DNA from: an uncultured Candidatus Bathyarchaeia archaeon
GTDB taxonomy: Archaea > Thermoproteota > Bathyarchaeia > 40CM-2-53-6 > CAVXDP01
DNA: 45,822 bases
Assembly (NCBI GenBank): GCA_964464765.1
Contig: CAYXJU010000003.1
Span: 1-45,822, forward strand
Reading direction: 5' to 3'
Part shown: positions 1 to 45,822 of the stretch, piece after piece
Position numbering within the stretch: position 1 is the stretch's first letter
Layout: each line of letters begins with the position of its first letter
Notes under the pieces: model-generated
Database searches by the model: none
What the model was told of the DNA's origin: nothing
Seen by the model: only the letters and a program-made list of their open reading frames with translations
Program-made: the position numbers and the translations under genes

Positions 1-50
1 CTGCCCACCCGTTCCGCACCGGAACCCCAACGGCGGCCAAATCTCACCAA
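1..50 (-). CDS. 5' end of a probable CDS running off the window edge (product unknown)
   Basis: Two GGTGA RBS motifs directly after the stop of the 63-1091 gene, each followed by TTG (at 50 and 40) and an open frame to the edge; which frame is real cannot be decided. Confidence 0.3.
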   Translation of the reverse strand, partial: MVRFGRRWGSGAERVG

Positions 51-62
51 TAATTCTTCACC

Positions 63-1091
63 TTACCGTCGAAGTCTAAAAGATCTGCCTAATCTTAAAC
101 GCACGAAAATCGTTGACAATACCACACCTGCCGAGAGTATCACTACCACTACGAAACTGGCTGACACAATCATCATCAGCAACTCATGTCGAACAATTTC
201 AGCCAGAAACATAGCACACGTCACCGCAACCAACATAATACCACACGTTTTCAGATGCCTAGCGACGATCAGCGAACCTCTCTTTCTTGCCACATAGTAA
301 GACACCAAAGAAAGTGGAGGGCCCAGATACATCGTACCGATCAAAGCACTAGCCGAAAATCCACTAACCACCACACCTACTTCAGGGTTGAAACTGAACA
401 TCGAGTGAATGGAAGAAGCAAGTTTCAGAATGCCGATCAGAGGGTAAATGAAGACCCGAGTCAAAGCCCTCCATAGTGATGATTGAGATATGAAGTGCGC
501 TACACTCGGACTGAACGAATAGTACCAAATGTTGAAAACTTTCAGGAACTCTGAGCCAGCGTAACTCCTCATCACAACCTGGTCGCGAAAAACCCTGAGA
601 AACTGCACCGGTGCAGAAAGTTCAGAGCCATAAGCGGCTGTCGCGATGATGCATCTGGCTACAATCCTCAAATGGAACTGTCCTGAATCTTGAGCACCAT
701 TCGAAAGCATCGCGGTTACTGTCAACGTAAAATCCCCGGTCGGCGCTGTTAGAGATACCACTGCAATCATGGCAGAAGTCACGGTTCCCTCTGAGATATT
801 CACCGGATTAGGCTCGAATGTTATATCCACACCTGAGGGTTGACCGGAGCTGCTTAAAGTGCAGGTGAGTGGTTCAGTTCCAGCGTAAGCGACCAGATTG
901 AGCGTTACAGTCGCTATTTGCGTCCGAGCAGATGCCTGCGTTATCGTGGCCTCTTGGGGAGATAGTTCCATGGACACAGCAACGATAGACTGCGACTGTA
1001 CCGGAACCGATGGAGACAACCAAAGAAAAAGAATCATTGAGGATGCTAGCAGAATACCAAACGCGTTTCGCGATCTCAAGATATTTCTCAT
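63..1091 (-). CDS. Secreted/surface protein with CFI-box-CTERM domain
   Basis: N-terminal signal peptide, Ig-like beta-rich region, then CIIATAAYGSELSAPVQFLRVFRD...WYYSFSP (CFI-box motif) and several C-terminal TM helices. Confidence 0.85.
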   Translation of the reverse strand: MRNILRSRNAFGILLASSMILFLWLSPSVPVQSQSIVAVSMELSPQEATITQASARTQIATVTLNLVAYAGTEPLTCTLSSSGQPSGVDITFEPNPVNISEGTVTSAMIAVVSLTAPTGDFTLTVTAMLSNGAQDSGQFHLRIVARCIIATAAYGSELSAPVQFLRVFRDQVVMRSYAGSEFLKVFNIWYYSFSPSVAHFISQSSLWRALTRVFIYPLIGILKLASSIHSMFSFNPEVGVVVSGFSASALIGTMYLGPPLSLVSYYVARKRGSLIVARHLKTCGIMLVAVTCAMFLAEIVRHELLMMIVSASFVVVVILSAGVVLSTIFVRLRLGRSFRLRR

Positions 1092-1122
1092 CTAAACACC
1101 TGAACAATCAAATTCTTATTCT

Positions 1123-1845
1123 CTATTTCTTAGCCATCTTCGCAATAGCAAAGAAGATTGCGAGGATTAGAAGCACTACCACACCCAACAAGGCGTAAAC
1201 AAAAGTCGTCGAGCCTGAAAAGGACGGTGAACCTAGAAACGAGGGCAGCACAATTGTCAGGATCATAGTCGAGGTTTGATACTGAGTTGCGAAGTTTGTA
1301 GTATATGCTGTTACGGTAAGGAGTTCTGTCTTGCTTGTAGTCGTAGGGGCTGTAAGTGTCTGATATTGAGTCGTGGTTTGAGAAGCAGTTGTCAACCTCG
1401 TGACCGTTGAATACTGCGTGGACGTAGTCAATATTGTTGATGTTCGATATCGTGTTACGGTTAGAGTAGTTGTCGCAGTTGTCGAAGAAGATGGAATAAC
1501 CATATAATAGGTCGTGTACAGCGTCGTTGAACCATCCTGCAGAATGACCATCCTTTGACCCTCAGGAGGGCCCGCCGAACCTATCGAAAACTGCCAGAGG
1601 CCGACTCCAAGCTTTCCAGCGGTCAGAGTGTTGAACTGCCCATTCGGGAGGTAGATCAACAACTTTGTGTCGTTTATTCCCGTTGGTGTGCTGATTGTAA
1701 TCACGACAACTTCACCAAACTGGTATGTGGATTTATTCGTGTAACATTGGCCACTTGCAGCGGCCACAACTATCATGCCATGATACAGAACACTTAGGAT
1801 AATTGTGATGATACCCCACACCAATAATGCCTTGCTTTTCCTCAC
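1123..1845 (-). CDS. Secreted surface protein with Thr-rich linker and C-terminal membrane anchor
   Basis: GTG start after GGTGAGG RBS, signal peptide, long T/S-rich stalk, C-terminal hydrophobic helix followed by basic residues. Confidence 0.8.
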   Translation of the reverse strand: MRKSKALLVWGIITIILSVLYHGMIVVAAASGQCYTNKSTYQFGEVVVITISTPTGINDTKLLIYLPNGQFNTLTAGKLGVGLWQFSIGSAGPPEGQRMVILQDGSTTLYTTYYMVIPSSSTTATTTLTVTRYRTSTILTTSTQYSTVTRLTTASQTTTQYQTLTAPTTTSKTELLTVTAYTTNFATQYQTSTMILTIVLPSFLGSPSFSGSTTFVYALLGVVVLLILAIFFAIAKMAKK

Positions 1846-2174
1846 AGAACTTTCCTCACCTTTTTGGATTCGAATGTGAGTTTCGACGGTGCCGAGTGAA
1901 TAATCAAGAGGTCAGAGCGTATTAAGCGCTGGTATGTCACATATGTTAATTACTGATGCGTCACGTGACCAGAAGTGTTGGCTTGACGAAGTGGAAAGCA
2001 AACACTTTCGTTTTCTTTCAATCGAAGAACCTCGCGTCGGCAGTATCTGACAGCTCTGCGGAAGTAGTTGGATAGCGTGTTGTCAATTGTAATAGAGAAG
2101 ACGTAAGTTTCCCAAGAACGTACCACATGTTGGACGTGATGTATCTACATATGTGGAGGTGAGAAAGGTTGCCC

Positions 2175-2342
2175 ATGTCTTGGTACTGCAATGAATATGT
2201 ATGCTATCCATATTATGTAGGGTATCCGTACAATGTAAGCTATGGACACGGCGATCTACGTTATCACAAGCCGTTCCTGCGACACGGCCACTATGACATG
2301 GAGTATCACTATGATCAATATCCGTACTACTATTACTGGTGA
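2175..2342 (+). CDS. Small tyrosine-rich protein (55 aa), not in ORF track
   Basis: GGAGGTGA RBS at 2155-2162, in-frame TTG 2169/ATG 2175; translation MSWYCNEYVCYPYYVGYPYNVSYGHGDLRYHKPFLRHGHYDMEYHYDQYPYYYYW; pyrimidine/T-tract downstream. Confidence 0.75.
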   Translation: MSWYCNEYVCYPYYVGYPYNVSYGHGDLRYHKPFLRHGHYDMEYHYDQYPYYYYW

Positions 2343-2377
2343 ACAATGTGGTGAATGTGGCCGACGGCTCCAGACTC

Positions 2378-2402
2378 TTCGCTTCTTAATTTTCCCCTTT
2401 TT
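2378..2402 (+). terminator. Archaeal oligo-T terminator candidate
   Basis: ttcgcttcttaattttccccttttt about 35 nt after the Tyr-rich ORF stop. Confidence 0.5.
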
Positions 2403-2491
2403 GGAGTTGCTTCGCGATCGTGTGGAGGACTAACTTGAGCACTTGCGCATGAGATGCAGTTTTTGGATCTGGTAACTGGAGACGGTCAGGA

Positions 2492-2677
2492 TTATTTGGT
2501 AACCCACTTGTCCGCGACTTTTCTGTACTTCTTCTTCACAGCGCTCCATGCAATCTGAGCTCTTTCCTCGTCCGTGTAGGATTTGCCGGTCCTAGGATTT
2601 GTCTTGCTTTTCAGAGAATCCATGACTTCCTCGAAAATGTGCTGTGCATGAGAAGGAAGATTCTTGGGTACAGGCAT
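2492..2677 (-). CDS. chaB: ChaB family protein
   Basis: LPSHAQHIF...EERAQIAWSAVKKKYRK...W matches the ChaB signature; GGTGAG RBS. Confidence 0.85.
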   Translation of the reverse strand: MPVPKNLPSHAQHIFEEVMDSLKSKTNPRTGKSYTDEERAQIAWSAVKKKYRKVADKWVTK

Positions 2678-2686
2678 ATTTCGAAC

Positions 2687-3220
2687 TCACCGTGTCGATG
2701 AACGACTTGCAATTGAAGGTTCTGATGGACAACAGACATAGCAGAGTACTCCTCCCGCAATGGTTACGATTCCAGGTATCCAATTCAAGGTTACAAGCAT
2801 TATTATGGCTGCCACAATCGCGATTATTCCACCAACCCTACTTCTTCCAGCTCTAACTTTTATGAAAGCGTATATGGCTATGATTCCTAAAATTATGGTG
2901 ACTATGGCTCCTATGGTAAAGAAAGCCATGATCGCTCCCCATGCTTGCATTCCCCATCTGCTCCAAGCCGCAGACTCCATCATCTGTCGCATGGTCTGTC
3001 CCATGAAAAGCATTGACAACAAAGGAATGATGTTCAGAACAATCGCTAGAATCCCTCCAATTAATATCAAAGCTCCCCCAACCGCTCCCACGGTCAAATG
3101 ATCCTTCCTTTCGATCGCAGTTGCACCACTCGCGGATGCGCCAGGAACAGGCGTATCACATTTTGGACAGACTCGGGCACCTTCAGGAAGTTTCTCTCCA
3201 CATTTAGCACAATAAGTCAT
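2687..3220 (-). CDS. Zinc-ribbon membrane protein
   Basis: N-terminal CAKC...CPKC ribbon followed by about 4 hydrophobic helices. Confidence 0.8.
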   Translation of the reverse strand: MTYCAKCGEKLPEGARVCPKCDTPVPGASASGATAIERKDHLTVGAVGGALILIGGILAIVLNIIPLLSMLFMGQTMRQMMESAAWSRWGMQAWGAIMAFFTIGAIVTIILGIIAIYAFIKVRAGRSRVGGIIAIVAAIIMLVTLNWIPGIVTIAGGVLCYVCCPSEPSIASRSSTR

Positions 3221-3358
3221 ATTCTAATCCTCAACTCAGCTGCACAAATAACAGTAGATAAGTGTTGGTCAGTCACATGAGTTAATGACTCAAGGCTATA
3301 CGTCACTTCGGCGTCACCAAAGCTGAAAGTACAGCAAGAGAGATGCAGGAGTTAATTA

Positions 3359-3616
3359 ATGCCCACCTACAAATATGCCAACTTCTTGCAGACGAGTGAC
3401 AGCAAAATTTTCGATAAACTCCATCATTCAGGGGCTTCTGTCCCCTACTCAGGAATCTATCGATGTGCCACCTGCGGCTTCGAAATCACATGTGAAGAAG
3501 GTCGGATTTTTCCCCCAGAAAAAAGCTGTGCCAAGCATCATGCTAAATGGAAATGTGCGCAAGGCGAGGTAAACTGGCAATTGGCTGCCTTCACAATCCA
3601 TACCAACACCGAGTAA
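3359..3616 (+). CDS. Small zinc-ribbon protein (YjzC-like, PxSGIYxCxxC motif)
   Basis: AGGAG RBS; GASVPYSGIYRCATCG...FPP...W pattern. Confidence 0.7.
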   Translation: MPTYKYANFLQTSDSKIFDKLHHSGASVPYSGIYRCATCGFEITCEEGRIFPPEKSCAKHHAKWKCAQGEVNWQLAAFTIHTNTE

Positions 3617-3976
3617 GGGGTCTACTATTCAATTCCCAGATGATTGTTCTAGCTCAAGTGTCGTATTAATGGTGTGCACACAAAAAAACAGTCAACCGCC
3701 AAACAGCCAGACCGCCAGAAGACCCCTACGCACCAACTTAGAACCTTACAAAAACAAAATGGATAATCCCATTACGACTGACGTTTCTGCTAGATAGTAG
3801 ACCTATCGACGATTCTGCCACTAATGACTTATTAAGCAACTCTCCAGAGGAAACATGAGTTGAACAGCCAAGGAATCACCCAAGAAAAGCTGAAGAATAG
3901 TTGGGCAAATGGATCCATTTAATTAATTAGGTGGCTATTCCCAGCCCGCCATTCAAAAATCCATGTTTGGCAATAG

Positions 3977-4612
3977 ATGAAGGGCATCGACTTGGGCTCC
4001 GACGAATATTTGATACATCAATTTCTACACAAAGGTCGAAGGATGCGAGCACGTGCACATATCCGACCGGAAGCGAAAAAACGTAGAGACAAGGTCAAGC
4101 GCCGTGTCCAGAATGCGATGCGCAAAAGCGTCTCAGGTTCGGATGCAAGAAGAATTCTGGATGTCGGGACTGGATTTGGTTCAAATGCTCGACTTCTGGC
4201 AGAGATTCTTGGAGGAAGAGGAAAGATCTGGTCGATCGATCCGTCTCTTGGAGTCTTGCGTGAAGTGGAACGAATTCTCAAAGCTGAGAGGATCCTGAAA
4301 CATGTCAAATTGATTCAAGCCAAGGCTGAAGACCTGCCTTTTCGTGACGGCTTCTTCAGTCTTGTGACATCAGCCATGTTGGTGCATCATCTAGTTAACG
4401 TGCGACAAGGATTACGTGAAATGGTAAGAGTCCTTGCCAAAGGAGGAAGACTGGTTCTTGTCGACTGGAGGCCTGTCACTTCTGAAGTAGTTCCCCACCA
4501 GGCGCGTGATTTCGTAGCTCCGGAAAAAATCCTTCAGATCTTGACGCAGTCAGGCGTCTCGGTTAAGTTGCGAAAGTATCGCTACTGGTACTTAATTCAA
4601 GGAAAAAGATAG
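3977..4612 (+). CDS. Class I SAM-dependent methyltransferase (UbiE-like)
   Basis: ILDVGTGFG motif I, AEDLPF, VLAKGGRLVLVDW. Confidence 0.88.
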   Translation: MKGIDLGSDEYLIHQFLHKGRRMRARAHIRPEAKKRRDKVKRRVQNAMRKSVSGSDARRILDVGTGFGSNARLLAEILGGRGKIWSIDPSLGVLREVERILKAERILKHVKLIQAKAEDLPFRDGFFSLVTSAMLVHHLVNVRQGLREMVRVLAKGGRLVLVDWRPVTSEVVPHQARDFVAPEKILQILTQSGVSVKLRKYRYWYLIQGKR

Positions 4613-4633
4613 AAGAATGGAGTCAGCACTAGA

Positions 4634-5731
4634 TCATTCGAGCACTCTTGACGCTCTTGAAAGATACTCTGCACCATTGGGGCCTAGGAGTACGGTATCT
4701 TCGATCTTGATTCCCCCGATGGATCCGATCGTTAGTAACGAGTGACCTATGGCCAATGTCCAATTCTCTCTCATTTTCAATTGCGTGTGTGTTGGATAAT
4801 GACTTGGGTGAGGCCACTCTTCAAACTCCAGTCCGACGCCATGTATGGGTCCAGAAATCCAGTGAGACCCGTGTCCTTTCTCGGAAAATAGTTTTGAGAA
4901 CATTTCAGTAACTTGCCCAACCTTCCATCCGGGGCGCATCGCGTTCAATACGGTTTCTTGAATCTCTGCGTACAACTTCACTAAGGTTTTCTGTTCATTG
5001 TTCGGAGATCCACATGTGACTGTTCGCGCCACATCGCAGCAGTACATGTCCACGGTTGGGTGAACGTCCAATACAATCACATCTGTAGGCTCTATCTTTC
5101 GACGCAGAGTACCTCCATGCAGATGCAATGAGTGAGGGCCGCTGTCAACGAACGTGCTTGAAGAGAACCGCATGGCACCAGCCTTTCGCATAGCGTATTC
5201 AGCCTCGGCTGCTACTTCAATCTCAGTTTTGCCAGGAGAGATGGCGGATGTGCCCGCCTCTATTCCTTTATCTGCCACTGATGCAGCTTTGCGCATTAAA
5301 TTAACTTCCACAGGATCTTTTGCGTAGCGAAGCGGCATCAGTATCTCTTCATTCTCGATAACCGTCATACCTGGATTTGATTTCAGAAACTTGTACACAA
5401 GAAACCCAGGGTTGCTGTGAACACAGAAACCAACCTTTTGGTTACGTACGTTATGCTCGGTCACAATTGAAAAGAAGATCCGCATCAACTCTTGGGGGCT
5501 ACGCCAACCTCGAACGTCCTGAATACCCGTAACCTTTCTAGCGCTTTCAATTTCTTCAGCGAAAACTATGACGGTTGGCTCCCCTTCTTTCGGAAGAAAG
5601 ATTCGAGCTACGTTACGCATGTCACCTGTCAAATAGTAGTAGTTCTCTCTACTCGTGACTTGCAGCGCTGCGACTCCCTGCTCGACCATCAGTTCCTGAG
5701 CGCGCTTTCTTCGTTGTTGAAAAATGTTCAC
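4634..5731 (-). CDS. M24 family (Xaa-Pro peptidase-like) protein with atypical metal site
   Basis: Creatinase-like N-domain, LRYAKDPVE, D..DVART, HGVGL, IKIEDT. Confidence 0.88.
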   Translation of the reverse strand: MNIFQQRRKRAQELMVEQGVAALQVTSRENYYYLTGDMRNVARIFLPKEGEPTVIVFAEEIESARKVTGIQDVRGWRSPQELMRIFFSIVTEHNVRNQKVGFCVHSNPGFLVYKFLKSNPGMTVIENEEILMPLRYAKDPVEVNLMRKAASVADKGIEAGTSAISPGKTEIEVAAEAEYAMRKAGAMRFSSSTFVDSGPHSLHLHGGTLRRKIEPTDVIVLDVHPTVDMYCCDVARTVTCGSPNNEQKTLVKLYAEIQETVLNAMRPGWKVGQVTEMFSKLFSEKGHGSHWISGPIHGVGLEFEEWPHPSHYPTHTQLKMRENWTLAIGHSLLTIGSIGGIKIEDTVLLGPNGAEYLSRASRVLE

Positions 5732-5796
5732 TTGATCACCGGATGCGATAGTCTTTTGAAAGTGGGAAGATTAGCGTTTCGGCTTTGCTGGCAGGT

Positions 5797-6135
5797 TTAA
5801 GCCCAGGATTGTGGCTTGCCTATGAGTAATCCCGTGCACAGACCAAGTGAAAAACTCCCGCCAAATGGCAATGTTGTTGCGCTGACGGACATCAATCCAC
5901 GTAATCCCGCCTCCACCACACCAACAAGGAACTTCTGCGTATTTTCAGGACTGATCAAATGTAAACCAAGCCTTTGAAGGCCGCCGAGTAGCACTAGAAT
6001 TGCTACGAGAACAAACGAGAGCACGCCGACTATTAGGGATGTGATTCGTCTGAGAACTATGCCCAAAGCGAATCCGCCTACTCCACCTACACCAACCTGC
6101 GCCAAGAGTAGGCTGAGCAAGTTCTGATCCATCAT
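5797..6135 (-). CDS. FUN14-like small membrane protein
   Basis: QVGVGGVGGFALG...LPFGGSFSLG pattern typical of prokaryotic FUN14 proteins. Confidence 0.75.
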   Translation of the reverse strand: MMDQNLLSLLLAQVGVGGVGGFALGIVLRRITSLIVGVLSFVLVAILVLLGGLQRLGLHLISPENTQKFLVGVVEAGLRGLMSVSATTLPFGGSFSLGLCTGLLIGKPQSWA

Positions 6136-6304
6136 GAGGTCGCCTGGTCTGATTCAGACCTAGTGAACCGGACCATGAATATCTATTGGAGATATTTTGC
6201 GCAAATCGTGGAAAACTATGTTTCAAAATTGACAATTATGTATATGTTGCCTCAAACCATCGAAACGACAAGCTAAAGGAACAATGAAAGAATCCGGCAA
6301 GGCT

Positions 6305-7321
6305 CTACTGATTAGATCCACATTTTGGGCAATATTTCGCCGTAAGATGCATTGGAGCACCACAGCTTATACAATACTTGGTGGGCTCCTTCTGAGGCGC
6401 AGCTGAAAGTCTAGACCGTCGTCTCAGTAACACTATGGCCGCCACTGAAACAACCGCTATTATCACCACAACGAGTGCGATGCTTGACATGGAACTTCCA
6501 AACAAGAACACTCCTCCCGTTGTTTCGCTACTCGAAGTTGTTGTCGCAGTTGTTCTTGTTGTTACCATCGTTGTCGGCGACTGCGTGGTTCTGCTTGTTG
6601 TTATTGTAGTCGCCGTTTGAGTTGTAGTTGCAGTAGATGCTGTGAGACTAATGTCGTCCCAGTTTGCGTACTCCGTGTTTGTTGCAGGGTATCCGACGGT
6701 GATCGCGAGGGTGATAACGATCTTCGATAGCGAGTAGCCCGTTGAGTCTCCCCATCTGCTTTCAAAGTCGTCTTTCACATTTGTTTGGAAGTAGTTCCAG
6801 CTCATGGGGATAGCCCCCTGAACAAAGTAGTCAGCTTCGTCTTGCCTGATGTTCGCCCAACTCTCTGTTCCACCAAGCCACGCGACGTAATACACAATCT
6901 TGAGAACTCTGATGTCTGAGGTCTGGAAAACTGTGTACAAGGTGAGCAACGCTTTTATCTCCACAATTCCTTTTCCCGAAACCCAAGGTTTCGCCCAGAA
7001 CGCAAACTCCAAATCAAGCGGCAAACTAGAGCTTTCGATAGTCTGGTTTACTCCACTTCCATACCAGACACCTGCCTGTGGAGTAGGCGTGCCCTGAATA
7101 GCCAATGAATGCTGCCCTTCGTAAGGGTCTACTGGATCCAAAGAAGCATATCCACGACCAAGAGTATACTTCTCCCATCCGTTCCAACCCTCTTCAAACC
7201 CTCCGTTCATGATCAGTTCATTTCTTGCCGATAACGACTGTGTAAAGGCTGCAGAGATGCTTAGGACTACGACAAGGCAGATAAGAATTGAGACAAAAGA
7301 GCTAGTTCTCAACAGAGCCAC
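6305..7321 (-). CDS. Membrane-anchored protein: extracellular CBM/galactose-binding-like domain, Thr-rich linker, TM helix, cytoplasmic zinc ribbon
   Basis: Signal peptide, NELIMNGGFEEGWNGW...WDDISL, T-rich stalk, TM plus RRR, C-terminal CISC...CPKCG. Confidence 0.8.
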   Translation of the reverse strand: MALLRTSSFVSILICLVVVLSISAAFTQSLSARNELIMNGGFEEGWNGWEKYTLGRGYASLDPVDPYEGQHSLAIQGTPTPQAGVWYGSGVNQTIESSSLPLDLEFAFWAKPWVSGKGIVEIKALLTLYTVFQTSDIRVLKIVYYVAWLGGTESWANIRQDEADYFVQGAIPMSWNYFQTNVKDDFESRWGDSTGYSLSKIVITLAITVGYPATNTEYANWDDISLTASTATTTQTATTITTSRTTQSPTTMVTTRTTATTTSSSETTGGVFLFGSSMSSIALVVVIIAVVSVAAIVLLRRRSRLSAAPQKEPTKYCISCGAPMHLTAKYCPKCGSNQ

Positions 7322-7398
7322 TTCTCATTGAATCTGTATGCTGAAGGATATTTATAATAACCATTTCCTGAAAACCGATAGATAGGAAGAGAACTGGC

Positions 7399-7929
7399 TT
7401 GGACCTGAAAGTGAAGAATTCAATTGTTGAACTCAAGCAGGGAGACATTACTGAGATGGATACGGATGCGATTGTAAACGCCGCCAACGATGCGCTGCAG
7501 ATGGGTGGAGGAGTTGCAGGAGCCATTAGAAGAAAAGGTGGACCGAAGATTCAAGAGGAATGTAACAGAATTGGAGGCACAATCGTCGGAGGTGCCGTGA
7601 TAACTACAGGAGGAAAACTGAAGGCTAGATACGTGATTCATGCCGTTGGGCCTAGGTATGGTGAAGGCGACGAGGACAGGAAACTAAGGAACGCAACTCT
7701 AAACAGCCTTAAACTTGCTGACGAACATTCATTGAAGAGCATTGCATTCCCAGCAGTGAGTGCTGGAATATTCGGTTTTCCGAAGGATAGGTGTGCACAG
7801 ATCATGCTTTCAACTACTATGGAGTACTTGAAAGGGACAACGAATCTTCAAAGGATAGTCTTCTGCCTTCATGATTCTGAGATGCTTCATGTGTTTCAAC
7901 GTGAACTGAAGAAATATCAATCAGTGTAG
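7399..7929 (+). CDS. Macro domain protein (MacroD/YmdB-type ADP-ribose-binding or hydrolysing)
   Basis: GDIT, AIVNAAN, GGGVAGAI, VIHAVGP, SIAFPAVSAGIFGFP. Confidence 0.93.
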   Translation: MDLKVKNSIVELKQGDITEMDTDAIVNAANDALQMGGGVAGAIRRKGGPKIQEECNRIGGTIVGGAVITTGGKLKARYVIHAVGPRYGEGDEDRKLRNATLNSLKLADEHSLKSIAFPAVSAGIFGFPKDRCAQIMLSTTMEYLKGTTNLQRIVFCLHDSEMLHVFQRELKKYQSV

Positions 7930-7976
7930 TGAGCTTCTGATATCTAGAATCGCTTCGTATAATGTGATGCCGGAGT

Positions 7977-8222
7977 TTGGTCTTGACTCAACGAGGCAAA
8001 TCGACCTCTGACGATACTGTCAGAACCTACAGAGAGCTAAAGAGTGTCCGAGGCCAAATGAAGAAATGTCTGAAAGAATTGCATGTCCAATCGAAACGTG
8101 GACACATGATGGCATTAGGAGAATTGGAAGAAGCGACGAGAGACCTCGCACAAAGAAAGACACTTCTTAGAAAGAAATTTGAAAAGTTGACACATCGAAA
8201 AGGACCCTATAGAATCAACTAG
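7977..8222 (+). CDS. Small basic helical hypothetical protein
   Basis: TTG start after GGAG; fills the gap between the macro and SGNH genes; K/R/E-rich coiled-coil-like composition. Confidence 0.55.
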   Translation: MVLTQRGKSTSDDTVRTYRELKSVRGQMKKCLKELHVQSKRGHMMALGELEEATRDLAQRKTLLRKKFEKLTHRKGPYRIN

Positions 8223-8246
8223 CGTGCAAACCCAAAGATTTCAAGC

Positions 8247-8879
8247 CTATTCTTTACTAGAATAGTACTTCGACAGAAGTCCTTTCAGGGCTTGGTCGAA
8301 TATTGTCTCAGCAATCTTCTCATATCCAGCTGTGCTCAAATGAAGCCCATCATCGCTGAATTCTTCTCTGAGACGATTCGTTCTTGGATCAGCGGTCGTT
8401 CTGAATAGATCTGCAAAGGATTTGCCATTTTCAGTGCAGTAGGTTCTAATCATCTCGTTCAATTCAAGACGCGGCGGAATCAATGAATCGCAACCCAAGA
8501 TTGATGGGACGCTACATGCAATGATTTCAATTCCATTCTTCGATGTCGCCTCATACATTTTCGACAGGTTACCAAATATTTCCCTCGGAGAGATCCCCCA
8601 TCCTATGTCATTCGATCCACCCAAGATTATGACAAAATCTGGTCTAACACTCAGGGCATCTCTATCGAATCTGGTGAGCATTTCACTGGTGAGTTCACCC
8701 AGTACCCCTCGATTACGGATCTGAAATTCCTTTTTTTTCTGTTGAGATTCATTCAGTTTCAAGAGCCGATGCTCAAGAAATATAGTATAAGGTGTGAAAC
8801 CAGTCCACTCTTCTTCAGTTAATGACTGATAACCTGCAGTGAGACTGTCGCCCATCGCGACCAAAATAATTCTATTCAT
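8247..8879 (-). CDS. SGNH/GDSL hydrolase
   Basis: GDSL block I, NRGVLG, GGSND, DGLH; ATG 8879 preferred over the overlapping TTG 8924. Confidence 0.9.
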   Translation of the reverse strand: MNRIILVAMGDSLTAGYQSLTEEEWTGFTPYTIFLEHRLLKLNESQQKKKEFQIRNRGVLGELTSEMLTRFDRDALSVRPDFVIILGGSNDIGWGISPREIFGNLSKMYEATSKNGIEIIACSVPSILGCDSLIPPRLELNEMIRTYCTENGKSFADLFRTTADPRTNRLREEFSDDGLHLSTAGYEKIAETIFDQALKGLLSKYYSSKE

Positions 8880-8898
8880 CTTAGGAGATCCCTTGGAA

Positions 8899-9465
8899 TC
8901 ACTTTCCCGATCTAAGCGCTTCAAAAAGAGTTTTTCCCACGTCGGTCGCTAGGCCTTTCTCAGCTGACTCCAAGAATTCAATCATACTTCTGGCAGAGTG
9001 GCCCTCTCTACTGTATCTTAGAGCTTGAAGGCTCATCTCAATCCTATCTATATCTCTCAGAACCCTCGATTCCCGTGAACGTTGTTTCCAATATTCATTC
9101 ATCAAAGACAGATACTTCCTTCTGAGTCCAGAGGGTAGTGAAACCAGTGTGGCAGTCGCAGCTCGCTTCTCAAGTGTTTTAACCTTAACACCTAGTTTCT
9201 GTTTCTGTCGAGGAGTAAGATCGCCAGTGACAGATTCGGGAAGATCATGAAGTAACGCCATCCTGATTAAACGTTCACCGTCTAATCCACAAAGATCTCC
9301 CACTATCATGGCCATGATGGCACAGGCATAAGAGTGATCTGCTACCGACTCTGGTTTCTTCACGCCAGCTCTGATCCAACCCTTTCTTCTAACACGCTTC
9401 AATCTCCCAGCATTGTCTTGAAAGTCTATGACATAGTTTGCCAGACGGTTCAACCATGACCTCAT
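8899..9465 (-). CDS. HD-domain hydrolase (YfbR/HDDC2-like 5'-deoxynucleotidase)
   Basis: LKRVRRKGW, ESVADHS, ALLHDLPESVTGD, DRIEM. Confidence 0.9.
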   Translation of the reverse strand: MRSWLNRLANYVIDFQDNAGRLKRVRRKGWIRAGVKKPESVADHSYACAIMAMIVGDLCGLDGERLIRMALLHDLPESVTGDLTPRQKQKLGVKVKTLEKRAATATLVSLPSGLRRKYLSLMNEYWKQRSRESRVLRDIDRIEMSLQALRYSREGHSARSMIEFLESAEKGLATDVGKTLFEALRSGK

Positions 9466-9667
9466 CTCGAGTTACATCGGTACTTCAGCCATCCACATAT
9501 ATACGCTGTCTGGGACGATCAATCCGCAGTATGACGCTAACCTTTCGATCGTGTTTACGAAGGGGATGGTGTTCGACTGGACGTTTCTACCGCAACAATT
9601 TGATAAGGAAAGAGTCAGAATTAGTGGTAGATTCTTCTTTGACAAGCTCAAGGCTGTTGATGTCAAA

Positions 9668-11212
9668 ATGAAACTTGTAGCAAAACCTATTGGTTTAGAG
9701 GCTTTCGGCAAATCCGTGGTAATACTGCATATAGACGATGCTGCAGAACTTGGAACTAGAAGTTCTGGAAGGGTACAACTTCTCCACGGTGACAAGGGGC
9801 TCACAGCCATAGTTAACACAACTGGCAGGATTGTCATGAGAGGTGAAGTTGGTGTGTACAAAGAGGTCCAAGATGCCTTGGGTCTCTGGGGCGAAGAGAT
9901 TGTAGATGTTGATGTAGCGAGCCCTCCGACATCTTTGAGTTATATCCGCAATAGACTAGAGGGGAGAAAACTCAACAGCCATGAAATATCCGAAATCATA
10001 AGAGACACCGTGCGTGGCAATCTGAGCGAAATAGAGATCGCATCTTTTGTCACATCGCTGAACACATTTCACTTGGATCTGGACGAGGCGACAAGCCTCT
10101 CAATGGCGATGGTTGAGTCGGGTAAGACACTGAACCTAAACAGAAAACCCATAGTCGACAAGCACTCAATTGGAGGAGTTCCTGGAGACAAAACAACGCT
10201 TGTGGTGGTTCCAGTAATAGCGTCCTGTGGCTTGACAATTCCCAAGAGTTCATCCCGAGCCATCACATCAGCGGCTGGAAGTGCAGATAGAGCAGAGGTC
10301 CTTATGCCAGTCAACCTTGAGATTGAGGAGGTAAGACGAGTTGTTGAGAAGATCGGGGGATGCGTGGTGTGGGGAGGGGCCCTACAGATGGCCCCTGCAG
10401 ACGATCTGTTTGTTCAAGTAGAGTATCCTCTATCCATAGACCCACTCCTGTTACCGTCGATTGTCAGCAAGAAGAAAGCTGTAGGAGCTGAGTATGTCGT
10501 TGTTGACATACCTCTGGGAATGGGCGCTAAGGTCAAGACAATAGCGGATGCACGATTGCTGGCAAGAGACTTCATGGAACTAGGAAAGAGACTCGGAATG
10601 AGGATTCAATGCGCAATCACCAATGGAAACCAACCAATCGGTCATGCGATCGGCCCCGCACTTGAAGCAAGAGAAGCCCTTGAAACTTTGACCAGAAAAC
10701 ATTCGGTCCCAGATCTTATCGACAAGGCTACGGACATTGCGGGCATGATCATCGATATGACAGGAAGCGTGGATGGCAAGAGAATAGCAGCTGCGGCGCT
10801 GTCACAAGGAAAAGCAGAGAAGAAGATGAGAGAGATAATTGCTGAACAAGGTGGAGACCAAGAGATCAAACCTGAAGACATAAAGGTTGGAGAGAAAACG
10901 CTTGGCTTCGACTCCACAGAGTCGGGATTTGTCCTTTGGATAAATAGTTCGAAACTCGTTGAGACAGCAAGGTTAGCAGGAGCTCCAAAGGACAAAGGAG
11001 CGGGCTTACTTCTCCACAAGAAGATTGGCGACACAGTTCATCAAGGTGAGAAGCTCTTGAGTCTGTATGCTGAAAAATCAGGCAAACTGGAAAAAGCCAA
11101 AGAGGTTCTACAAGAGGAAAGAGTCGTAATGATCGGCCATCGGACAGAGATGACAATGGCCATGATAAAGGAAGTACCAGTCTACAAGGAGCCCTTCATT
11201 CTCGAAAGATGA
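9668..11212 (+). CDS. deoA: AMP phosphorylase (thymidine phosphorylase family)
   Basis: DKHSIGGVPGDKT, PKSSSRAITSAAGSAD, SKKKAVG, QPIGHAIGPALEARE, AGAPKDKGAG; ATG 9668 is the likely start rather than GTG 9551. Confidence 0.93.
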   Translation: MKLVAKPIGLEAFGKSVVILHIDDAAELGTRSSGRVQLLHGDKGLTAIVNTTGRIVMRGEVGVYKEVQDALGLWGEEIVDVDVASPPTSLSYIRNRLEGRKLNSHEISEIIRDTVRGNLSEIEIASFVTSLNTFHLDLDEATSLSMAMVESGKTLNLNRKPIVDKHSIGGVPGDKTTLVVVPVIASCGLTIPKSSSRAITSAAGSADRAEVLMPVNLEIEEVRRVVEKIGGCVVWGGALQMAPADDLFVQVEYPLSIDPLLLPSIVSKKKAVGAEYVVVDIPLGMGAKVKTIADARLLARDFMELGKRLGMRIQCAITNGNQPIGHAIGPALEAREALETLTRKHSVPDLIDKATDIAGMIIDMTGSVDGKRIAAAALSQGKAEKKMREIIAEQGGDQEIKPEDIKVGEKTLGFDSTESGFVLWINSSKLVETARLAGAPKDKGAGLLLHKKIGDTVHQGEKLLSLYAEKSGKLEKAKEVLQEERVVMIGHRTEMTMAMIKEVPVYKEPFILER

Positions 11213-11243
11213 AGACGTGCTTGTACCAACGGAATAGACCAGT

Positions 11244-11288
11244 GGCAAGCACTTCTCTACGCTATTTTATAGAAGTTGCCTCGCTTTT
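11244..11288 (+). terminator. Imperfect hairpin plus T-tract after AMP phosphorylase
   Basis: GGCA..ACTTCT / AGAAGT TGCC arms followed by gctttt. Confidence 0.3.
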
Positions 11289-11444
11289 AATAGTACTAGT
11301 AAATAATCGTGCTTCCGCTCGTCGTTTTCTACATGACCCATGCAATACAGTTTTAGTTATGCTACATTGTCACTTCGAGATCGATCAGTCATGACGACTG
11401 TTGAGATCTTAGAAATGAAGCCGAAGAACAGACAGGAAGGCAAC

Positions 11445-11630
11445 ATGACCTTCAAAGAAAAAGCACGTGTCAACGAGAAAGTCAAGCAACCGAGATTCTT
11501 CTGTTCAAACTGCAATCATGAGATCTTCTTATGCATGTTGTACTGCGACGAGTGTGGAGGAGAGATCGCTTGGCCGGAAAAGTACAAGACCATCATTCCA
11601 AAGGAAAAAGAACGGAAGAAAAACGATTAA
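11445..11630 (+). CDS. Small zinc-ribbon protein
   Basis: ATG after AGGAAGG; CSNC...CDECGG...W; basic tail. Confidence 0.7.
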   Translation: MTFKEKARVNEKVKQPRFFCSNCNHEIFLCMLYCDECGGEIAWPEKYKTIIPKEKERKKND

Positions 11631-11739
11631 CCGACGACAAAGCGTTCTCTCGGAAGGATACTGGATCCCATCATCTAAAAGAAATTTTGCTGCCTTTCTA
11701 GAGAATCTTCTGCTTCAATACGAATCCCCTTTTTCATAA

Positions 11740-12471
11740 TTATCTTAGCTGTGCAGACGCATGTGAGAGGACAGGTAACAGATCTGTCAAAGACCTTACC
11801 GTAAGATCTGCCCTGACATCAGAATCCCATCTTCGTCGCCAGACATGTATCGTCCTCATTCCAGCTTCTTTCGCTCCAGCTATGTCAGTGAAAGGTTTGT
11901 CACCCACGAAAACCGTTGCCTCGTTAGATACATCTAGCAATCTCGAAGCCTTGAGAAAAGGAACAGGGCTCGGTTTGAGTTCGACCGTGTCCTCTCCAGC
12001 AACAACCACTACAGACAGAAACTCCCGGAAGGGGAGCATATTGATTCGACGAAGCTTGACTCCGGGACTTCCATCAGTATCCGAGACCAGACCTAACTTG
12101 TATCCACGCTGTCTGAGGCATTCTAGAACGCTAATTGTATCTGGATAGGGCAGACTGTACTTGGAATAAGATTCCCAATACTCGGCCGTCATCCTACTAG
12201 CCAGATCTTCTGGCAATTCAAGGCGCGGGTCAATTTCAGCGACAAGAGTTGGCCACCAGAGGTTCCTATCATACTGAGAATCCCTGTTCATGTGATCATC
12301 CAAAAGCTTGATCTTCAAAAGGAAATCGGCAGTATCCACTTGAACTCCACTTACCTTAAGGAATTCTAGAATTAGGTGAGCTACTCTTTCATGAGCCTTC
12401 ATCAACCCCGTTTCGGCATCAATCAGTGTCTCATCAAGATCGAAAAGGACAGCTTCAATCCCATCGAACAA
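11740..12471 (-). CDS. HAD-superfamily hydrolase, subfamily IA
   Basis: FDLDETL, LVSD, KP, VGD...DIAGAKEAGM. Confidence 0.92.
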   Translation of the reverse strand: MFDGIEAVLFDLDETLIDAETGLMKAHERVAHLILEFLKVSGVQVDTADFLLKIKLLDDHMNRDSQYDRNLWWPTLVAEIDPRLELPEDLASRMTAEYWESYSKYSLPYPDTISVLECLRQRGYKLGLVSDTDGSPGVKLRRINMLPFREFLSVVVVAGEDTVELKPSPVPFLKASRLLDVSNEATVFVGDKPFTDIAGAKEAGMRTIHVWRRRWDSDVRADLTVRSLTDLLPVLSHASAQLR

Positions 12472-12644
12472 TCACATAACCCTCCATGAAATATCACGAC
12501 CGAGACTAGGCTCCTAAAGACAAGTTCACTCTCATCACTTAAAATACGTCTCATTCTTCGAGCTTCAAGGAACGCCATTTTAAGGAACAAAAGACCATAA
12601 TGCAGAAACCATTACTGCTGAAACCAGTGGTGAAGTGACCTAGC

Positions 12645-12785
12645 ATGGGTGAACTTCGATATAGAATTGCGCAGATCTCGGACACGCACATCTCTCCGCA
12701 TGGCAATTTTGTGGAAGCAACCTTTGACTTGGCCGTGTGCGTCAAGACAGCTACATTGTTCGGGATTCCACTGAATTCAACATGA
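12645..12785 (+). pseudogene. Truncated metallophosphoesterase N-terminal fragment
   Basis: GGTGA RBS; MGELRYRIAQISDTHISPHGNFVEATFDLAV... contains motif I (DxH) but stops at 46 aa. Confidence 0.65.
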
Positions 12786-12825
12786 AAATGAAGCGATCAG
12801 TACCCAAGGAACGAGTGATGATCAG

Positions 12826-13344
12826 ATGACGATAATGATCGACGACGCCGGAGTAGGTGACCTCTTATTCGGCGTGGTCATCGGCGCATATCGAAGCGAG
12901 ACTGGAGACTTCCGCTACGATGTTGTCGATGTCAAGTATTTTCAATATCCAGTATTCAAACGCAAGAAGTATCTTCAAGAAACCTCTCGCATTGTCTTCG
13001 AAATGTTGAACAGACTTGAAATCAAAGATGGCGAACCGATCTACATATGCAGCGGAAATATTTTTGATCAGGCATATCATGACTTGAAGACAAAGTACAA
13101 TGATCTTGTACACGTGTCGAAGATTACTGGAACTGCGCAACACTATACAGAAACAGCCTATCTGGATGAGGTTAGGAATCTTGGCTACGAGCCTAGATCG
13201 GATAGAGACACAAAGAGAGCCAAAAGTTTCTTTCACATGCTGAACTGGGTAAGGCGTGATCCAAGACGGCTAAAATATGTAAAAACGGGATGGCCGCGAC
13301 TTAGAAGACATAATCTTAGAGCCCACAGAAGAGTTCACGACTAG
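12826..13344 (+). CDS. Uncharacterised RNase HII-like fold protein
   Basis: N-terminal IMIDDAGVGDLLFGVVIG resembles the RNase HII GIDEAGRG..GP motif; remainder divergent. Confidence 0.65.
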   Translation: MTIMIDDAGVGDLLFGVVIGAYRSETGDFRYDVVDVKYFQYPVFKRKKYLQETSRIVFEMLNRLEIKDGEPIYICSGNIFDQAYHDLKTKYNDLVHVSKITGTAQHYTETAYLDEVRNLGYEPRSDRDTKRAKSFFHMLNWVRRDPRRLKYVKTGWPRLRRHNLRAHRRVHD

Positions 13345-13345
13345 C

Positions 13346-16300
13346 TTATCCATAGAGAAGAACCTTGTAAAGCGAGTTAGTTTCGGTTCGAACAGACTGT
13401 TCGATTCTTCTACGTCTGAATCCCATCACTATCACCGTCAAGACTACACCAAAAACGAAACCAACCAAGTACGGCAGGTAGTCCAGTATTCGAAGCTCTA
13501 GTGGTCTGGTCTTCAGAGGAGTTACTTCCAGTGTTCCATAGAACCTCTCGACTCCAATGCGTCCATCGAAAAGGGTTGTGTGCAAAAGTACTGTATAGTG
13601 ACCTGCTTCACTATTCGGGATCGTGACAATTGTCGCGGTCGGGCCGGCGTTTTGGGATCGATAGAATACCCCTGTATTCGGGATCCAGTCGCTGGGAATA
13701 CCGAGAAGCCATTGCACAGGGGGAGTCGTAGTGGCGGTTATGTTTCCAGACGGGTCGAGAACGTAAATGTCCATGCTTGTGTTGGGGTTTGCCCATTCAA
13801 GTCTGAGTACAGTTACCTCAGAAAGATCGGATCGTGGAGTCTTAACCTCTATTGGTATGATTCGCCAATCTCCGGACTCGTAGCGCCACCTCCAATCAGT
13901 TGCTCCATGCACGAGATAACTGTCGTAGAGGATGTTTGGAGAGGTAGTGGTTGCACCAATCTCGATGGGTTCGTTTGGTTTCGATACCTCCAATGGAACT
14001 TCCACGGAGACTGGAATCTGAACGGTTTGTCTGCCTTCACACACCAAGACGAGAAAACCTGCATACACGCCCGGAGGCGTATCGTCAGGTATTCGTAATG
14101 TCGCTGTGAAGTCTGTCGAGCTTCTCGGTTTCGCTGTCAGATGTTCTGTTGAAGTAGATATCCAGTCCCAAGGCGCTTTTTTGAAATAGTATATGTTGAG
14201 TGTGAAACTGACGGGTTTGTTCAAATAGGTTTTCTCCGCTCCTGAATCTCCTGAGTTGATCATGTAGCCTGTTGTTGCCTCCCATACGCCAATCACTTTT
14301 TCATGGGGCATTTTCTCTGCTGGATTGAAGATACGAATCTCTTGGCTATTGCCCCAGTTGTATCCATAGTTGACTAGCGCTGTCTCATTCCACTCTACAG
14401 TACCATTGTGGTCGATGTCGGTCCAGTCGTAGACGTATAGGTAGAGTAAGTTTGATGGATATCCGTATGGTGTCACGGATGAGTTGTAGAACGATTCAAA
14501 GGGATAGTCAAGTCTGACTATCATGAGGATCGTGTCATTAGGTATTGGTCCAGATATCTCTGTGAGATTAAAGTAGGCTGGGACGCCTTTCAAGGTTGGA
14601 TCGGATCGGCTGCTGTAGCTGGAAGTTGATATCAATTCAAGGGTTGACGATTCAACAGATATGTCCAGTGGAAGAGTTGATGGATTATCTACTGTGAATG
14701 TGGCAGATTCGGACTCGCCTCTGGACACTCTACCTGCGTACCATGACGTATCGTAGAATGCGATTTCTGATTGCATTTGAATTGAAGTTGCATTCGGAAG
14801 AACTGTATCAAGCATGGTCCAAGCTTGGTTCAGAGATGCCATGACATTTCGATACGTTGCATCTGTACGAACCCGGAATGACTCCGCCCCTGATGCGTTT
14901 GTCTGAATCGTATAGGAGGCGGCCCTGAAAACATCAATTCTACCTGATCCTTGGGTGAATGGGTCGTTCCCAAGATCCTCGGATGTGCTCATCAAGATTG
15001 TCTTGACGTATGAAGGGTCGGACTCTTGTCCTGCTTTTCTCAGACCTTCGACAACAATAGCGGCTCCACCTGCAGTAAGTGGGGCGGCTTCGCTTGTTCC
15101 TCCAAATACATCGTAAGCTTGAGATCCATTACCGTATCCTCCGTTAACTGGTCCCGCGTCAAAAGCGAATGCTCCGACATTAAGAATATCTGGTTTCGAT
15201 TGGCCAAGTGCGTTCGGTCCACGGCATGACCAAGCGATTACGTCATCACCTGCGTTTGAGTATGCTCCCATACGTTCGACTCCCAGAGAGGAAGCCCAGT
15301 GCATACTTGTGGAGGCTCCGACGCTCAATGCGAAAGAACCGAAGCCACTTGAGGTCATCGTTCCATATCCAGGTCCACCGTTCCCGACTGCATGCACAAA
15401 CAATGTTCCAGGGTAGTCGGTCGATAGGTAGCCCGGAATCGATAACGCATTTTCAAGTACGCTGACTAGGTCGTATCCCACTCCAGCGCCCAACAGAGGC
15501 CACTCAGACCATCCCCAGCTGTTGCTGACAACTTCAGCTCTATGCTCACCTGTGTACAACCATTTACCCGATTTCACATCTAGGTCGAAACCAGAAATCC
15601 ACATCCAAGCATAGAGCACATCACCTAGCCAGAGTGCTTTTGCTGCGAGAATCGAGGCATTCGGTGCTATGCCAGGAATCTTATACAATGTCCCGTTCCT
15701 ATAGACATCGTAACCCACGATTCCACGACTCGCCACATTGGCCGCACACAGAGTGCCGTGCGGCTCGTAGTCAAACATGACACCCAAGAAGTTACCTTTG
15801 GGATCCAACCCTGGCAAGAGGTTCCCAGTCGGATAACCGAGAGCCATGTCGTACTCAGACAGTTGTCTAGTGAAGACGCCCCATACATCCAGCACCTGAG
15901 CACCGAGTAATCCAGCGCTTATGTCGGGTACGCCGTCACCTGTGAAATCCGATGCTAGAAACTCGGAGCCGTCTCCAACGTGATGTGGGGTTTCATCGTA
16001 GAAACTGTAATCAGCCTTCTTCTGGCCGGTCCAAAGAGCAAATGTTGACGATAGGTCTACGTACACCGTATCGTAGACTCCGGGAATCTCACTGTCCACA
16101 ACAAGCACTGGATAGAATATCTCATCTGTCCCTGGTCCGCCAAAGTTGTCTTGCTCCATCAATAGCCCAAAATGATAGACTCCACTTCTTGAAATAATGA
16201 AGTGCCGCGGATCTTTACCTATCTTGTAGTTTTGTATCAGGTGAGCTATTGCAGCACCGGTTCCGTTCCAATATTTTACGTCAGTTCCAATTCCTCTGTT

Positions 16301-17005
16301 CCGCAGGTCAAGAAAAACACCTTCCGACGTGATAAGAACTTGGGAAGTGCTTCTGACGAGAGTCTCCCCTCCCTGCAATTCCACGTTGGCCTTTAAAGTT
16401 GTGTTTGTCATCACTAGTCCTTGTTCGTCGGCGTCTATCGCGATCGGCCGCCCTTCGGAGTCTCTAGCCACAGCTCCCGAAATGTCAGGATTTCCAAAAT
16501 CGACTCCTGTGTCGACTACGGCGACTGTAACTCCTGATCCGTTAAGTCCAAGATCGGAATTGGTTTTGGATGCGCCTGTAATCTCCCTAATCCGAAACAT
16601 GTCTGTTTGAGGTCCGGGATTGTCGATTTCGAGTCTAGCACTTTCGTCATATGAGATCTTCATGTCAGGCAAGACTCGGACAACGCCCGTTGTAGTTGAG
16701 AGCTTGCGCAAATCATGTTCCGATACGACTCCCACGACAGCAAATCCAGATCTGAAATAGCTTGTAAAACCTGACTGCATCAGACCGCGAACCGGCTCTG
16801 CTTCTCCACGCCCAAGCACTATTACTCGAAGCAACTTCTGCGATGTTGCAAGATTCTCTCTGGAACTTAGTGATTGATCTTGGCCATTGACTACTAATTG
16901 ATTTCCATGTTGAAACATGAAAGATCCCGACACTATAAGCCACATAATGAGGCATGTCCCAAGAAGTAATGTGCCTTTCAATTTCATCCTCATCCAAGAA
17001 GACAA
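13346..17005 (-). CDS. Large membrane-anchored subtilisin-like serine protease (S8, pyrolysin-like architecture)
   Basis: Signal peptide; VAVVDTGVD (Asp), HGTLCA (His), AVGNGGP (oxyanion Asn), GGTSEAAP (Ser); C-terminal TM plus RRRR. Confidence 0.92.
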   Translation of the reverse strand: MSSWMRMKLKGTLLLGTCLIMWLIVSGSFMFQHGNQLVVNGQDQSLSSRENLATSQKLLRVIVLGRGEAEPVRGLMQSGFTSYFRSGFAVVGVVSEHDLRKLSTTTGVVRVLPDMKISYDESARLEIDNPGPQTDMFRIREITGASKTNSDLGLNGSGVTVAVVDTGVDFGNPDISGAVARDSEGRPIAIDADEQGLVMTNTTLKANVELQGGETLVRSTSQVLITSEGVFLDLRNRGIGTDVKYWNGTGAAIAHLIQNYKIGKDPRHFIISRSGVYHFGLLMEQDNFGGPGTDEIFYPVLVVDSEIPGVYDTVYVDLSSTFALWTGQKKADYSFYDETPHHVGDGSEFLASDFTGDGVPDISAGLLGAQVLDVWGVFTRQLSEYDMALGYPTGNLLPGLDPKGNFLGVMFDYEPHGTLCAANVASRGIVGYDVYRNGTLYKIPGIAPNASILAAKALWLGDVLYAWMWISGFDLDVKSGKWLYTGEHRAEVVSNSWGWSEWPLLGAGVGYDLVSVLENALSIPGYLSTDYPGTLFVHAVGNGGPGYGTMTSSGFGSFALSVGASTSMHWASSLGVERMGAYSNAGDDVIAWSCRGPNALGQSKPDILNVGAFAFDAGPVNGGYGNGSQAYDVFGGTSEAAPLTAGGAAIVVEGLRKAGQESDPSYVKTILMSTSEDLGNDPFTQGSGRIDVFRAASYTIQTNASGAESFRVRTDATYRNVMASLNQAWTMLDTVLPNATSIQMQSEIAFYDTSWYAGRVSRGESESATFTVDNPSTLPLDISVESSTLELISTSSYSSRSDPTLKGVPAYFNLTEISGPIPNDTILMIVRLDYPFESFYNSSVTPYGYPSNLLYLYVYDWTDIDHNGTVEWNETALVNYGYNWGNSQEIRIFNPAEKMPHEKVIGVWEATTGYMINSGDSGAEKTYLNKPVSFTLNIYYFKKAPWDWISTSTEHLTAKPRSSTDFTATLRIPDDTPPGVYAGFLVLVCEGRQTVQIPVSVEVPLEVSKPNEPIEIGATTTSPNILYDSYLVHGATDWRWRYESGDWRIIPIEVKTPRSDLSEVTVLRLEWANPNTSMDIYVLDPSGNITATTTPPVQWLLGIPSDWIPNTGVFYRSQNAGPTATIVTIPNSEAGHYTVLLHTTLFDGRIGVERFYGTLEVTPLKTRPLELRILDYLPYLVGFVFGVVLTVIVMGFRRRRIEQSVRTETNSLYKVLLYG

Positions 17006-17122
17006 CTAGTTGGAAACCGAGTTCTTTCAATTGAATAAAAGACTTTACATTTGCTAAGCAGTTCTTACTTTGCATATTGCACCATTGAATAGTGGTGGTG
17101 CTCGATCAAGAGGTACGCTTGT

Positions 17123-17821
17123 TTGACAGAGAAACTCTATTGGAAGGATGCCTACATGAAGGACTTCACGGCACACGTAACCTCGAAAACAGAACAGGCT
17201 GTGGTTTTGGATAGGACCGCTTTCTTTCCAGAGGGTGGAGGCCAAGTCGCAGATATCGGGACGTTGAACGATATCAGAGTCTTTGATGTACGCAGGTTGG
17301 ATGAAGATATTGCACATTCTGTTGAAGAGATCTCGCGTTTCGCTGTCGGAGACGAGGTTGTCGGGAAAATAGACTGGAACCGACGTTACAAGATCATGAG
17401 GCTTCACACATCAGCCCATATAGTGTTCTTCTGTTTTCGAGAATATTTTGACCATGATTGCACCGCAAGTTCAGGAAGAGTTGATCAAGAGAAAGAACGA
17501 AGTGACTATCTATTCACGAAAGAATTGACTCCAGAGACTCTGATTATGATTGAAGACCGAGTGAACGAAACAATCTCGAAGGGTTTGGATGTTAGTATCT
17601 GGTTCGAGGATACGGAGGCTCGAGAGGTGAACCCTTGGACTGGAGCTGTGGCACCAGTAACATCGGGTTTGCGAAGGAAATGGAAGATCGACGTATTTCC
17701 CGAGATGGAATGTGGTGGAACGCATGTTCGAAACACTTCCGAGATTGGAAGGATCACCTTGAAGAAGGCTAAAAACCCTGGAGGCGGCAGGCGTCGCATA
17801 GAGATAAGATTATCAATGTAA
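17123..17821 (+). CDS. alaXM: Alanyl-tRNA editing protein AlaX-M
   Basis: KLYWKDAY, TAFFPEGGGQ, RLHTSAH, CGGTHVRNTSEIG. Confidence 0.92.
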   Translation: MTEKLYWKDAYMKDFTAHVTSKTEQAVVLDRTAFFPEGGGQVADIGTLNDIRVFDVRRLDEDIAHSVEEISRFAVGDEVVGKIDWNRRYKIMRLHTSAHIVFFCFREYFDHDCTASSGRVDQEKERSDYLFTKELTPETLIMIEDRVNETISKGLDVSIWFEDTEAREVNPWTGAVAPVTSGLRRKWKIDVFPEMECGGTHVRNTSEIGRITLKKAKNPGGGRRRIEIRLSM

Positions 17822-17859
17822 CCGATCTCTGATAGGCGATTCAATGGAGGAAAAATCAA

Positions 17860-18855
17860 ATGCCAAACCTGCTAGACCCAATAAGTATTGGAAAGCTACA
17901 ACTTCGTAACAGGATAGTAATGCCGCCGATGGCGACGAACTTAGCAACTCCTGAAGGAGAAGTGACGGATGCTTTAATCAATCACTATGCCCAACGTGCA
18001 AGTGGGCTGGGTCTTCTCGTAACAGAACATTCCTACGTCAGTTTTGAAGGTAGACTCTCTCGAAATCAACTCGGAATGTACGATGACAAACTCATCAAGG
18101 GCCTTTCAAAACTGACAACGGAAATTCACAAGAAAGGAACGCCGATTATGGCACAGATAAATCATGCTGGAGGAAGAACCACATCTAAAGTCATAGGCAC
18201 ACAACCAGTCGCTCCCTCAGCTGTATGCGTACCAGAGTGCACCGAGGTTCCAAGAGAATTGAAGAGCTCCGAGCTTGAAAGCATCGTTGAGGCTTTTCGT
18301 CAAGCGGCAAGACGAGCCGTAAGAGCGGGATACGATGTCGTGGAGATTCATGGAGCTCATGGCTTTCTACTAAACGAGTTTATGTCCCCCCTAACGAACA
18401 AACGCACTGACGAATATGGTGGCAGCTTAGAGAATAGAATGCGGTTTCCACTGATGGTTGTTGAAACGGTAAGAAAGGACCTTGGTGCCCAGTTTCCACT
18501 CTTGTACAGAATTGGAGCGGATGACAGGTGTCCCGGAGGCCTAACCCCAGATGAAAGCGCAACCGCAGCAAAACTGCTGACTGAAGCGAGCATAAACGCC
18601 ATTGATGTCTCCGGAGGAATGTGCGGTTCCAAACCCTCAGATCTCACAAGTCAAGGTTTCTACTTCTATCTTGCAGAAAAAATCCGAAAAGCCGTGAAAG
18701 TTCCAGTAATTGGTGTGGGGGGCGTTAAGGACCCGAAGTTCGCAGATGAAGCCATTAGAAAAGGCGTGACGGATATTGTGGCAGTTGGCAGAGCAATCCA
18801 AGCAGATCCAGGCTGGGCTATGAAGGCCGCTGATGTTCTCAGTAAATCCGCATGA
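17860..18855 (+). CDS. NADH:flavin oxidoreductase (old yellow enzyme family)
   Basis: LRNRIVMPPM, QINHAG, EIHGAHGFLL, NKRTDEYGGSLENRMRF. Confidence 0.93.
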   Translation: MPNLLDPISIGKLQLRNRIVMPPMATNLATPEGEVTDALINHYAQRASGLGLLVTEHSYVSFEGRLSRNQLGMYDDKLIKGLSKLTTEIHKKGTPIMAQINHAGGRTTSKVIGTQPVAPSAVCVPECTEVPRELKSSELESIVEAFRQAARRAVRAGYDVVEIHGAHGFLLNEFMSPLTNKRTDEYGGSLENRMRFPLMVVETVRKDLGAQFPLLYRIGADDRCPGGLTPDESATAAKLLTEASINAIDVSGGMCGSKPSDLTSQGFYFYLAEKIRKAVKVPVIGVGGVKDPKFADEAIRKGVTDIVAVGRAIQADPGWAMKAADVLSKSA

Positions 18856-18879
18856 AGAAGCTCTAGGCGATGGTAGGAA

Positions 18880-20022
18880 ACGGTTCAATATACAGTATCG
18901 GTTATGCCGGGCGACGGCATAGGCCCTGAAGTCATAGCGGAAGGAATCAGAGTTCTCGATGCCGTCTCGGAAGTCATGAATTTTGAGTTAAACTGGGTCA
19001 AGTACCCTTTCGGAGCAGATCACTACCTTGCAACGGGAGAACTTCTTCCTGAGAGCGCTCTTCAGGAGATGGGAAAACACAAAGCCATTTTCATGGGAGC
19101 TGTGGGTGATCCTAGGTGCCCCGAAGGAGTTCTAGAGAAAGGGATCCTGCTGGCACTTAGATTCTATTTTGATGAGTACATCAATCTTAGACCCGTCCAG
19201 TTATTGGAGGGAGTTGCGACACCACTCAAAGACAAGACCGCCAAAGACATTGACTTTCTGGTGGTCAGAGAGAACACGGAAGACATGTACATTGGAATCG
19301 GAGGTAGAGTCAAGAAAGGCAAAAGCCGACAAAACCTCGAACTTCTAAGGACACTGTACAAAATCAAGTTTGGACTTGACATCGATTCCGATCATGAAGA
19401 GATAGCATACCAGTTGATGGTGATAAGCAAAGGGGGAGCAGAGAGAGCCATCCGATATGCGTTTCAGCTTGCATACGACACGGGAAGAAAGAAGGTTACA
19501 AGCGTTGACAAAGCGAACGTTCTAACTTACACTTACGGTTTTTGGCGCGAAATCTTCAACAAGATAAAGCAAGACTTTCCCGATGTGCAGACAGAGTTCA
19601 ACTATGTAGACGCCGTGACCATGTGGTTTGTAAAGAATCCTGAATGGTTCAAAGTAGTTGTGACACCAAACATGTTCGGCGATATCATCACAGATCTTGG
19701 GGCTATGATACAGGGTGGACTTGGAGTTGCAGCGGGCGCCAATCTAAACCCTGAAGGAACTTCCATGTTTGAACCAATACATGGCTCCGCACCTAAGTAC
19801 AGGGGACTGGGCAAGGCTAATCCAGTTGCAACCATCATGGCTGGAAGTCTGCTTCTAGATACGATTGGGGAAAAGAAGGCGGCGACACTGGTTGAGAAAG
19901 CAGTGAGAGAAGTTCTCAAGCAAAGAAAGGTTCTGACGCCTGATCTGGGTGGAACTTCGACAACATCTCAGTTGGGGCAGGCCATATCCAAGAAAACTAC
20001 GGAGATAGGAGCCTCATTCTAG
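18880..20022 (+). CDS. leuB: 3-isopropylmalate dehydrogenase-like (isocitrate/isopropylmalate/tartrate dehydrogenase family)
   Basis: [44 protein letters not shown]; homology extends upstream of ATG 18904 to an ACG codon at 18880; exact substrate is inferred. Confidence 0.85.
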
Positions 20023-20077
20023 CTCCAGATCAGTCCAGTGACCACGGCAACTCTCGCAAGATGCGACACTGGGGCTT

Positions 20078-20200
20078 CTAAAGCAGTGATTTCACTGTCG
20101 TAACAAAGGCTTTGTTCGCATCGACCGCCTCAATCGCTAGATCGACAGCGGCAATTGCGATGCCATATGCAACCAGTTTCAATACGTTTACGACGTTCAT
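20078..20200 (-). CDS. 40-aa hydrophobic microprotein, not in ORF track
   Basis: GGTGAAGAAA-ATG; MNVVNVLKLVAYGIAIAAVDLAIEAVDANKAFVTTVKSLL*; TTTTAA box upstream. Confidence 0.6.
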   Translation of the reverse strand: MNVVNVLKLVAYGIAIAAVDLAIEAVDANKAFVTTVKSLL

Positions 20201-20311
20201 TTTCTTCACCGTCACGGCTCTAACAAGTTATCTCGCATTAAAAGGAATTATTCAAGAAATGGATATATCACAACAGTCGATACATCGAAAATCGATACGT
20301 CAAATATGATT

Positions 20312-20869
20312 TCAGTTTGGGGGCTTCAAAATATTTGCAAGCGCTTTGAAGTCGTTCATCATGGTCTCTTCGAGGCTCTCTGCGTAGAGCACGGCCGCAG
20401 GATGGTACGTGAGAAAGAAACGTCTGTTTGCTGTCTCCACTTGTTTGCCATGCATCTCCGAGATGGAGTAGCCTTTTCCTAAGACAGCTTTTATCGCGTT
20501 ATTACCCATGAGACAGATTATTCTGGGGTTGATCAGCGATATCTGTCGTTCCAGGTAAGAGTGACAAGCATTTACTTCATCAACTCGCGGTGGCCGATTC
20601 ATTGGTGGTCTGCATTTCACAACATTCGTAATGAATATTCGATCTCTATCGACCCCGATTGATGAAAGCAGTTTAGTGAGAAACGCGCCAGCTGCGCCTA
20701 CAAATGGTCTCCCCAGCAGATCCTCATTCCTTCCAGGAGCCTCACCCACTAGCACGAGGGAAGTGTCAAATGCTCCCTCTCCAGGAACAGCGTTCTTTCT
20801 CGATTCCGAAAGCCTGCACAGAGTACATGTTAGAATTTTCTTGTGAAGTTCAAGTAGTTCAGTCTTCAA
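20312..20869 (-). CDS. udg: Family 4 uracil-DNA glycosylase
   Basis: CTLC, VGEAPG, GRPFVG, TNVVKCRPP, TYHPAA. Confidence 0.95.
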   Translation of the reverse strand: MKTELLELHKKILTCTLCRLSESRKNAVPGEGAFDTSLVLVGEAPGRNEDLLGRPFVGAAGAFLTKLLSSIGVDRDRIFITNVVKCRPPMNRPPRVDEVNACHSYLERQISLINPRIICLMGNNAIKAVLGKGYSISEMHGKQVETANRRFFLTYHPAAVLYAESLEETMMNDFKALANILKPPN

Positions 20870-20920
20870 GACTCATCCCACACAAGGAAACTGAGCGTCA
20901 TTCCCTCGTAACCTTTCTTG

Positions 20921-21874
20921 TCATATCTGGCTTTTTCCACATGTTGGGCAGAAGAGAGCTTCCAATGGTTTTGAGGCGTTGCAGAATCGACATTTGGGAA
21001 TGAAAGCCTCGCGGAACAATCTTCGTTTACCAATCTTCTCCACAATAGCAGCGTAGTCTGCGGACTTTGAGAACTCGAAAACGGCTTTGATCCTTTCAAG
21101 ATGATTTGGGTGACTTTCAAATATTGTAGCAATGTCTTGCGGTAACCATGCACTATCTGAAATGGATCTATGCCGAGGATTCAAGAGTCGAGCAAACATT
21201 GAAGCCACTTGGTTAGGGTCGCCGCAGGAAATTAGGGAAGCCCTGTCTGCCGTGAACTCTGATTCTCTACTCCACGCAAGAAGCGCAAGTCTCATCGCCA
21301 TGGATATGTACTGTAGACCCATCAACGAGGTTGATATTCCGACACCCTCAGCCAAAATGTTGGCGAGAGAATGGTAGAGCATGTGTCTGCTCTTTACGTG
21401 ACCCATCTCATGGCCCAACAACGATCGAAGTTCATCAGACCCCATAGCTTGAATCAACCTACTGTCCACAACTATCACCGGAGCTGTGTCGTTTCCAAAC
21501 GTGAACGCGTTAGCCGGCATCTCACTCTCAATCACATAGACTTCCGGCAATGCCTCAAGAGAAAGGGTGTATGCACATTCTTCCACGAGGGTCTCAAAGC
21601 CTTTGAAACGAGTAGTCGAAAATCCATGCTTTGACAACCATTCGCGCTGCCTGCGCTCTCTCGGTTTAACCAAGAACTGATCCACAAGGTAAGCCAAGAT
21701 TCCCGTAGATTCCAAAATGCCGAGAGCGTCCTTGTCCGATGAACATTGAAATTCATCCAGCCGCAACGATAGGTTCGTACGAGGCTCAAGATTAGTTCCA
21801 CATTTGCAGCAGAACAATCTGTACTCAGGATTTGCATTGAGACATTTGGGACACATCAACTCCGAAGTTGACAT
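20921..21874 (-). CDS. M48 metallopeptidase with N- and C-terminal zinc ribbons
   Basis: ANAFT, GHEMGH, WSRESEFTADR, SHP...ERI; CxxC pairs at both ends. Confidence 0.88.
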   Translation of the reverse strand: MSTSELMCPKCLNANPEYRLFCCKCGTNLEPRTNLSLRLDEFQCSSDKDALGILESTGILAYLVDQFLVKPRERRQREWLSKHGFSTTRFKGFETLVEECAYTLSLEALPEVYVIESEMPANAFTFGNDTAPVIVVDSRLIQAMGSDELRSLLGHEMGHVKSRHMLYHSLANILAEGVGISTSLMGLQYISMAMRLALLAWSRESEFTADRASLISCGDPNQVASMFARLLNPRHRSISDSAWLPQDIATIFESHPNHLERIKAVFEFSKSADYAAIVEKIGKRRLFREAFIPKCRFCNASKPLEALFCPTCGKSQI

Positions 21875-21998
21875 CAGACACGTTCTCCGGTTGCTCAAAC
21901 ACCTAGATTGACTCACGTCTATTCTATGGCGAGGTGTATATGTAGCAACATCTTACAGAGTCAGCACTTCTGTTCTATAGGTTAATATACGCGTGAAA

Positions 21999-22015
21999 TT
22001 ATAACGACGTTATAA
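21999..22015. promoter_or_regulatory. Perfect 17-bp palindrome upstream of cysK (candidate operator)
   Basis: TTATAACG-A-CGTTATAA between the TATA-like TTAATATA (21982-21989) and the cysK ATG. Confidence 0.55.
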
Positions 22016-22028
22016 AAAGGCTACTCAC

Positions 22029-22979
22029 ATGACTTGGAAAGTTCACAACAACGTCATTGAAACCATCGGTAGTACGCCACTTGTCAGGCTGAATAGGGTC
22101 GTGGCAGGATGCGGGGCGACAGTGGTGGCTAAGCTTGAGTCCAGAAATCCTGGTGGAAGTGTAAAGGACAGAATCTGCTGGAGTATGATTGCAGATGCAG
22201 AGGCTAAAGGTGCGCTCAAACCTGATACAGCGATTATTGAACCGACAAGTGGAAACACCGGCATAGGGTTGGCCATAGTGGCAGCTGTGAAAGGGTACAG
22301 GCTGATTTTGACTATGCCGGAGACTATGAGTCTGGAGAGAAGAGCTTTGCTCAAGGCTTTTGGTGCTGAACTCGTGTTGACGCCTGGAAGTGAAGGCATG
22401 AAAGGAGCCGTAGATAAAGCGAACGAGTTGGCGGCGTCTGTTCCGAACTCGTTTGTACCGCAACAGTTCAAGAATCCCGCAAATCCTAAGGTTCACCGAG
22501 AGACGACAGCATTAGAGATCTGGAACGACACGAACGGCAAAGTGGACATGCTTGTTGCTGGTGTGGGAACTGGTGGAACGATAACAGGCGTTGGAGAAGT
22601 GATCAAGTCCAAGAAACCGAGCTTCAAGTTGGTGGCCGTCGAACCCTACGACTCACCTGTCCTCTCAGGTGGAAAACCCGCTCCACACAAGATTCAGGGA
22701 ATTGGAGCTGGCTTCATCCCAGACGTTCTCAGACTTGACTTGATCGATGAAATATTCAAGGTTAGAAATGAGGAAGCAATTGATATGGCTCGTCGCCTAG
22801 CAAAAGAAGAAGGAATACTTGCAGGAATCTCTTCAGGCGCTGCAGCATTCGCGGCCGTCGAGGTTGGAAAGAGAAATGAGAATTCAGGGAAATTGATTGT
22901 GACAATACTACCAGACACGGGTGAAAGGTACATTAGCACAGCGATGTTTCAGGAGTTGGAGAAGCTTTCGAAGTCGTAG
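22029..22979 (+). CDS. cysK: Cysteine synthase A
   Basis: [40 protein letters not shown]. Confidence 0.96.
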
Positions 22980-23023
22980 TCGAACGGCTATAATCAAGAT
23001 TTTAAATTGTCAGAGTTGGTGGC

Positions 23024-23728
23024 ATGATGCTTGACGGACTCAAAGAATATTTAGATTCGGTTAGACAAAGAGACCCCGCAGCCAAGAGTAGGCTGGAAGT
23101 CATCCTCTGTTATCCGGGGGTTCATGCGCTCTTTTTGCATCGACTAGCTCACGCATTGAACCATAATGGATTACGGCTTTTGGCGCGCTTAGTTTCCCAA
23201 TTCAACAGATCCTTGACTGGAATAGAGATACATCCCGGAGCGAAGATTGGTAAACGATTCTTCATCGATCACGGAATGGGTGTCGTGATAGGCGAAACCA
23301 CTGAGATTGGAAATGATGTCATCATGTACCAAAACGTGACCTTGGGCGGCACAACTATGGAAAAGAAGAAACGCCATCCAACAATAGGAAACAATGTTGT
23401 CATAGGTGCAGGCGCGAAAATCCTTGGAAACGTCTTAATTGGAGATGGCGCGAAAATCGGTGCAGGTTCAGTCGTTGTGAAGGATGTCCCAGAAGAAGTG
23501 GTGGTCGTGGGCATTCCAGCAAGACCTGTGCAACCCGAGAGACCTAGAGCACTGATCGACCTAGAACACGGCGACCTGCCGGACCCCATAGCCCAAGTTG
23601 CCCGAGGGCTCTTGGAAAGAATTGAATTCCTCGAGAGAAGAATTCAAGAACTGGAGACCCGCGTCGAGTCAGGCCCCGATAGAGAGACTGAAAAGAAAAT
23701 CGTTTCGGTACGGCCACACAAGAAGTGA
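23024..23728 (+). CDS. cysE: Serine O-acetyltransferase
   Basis: [39 protein letters not shown]. Confidence 0.95.
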
Positions 23729-23769
23729 GACCGTCAGAGCACTTCCCAGTCAAGAAGAGATCTGCTCTT

Positions 23770-23807
23770 AACGAACCCCCCCTACCCCATAGGGGGGTAG
23801 GCTCGTT
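23770..23807. repeat. GC-rich inverted repeat between convergent genes
   Basis: aacgaaCCCCCCCTAccccaTAGGGGGGtaggctcgtt; two mutually exclusive stems possible. Confidence 0.6.
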
Positions 23808-23836
23808 TGTTCAACGTGCTCAGAAAGTACGTTATA

Positions 23837-25378
23837 CTAGGGTATCACTGTGAGATCCACTGTTGGCGTGTAGATCCCTCTATACTCTCCGCCCAATGTT
23901 GTAAACAATTTCACAGTTTTGTTTTCCCAGTCGCTCGGTGCTTGAAACACAAATTCTTCGTAGCCATCTCTGTTGGTGTAACGTGTGTCTATGTATCCCT
24001 CAGAACTGTATAGGTCGACCTTGATGTAGTCAATCGTTGCTCTTGAGCATATATCGAGACTGGAGCAATTGTAGAGCCAGACCTTAACCTTCACAGTGTT
24101 ACCGACTTTGGTTGTGATAACTGTTCCAGATGTTTTCGGTCTCTGTTCACCCGTGACGCTGCCAGATGTGATGTCATAGAATTCTATGCTTCCATCGTTC
24201 CATTCCGAGAGCCTATGCCACGGGCTCTTACATTTCTCTATGAAGTCTGTTGTTAGGTTGTAGGCCGCGCTGTTGTAGTGGGCGCCGTCTTTCTCTTCAA
24301 CCCAAACCTCATGGCTTGAATCGGGGAAAAGATGCCATTCCTTAAGGTACCAAGGGGTAGCGGTTTTTTGTGGAGCGCTATCATAGAATTCTTTTCCCTG
24401 AGGCCAGAGTTCCTCGCTCCAGACTTCACCATAGAGCAGAAGAGTATTGGATTTCACATCAGTTGCGTGGGAAATTGATTCGAACAGATTGTTTGGTGGA
24501 ATTCCTCCCAGCATGCCGCTAATCACAATAGCTCCATTGGGGGCCATCCATGTTTCAGGGTCTCTAACAGCAACTTCGTACCCAGCAGCGATGCCACCGG
24601 TTGAGTACCCTATCATATAGGTGAAGTTATGTCCATTTTCAAGAATCCAATTGTGAATCCCTTTCAGGAAACTACTTTCCAGATAGTAACCGAGTGCATA
24701 ATATGCTTGAGTAGTGAATGGAACAGTATGCCCCTCATTTCCCCTCCGCAAAGCCAGTACGCTGAATCGCTTGGATAAGTCGTTGATATATTTCATTGCG
24801 CCAAAGGTTTCCAACTCGTACGGGTTCATCGTAACATGATCCGCGTAGGCGTGTCCTCCGCTCAGCCAGATCAAACATGCACCGCTTTCATGGTTGTCCC
24901 AGTAATACCATTCATTTCCATCTAACTTGACAATCGAAGGTTGACTATCAGGAGACTGCGGCTCACTTGATCCCACGACTTTCACATTGAACCGCTGTGA
25001 CGTCTTAGTGTCATTCAACCAGAAATTCTGATACCAGTACCTCGTGGCGACCAGCAACTCAAGATCCGTCGATGTATTTGGAGCTACGACTTCCAGCGTG
25101 AAAGATCTGACAGCCTCCCCTGTCATGTAATATCTGACGTAATCAAAGATCTTGGTGAAGTTCTCTTGGAATATGCCCAGATCAGCAAGTGTCCATCCTC
25201 CATATGAATATCTGATAGTAACATTCACTGTGAAAGATTGGCCTGCAGAGACCTGGGCTGGATAGTCAACTCGCGTTATCTCAACGCTCGGCATGGCCTC
25301 TGCTCGAGTCGACGAAACCGCAGAAAGAACAATTATCATAGCAATTGCGATGGAGAGTAGCGGTTTCTTGAAAGACAT
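23837..25378 (-). CDS. Secreted multidomain protein with central alpha/beta-hydrolase-like domain
   Basis: GGTGA RBS, signal peptide, Ig-like N-domain, WLSGG, nucleophile elbow GYSTGG, later SSH. Confidence 0.75.
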   Translation of the reverse strand: MSFKKPLLSIAIAMIIVLSAVSSTRAEAMPSVEITRVDYPAQVSAGQSFTVNVTIRYSYGGWTLADLGIFQENFTKIFDYVRYYMTGEAVRSFTLEVVAPNTSTDLELLVATRYWYQNFWLNDTKTSQRFNVKVVGSSEPQSPDSQPSIVKLDGNEWYYWDNHESGACLIWLSGGHAYADHVTMNPYELETFGAMKYINDLSKRFSVLALRRGNEGHTVPFTTQAYYALGYYLESSFLKGIHNWILENGHNFTYMIGYSTGGIAAGYEVAVRDPETWMAPNGAIVISGMLGGIPPNNLFESISHATDVKSNTLLLYGEVWSEELWPQGKEFYDSAPQKTATPWYLKEWHLFPDSSHEVWVEEKDGAHYNSAAYNLTTDFIEKCKSPWHRLSEWNDGSIEFYDITSGSVTGEQRPKTSGTVITTKVGNTVKVKVWLYNCSSLDICSRATIDYIKVDLYSSEGYIDTRYTNRDGYEEFVFQAPSDWENKTVKLFTTLGGEYRGIYTPTVDLTVIP

Positions 25379-25533
25379 TACTTCACCTGTTTGTTCTCTC
25401 ATGGAAAGTAGATATCCGCACCGGAATGTAAACATCAACTATTAATGTTTGGGTAAGGTGGCACGCTCGCTTGAGGATTGCCAGATTTCAACATGAGCCT
25501 TGATCTCTCAGCCGATGAATCAATATTATTATC

Positions 25534-25548
25534 TTCGTTCAATCCTAC
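25534..25548 (+). promoter_or_regulatory. Candidate Lrp/LysM-like binding site at lrp promoter
   Basis: TTCGT-TCAAT-CCTAC between TATTATTA box and start codon; same flanks occur at 31328-31342. Confidence 0.4.
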
Positions 25549-25554
25549 CTAAAT

Positions 25555-25977
25555 GTGGCGAGAGTTTTGGTGGACGAGATAGATCGGAAGATCATTGAGA
25601 TTCTCAAACGTGATGCGAGAACACCGTACTTGGAGATGGGGAAGATACTTAAGATGTCGGAGGGAGCAATCCGGAGAAGGGTTAAGAGACTCGTAGAATC
25701 TGGTGTGATACAGAGGTTTACGATCGAGACTAATCAAGAGGGCCCAGCCGCTGTCATGCTCGTCTCCGCAAACCCATCTATTCCTACCTCGCAGATCTCG
25801 AAGGCTATGTTGAAGATCGATGGGGTCCAGAAAGTCTTCGAAGTCACGGGTGAATTCGACGTAGTCGCGCTTCTGTCGGCTCCCGATACCCCACGACTAA
25901 ATGCATGTATCGAAAAGACAAGAATGCTTGAGGGAACAAATCGCACGAATACGATGATGGTGCTCAGGTACTGGTAG
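25555..25977 (+). CDS. Lrp/AsnC family regulator (LysM-like)
   Basis: VDEIDRKIIEILKRDARTPY...SEGAIRRRVKRL HTH; EVTGEFD RAM domain; adjacent to lysine operon. Confidence 0.9.
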   Translation: MARVLVDEIDRKIIEILKRDARTPYLEMGKILKMSEGAIRRRVKRLVESGVIQRFTIETNQEGPAAVMLVSANPSIPTSQISKAMLKIDGVQKVFEVTGEFDVVALLSAPDTPRLNACIEKTRMLEGTNRTNTMMVLRYW

Positions 25978-26036
25978 AATTGCTAATAGAACTCATACAG
26001 CACATTGAATCCTTCCGGGTGTTAGTCTACTGCTCT

Positions 26037-27200
26037 TCACATGATGTTTGATATTCTTTCGCAGGCCTCTTCTATCCTGTCAATTGGAATTGTGAGCGCA
26101 AATCTGAGGAAACCCTCTCCATACTTGCCAAATCCGATACCAGGTGTTACCACGACTCCTTTCTCAAGCATTCTCTTTGAGACGCCCATCGAATCTGTTC
26201 CACAACTTGCCCAAACATAGAAAGTGGCTTTCGGCGTCTCGCATTGAAGGCCAAGAGACCGCAGTTCCTTGACTAGGACATCTCTTCTCTGTTGATAGGT
26301 TGCAACATTTTTTCTAACGCATTCTGGCGGCCCATTAGAGGTGTAGCTTCTCAACCCTGTTATTGCGGCCTTCTGCACATAGAGAGATGGCCCTGAATCT
26401 ATCTGGGTCTTTATTTGGGATAGATTGCCTATCACTTGTTCGCTTCCAACGGCGAAGCCTATTCTGTCTCCTGTCATGTTGAAAGTCTTGGAGCATGAGT
26501 GGATCTCTATCCCAACTTCCTTCGACCCTTCAATCTGCATGAGGCTTGGAGGAGCGAAATTGTCGAAGGCTATCTCAGAATACGCGTTGTCGTAGCATAC
26601 TACAAGGCGATTCTTTTGAGCGAAGTCAACCAATTCTTCCAAGAATCGTCTGTCGACCGTAGCGGCCGTAGGGTTGTTCGGGTAATTCAAGAAAAGGAGC
26701 TTAGCGCCTTCTTTTGAAACTTTTTCAAGGTCAGGTTTGAAACCATTCTTTCCAAGCAGAGGCATTACGACAGGTACGCCATCGCATAGGAGTGTTGCAC
26801 CATTTGCATACACCGGGTATGCTGGATCAGGCACGAGTACCTTGTCGCCGGGGTTAATGTATGCCCGAGCGAGGTTCGCCAGTCCTTCCTTTGATCCGAT
26901 CAGGGCAAGAACTTCTTTGTGCGGATCCAAGTCAACTCTGAACCGTTTCTTGTACCACTCTGCCACTGCTTCTCTGAATTCCAATTCACCTTGACTAAGA
27001 GAGTAATTGTGATTCTTGGGGTTTGAAATTTCTTCTCTAAGAGTACTGAGGATGAAGTCTGGTGTGGGAAGATCGGGATCTCCTATTCCAAAGGAGATTA
27101 GGTCGATTCCTCTCGATTTCTTCTCAAGAACTGCTTTCTCCATCTCACTAAACAGATATTTAGGAAGCCTATCCAGTCGCTGTGTCCTTTCAGTTGTCAA
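26037..27200 (-). CDS. dapL: LL-diaminopimelate aminotransferase
   Basis: LPKYLF, GIGDPDLPTP, IGSKEG, NYPNNPT, DNAYSE, SCSKTFNMTGDRIG; last gene of dap operon; TTG 27200 overlaps dapF end. Confidence 0.85.
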   Translation of the reverse strand: MTTERTQRLDRLPKYLFSEMEKAVLEKKSRGIDLISFGIGDPDLPTPDFILSTLREEISNPKNHNYSLSQGELEFREAVAEWYKKRFRVDLDPHKEVLALIGSKEGLANLARAYINPGDKVLVPDPAYPVYANGATLLCDGVPVVMPLLGKNGFKPDLEKVSKEGAKLLFLNYPNNPTAATVDRRFLEELVDFAQKNRLVVCYDNAYSEIAFDNFAPPSLMQIEGSKEVGIEIHSCSKTFNMTGDRIGFAVGSEQVIGNLSQIKTQIDSGPSLYVQKAAITGLRSYTSNGPPECVRKNVATYQQRRDVLVKELRSLGLQCETPKATFYVWASCGTDSMGVSKRMLEKGVVVTPGIGFGKYGEGFLRFALTIPIDRIEEACERISNIM

Positions 27201-28047
27201 TCGAGTCGTCACCAAACATTTTTGCTTCGAAAACTTTCTCAACCGACCCCTCCAAAGTTATCGTGCTACCGAGTCTCACGAACAATTTTCCACCCAGTAG
27301 ATTCACCTTCACGTTTCTTCCAGTCTTGCCGAGTCTATGTGCAACTGCTACGCTTGCGCATGCTCCTGTTCCACAAGCGGTAGTCTCCCCGACTCCTCGT
27401 TCCCAAGTTCGCACACTGATTTCACCTTCATCTTTAACTGTGATGAATTCAACGTTCGTGCCCTTGGGAAAGATTGAATCTTTTTCGATTCTGGGTCCAA
27501 TTTCGTTGACTGGAAACGATTCAAGATTTGATACGAGTGTTACACAATGAGGATTGCCTATCGAAACACATGTTATGTTGAATTCCCTCTCATCGATTTT
27601 GAATGGCGCGTTTACACATTCGCCTTTCCCAACCATTGGAATGTCATCTCGTCTGAAAGAGGGAGCACCCATGTCAACCCGCACATCCGCCAGATTTCCT
27701 CTCTGTTCCAAGATCTCCACTCGCCTAGGTCCTGCCAAAGTTTCGACATTCATCTTTTTCTTCTTGACGATTTCGTTGTCGTAGCAATATTTTGCAATGC
27801 ATCTTATTCCGTTGCCACACATCTCAGCTTCGCTGCCGTCTGAGTTGAGGATTCTCATTCTGAAGTCAGCGGTCTCGGAGTTGCGTACTATGAGAAGCCC
27901 GTCGGCTCCTACGGAGAAACGTCTACTGCAAAGCCTCTTAGCAAGCTTAGAAAGTTCTTTCTGAGGAATTCTCTCGTTTCTATCATCTATTACTATGTAG
28001 TCGTTTCCGAGACCGTGCATTTTCCAAAATCTCATTGCGTATCCCAA
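27190..28047 (-). CDS. dapF: Diaminopimelate epimerase
   Basis: KMHGLGND, GADG, EMCGNG, GNPH, TNVE, WERGVGETTACGTG. Confidence 0.96.
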   Translation of the reverse strand: MGYAMRFWKMHGLGNDYIVIDDRNERIPQKELSKLAKRLCSRRFSVGADGLLIVRNSETADFRMRILNSDGSEAEMCGNGIRCIAKYCYDNEIVKKKKMNVETLAGPRRVEILEQRGNLADVRVDMGAPSFRRDDIPMVGKGECVNAPFKIDEREFNITCVSIGNPHCVTLVSNLESFPVNEIGPRIEKDSIFPKGTNVEFITVKDEGEISVRTWERGVGETTACGTGACASVAVAHRLGKTGRNVKVNLLGGKLFVRLGSTITLEGSVEKVFEAKMFGDDSIDN

Positions 28048-28121
28048 TCTGAACGTGACTTCTTTTCGGTCTGATTTAAGCGATCAACTCTAGCTTGCAG
28101 AATGTTTGGGCAGTGTTCAAC

Positions 28122-29435
28122 CTATTTGAGCCACTCCGCTATCTTCTGACCCGCTGTTAATGTTTCAAGTTGTTCCCTTTCCCTTATGACTGCACATCTG
28201 CCATCTCTTACGAGAACCTCGGCGGAGCGTGGTCTAGAATTGTACTGGGAGCTCATGACAAACCCGTAAGCACCCGCATTTAATACCGCCAGGATGTCTC
28301 CGCTTCGAGTTTCCTCAAGTTTTCTGTCTCGTCCGAATGAGTCACCGGATTCGCATAGCGGCCCGACAATGTCACATGCCCTTTCAGTTCCGGGTCTGCT
28401 GGCATTTGCTAGAATTATCTCATGATATGAACCGTACATGGCTGGCCTGATCAGAGTGTTGAATCCCGCATCCACTCCAACGAATTCTTTGAATGGTGTC
28501 TTCTTGACAGAGTTGACTCTTGTGAGTAGGATTCCTGCATCGCAGACAATGTATCTTCCGGGTTCAATGCCCAAGGCAGGTTCCCCAAGCCCATATTCTG
28601 ATACGTGATTCTTGAACAGAGAGACGATATGTTCGCTTGTCTTTTCCAAGTCAATCTCCTGTTCTTCAGGTTTGTATGGGACGCCGAAGCCTCCTCCGAT
28701 GTCTACAAATTCGAAGTTCACTCCAAGATTATCATGCACTTCCTTAGCAATAGTCAGAAGATTTTCTATTGCTTCAAAGTAGGGTGCGGGATCTAGTATG
28801 CCAGATCCAATATGCATCTGAATTCCGAATCTCTCTACCCCAGCATCTTTGGCCATCTTATATGCCTGATGTGCATCCTTCTTGAGCAGCCCAAATTTGG
28901 AGTCTCTTAAACCTGTAACGCAATGTTCGTGGTGGCCTGCCCCAACTTCAGGATTCACTCTAACCGATACGATGGATGGCTTTGTTTTTCCAAGAAGCTG
29001 TTCCATCTGATGAAGAGAATCTACATTTATCGTGACATGCGATTTGATTGCGTAGTCAAGCTCCTCTTCGCTCACACTTGTTCCAGTGTAAAGGATACGT
29101 TCTGGATCGACGCCCGACCTCAAAGCAAGATGTATTTCACCCGGTGAGAGCACGTCTAGGAAACTTCCTTCGTCACGCAGAATCATAAGGACCGATAGGT
29201 TCGTGTTTGCTTTTGCTGCATAATAGATTCTTGTCTTGTCGTAGCGTTCGTGAAATGCCTTGTTCAATCTTCGATAGTTGTCGCGGATTCTGCCTTCACT
29301 CAAGACGTACAGCGGCGTTCCGAATCTAGAGGCAAGCTCAACAAGTGCCGTTTTTTCAAAGTACAATGCTCCATATTTTCTTTCGAGCAGTCCGCTTCTG
29401 AATAGACTAGGCTGAGACAAATATTCAATCACCAT
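28122..29435 (-). CDS. lysA: Diaminopimelate decarboxylase
   Basis: GTPLYV, YAAKAN, SKFG, HIGS, DIGGG, EPGR, GPLCESGD, GAYG, YNSRPR. Confidence 0.96.
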   Translation of the reverse strand: MVIEYLSQPSLFRSGLLERKYGALYFEKTALVELASRFGTPLYVLSEGRIRDNYRRLNKAFHERYDKTRIYYAAKANTNLSVLMILRDEGSFLDVLSPGEIHLALRSGVDPERILYTGTSVSEEELDYAIKSHVTINVDSLHQMEQLLGKTKPSIVSVRVNPEVGAGHHEHCVTGLRDSKFGLLKKDAHQAYKMAKDAGVERFGIQMHIGSGILDPAPYFEAIENLLTIAKEVHDNLGVNFEFVDIGGGFGVPYKPEEQEIDLEKTSEHIVSLFKNHVSEYGLGEPALGIEPGRYIVCDAGILLTRVNSVKKTPFKEFVGVDAGFNTLIRPAMYGSYHEIILANASRPGTERACDIVGPLCESGDSFGRDRKLEETRSGDILAVLNAGAYGFVMSSQYNSRPRSAEVLVRDGRCAVIREREQLETLTAGQKIAEWLK

Positions 29436-29452
29436 TTAGCGAGTTTCAATCT

Positions 29453-30250
29453 CTACTGTCGTAGAACATCTTCCATGGCATAGACTGTGGGGGCGGATTG
29501 TTTGTTCAACCATTCCGCTGCGTACAATACTCCTTGAGCAAATACACTCCTTGAGAATGCAATATGCTCTATTCTGATCATTTCGTGTTGACCTGCAATT
29601 ATCACATCATGTACTCCAGGAATTCCTCCAGCTCTTACAGAAAGCAATTCCAGTTGCCCCTCATGCCTCTTCGACATACCTTCTCTTCCATAGATCCTTT
29701 CTGAATAGCCTCGCAAAGCCGAGAGTATGTCACCGATCTTTTTTGCGGTTCCGCTCGGTGCATCAGCTTTTCCCGAGTGATGCGCCTCCACCACACTGAA
29801 GTCGTATCCTTCTGGAAACAGTCTGCACATCTCCAACATCTTGAACAATATGTTTACCCCAATGGAGAAATTGGGTGATATGACTGCAGGAACTTTCCCA
29901 TTCAAGATTCCCCTTACCCTCCGCATTTGATCATCTGTGAATCCGGTTGTTCCCATAACCACTTTCTTACCTAGTCGAACCGCCGTGGGAATATTCGTTA
30001 ACTCTGCTGAGGGAGTTGTGAACGAAACATAGACATCTGCGTCTCCAAGAGCTTGCTCAAGACCTTGTTGGGGAACTATCTTCAGATCTGCGGGCGACAG
30101 CCCAAGTTGCCCCAAACTTTTCCCCACATTTTCACTGTCCGGAACAGTGACGGCGCCAACGACTTCGAAGTTTCTGGATGCTGCCTCTCTGATTACTGTG
30201 CTTCCCATCCTTCCGTCTGCGCCAACAACGCATATCTTAGTAGGTTTCAT
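29453..30250 (-). CDS. dapB: 4-hydroxy-tetrahydrodipicolinate reductase
   Basis: GADGRMG, GTTGF, PNFSIG, EAHHSGKADAPSGTA. Confidence 0.96.
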   Translation of the reverse strand: MKPTKICVVGADGRMGSTVIREAASRNFEVVGAVTVPDSENVGKSLGQLGLSPADLKIVPQQGLEQALGDADVYVSFTTPSAELTNIPTAVRLGKKVVMGTTGFTDDQMRRVRGILNGKVPAVISPNFSIGVNILFKMLEMCRLFPEGYDFSVVEAHHSGKADAPSGTAKKIGDILSALRGYSERIYGREGMSKRHEGQLELLSVRAGGIPGVHDVIIAGQHEMIRIEHIAFSRSVFAQGVLYAAEWLNKQSAPTVYAMEDVLRQ

Positions 30251-31277
30251 AGCGAAGGTCCCTCCAGTATCGATCCTCGTAAAGCCTCTTTTGAAGGTCT
30301 ACATCAAAAAACTCCTCAACAGGTTGGAGTATCTCTGGGTTGTTCTTGTACACTGCTCGCGCTTTCTCCAAAAGGAGTTCAACACCCTTTCTTGTCATCT
30401 TGCCAAGTGGGGCTCTGCACGGTCCAGCAGGCATTCCAATTATGTTCATAAGTGTCTTGCAGGGCAATGGGTTTCTCGCCTTGCATGGAACCGTGCCCTG
30501 AGTAGTTGTTTCGTCAGTTTTTACAGTGACTGTTTGGAATAGGGGTTTAAGTGCTTCTGCAAATCTACTTGCCTTCTCAAGCTGACCGCCTAGAATAGAT
30601 TCGCACATTTCGTGAACAGCTTTCGGTGCAATATTAGATACAACGGATATGACACCACATGCTCTAATGTCATTCATCGTCATGAGCTCGTAAGTTCTAT
30701 CATCGTCTCCCGAGAGTATATCGAACTTATCGCCACAAAGTCTCCGTGTCAGTCGAGCATTATCAAAATCTCCCGTAGCCTCCTTGACTGCATTCACGTT
30801 TCTACAGGTTTCGTGAAGAATTGCAAGATCCTGTGGCATAATCTGCGTTCCAGTCCTCCCGGGTATGACGTACGGGATCAACTGCATTCCCGGAACATTT
30901 CTTGCGATATACTCATAGTGCTCCTTTCTGATCTCGATAGAGCTTGGACCATTATAATACGGATCTACCAACAAAGCTGCCTTAGCGCCAAGGTCCGAAC
31001 TTTTCTTGGTTGCTTCAAGAGCCTCCTCGGTGCTATTGCTACCCGTCCCCGCGACTACAAGGAACCTTTCACCTCCAGAGTTGAGCGCTCGCTCAATGAC
31101 CGTCATATGTTCATCCCAACTCAGAGTTGGAGACTCGCCAGTAGTCCCAACCATAACAACACCACTAGTTCTTGATTGAGCCTGGAAATCCAACAGTCTC
31201 CCAAGACCATCGTAGTCAACTGTAGAATCTCTCATTGGCGTGACTAGGGCTGTGTAGCACCCGCTGAACAAATTCAT
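30237..31277 (-). CDS. dapA: 4-hydroxy-tetrahydrodipicolinate synthase
   Basis: ALVTP, GTTGES, GTGSNST, PYYN, PGRTG, VKEATG, SGDD. Confidence 0.95.
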   Translation of the reverse strand: MNLFSGCYTALVTPMRDSTVDYDGLGRLLDFQAQSRTSGVVMVGTTGESPTLSWDEHMTVIERALNSGGERFLVVAGTGSNSTEEALEATKKSSDLGAKAALLVDPYYNGPSSIEIRKEHYEYIARNVPGMQLIPYVIPGRTGTQIMPQDLAILHETCRNVNAVKEATGDFDNARLTRRLCGDKFDILSGDDDRTYELMTMNDIRACGVISVVSNIAPKAVHEMCESILGGQLEKASRFAEALKPLFQTVTVKTDETTTQGTVPCKARNPLPCKTLMNIIGMPAGPCRAPLGKMTRKGVELLLEKARAVYKNNPEILQPVEEFFDVDLQKRLYEDRYWRDLRYETY

Positions 31278-31314
31278 GTTTTCACCATACGAATTGGGCC
31301 ATCATGGATACGCT

Positions 31315-31342
31315 TCTTAAAAAAACTTTCGTATGTTCCTAC
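31315..31342 (-). promoter_or_regulatory. dap operon promoter (BRE plus TATA) with adjoining candidate regulator site
   Basis: Minus strand reads GTAGGAACATACGAAAG-TTTTTTTAAG about 40 nt upstream of dapA ATG (GGTGA RBS). Confidence 0.55.
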
Positions 31343-31495
31343 GTGTTTAGTAGTTCTTTTACGAATAACGTAGTTTCGATACCTACAGTCGCAACTTCTT
31401 GAAAAGCCGGAGACTATTGTTTTCACAAGCGTAGTCTTACTGTCTCACTGTAACGAAACTCGTAGAGGTCCATCTCTTGAATGAATCGACGGGTA

Positions 31496-31741
31496 TTAGA
31501 TCGAATAACCGTTCGCTCTCAGAGAATCCAACAGTGCCTGTCTATTGAAACCAACAACAACTGTTCCATTAACGTCTATGACCGGGACCCCCCTTTGACC
31601 CGTCCTATTCACCATCTCTTGAGCAGCAACTGGATCTGCTGCCACATCCACTTCCCGAAATGAAACACCAATCAATGTCAGAAACTCTTTGGCCGCGTTG
31701 CAGTAAGAACATGTCGGAGTAGTGTAGACCGTAACGTTCAT
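31496..31741 (-). CDS. Glutaredoxin-like protein (NrdH/YruB type)
   Basis: VYTTPTCSYC, GQRGVPVI, VVGFN. Confidence 0.92.
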   Translation of the reverse strand: MNVTVYTTPTCSYCNAAKEFLTLIGVSFREVDVAADPVAAQEMVNRTGQRGVPVIDVNGTVVVGFNRQALLDSLRANGYSI

Positions 31742-31852
31742 TTTGTTACACTCGTTGCGAGGGTTTTGCGCTGCACGCTAATAAGATTTTTCCAGTTGCA
31801 ACGCACTTCAAATATGTATTCAGTGTTCTGATTCGTAGAGAAGTGCACACAT

Positions 31853-33076
31853 ATGCTAGAGGCCCTTGATGCACTGATGACGGAGCGAAGAATCGACGCA
31901 GTGTTGGTCTATGGGAGTAGTACCTTCGGAAATCCTGAGCTATGCTACGTTGTAGGCGCAAATCTCGCAAGGGGCGGGATATACGTGAAGCAGAGAATGA
32001 AAGATCCGGTTCTAATTGTTAGCAACATAGACTCAGGAGAAGCGTCTAAGGGTCTCGTGAAAGACGTCAGAACCTATTCAGAATATGGATACGAAAGACT
32101 TGTAGCGAGGTATGGCAGGAACAAAGCAGGTTCATTACTGTTCGATCGAATTCTTAAGAAGCACAGAACAAAAGGCAGGATTGGACTCTACGGTAGGAAT
32201 GATGCAAACGATGTTCTAGAACTGTCAAAGCGTCTTCGAAGACTAGGATACACAATTGTTGGAGAACCGCATCCAAGTGTTCTTGAAGCTGCAATGGAGA
32301 CAAAGACTCTCCTTGAAACAGATAAGATCGGAAATGTGGGCAAAAAGACCGAGAGAGTTGTCAAGAAGATTATCGAATTCCTGAAGAACTGCGAAATAGA
32401 GGGAGAGTATCTGACGCATGAAGCAAAGAAAGTGACCGTAGGAATCGTTAAGGTTCTTACTAGACGCTATCTTGCTGAAGAAAACCTTGTGGCTCCAGAA
32501 GATGTGATTATTGCCGTGGGGCCAAAATCTGCTGACCCTCACTATCCTGGAGTCGATAGTGACCTCGTTATGATTGATCAACCGATTGTTTTCGATATCT
32601 TCCCAGAAGAAATAGGAGGCTACTGTTTCGATATGACAAGAACATTTGTTTTCGGCAAAGCGTCAGAGAGAATTAGAAAGATGTATGAGGCGGTGCGTGA
32701 AGCTCAACAAATCACTTTTGATCTCATCGAAGAAGGAAGGAGGGCAGAGACATTGATGAACACCGTTTGTGATCATTTTGCAGGTAATGGATTCAAAACT
32801 ATCCGCGACCTCGTAAGGGGTGTTAAAGAAGCTGAAAAGGTGGGTTTTGTTCATTCGTTGGGGCATGGTGTGGGCTTGACAATAGGTGAGAGACCGTATT
32901 TGTCGTTGAATAGTGACGACGTTTTAAAGTCTGGGAACGTCTTTACGGTCGAACCTGGACTCTATGACCCTGAATTTGGCGGAGTGAGGATTGAAGACGT
33001 GGTTGCTTTGACAGAGTCGGGTGTGACTAACTTGACAAGTTACGAGAAAACGTTAGATGCTGAAATGTTAAAGTAG
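31853..33076 (+). CDS. M24 aminopeptidase P family protein
   Basis: DIFP..FDMTRT, HSLGHGVGL, FTVEPGLY, GGVRIED. Confidence 0.92.
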   Translation: MLEALDALMTERRIDAVLVYGSSTFGNPELCYVVGANLARGGIYVKQRMKDPVLIVSNIDSGEASKGLVKDVRTYSEYGYERLVARYGRNKAGSLLFDRILKKHRTKGRIGLYGRNDANDVLELSKRLRRLGYTIVGEPHPSVLEAAMETKTLLETDKIGNVGKKTERVVKKIIEFLKNCEIEGEYLTHEAKKVTVGIVKVLTRRYLAEENLVAPEDVIIAVGPKSADPHYPGVDSDLVMIDQPIVFDIFPEEIGGYCFDMTRTFVFGKASERIRKMYEAVREAQQITFDLIEEGRRAETLMNTVCDHFAGNGFKTIRDLVRGVKEAEKVGFVHSLGHGVGLTIGERPYLSLNSDDVLKSGNVFTVEPGLYDPEFGGVRIEDVVALTESGVTNLTSYEKTLDAEMLK

Positions 33077-33089
33077 AGAGATGGTTTGA

Positions 33090-33557
33090 ATGATTCTTGA
33101 GCGTCTGGTCTCGTCGGGCGGCGTCGTTTTTCGAAGGGCCGACTCGCAAATCTTCTATCTTCTCCTAGGGTTCAAACGCAGGAATATTTGGTGTCTTCCC
33201 AAGGGCTTGATTGAGCAGGGTGAAACTGAGGTTGAGGCGGCGACGCGTGAAGTTAGAGAGGAGACTGGAGTGAGCGATCTCAAACTTGTTGACAAGATAG
33301 GCACTATCAGGTATCAATTTGGTTACAGGGAGAAGCGGTTTGACAAGACCGTCCATTTCTTTCTTTTCGAAACCAATCAAGTTGAGACAACGGTAGGAAC
33401 AGAGCACGATGTCTACGCGTGGTTACCCTTCGAGAAAGCTATCAAAACGATGTCGTATCCAAACGAAAGAGACACCCTTGAAAGAGCTAACTTGATGGTC
33501 ACAGCTTTGATTAAAGAGCAGTCGACGACCGAGACTTCACAGGGGAACGAATCTTAG
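33090..33557 (+). CDS. NUDIX hydrolase (Ap4A hydrolase-like)
   Basis: SSGGVVF, LPKGLIEQGETEVEAATREVREETG Nudix box. Confidence 0.92.
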   Translation: MILERLVSSGGVVFRRADSQIFYLLLGFKRRNIWCLPKGLIEQGETEVEAATREVREETGVSDLKLVDKIGTIRYQFGYREKRFDKTVHFFLFETNQVETTVGTEHDVYAWLPFEKAIKTMSYPNERDTLERANLMVTALIKEQSTTETSQGNES

Positions 33558-33580
33558 AAACCTAAGCCAGCACCCATTAT

Positions 33581-34093
33581 CTATGGTGGGTTACTGCATG
33601 TGCATGGACATTTGAATGAACCCTGAAGATGATTGTAGACTTCAGTTGTTTCCTCTAACGTCCTGTCGGTCTGTGAAGATCCATAAACCACAAAGTATCT
33701 ACCAGATTTTTCACAGCGTAGATGAGCCGCCCAGAGTTCTCGCTGACCCACGCTTTTGCTAAAGAGCGAAGTGGATCTTACAGTTGCACTGATGCGTGTA
33801 TAGACCGCTCTATGACCACATACCTGAAACTCCTTTTGGTCAAGTACCTGAATGCCCCCAATCTGTCCATCTTTCTTAATCCTTTGGACACTCGCCTTAA
33901 CTTGGTCATCCAGAGTAGCAAACTTTTTTTGAATAGAATCTATCAGCCCCCAAGAAACGAACATCCTAGTTCCATCTTGCGCCTTGAAGGCAACATCACC
34001 CTTGGCATGCTCCGACTTCGGGTTCAACTCAACTCTCCAAGTGCTGGGGTAACCTACTTGAAAACCGTACACCGCGAATTGATCGTAATCCAT
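33581..34093 (-). CDS. Hypothetical protein, possible PsbP/Mog1-like fold
   Basis: FQVGYPSTW start and SFKC end resemble PsbP-like domains; start codon uncertain. Confidence 0.6.
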   Translation of the reverse strand: MDYDQFAVYGFQVGYPSTWRVELNPKSEHAKGDVAFKAQDGTRMFVSWGLIDSIQKKFATLDDQVKASVQRIKKDGQIGGIQVLDQKEFQVCGHRAVYTRISATVRSTSLFSKSVGQRELWAAHLRCEKSGRYFVVYGSSQTDRTLEETTEVYNHLQGSFKCPCTCSNPP

Positions 34094-34302
34094 TTCCTTC
34101 GTCACGATATCTCCGCTAGGATCACCTACTCCTAATAAAGTCTGGGGTAAAATCAACCTCGCGAAACCATTGCAGACCCACTGCCCCGACAACCTGATGG
34201 AAGACACTCGTGCGGATCACCAAAACCAAACTTGACAGGGTCTCGAGATCCTTCAACAAAGCTTATCACGCTAGATACCTAACCACTGCTTAGAGGATAC
34301 TT

Positions 34303-34533
34303 ATGGAAGCTTTTGTTCTCTTACGTGCAACAGGTGATCATCGAATTCTCATGAGGTCATTAGCACGTGACAGGAATGTTACGAGAATCTACAATATCTC
34401 TGGAGACAATGATATTCTGATTGAAATCAGCTCAAAGAACTTGGAAGAGTTTAAAGATGTTCTAAACCGTATAAGGTCGACGAAGGGAGTAATCAGCGCC
34501 GCATCCTACATAGTCCTTGTAAAATACAAGTAG
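34303..34533 (+). CDS. Stand-alone Lrp/AsnC ligand-binding (RAM) domain protein
   Basis: MEAFVLL...ISGDNDILI...IRSTKGV; no HTH. Confidence 0.85.
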   Translation: MEAFVLLRATGDHRILMRSLARDRNVTRIYNISGDNDILIEISSKNLEEFKDVLNRIRSTKGVISAASYIVLVKYK

Positions 34534-34534
34534 G

Positions 34535-34990
34535 CTACGGAACGTAGCTAAGCTCATCCTTTGTGGTAAAGACAGTAATGATTGTATGGGTTCTAACAAC
34601 TCCCTCTAGAGCTCGAATCTTCGACATAACCAACTGCTGAAGTTCGTCAATATTATTGGCAACGGCCTCCACAAGAAGATCGAAATCTCCAGTTGTACCC
34701 TTCACCTTAAGTATCTCCCGATTCCTTGCGATTTTCTCAGCAAGCTGTCTCTCCTTTCCAGGAACTGTCGATACAAACACGTAAGCGGATACATTCTTCC
34801 CATAGATCTTAGAATCTACAAGAATACATTTTCGATAAGCACCCTTAACCTTCATTTTCTTAAGACGATTGTGAATAGTTACAGAGGTTGTTCCCAGTCT
34901 TGAAGCCATATCCGCATATGTCAATTCTGGATTCTTATACAACATCTGCAGTATCTTGAAATCCGTCTCTCCGACTCTCTGACGCCTCAA
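34535..34990 (-). CDS. Lrp/AsnC family regulator
   Basis: DFKILQML...TIHNRLKKM HTH; TTGDFDLL; GVVRTHT. Confidence 0.9.
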   Translation of the reverse strand: MRRQRVGETDFKILQMLYKNPELTYADMASRLGTTSVTIHNRLKKMKVKGAYRKCILVDSKIYGKNVSAYVFVSTVPGKERQLAEKIARNREILKVKGTTGDFDLLVEAVANNIDELQQLVMSKIRALEGVVRTHTIITVFTTKDELSYVP

Positions 34991-35298
34991 ACAACTCTCA
35001 CACTCATCCAGTAATGTCCAATCCTTATTTGAATACTTGGATTAAGCATCATACGAACCGGTGACCTACATGTAAGATGTCTGTCGAATGAAACCAAAAT
35101 CGTCGTTCTATTGCACGATTGGAGATTCCTGCAAAACGATCTTGATTAGAGAATCCATGGGACTGAAACTCCATATCCACTGTTTTTGATTGGCATAATC
35201 TGGGCACTATCAGGCTAACATGGCGTGGACAGCAGATTGGTCCGACAAGTTTCTTAGAAAAAGGAATTAGGTCGCGTTGTCCGAATTTGGATTCATAC

Positions 35299-36090
35299 CT
35301 ACCTTACGACTTCTTCCACTTCATTGTACCATTTCTGTTTGGTTCCGATTCTTGCTCTCATTTTCCACTTGAATGATTTTGGACGTTCCTCGATAGCTTT
35401 GAGAAGTAAATCCAAATTCAGTTTCAACTTCTGCTTCTCTTGAGGCGGTATGACCTCAAAGTCATCGACACGCTGCCTAATCTTGTTCAAGTTCGTCGTG
35501 AACGTGTGGTAGAAACCCCAGTCCTCGGCTAGGAGTCGGGATATGTAATCTGCGTTGACCGTTTCTTTGTCATTGTCTCCTATATCATGCTCAATGAGTA
35601 GAACGATTGTGTCTTTCACGTCCTTTTCGTTCAGCTTAACTATTTGCATTTTTGCCAACAAATAGTCGGTGAGTGACACTGTAGGGTAATCGATTTCCAA
35701 GCGTCCCTCAAACTCTATGACATGACACATCTCCAGTCTGTCCAAGAATATGTCGCAGATGCGTTTGTTGCTCCTGTCGTAGAAGAATTTTCTATATCTT
35801 AAACCGCGATCCATCATTGCGCTAAGGTACTGTTTTGTGTCATATCCTAGATCTGCAAAGACTTTGTCAATATCCTCAGACTGTTTCTCGTACCCTACAA
35901 AATCTAGATCAGTCAACTCCCTCCCTAGCGCCTTGTGCAATTCTATGTGATTAGAGCAGTGAATTCTAAGGGCTGCTGCACCTATGACCCGAAGGGTCAC
36001 CCCTTTCTTTCTTGCATATTCAACGACTCTCAGAGCTTCCTGTAAATAATCTGAGAGAGGCTCCGAAGACACGTTAGAGGATTGAGTCAT
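35299..36090 (-). CDS. Uncharacterised nucleotidyltransferase-like protein
   Basis: LRVIGAAALRIH...RELTDLDFVG...CDIFLD (Pol-beta-like G..DxD..D pattern), LLAKMQI...KDVKD; TTAAATA box supports ATG 36090. Confidence 0.7.
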   Translation of the reverse strand: MTQSSNVSSEPLSDYLQEALRVVEYARKKGVTLRVIGAAALRIHCSNHIELHKALGRELTDLDFVGYEKQSEDIDKVFADLGYDTKQYLSAMMDRGLRYRKFFYDRSNKRICDIFLDRLEMCHVIEFEGRLEIDYPTVSLTDYLLAKMQIVKLNEKDVKDTIVLLIEHDIGDNDKETVNADYISRLLAEDWGFYHTFTTNLNKIRQRVDDFEVIPPQEKQKLKLNLDLLLKAIEERPKSFKWKMRARIGTKQKWYNEVEEVVR

Positions 36091-36219
36091 GTATTTCGCG
36101 CTCATATTTTGCGCAACGATATTTAACACTACCTTTCCAAACGAAGACATGAGAAAAAGTCGAAAACAGTGGGAAGACTTAAATTTCGTGGGATGTTTCT
36201 TAGCAATGGGGAAAATCTT

Positions 36220-37824
36220 TTGACACAAGAAGTATTCGTCAGGAAAGCATCAGGTCTCGTCAGAAGTGTTGGTGCATTCGACGCGCTCGTCATGTGCATT
36301 CTAATTCCAGGAATATTCTGGCCTTGGGTCTACCAACTCTGGGCTGTCGGCCTCTACGGTCCCGGTGTACATATGCCACTTTCGGCGTTACTGGCTATTG
36401 TGATGATGATTCCAAATGCTGTCATGTACGTGATGTTTTCGATAGCTATGCCAAGATCGGGAGGCGACTACATCTGGGTTGGACGCGTGCTTCATCCTGC
36501 GCTTGGCTTCACAGTGAACTGGTACATCACCTTGATACTGCTTAGTTGGGCAGGTCCTTTTGCGTCTTGGATAACAGAGTGGGGTATCGCTCCCGTATTT
36601 TGGACGTTCGGAACAATGACTGCCAATTCTGCGTTCATTGGCATTAGTGATTTCATTCTGATTCCACATGTCAAACTGGCCATTGGTACTGGAATACTCT
36701 TGATAATGGCGGTTCTATCGATACTGGGCTCGAAATGGGAGTTTAGGGCAGAGTGGGTCTCCGTGATTCTAGGGTACATAGGACTGGTTGTGTGGGTCGC
36801 GGTTATGCTTACCGGAGCTCCCATGTTTGCGGAGAGAATGGCCACGCTAACAAATGGACAGGTAACATTCCAAGGCGTTATCGATGCAGCCAAAACTGAT
36901 GGTTGGGACGTTGCAGCTGCGCTACCGACCGGCCTCGCAATCACGGGTTTTTCTACAACATATACGACGCTTAACTTTCTCGGTTACACAAACTCCGCCT
37001 ACATTGCTGGAGAGATGAAAGGCGTCACGAGATCGCACATAATCGCCATAATTGGATCGCTCTTCCTCTTCGGTTTCACAGCGTTTGGACTCTATATGGT
37101 CTATGATGCTGCATTAGGCGCAGTATTCATCAACAGCTTAGCACACCTAGACATATCAGGAAACCCGTACTACTGGAACTGGTTCCCAATCGAACCCCTT
37201 GGAAGCGTTCTGTCAATGTTCGCCACAGACAATCCATTGATCCCACCGTTCCTCTGCATAACGTTCTCTTTCGGCGCTTTCGGAGCGGCACTTGGATTGT
37301 TCCTTTCAAGTGTCAGAAACATATTCGCTTGGTCATTCGACAGAGTACTCCCTGCGTCACTCTCTCTGGTTGACAAACGCTTCAGATCACCTTACGCTGC
37401 CATAATCGCAATATTCGTGATTGCCTTCCTTGAAAACGCCCTGTACGTCTACACAACCGCTCTCAAATGGTTCCTCTACTCCATCTTGGCTTGGTGGATT
37501 GGCATGATAGTCGTGGCCATCGCTGGAATAGTATTCCCATGGAAGAGGAAAGACATATTCGACATGGCCCCTGAATTCGCCAAGAAGAAGATAGGCGGCG
37601 TACCCGTAATATCAATAGCTTCAGCGATATCTATACCCATATCATTGTACATAGCCGCTGCGTCTGTGAACCCAGCGATCTACGGAACCATCGACTTAAC
37701 CTACATAGCGACAACGATCATAACCTTCTTGATTGCCCCAGTAATCTACTACATCTCGTACGCATACTACAAGTCCAAGGGAATACCAATTAAGCTAGCT
37801 CACGAGAGAATTCCGCCAGAATGA
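36220..37824 (+). CDS. APC-family amino acid permease
   Basis: VFVRKASGLVR, MPRSGGDY, AGE, RNIFAWSFDRVLP, about 12-14 TM helices, terminal IPPE. Confidence 0.92.
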   Translation: MTQEVFVRKASGLVRSVGAFDALVMCILIPGIFWPWVYQLWAVGLYGPGVHMPLSALLAIVMMIPNAVMYVMFSIAMPRSGGDYIWVGRVLHPALGFTVNWYITLILLSWAGPFASWITEWGIAPVFWTFGTMTANSAFIGISDFILIPHVKLAIGTGILLIMAVLSILGSKWEFRAEWVSVILGYIGLVVWVAVMLTGAPMFAERMATLTNGQVTFQGVIDAAKTDGWDVAAALPTGLAITGFSTTYTTLNFLGYTNSAYIAGEMKGVTRSHIIAIIGSLFLFGFTAFGLYMVYDAALGAVFINSLAHLDISGNPYYWNWFPIEPLGSVLSMFATDNPLIPPFLCITFSFGAFGAALGLFLSSVRNIFAWSFDRVLPASLSLVDKRFRSPYAAIIAIFVIAFLENALYVYTTALKWFLYSILAWWIGMIVVAIAGIVFPWKRKDIFDMAPEFAKKKIGGVPVISIASAISIPISLYIAAASVNPAIYGTIDLTYIATTIITFLIAPVIYYISYAYYKSKGIPIKLAHERIPPE

Positions 37825-37834
37825 CGTGACTCAA

Positions 37835-37856
37835 ATTCCCTTCCTTCTTTTTTCCT
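37835..37856 (+). terminator. Oligo-pyrimidine terminator candidate
   Basis: ttcccttccttcttttttcc just after permease stop. Confidence 0.45.
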
Positions 37857-37960
37857 AGTATTTCTTAGATCTATTGGCATCTGATCTCTTTGTTGCAGGC
37901 CGCGTCAAACTCTTTAGATATTCAGATACGATAGTCCTAGCTGCAGGATCAGGTTCATCG

Positions 37961-39328
37961 ATGACTAAGCCACGCAGCTCCGTCGAAGGAATTGGATGTC
38001 ACAGAATAGATGTGAATGGGTGGATAAGGCTTCATCTTGAGGGCACACCCTTTGAGATAGGCTATGGCCATGGTTTCCTATTGGCCAACGAGATAATAGA
38101 AGCCGTTAGGCTATCGAAAGCTTACGGAGAAAATGTCTACAAAAGGCCTTGGTCCTTTTTTAGAAAGGCAGCGGATGAGCTGTACCTACCAAAGACTCCG
38201 CAGAATCAGAGAGATGAGATGAAAGGGATACTCAGCGGAATCAGAGGAAGACGCATCAAGAAGATAGATCTGATAGACATAGTGGCAATAAACGGCCTTC
38301 TCGACACTTTCTCATACCACTATTGGCTTAGCGGTTACGAGAAGACGCAGAAAGGTCCAGGTGGACACTGCAGCGCCTTCATCGCGACAGGTGGAGCAAC
38401 AAAGAACGGCCAGATAATCATGGCTCACAATACATGGCTCGGGTACATCTTGGGTTCCACTTACAATGTCATAGTCAGCATCAAGCCTTCCAAAGGAAAT
38501 GAGATTCTCTTCCAGAGTTGGCCGGGATCAATTCAAGGATCCGGCATCGACTGGTACATCAATAGCAGTGGATTGATGGTTACCAATACAACCATTGGAG
38601 GGATACTAACGTTCAAAGAAGAGGGAACACCGTATTTCGTTCGGGCGAGGAAGGCCATCCAAGAGGCTCAATCCACAGATCAGTGGCTGAAGATCATGTT
38701 GCGAGATAACAATGGCGGAGATGCAAGCGACTGGCTTGTGGGAGATGCGAAAACAGGAGAGATCACATGGTTTGAACTAGGCACTGATCATCATGCTATC
38801 AAAAGAACGTTCGATGGTACTTTCGTTAGCTGCAATTTGAGTCTTGATTCAAAAGTAAGAACAGAAACCAATGTTGACTACAATGACATGTCCACTTCTT
38901 CAGCGTCAAGACACGCAAGATGGGAACAACTGATGGAACAGTATAAAGGTCAGATTGATATTGAGTATGCAAAACAGTTCTTGGCAGATCACTTTGATTG
39001 CTCATTGAACCGAGATTCTCCGAACAGGGGAACGCTCTGTGGCCACGTGGAGGACGACAAGAGAGGATGGCCGGAGTGGGAATGTGGCCCCAACTATCCT
39101 GCCGGAACGGTAGATGGAAAAACTACAAGTACCTTTCTGACGCTTCAAGGAAGCACTTGGGCACGTTGGGGGAAACCCTGTGGTACCGACTTTCTTTCCA
39201 CGGAATTCCTCAAGACTCACCCAGAGTACTCTTGGATGCAACCCTACTTGCGAGATCTAATCTCTTATCCATGGACCCTTTTCTCTGTCTATCCTCACTG
39301 GCCAAAGAAAGGAAGAACACATCACTGA
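37961..39328 (+). CDS. Cys-type Ntn hydrolase (C45 / phospholipase B-like)
   Basis: GWIRLHLEGTPFEIGYGHG, autoprocessing GGH/CSAFIATG, AHNTW, NNGG; no signal peptide; start uncertain (37874 or 37961). Confidence 0.85.
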   Translation: MTKPRSSVEGIGCHRIDVNGWIRLHLEGTPFEIGYGHGFLLANEIIEAVRLSKAYGENVYKRPWSFFRKAADELYLPKTPQNQRDEMKGILSGIRGRRIKKIDLIDIVAINGLLDTFSYHYWLSGYEKTQKGPGGHCSAFIATGGATKNGQIIMAHNTWLGYILGSTYNVIVSIKPSKGNEILFQSWPGSIQGSGIDWYINSSGLMVTNTTIGGILTFKEEGTPYFVRARKAIQEAQSTDQWLKIMLRDNNGGDASDWLVGDAKTGEITWFELGTDHHAIKRTFDGTFVSCNLSLDSKVRTETNVDYNDMSTSSASRHARWEQLMEQYKGQIDIEYAKQFLADHFDCSLNRDSPNRGTLCGHVEDDKRGWPEWECGPNYPAGTVDGKTTSTFLTLQGSTWARWGKPCGTDFLSTEFLKTHPEYSWMQPYLRDLISYPWTLFSVYPHWPKKGRTHH

Positions 39329-39344
39329 CTTCATTTTTTGACAG

Positions 39345-40535
39345 TCAGATGATGCCCAATTCCTTTCCAATCTTCTCAAGTTTTGAAATTGCTAATTCAA
39401 GATCCTCTCTCATCAAAGCTGCATTCATTATGGTTCTGATACGAGCTTTGTCTCTAGCTACCATAGGGAAGACTATCGGTAACGCGAAAACCCCCTCTTG
39501 GAACAACCTGTCACTCATCCTTCTGGCCAAACTGCTTTCACCGACAATTACAGGCGTTATTGGTGTCTCACTTATTCCTATGTCAAATCCCAGCTCCTTT
39601 AGTGCCTTTTTGAAGAAGTTCGTATTGTTCCAAAGATTCTTAACATGCTCTGGTTCGTTTTCAAGGACGTCCAATGCAGCTATTGATGCGGCTGCCACTG
39701 CTGGCGGATGCGATCCACTCAGCAGCCAAGTTCTGGATTTGTTGTAGGCAAAATTGATCAAGTCTCCACTACCAGAAACATATCCTCCTACTACACCAAA
39801 TGCCTTGGAAAACGTTCCCATTTCCACATGCACCTTGCCCTCCAGATTGAAATGAGAAGTTATCCCTCTACCCTTGTCTCCAAGTACTCCATCTCCGTGA
39901 GCGTCATCAACATAGGTCATCGCCCCATATCCTTCTGCAAGAGAAACAATCTTGTCGAGGGGTGCGATATCACCGTCCATGCTGAAAACCCCATCGCTGA
40001 CGATCAATATCCTACGGTAATTCTTCTTTTCAGCTTCCTCAAGCACCTTTCCCAGATCATCCATATTCCTGTGTTTGTATACAGTGCGCTCCGCGTAGCT
40101 AAGACGCACACCATCTATGATGCTGCCATGATTCAATTCATCACTTATTATGATGTCACCCTTTCCAACGAGTTGAGGTATAAGACCCGCGTTGGCTGCA
40201 AACCCTGTCTGATAGGCTAGAGCAGCCTCGGTACGCTTGAATTGTGCAATTCTCTTCTCAAGTTCAATGTGCAGTGTCATGTTACCTGCTATCGCTCTAA
40301 CCGATCCTGATCCAGCGCCGTACTTTCTAACGGCCTCAATAGCTGCCTTCTTTACCTCAGGATGATTGGTCAGACCCAAATAGTTGTTCGAGCAAAGCAT
40401 CAGAACATTCTTTCCATCAACCTTGCATCGTGGTGTGCTCGCACCCTCAAGCACGTGCAGCTTCCAATTGAGCGACTTCTCAACTAGTTCCTTGTATTCT
40501 TCTTTGAGGAAACTTCTGGGATCTCTCACCTTCAT
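39345..40535 (-). CDS. kbl: Glycine C-acetyltransferase (2-amino-3-ketobutyrate CoA ligase)
   Basis: CSNNYLGL, GSGSVR, SDELNHGSIIDG, DGVFSMDGD, DDAHG, GTFSKA, KARIR; downstream of tdh. Confidence 0.92.
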   Translation of the reverse strand: MKVRDPRSFLKEEYKELVEKSLNWKLHVLEGASTPRCKVDGKNVLMLCSNNYLGLTNHPEVKKAAIEAVRKYGAGSGSVRAIAGNMTLHIELEKRIAQFKRTEAALAYQTGFAANAGLIPQLVGKGDIIISDELNHGSIIDGVRLSYAERTVYKHRNMDDLGKVLEEAEKKNYRRILIVSDGVFSMDGDIAPLDKIVSLAEGYGAMTYVDDAHGDGVLGDKGRGITSHFNLEGKVHVEMGTFSKAFGVVGGYVSGSGDLINFAYNKSRTWLLSGSHPPAVAAASIAALDVLENEPEHVKNLWNNTNFFKKALKELGFDIGISETPITPVIVGESSLARRMSDRLFQEGVFALPIVFPMVARDKARIRTIMNAALMREDLELAISKLEKIGKELGII

Positions 40536-40567
40536 CTCTCCTCTTCAATTTCAGATTTAATAACGAA

Positions 40568-40584
40568 TAAGCAAGATTTGCTTA
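40568..40584. promoter_or_regulatory. Perfect 7-3-7 palindrome upstream of kbl
   Basis: TAAGCAA-GAT-TTGCTTA about 33 nt upstream of kbl ATG, next to a TATTAAA box on the minus strand. Confidence 0.45.
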
Positions 40585-40631
40585 ATCAAATAGATTCTTT
40601 TCTAATGACTACTTAAAGGGAAATCACCTTA

Positions 40632-40748
40632 CTAGACGATAGTTGTCTCCCCTCCCTTCTGTTGAGACCTCGCAACCACTTTGGCTCCTTCTTTCGCAAT
40701 ATCGCCACCTTCCCATGGAGTCTCAATTGTTTTCACCAAGTTTGACAT
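40632..40748 (-). pseudogene. Possible degraded SDR oxidoreductase fragment
   Basis: 38-aa ORF containing IAKEGAKVVA...KGGET, like the alphaB-betaB segment of classical SDRs. Confidence 0.4.
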
Positions 40749-40836
40749 AATATCCAATCAATGAAGGGTTATCTCAACTATGCAGCGATTCAAGATGACG
40801 TTTCGTTGATACTTTGCCGAAGAGCTTGTGAAGGAA

Positions 40837-41787
40837 TCATTTGGATAGTTTCTTGCGCAGTTTCTCTATCATATCCTCAGTCATTTTGTCAAGAGTGAAC
40901 ATAGGTCTCCAGTTCCATTCTTCTCTGGCAGCCGAATCGTCTAGCGAAGTGGGCCACGAATCCGCGATCGTTTGACGATAGTCAGGCTTGTATGTACATA
41001 CAAAACTCGGGATGATTTTTCCTATGGACTTCGCAAGTTCACCTGCAGAAAAGCTCATCGAGTTAACATTGAACACTCGATGTTTCAATCGTGATGCATC
41101 AATCATTGCCAAGTCGATAAGAGCTTTGATTGCATCCGGAATGTACATCATAGGTAAGACCGTATCCTCTCTGACAAAACATGTGTACGGCTTGTTCTTC
41201 ACTGCAGCGTAATACATTTCAACTGAGTAGTCTGTTGTGCCGCCTCCAGGTACAGCCTGACTGCTAATAATTCCGGGAAATCGTATGGAACGCGTGTCAA
41301 CTTTGTATTTGTGGAAGTAGTAGTCCTGCAATAGTTCACCACATACTTTCGTTATTCCATACATGGTTTTCGGCTGCATTATCGTGTCATTAGGCGTGTT
41401 AATCCTAGGGGCATCTGCACCGAACACCGCGATCGAACTTGCGGAGATCACCTTATCCAATCCGTGTTTTCGTGCAACTTCCAGTACATTGTATAAACCT
41501 CCCATGTTTACTTCATAGCAGAGCTGAGGATTCATTTCGCCGACAGCTGAAAGAATGGACGCCATGTGAAATATCATGTCTACATTTTCTTCAACGACTA
41601 CTCTTGCCAACTGCTCTCGATCTACCACATTCAAGTACCTGAATGGCCCCGAACTTCTGAATGCGTTCGTTGGCTTAGTCGTGTGACCGGCCGCTATTAC
41701 AGACTCTCTTCCATACTTTGCGCGCAGAGCTTGGACGAGTTCAGTTCCAATTTGCCCAACCGCACCGGTTACGAGTATCTTTTTCAA
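40837..41787 (-). CDS. tdh: L-threonine 3-dehydrogenase (SDR/GalE-like)
   Basis: TGAVGQIG, ILSAVGE, SSIAVFG, YGITK, PGGGTTDY, LPMMY, RQTIADSWP. Confidence 0.92.
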   Translation of the reverse strand: MKKILVTGAVGQIGTELVQALRAKYGRESVIAAGHTTKPTNAFRSSGPFRYLNVVDREQLARVVVEENVDMIFHMASILSAVGEMNPQLCYEVNMGGLYNVLEVARKHGLDKVISASSIAVFGADAPRINTPNDTIMQPKTMYGITKVCGELLQDYYFHKYKVDTRSIRFPGIISSQAVPGGGTTDYSVEMYYAAVKNKPYTCFVREDTVLPMMYIPDAIKALIDLAMIDASRLKHRVFNVNSMSFSAGELAKSIGKIIPSFVCTYKPDYRQTIADSWPTSLDDSAAREEWNWRPMFTLDKMTEDMIEKLRKKLSK

Positions 41788-41900
41788 TAAGATCGCAACC
41801 TCTTTGGTTTACTAATTGCACCGACACTCCTTGGTATGACTTCAATATGTGATGTATTTCATCGTATTTCCCATAATAAAGTTACGTCTGACGCCCATTA

Positions 41901-41917
41901 CCTTAACTAAGTTAAGG
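41901..41917. promoter_or_regulatory. Perfect 7-3-7 palindrome in tdh/adh divergent region
   Basis: CCTTAAC-TAA-GTTAAGG about 15 nt upstream of a TTTAAGTA TATA-like box. Confidence 0.45.
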
Positions 41918-41974
41918 GCTCCATAGCTAGACTTTAAGTAGCTTGAAGAAACCTAATACAACGGAAGTGGGAAC

Positions 41975-43012
41975 ATGGTCAAGGTTCTAGCAGCACGCTA
42001 TTATGAACCTCGCAAACCTTTGAGACTTGAACAAGTGGAACTTCCAAAAGTGGGAGATGATGATGTACTTGTTAAGATAAGGGCGGCAGGTGTCTGTCAC
42101 TCTGACTTGCACACGATTAATGGCCTTTTCCCCCCGGCAAAGTCTCCTCCAATAACACTTGGTCACGAAATGTCGGGAATTGTTGAAGAGAAAGGCAAGA
42201 ATGTTGAGAAGGTTGAAATCGGCGATCATGTGGGAGCAGATTACGTTCTCAGCTGCGGTACATGTAGCTACTGTATTGCTGGAAAAGACAATCTATGCGA
42301 CAATTTCAAGGTCATGGCTGTCAACGCTGACGGAGCATGGACCGAAAAGATTGTGGTTCCACAACGTCATATCCACAAGCTTCCGCGAAATGTCGATTTT
42401 CCTGAAGGGGCAATAATGAACTGTGCGGTAATGACTTCTTATCACGCGTTGAAACTCGCACAAGTCTCGGCGGGAGATACAGTCTTAGTGTACGGACTTG
42501 GAGGAGTTGGGATCAATGCAATACAGTGGGCAAAGATCTTTGGCGCCACCGAAATCATTGGCGTCGACATGGAAGAAGGTAAACTGGAGCTTGCCAAGAA
42601 GATGGGAGCTACAGCTACTGTCAATCCAAAGAAGGAAGATCCTGTACAACGCGTTCGTGAAATAACAGGCGGCGGAGTCGACATTGGTTTCGAAATAATT
42701 GGACTTGTAGACACCGTGAAGAAGATGATAGGATGTGTAAAGAAAGGCGGAAAGGCTGTCATGGTAGGGATGTGTTTCGACAACGTTCCTATCTCTCCTG
42801 TTAACGATGTGATGACGCCGGAGATCAGACTTATGAGCCCCCAAGACCATCTAAAGGCCGAGATCCCGCAAGTATTGAAATTCATCGAGAACGGACGATT
42901 CGACCTTTCACACTCAGTTAGCCACAAACTACCCCTCAAAGAAGTAAACGAAGGCGTCCGAATATTGAACGAGAGAATAGGAAACCCTGTTAGAGTAGTG
43001 CTAGAACCATAG
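41975..43012 (+). CDS. Zinc-dependent alcohol dehydrogenase (MDR family)
   Basis: GVCHSD, GHE, CGTCSYC...C structural Zn site, GLGGVG. Confidence 0.93.
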   Translation: MVKVLAARYYEPRKPLRLEQVELPKVGDDDVLVKIRAAGVCHSDLHTINGLFPPAKSPPITLGHEMSGIVEEKGKNVEKVEIGDHVGADYVLSCGTCSYCIAGKDNLCDNFKVMAVNADGAWTEKIVVPQRHIHKLPRNVDFPEGAIMNCAVMTSYHALKLAQVSAGDTVLVYGLGGVGINAIQWAKIFGATEIIGVDMEEGKLELAKKMGATATVNPKKEDPVQRVREITGGGVDIGFEIIGLVDTVKKMIGCVKKGGKAVMVGMCFDNVPISPVNDVMTPEIRLMSPQDHLKAEIPQVLKFIENGRFDLSHSVSHKLPLKEVNEGVRILNERIGNPVRVVLEP

Positions 43013-43138
43013 ACAAACGTTAATCTGGCAGGGAATTTTCATCTACTTTTGAATAGGCAACGCAGGCGAAGTGTGCACCCTAATATCCTGATGCAGAAAA
43101 CCTATTCGAATCATGAATAGTGGGTTAGTCTAACATTA

Positions 43139-43159
43139 CAAAAAAAACAAAAGAAAAAG
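43139..43159 (-). terminator. T-rich terminator candidate after ssb
   Basis: Minus strand ctttttcttttgtttttttt about 20 nt after ssb stop. Confidence 0.55.
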
Positions 43160-43179
43160 TCAGAGAATTGCAGAAGATT

Positions 43180-43680
43180 CTAGAATCTTCGTCTTCTTCC
43201 TCGGAATCCTCCGCCACCGCCGCGTCCGCCTCGTCCTCCTCCGCGATATCCTCCGTCATCTCGATAGCTTGGGCGGAAGCTTGGATACCTACGTTCCTGC
43301 TCAAACTTTTTGTCGGATAGGTTGTTCTTGTCGTTGACTTCTGCGATGCTTCCCTGAGAAGCTTCGAAACTGCCAAACCTTCCGATGTTTAGTCGCATGG
43401 AACCTTTGAAGAGAGAGACATAGCCATTCTTAACGTCGATCACGTCGCCTTCCTTGACCTTGTCGATGTTGTCATCCCACAGAGTCATATAGATGGAGCC
43501 TGTCTCGTCTGCAACGAGTGCATCGGAAACTTTATGGGATGTACCATCGGTTCGAGAGACTGTCTCTCTGACCTCACCTTTCGAAACAACCTTCACCGTT
43601 AGGTTCAGCTGTCTCGATTGTGGATTCAGACCTTCTACTTTAACGCTCGCCGGTGTCGGCGGCTGTTCTGGGTACGACAT
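43180..43680 (-). CDS. ssb: Single-stranded DNA-binding protein, crenarchaeal type (single OB fold plus RGG tail)
   Basis: NLTVKV, VADETGSI, TLWD, NGYVSLFKGSMRLNIGRFG; Gly/Arg-rich C-terminus. Confidence 0.92.
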   Translation of the reverse strand: MSYPEQPPTPASVKVEGLNPQSRQLNLTVKVVSKGEVRETVSRTDGTSHKVSDALVADETGSIYMTLWDDNIDKVKEGDVIDVKNGYVSLFKGSMRLNIGRFGSFEASQGSIAEVNDKNNLSDKKFEQERRYPSFRPSYRDDGGYRGGGRGGRGGGGGFRGRRRRF

Positions 43681-43864
43681 ATCTGGTTGCACTCACCTTA
43701 AGGATGGGCTCTCAAGAGTTGGTGAGCCCTCTTAAGGATTATGTTTGGATGAAAGGAGTGATCATGACCGCTACTAGAATAAACTGAGACTTCAGTTGCA
43801 ATTAGGAATAGAGTTTCCGATGAAATGTTGAGTTGGGAACTGGTGTTGTGAAGAAGTTCTGCGC

Positions 43865-44839
43865 CTAAAGTGGAACCTCGATGAACAGGCGTTCCAAGAG
43901 TTCTTTGTATCTGTTTCTAATCGTAACTTCTGTGACGTTGGCTATCTCAGCTATCTCTCTTTGAGTCTTTCTTTCATTCATGAGGACTGTGGCTATGTAA
44001 GTTGCGGCTGCGGCTATTCCAGTGGGTCCTCGTCCACTCGTCAACTTCATCTGTTTAGCGATCTCCAAAATTCTTATCGCTATAGCTTCAGCCTTTCCTG
44101 AGACGATGAGTTTGTTTGAGAAACGGGCTGCGTAGTTTCGACTGGTTGATGGTGGAACGAAAGTTTCGAGTTCACGAACCATGAAACGATAGCTTCGTCC
44201 TATGTCCTTCTTGTTCAAAGTGGATGCGGTAGCGATCTCATCAAGTGTGCGTGGTACCCCGCACTGTCGACAACTCATGTAAACGGCTGCGGCTGTAACG
44301 TTGTGAATAGATCTTCCTCTAATTAGTCGTTTCTTTATGGCCTTCCTATAGACCACTGAAGCTGTCTCAACAATATTCTTGGGGAGGTTTAGTGCAGATG
44401 CAATCTTGCTTAATTCGGATAGTGCGACTGCGAGATTTCTTTCGGTGGCATCTGAAACTCTTACTCGTCGCTGCCATTTTCTCAGTCGGTAGAGTTCCAT
44501 TCTTTGAGCCGGATCGAATTTCTTTCCAACTGCGCGTTTGTCTCGCCAGTCGATTACTGTTGAAAGCCCTTTGTCGTGAATTGTGTAGGTGAGTGGAGCT
44601 CCAACTCTTGTTCGTTTGGTTTTCTGTTCGTCATCAAATGCCCTCCACTCGGGGCCTGGGTTACTCAATTTCTCTGCGATTACGCATCCGCATGCCATGC
44701 AGACAACTTCAGCCGCATCGTAGTCACGCATCAATTTGGAGCTGCCGCATTCTGGGCATGCCCGCAGTTTTGATTGATTTGGATTTATGGTAGTAACTTC
44801 TTCTAGTCCTGGGTCTTCTGACAATATCTCACCATTCAC
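43865..44839 (-). CDS. tfb: Transcription initiation factor IIB
   Basis: CPECGS...CMACG ribbon, GPEWRAF, HDKGLST, RGRS, TQREIA, VTEVTIRNRYKEL. Confidence 0.97.
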   Translation of the reverse strand: MNGEILSEDPGLEEVTTINPNQSKLRACPECGSSKLMRDYDAAEVVCMACGCVIAEKLSNPGPEWRAFDDEQKTKRTRVGAPLTYTIHDKGLSTVIDWRDKRAVGKKFDPAQRMELYRLRKWQRRVRVSDATERNLAVALSELSKIASALNLPKNIVETASVVYRKAIKKRLIRGRSIHNVTAAAVYMSCRQCGVPRTLDEIATASTLNKKDIGRSYRFMVRELETFVPPSTSRNYAARFSNKLIVSGKAEAIAIRILEIAKQMKLTSGRGPTGIAAAATYIATVLMNERKTQREIAEIANVTEVTIRNRYKELLERLFIEVPL

Positions 44840-45075
44840 GCCTTTTCATCGGAAGCGTACACGACTCTTCCAACTAGAGCGGAAGGCTCCGAGACTGTGG
44901 GTTTGATCGAAACGTAGGGATTCGCGACGGGACCGAAAGCGTCAAAGACAAAACCCACTTGTCTCAATTTGTTGTCGAAGATTTTTGTTCGCAATCGAGG
45001 CAATGAACCTGTTTCAAGTTTCAATATGAGGCTTCGGCTTTTTGATAGGTGAAGAATTTTACCGAGCCTCTTCAA
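44836..45075 (-). CDS. gar1: H/ACA RNP subunit Gar1
   Basis: (M)KRLGKILH...VGFVFDAFGPVANPYVSIKP; TTG after GGAGTGA; 4-nt overlap with tfb; the upstream extension in the ORF track is probably non-coding. Confidence 0.9.
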   Translation of the reverse strand: MKRLGKILHLSKSRSLILKLETGSLPRLRTKIFDNKLRQVGFVFDAFGPVANPYVSIKPTVSEPSALVGRVVYASDEKA

Positions 45076-45387
45076 TCTTGTGTATTCACTCCCCGACTGT
45101 TGAGGGACTGGAAGAGTAAGAATCAAAATATAAACGTAGCTTTGATATGCAACATTCACGTGAAAGGAGTATGGACTCGAGACAAGAAACACAGTGCATA
45201 TGTCAATGAGATGCACATAGGAAACTGTTTGCGAAGAGAATTTGTCTCGAATATGATCTGCGATACCATAGAAACTTTGCACAGAATTTTTTTCGGAAAT
45301 ATTCTATTTTATTTTTTGCGTTGAATGATGATTAACGCATGCAGAGGCCTATGAATTCGCTCGAATGTGAATTCCTTTTTTGACCCA

Positions 45388-45808
45388 ACACCTTGAGCGA
45401 TTGGGGGCAGCGGGCTAAACGCCTCGGCCGAAGCCTCGGCGCGCACACCCCTGCTCCATCAACCTTATCTTCTGTAAGAGCCCTCGTCCAGCCAATGGGC
45501 TTGTTACCAAGTCCTCAGGCTGGATCGGCCGCCTATTTTCGGGAGAGGCTTCGGGCTTAGATGCTTTCAGCCCTTATCCTCGATAACGTGGCTGCCCGGC
45601 AATGCCCTGTCGGACAACCGGTAAACTAGAGGTTACGATACCCCGTTCCTCTCGTACTAGGGGCGCCTTCCCCTCAGGCGACCAACACTCCCAGCAGGTA
45701 AAAACCGTCCTGTCTCGCGACGGACTAAACCCATCTCGCATTCCCCTTTGATCGGCGAACAGCCGCACCCTTGGACCCTGCTGCGGGCCCAGGATGGGAA
45801 GGGACGAC
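45388..45808 (-). rRNA. rrl: 23S rRNA, 3' part (end of domain V and domain VI)
   Basis: Sarcin-ricin loop AGTACGAGAGGAAC (about 45644-45658), A-loop GCTGTTCGCC, GGGCTGAAAGCATCTAAGC; 3' boundary approximate. Confidence 0.96.
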
Positions 45809-45822
45809 GACGGAGAACCAAT

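Follow-up and report, generated by a model that had tools for sequence, protein, structure and literature searches.

The window, that is, the whole 45,822-nucleotide stretch of DNA that was analysed, contains near its left end a short plus-strand open reading frame (ORF) of extreme composition. It terminates at the TGA stop codon 2340-2342 and occupies 2169..2342 (+) when read from a TTG codon at 2169 (57 aa), and reading from the ATG at 2175 gives a 55-aa product with its coding part at 2175-2339 (+). The 55-aa product, which runs from MSWYC to YPYYYYW, comprises 17 Tyr (31%), 5 His, 4 Pro, 2 Cys and 2 Trp and includes the YPY motif three times; the length, the Tyr, His, Cys and Trp counts, the three YPY motifs and the C-terminus listed in the initial annotation were all confirmed in the sequence. 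An in-frame 18-nt tandem duplication is present at 2196..2231 (+), whose two copies, with a spacing of 18 and 78% identity, encode YVCYPY and YVGYPY. The frame is preceded by the Shine-Dalgarno octamer GGAGGTGA (2155..2162, +), whose TGA is also the in-frame upstream stop that bounds the ORF. TTG 2169 lies 6 nt behind this octamer and ATG 2175 lies 12 nt behind it; in the 12 ORFs of 100 aa or more that GGAGGTGA leads in this genome, the spacer measures 5-10 nt. Since the 6-nt spacer falls inside this range and the 12-nt spacer outside it, TTG 2169 is the likelier start. Therefore, the 55-aa frame reported previously is present, but spacing favours the TTG and a 57-aa product.

The Tyr-rich gene stands alone between two opposite-strand genes, adjoining those for a Thr-rich membrane-anchored protein (1123-1845) and for a CFI-box protein; the next two genes (2492-3220) lie on the opposite strand and the next plus-strand ORF of at least 100 aa begins at 3977. 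The neighbourhood also encodes ChaB, a zinc-ribbon/DUF4064 membrane protein, a methyltransferase, an M24 peptidase, a macro domain, a GDSL lipase and HD/HAD hydrolases. In four same-genus genomes, the neighbours were scattered over other contigs, ChaB was not found, and no Tyr-rich ORF lay beside the DUF4064 homologues. The genome bin (2.08 Mb, 82% complete, 5.8% contamination) is archaeal and contains RpoN (PF01194), a family that among the control genomes was matched in the 4 archaea only, and an archaeal-type AMP phosphorylase is encoded in the window. The host is an uncultured freshwater-sediment archaeon.

The octamer GGAGGTGA works as a ribosome-binding site in this genome. An ORF of 50 aa or more lies behind 26 of its 55 genomic copies (47%), whereas four control octamers gave 12%, 12%, 17% and 18% (n = 102, 65, 60 and 97), which corresponds to 26 cases seen versus approximately 7-9 expected, about 70% of them above the control rate. 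The strong ribosome-binding site ascribed to the locus by the initial annotation was thus borne out. No 16S rRNA gene was recovered in the bin and, consequently, the anti-Shine-Dalgarno sequence is not directly readable. The upstream leader or promoter region (1978..2168, +) is invariant between the near-identical strains represented by the metagenome contig L025 and the window. An archaeal promoter motif search over 330 Shine-Dalgarno-led genes gave neither a positional AT peak nor a clear box, so that no promoter box is assigned to this leader, and a scan for bacterial-type promoters and terminators returned consensus noise only, with no plus-strand terminator.

The composition of the frame is exceptional for this genome. 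Its Tyr fraction (0.298) ranks first among the 13,677 ORFs of 40 aa or more found in six frames of the 2.08-Mb sequence (mean 0.025, sd 0.022), the runner-up reaching 0.228. In a scan of all 55-codon windows genome-wide, made with no selection for open frames, the locus was among the four richest in TAN codons, and each of the four stretches of the genome richest in codons starting with TA is an open Tyr frame. The 17 in-frame TAN codons of the ORF are without exception TAY, an outcome with a chance of 0.53^17 = 2.2e-5, since TAY accounts for 53% of TAN genome-wide, and the TA dinucleotides are distributed over the three codon phases as 17/4/0. These figures agree with the earlier view that such a composition is unlikely in non-coding DNA. 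Additionally, three YPY motifs are more than expected from the composition (P = 0.0028, 200,000 shuffles), and the YYYY run is not unusual on the same basis (P = 0.27). The codon-usage log-odds of the ORF itself are marginal, as its score of +0.032 bit per codon corresponds to the 5.5th percentile for real genes and falls short of 0.062, the 95th percentile for antisense frames. Its Tyr codons are 12 TAT and 5 TAC, with TAT use in long genes at 43%, and this TAT excess is unlike the genome's other Tyr-rich genes, which prefer TAC. On the minus strand, the 87-aa ORF at 2083..2346 is no gene but a shadow cast by the Tyr-rich frame, as had been supposed for the overlapping ORFs: it scores −0.149 bit per codon, a value that low occurs in 0.04% of real 57-codon chunks, and 64% of best antisense frames equal or exceed it. 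This minus-strand ORF matched no Pfam family, and its TAN codons, in the frame matching the Tyr-rich stretch, include TAA and TAG.

The ORF is an orphan. Searches of 1,835,955,588 representatives (E ≤ 0.001) and of 400 further genomes from the class (E ≤ 0.01) gave no match, the four same-genus genomes yielded no homologue, and the 60 relatives gave only matches at E ≥ 0.018, several with internal stops. The archaeal homologue search suggested by the initial annotation therefore yielded nothing at these E limits, and its failure to recognise the protein is matched by the absence of relatives from 1.84 billion representatives and the 400 class genomes. No word-sharing candidate exists among 5.8 billion clusters; since the ORF itself is missing there, no gene caller feeding that collection had called it. 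Viral contigs and PHROGs held nothing, the ESM Atlas gave no usable match, and Pfam and NCBIfam offered no family apart from a sub-threshold ZZ match discussed below. DUF5320 (PF17253) was matched at E ≤ 0.1 neither by the ORF nor by P0002, another Tyr-rich protein of this genome, which is present in the 5.8-billion-cluster collection. One apparent relative, the genome contig L026, was discarded, as it contains the search pattern LRYHKPFL antisense within an 832-aa bacterial gene. In the literature on small Tyr-rich archaeal proteins and orphan small ORFs, no description of such a protein was found.

Such findings could be expected if the stretch were not a functional gene, that is, if it were not translated, translated incidentally, or a recently arisen proto-gene within an accessory region, whose Tyr-rich frame would result from the local history of in-frame duplication with no selected product. 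The lack of homologues in all collections searched, the non-syntenic neighbourhood lacking ChaB counterparts in the same-genus genomes, the marginal codon score and atypical Tyr codon choice, the missing call by the gene callers and a low-confidence structure model all agree with this explanation. On the other hand, it is opposed by the exclusive use of TAY, the full GGAGGTGA at working distance with its excess of ORF-associated copies and the non-random YPY order, and further by strain and RNA data. Contig L025 (1,623 nt) is 99.1% identical to the window, and of its 14 differences 9 fall between 1846 and 2491, a spacer of 646 nt, in which the ORF (174 nt) and the whole of 1978-2363 are free of differences. 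The probability of 0/9 differences inside the ORF is P = 0.059, and with the sites from runs X2 and X15 (0/11) it is P = 0.032, a weak test (P 0.03-0.06) given that the strains are not independent. An RNA-library contig from run X15 (record 10; 172 nt, depth 16.6) spans 2049-2220 with 2 differences, one at 2148, and thereby covers the start of the ORF, the flanking genes having no cover in that run; this contig ends inside the ORF at 2220 and is unstranded, from a single run and open to DNA carry-over. Run X6, from a more diverged strain, gave contigs on 1659-1908 and 2325-2793 only, and stretches with no cover in any sequencing run were not counted as evidence. Taken together, the Shine-Dalgarno use, the all-TAY codons, the strain invariance and the RNA-library contig make the frame look coding and not accidental. 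A real translated gene is thus the probable reading, and a non-functional stretch is unlikely while still carrying an appreciable minority of the probability.

The same RNA contig could also reflect a regulatory element, either a Tyr-codon leader ORF sensing charged tRNA-Tyr, as in an attenuator, or a small RNA at approximately 2049-2220. The contig is limited to this interval, whose plus strand folds slightly better than shuffles (z −2.15, 5/200), the minus strand showing no such excess (z −0.73). Furthermore, the frame ends with YPYYYYW directly before the stop, a run of the codons that would be sensed, followed by T-runs. In fact, the T-rich tract TTAATTTTCCCCTTTTT (2386..2402, +) begins 44 nt past the stop, and plus-strand T-runs occur at 2390-2393, 2398-2402 and 2460-2464, the last being a T5. 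However, no same-strand gene follows that could be controlled, given the two opposite-strand genes and the distance to the plus-strand ORF at 3977; the stretch 2310-2470 contains no stable or alternative structure, folding worse than shuffles (z +1.36), and Rfam had no match within 1700-2700 at E ≤ 1. Bacterial leader peptides are short, unlike this frame of 55 codons with Tyr throughout. A regulatory role is therefore considered very unlikely. Oligo-T tracts are used in archaeal transcription termination, and the T-runs after the ORF, where a T-rich terminator had been suggested, make TTAATTTTCCCCTTTTT a candidate archaeal oligo-T terminator of the Tyr-rich gene, with no stable hairpin 3′ of the ORF.

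With respect to the product, no signal peptide, membrane segment or hydrophobic segment was found, the maximal Kyte-Doolittle mean over 15 residues being −0.04, which bears out the absence of a signal peptide reported before. The protein is consequently probably cytoplasmic. This location bears on the initial proposal of a structural protein comparable to the Bacillus subtilis outer spore-coat proteins CotC and CotU, which are described as Tyr-rich and as forming high-mass forms (PMC7944565). Transferred to this host, an exported, dityrosine-cross-linked envelope protein, as proposed for CotC/CotU, would fit the 31% Tyr with Y-x-Y motifs, the adjoining genes for the Thr-rich membrane-anchored and CFI-box proteins, and the hyper-aromatic stretches that two membrane-anchored proteins of this genome, encoded at C92 and C99, carry in predicted outer parts. 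One haem-peroxidase fragment is also encoded in the genome, but it lies at a contig edge in a bin with 5.8% contamination. Multicopper oxidase (Cu-oxidase_3) and DyP peroxidase were not found in the 82%-complete genome, and a tyrosinase search, which had no match in the controls either, was uninformative. Moreover, there is no sequence relation to CotC/CotU or any other family (Pfam, NCBIfam; 0 of 1.84 billion representatives), and, unlike those proteins, the Tyr-rich product is not Lys/Asp-rich, has Cys and His, and has no CotE-like partner nearby; CotC and CotU belong to an endospore-forming host, whereas this host is an archaeon without spores. A secreted, cross-linked coat role is thus unsupported for want of an export signal, and the spore-coat comparison fails as well on spore context and family match, which leaves this explanation distinctly improbable.

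Another possible property of the protein emerges from its Cys and His residues, whose spacing is C-x4-C-x14-H-x5-H. A putative metal site at 2187..2267 (+) would be formed, in 55-aa numbering, by Cys5 (2187-2189), Cys10 (2202-2204), His25 (2247-2249) and His31 (2265-2267). The Pfam profile PF16366 (CEBP_ZZ) matched the product with E 0.006 and 17.3 bits, below the cut-off of 29.8, and the CPEB1 ZZ structures 2mke and 2m13 matched with E 0.045-0.052, in alignments that pair the two Cys, the two His and the L-R-x-H-x-P string. It is the second half of the ZZ domain that aligns to residues 2-39 of the 57-aa form; the match extends over profile positions 24-57 of 58 only and covers 4 of 8 ligands, and the CRSC pair of CPEB1 aligns to VGYP, the Tyr-rich protein having 2 Cys in all. 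ZZ-type zinc fingers have two zinc sites with eight Cys/His ligands. Membership of this family was rejected on the score and on the eight-ligand, two-site pattern, which the protein lacks. Additionally, the CPEB1 ZZ is a domain of a eukaryotic RNA-binding protein, whereas here there is no RRM and at most one of the two zinc sites is possible. The CPEB1 match is therefore a lead for a metal site and not for family membership, and a single Cys2His2 site is possible, metal binding being suggested by this one weak, sub-threshold lead. Classical C2H2 zinc fingers have the spacing C-x2-4-C-x12-H-x3-5-H; this assignment was also rejected, as the spacing differs and no zf-C2H2 match was obtained at E ≤ 0.1. 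The archaeal zinc-finger micro-proteins of the HVO_0758 family (NF041912) resemble the ORF in size (approximately 50-60 aa) and in their Cys-based metal knuckles, but they have two CxxC pairs in place of one C-x4-C pair plus His, and the ORF has no NCBIfam match. A single-sequence AlphaFold2 model of the product had a mean pLDDT of 47.9 and a pTM of 0.24, and the only element predicted in this low-confidence model is a beta-hairpin carrying both Cys. A four-copy complex prediction for the 57-aa form scored 0.00, with partner pLDDT under 50, and is neutral on self-association.

The Tyr-rich ORF is not the only aromatic-rich sequence of this genome. The three other top TAN-rich windows, C92, C56/P0002 and C99, all lie in long or conserved proteins. 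The C92 product (311 aa) has homologues among 19 of the 60 relatives, P0002 (G000:C56:8011-8238) has matches in 7 of 105 genomes from the order, counting this one, and the C99 product (572 aa) carries a signal peptide together with a membrane anchor. Among small aromatic-rich ORFs, C14, a Y/P-rich zinc-ribbon ORF with a weak match to the HVO_0758 family NF041912 (E 0.025), is conserved in 8/60 relatives, and C85, present in 3/60, is likewise led by GGAGGTGA with a TTG start. Across the order, at least four aromatic-rich families that neither Pfam nor NCBIfam names are conserved, and YPY/YPYY recurs in P0002, its relatives and the C92 protein. The presence of aromatic stretches of similar composition inside the larger C92 and C99 proteins, together with the accessory nature of the region, could indicate that the ORF is a leftover fragment of a larger envelope-protein gene that kept only its aromatic stretch. 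Nevertheless, alignment of the ORF to C92, C99, P0002 and C85 was no better than composition-preserving shuffles (z −0.55 to +0.47), a full Shine-Dalgarno site immediately precedes the frame and T-runs follow closely on its end, and the neighbouring frames have no family match. This origin is accordingly regarded as extremely unlikely.

A further likeness is to the P0002 family of this archaeal order, which has no Pfam or NCBIfam name and resembles the ORF in its small size, its high Tyr share (20-25%) and its YPYY and HGH motifs. Its tails end in ...YYYYPW or ...GCPW, against ...YPYYYYW here, and the Tyr-rich ORF lacks the hydrophobic GGLLGAYWTRPGGW segment that is conserved at the N-terminus of the family. 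Membership of this family, defined by GGLLGAYWTRPGGW plus a Y/P tail and a WTRPGGW motif, was rejected because the segment is missing and hhalign, which aligned RHGH alone, gave a probability of 3.3%. In this genome, a TldD/PmbA peptidase pair is encoded close to P0002, which could suggest that the related-looking ORF encodes a precursor peptide that is modified after its ribosomal synthesis, for instance by Tyr/Trp/His cross-links. A small product rich in Tyr, His and Trp, with repeated Y-x-Y and two Cys, would suit such a precursor. However, the gene is alone between opposite-strand genes, and no radical-SAM, P450, YcaO, ATP-grasp or similar maturase was found among the 15 ORFs in 63-13344, a scan in which only 2.1 kb of contig is available upstream of the ORF. 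A modified peptide is a very improbable identity.

The preferred reading remains that of a translated gene. Under this reading, the gene at 2169/2175-2342 (+) would be translated as a monocistronic unit, so far seen in this species only, and would give a soluble 55-57-aa micro-protein with no export signal. Its N-terminal third may form a small Cys-x4-Cys beta-hairpin, which, together with the downstream His, may hold one metal ion of the Zn-type Cys2His2 kind. The remainder would be a disordered Tyr/His-rich tail whose YPY motifs may act as an aromatic 'sticker', allowing either self-association or docking onto the hyper-aromatic Tyr/Trp stretches of conserved membrane-anchored proteins of this genome. 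A genuine, monocistronic, species-restricted gene for a soluble micro-protein combined with this metal-knuckle and sticker mechanism is, as a whole statement, put forward tentatively and is rather less assured than translation itself. Functional analogues exist in eukaryotes: high-glycine-tyrosine keratin-associated proteins and mussel foot proteins, of approximately 50-80 aa, are very Tyr-rich and serve as aromatic glue or matrix. These are secreted or matrix-embedded, and the likeness to the Tyr-rich ORF is one of function only, no homology being expected.

Taken alone, this is a single orphan ORF from a metagenome bin, and any function given to it is a prediction. If translated, its product is to our knowledge among the most tyrosine-rich natural proteins, and the ORF is a candidate case of species-level gene birth in an uncultured sediment lineage in which small proteins are almost never annotated. 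Hyper-aromatic low-complexity families of this kind represent targets for questions on archaeal adhesion, protein matrix, and metal or redox chemistry. More speculatively, and with a low likelihood, the protein, species-specific and bearing a Cys/His metal knuckle, could have arisen recently as the soluble component of an 'aromatic sticker' system shared by the lineage, and would dock onto or cap C92-, P0002-, C85- and C14-type stretches by pi-stacking and thereby tune a membrane-proximal matrix or Tyr/Trp redox chemistry (hole-hopping). If true, this would be a gene observed at its emergence in a single species, in a cell of an anoxic sediment.

The tyrosine-rich open reading frame (ORF) is found on the forward strand at 2175-2339 when read from its ATG (55 codons, stop TGA at 2340-2342), or from an alternative TTG at 2169, which gives a product of 57 aa. 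The 55-aa product comprises 17 Tyr, 5 His, 4 Pro, 2 Cys and 2 Trp, carries YPY three times, ends in YPYYYYW and has no hydrophobic segment. It is preceded by the Shine-Dalgarno octamer GGAGGTGA (2155-2162, +), whose own TGA is the in-frame stop that closes the frame upstream, and followed on the same strand by T-runs at 2390-2393, 2398-2402 and 2460-2464. The initial annotation, which had described this composition, the motifs, the ribosome-binding site and the T-runs, was thus correct by sequence. Its further claim, that such a composition exceeds chance, was also confirmed, since the Tyr fraction (0.298) is the highest among all 13,677 six-frame ORFs of 40 aa or longer in the genome (mean 0.025, sd 0.022; runner-up 0.228) and all 17 TAN triplets of the frame are TAY, with a chance of 2.2e-5 given that TAY makes up 53% of TAN genome-wide. 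When TAN triplets were counted across the six frames in all windows of 55 codons, an approach that avoids selecting open frames, the four richest loci were those on contigs C92 (25 TAN), C56 (19) and C99 (17) of the same genome and the present ORF (17). One strand of each is all TAY, excepting the gene's own stop and a TAA beyond the C56 stop; in their shadows on the opposite strand TAA and TAG abound. Additionally, TA dinucleotides are distributed 17/4/0 by codon phase in the ORF, an 18-nt in-frame duplication yields YVCYPY/YVGYPY, and three YPY are improbable for the given composition (P = 0.0028), the YYYY run being within expectation (P = 0.27). The Tyr codons are 12 TAT and 5 TAC, TAT accounting for 43% in long genes.

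Codon scoring, with a model whose training set was 695 ORFs of 300 aa or more, did not decide whether the Tyr-rich frame is coding: among real chunks its score of +0.032 ranks at the 5.5th percentile, and it falls below the 95th percentile of antisense frames (0.062). The ORFs overlapping it are shadows, as had been proposed: the antisense ORF of 87 aa (2083-2346, -) scores -0.149 bit per codon, a value as low being reached by 0.04% of real 57-codon chunks, 64% of the best antisense frames reach or exceed it, and a Pfam search of this ORF and three other overlapping ones returned no family. Regarding translation signals, 26 of the 55 genomic copies of GGAGGTGA (47%) have, 2-12 nt downstream, a start codon whose frame stays open for 50 codons or more, compared with 12%, 12%, 17% and 18% for four control octamers. 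The octamer is followed by a spacer of 5-10 nt in all 12 cases in which it leads into an ORF of 100 aa or more; TTG 2169 is therefore the likelier start, its spacer being 6 nt and that of ATG 2175 being 12 nt. TTG starts after GGAGGTGA recur among the small ORFs of this genome, and in one case, the family of a small ORF on contig C85, a relative conserves both the start and its Shine-Dalgarno site. It was also observed that 14 of the 55 copies lead into ORFs of 50-99 aa, where about 3 would be expected as estimated from the control rates, so the genome is probably rich in small genes with strong ribosome-binding sites.

A metagenome contig of 1,623 nt is 99.1% identical to 1400-3022, and 9 of its 14 differences lie within the 646 nt that separate the flanking genes, with none in the 174-nt ORF or across 1978-2363 (P = 0.059 for the ORF alone). 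The ORF is likewise unchanged in contigs of the DNA sequencing runs X1 and X2, and adding site 2367 of X2 and site 2148 of the RNA run X15 gives 0 of 11 differences in the ORF (P = 0.032). This invariance backs the ORF weakly, because the strains are near-identical and not independent. Run X15, a metatranscriptome from another study, contains a 172-nt contig at a depth of 16.6 that covers 2049-2220 with two differences and leaves the neighbouring genes uncovered; it is only a hint of transcription, because strand and ends cannot be read from such contigs and carry-over of DNA is possible. Compared with shuffles, folding of the forward strand across 2049-2220 is slightly more stable (z -2.15), that of the 3' region is not (z +1.36), and an Rfam search of the ORF region returned no match. 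That the ORF acts as the leader peptide of an attenuator is disfavoured, because no gene follows it on the same strand.

The window constitutes the entire contig C3 (45,822 nt) of a bin of 2.08 Mb in 340 contigs (82% complete, 5.8% contamination). The bin is archaeal: PF01194 (RNA polymerase subunit N), whose matches among control genomes are restricted to the four archaea, is present, and the window encodes an archaeal-type AMP phosphorylase (589 bits, cut-off 535). Relatives of the Tyr-rich protein were sought widely, and no match was obtained with phmmer among 1.84 billion representatives (E <= 0.001), in 400 other genomes of the class (E <= 0.01), or in the ESM Atlas, PHROGs, NCBIfam and viral contigs. 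A word-index search of 5.8 billion clusters, a collection from which the ORF itself is absent, gave no candidate, and a six-frame search of 60 relatives gave matches only at E >= 0.018, several with internal stops. One genome-contig match was rejected, because what matched was the query pattern, lying on the antisense strand of a bacterial gene. By these searches the protein stands outside every known family, and it is rated as of the Tyr-rich low-complexity small-protein kind. Four same-genus genomes, in which DNA identity is only about 69% where they match at all, lack synteny around the ORF, and searches of them did not recover the adjacent ChaB gene. The ORF therefore lies in an accessory region and, on the evidence of these searches, is species-restricted. 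It is possible that relatives escape detection, because low-complexity sequence evolves fast and the P0002 family, that of a small Tyr-rich protein on C56, is traceable only through its conserved N-terminus. On balance, a real, translated and species-restricted micro-protein gene is a fairly probable reading. Among its neighbours, the ChaB-family gene (2492-2677, -; 61 aa, Pfam E 1.1e-10) is convergent with it. A 342-aa protein (63-1091, -), with a CFI-box-CTERM domain match mid-protein at residues 147-219, adjoins one of 240 aa (1123-1845, -), hydrophobic at both ends with a long Thr-rich middle; Pfam gave no family for either, and both look like envelope proteins.

Concerning function, the protein had been likened to the Bacillus spore-coat proteins CotC/CotU, which would make it secreted and cross-linked. 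This analogy went without support, as the protein has no export signal and neither a multicopper oxidase nor a DyP peroxidase was found in the 82%-complete bin. A tyrosinase search was uninformative, matching nothing in the bin or in the control genomes, and the bin holds a single haem-peroxidase fragment, situated at the edge of a contig. Among the 15 ORFs scanned in 63-13344 none was recognised as being of maturase type, the contig extending only 2.1 kb upstream. The proposed metal binding survives as a weak lead: Pfam gave a match below threshold to the CPEB1 ZZ zinc domain, in its second half (E 0.006; 17.3 bits, cut-off 29.8), PDB 2MKE/2M13 (CPEB1 ZZ) match at E about 0.05, and in the alignment C-x4-C, two His and L-R-x-H-x-P line up. 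The single-sequence AlphaFold2 model is of low confidence (mean pLDDT 47.9), its sole element being an N-terminal beta-hairpin bearing both Cys. The sub-threshold match and this hairpin suggest one putative metal site of the Cys2His2 type, with a disordered Tyr/His tail after it. A fuller reading, which we hold tentatively and at somewhat less than even odds, is that an N-terminal metal knuckle would be joined to an aromatic sticker tail that may self-associate or dock onto the other aromatic stretches of this genome.

Several such stretches exist. A single-sequence search with P0002 (C56, 8011-8238, +; 75 aa, 23% Tyr) matched 8 of 61 genomes (E <= 0.01), and a profile search matched 7 of the 105 from the order, counting the present genome; the homologues are open frames and are spread over several families of that order. 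The P0002 family combines a conserved N-terminal GGLLGAYWTRPGGWLGxxHGH with a hypervariable Y/P tail, ending for instance in YYYYPW; the gene here comes after DUF116 and a TldD/PmbA peptidase pair. The C92 protein (1504-2439, +; 311 aa) has an N-terminal hydrophobic segment, a coiled coil, a C-terminal membrane anchor and 25 Tyr within 55 residues (YYPYYYGYYPYYYG...). Homologues occur in 19 of 60 relatives, and the Tyr/Trp-rich stretch keeps its position in all 10 C92-type loci read, its sequence being hypervariable (e.g. ...YWWWWYP...). The C99 protein (3755-5473, -; 572 aa) has a signal peptide, a C-terminal membrane anchor and the insert GYYGYYNYTGYPYQQYPTDYGYYYY. The C85 small ORF (6426-6658, +), which is incomplete as it extends past the contig end, is rich in Tyr/Trp/Pro/His/Gln and starts with TTG after GGAGGTGA; homologues occur in 3 of 60 relatives, where the frames stay open for 113-123 aa, share the motif NYQSMFxQYPHQYYQQQGQ and end in a hydrophobic tail. 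The ORF on contig C14 (457-657, +; 66 aa) is Y/P-rich N-terminally, carries a zinc ribbon at the C-terminus and has homologues in 8 of 60 relatives, and contigs C21 and C232 carry similar Y/P-rich zinc-ribbon ORFs. No significant Pfam or NCBIfam family was obtained for the P0002, C92, C99, C85 and C14 proteins. These share composition and the YPY motif with the Tyr-rich protein, but ordered similarity is absent (z -0.55 to +0.47 versus shuffles), and hhalign against the P0002 family gave a probability of 3%. The Tyr-rich ORF, although unproven singly, points to an unnamed, conserved set of hyper-aromatic proteins in this archaeal order.
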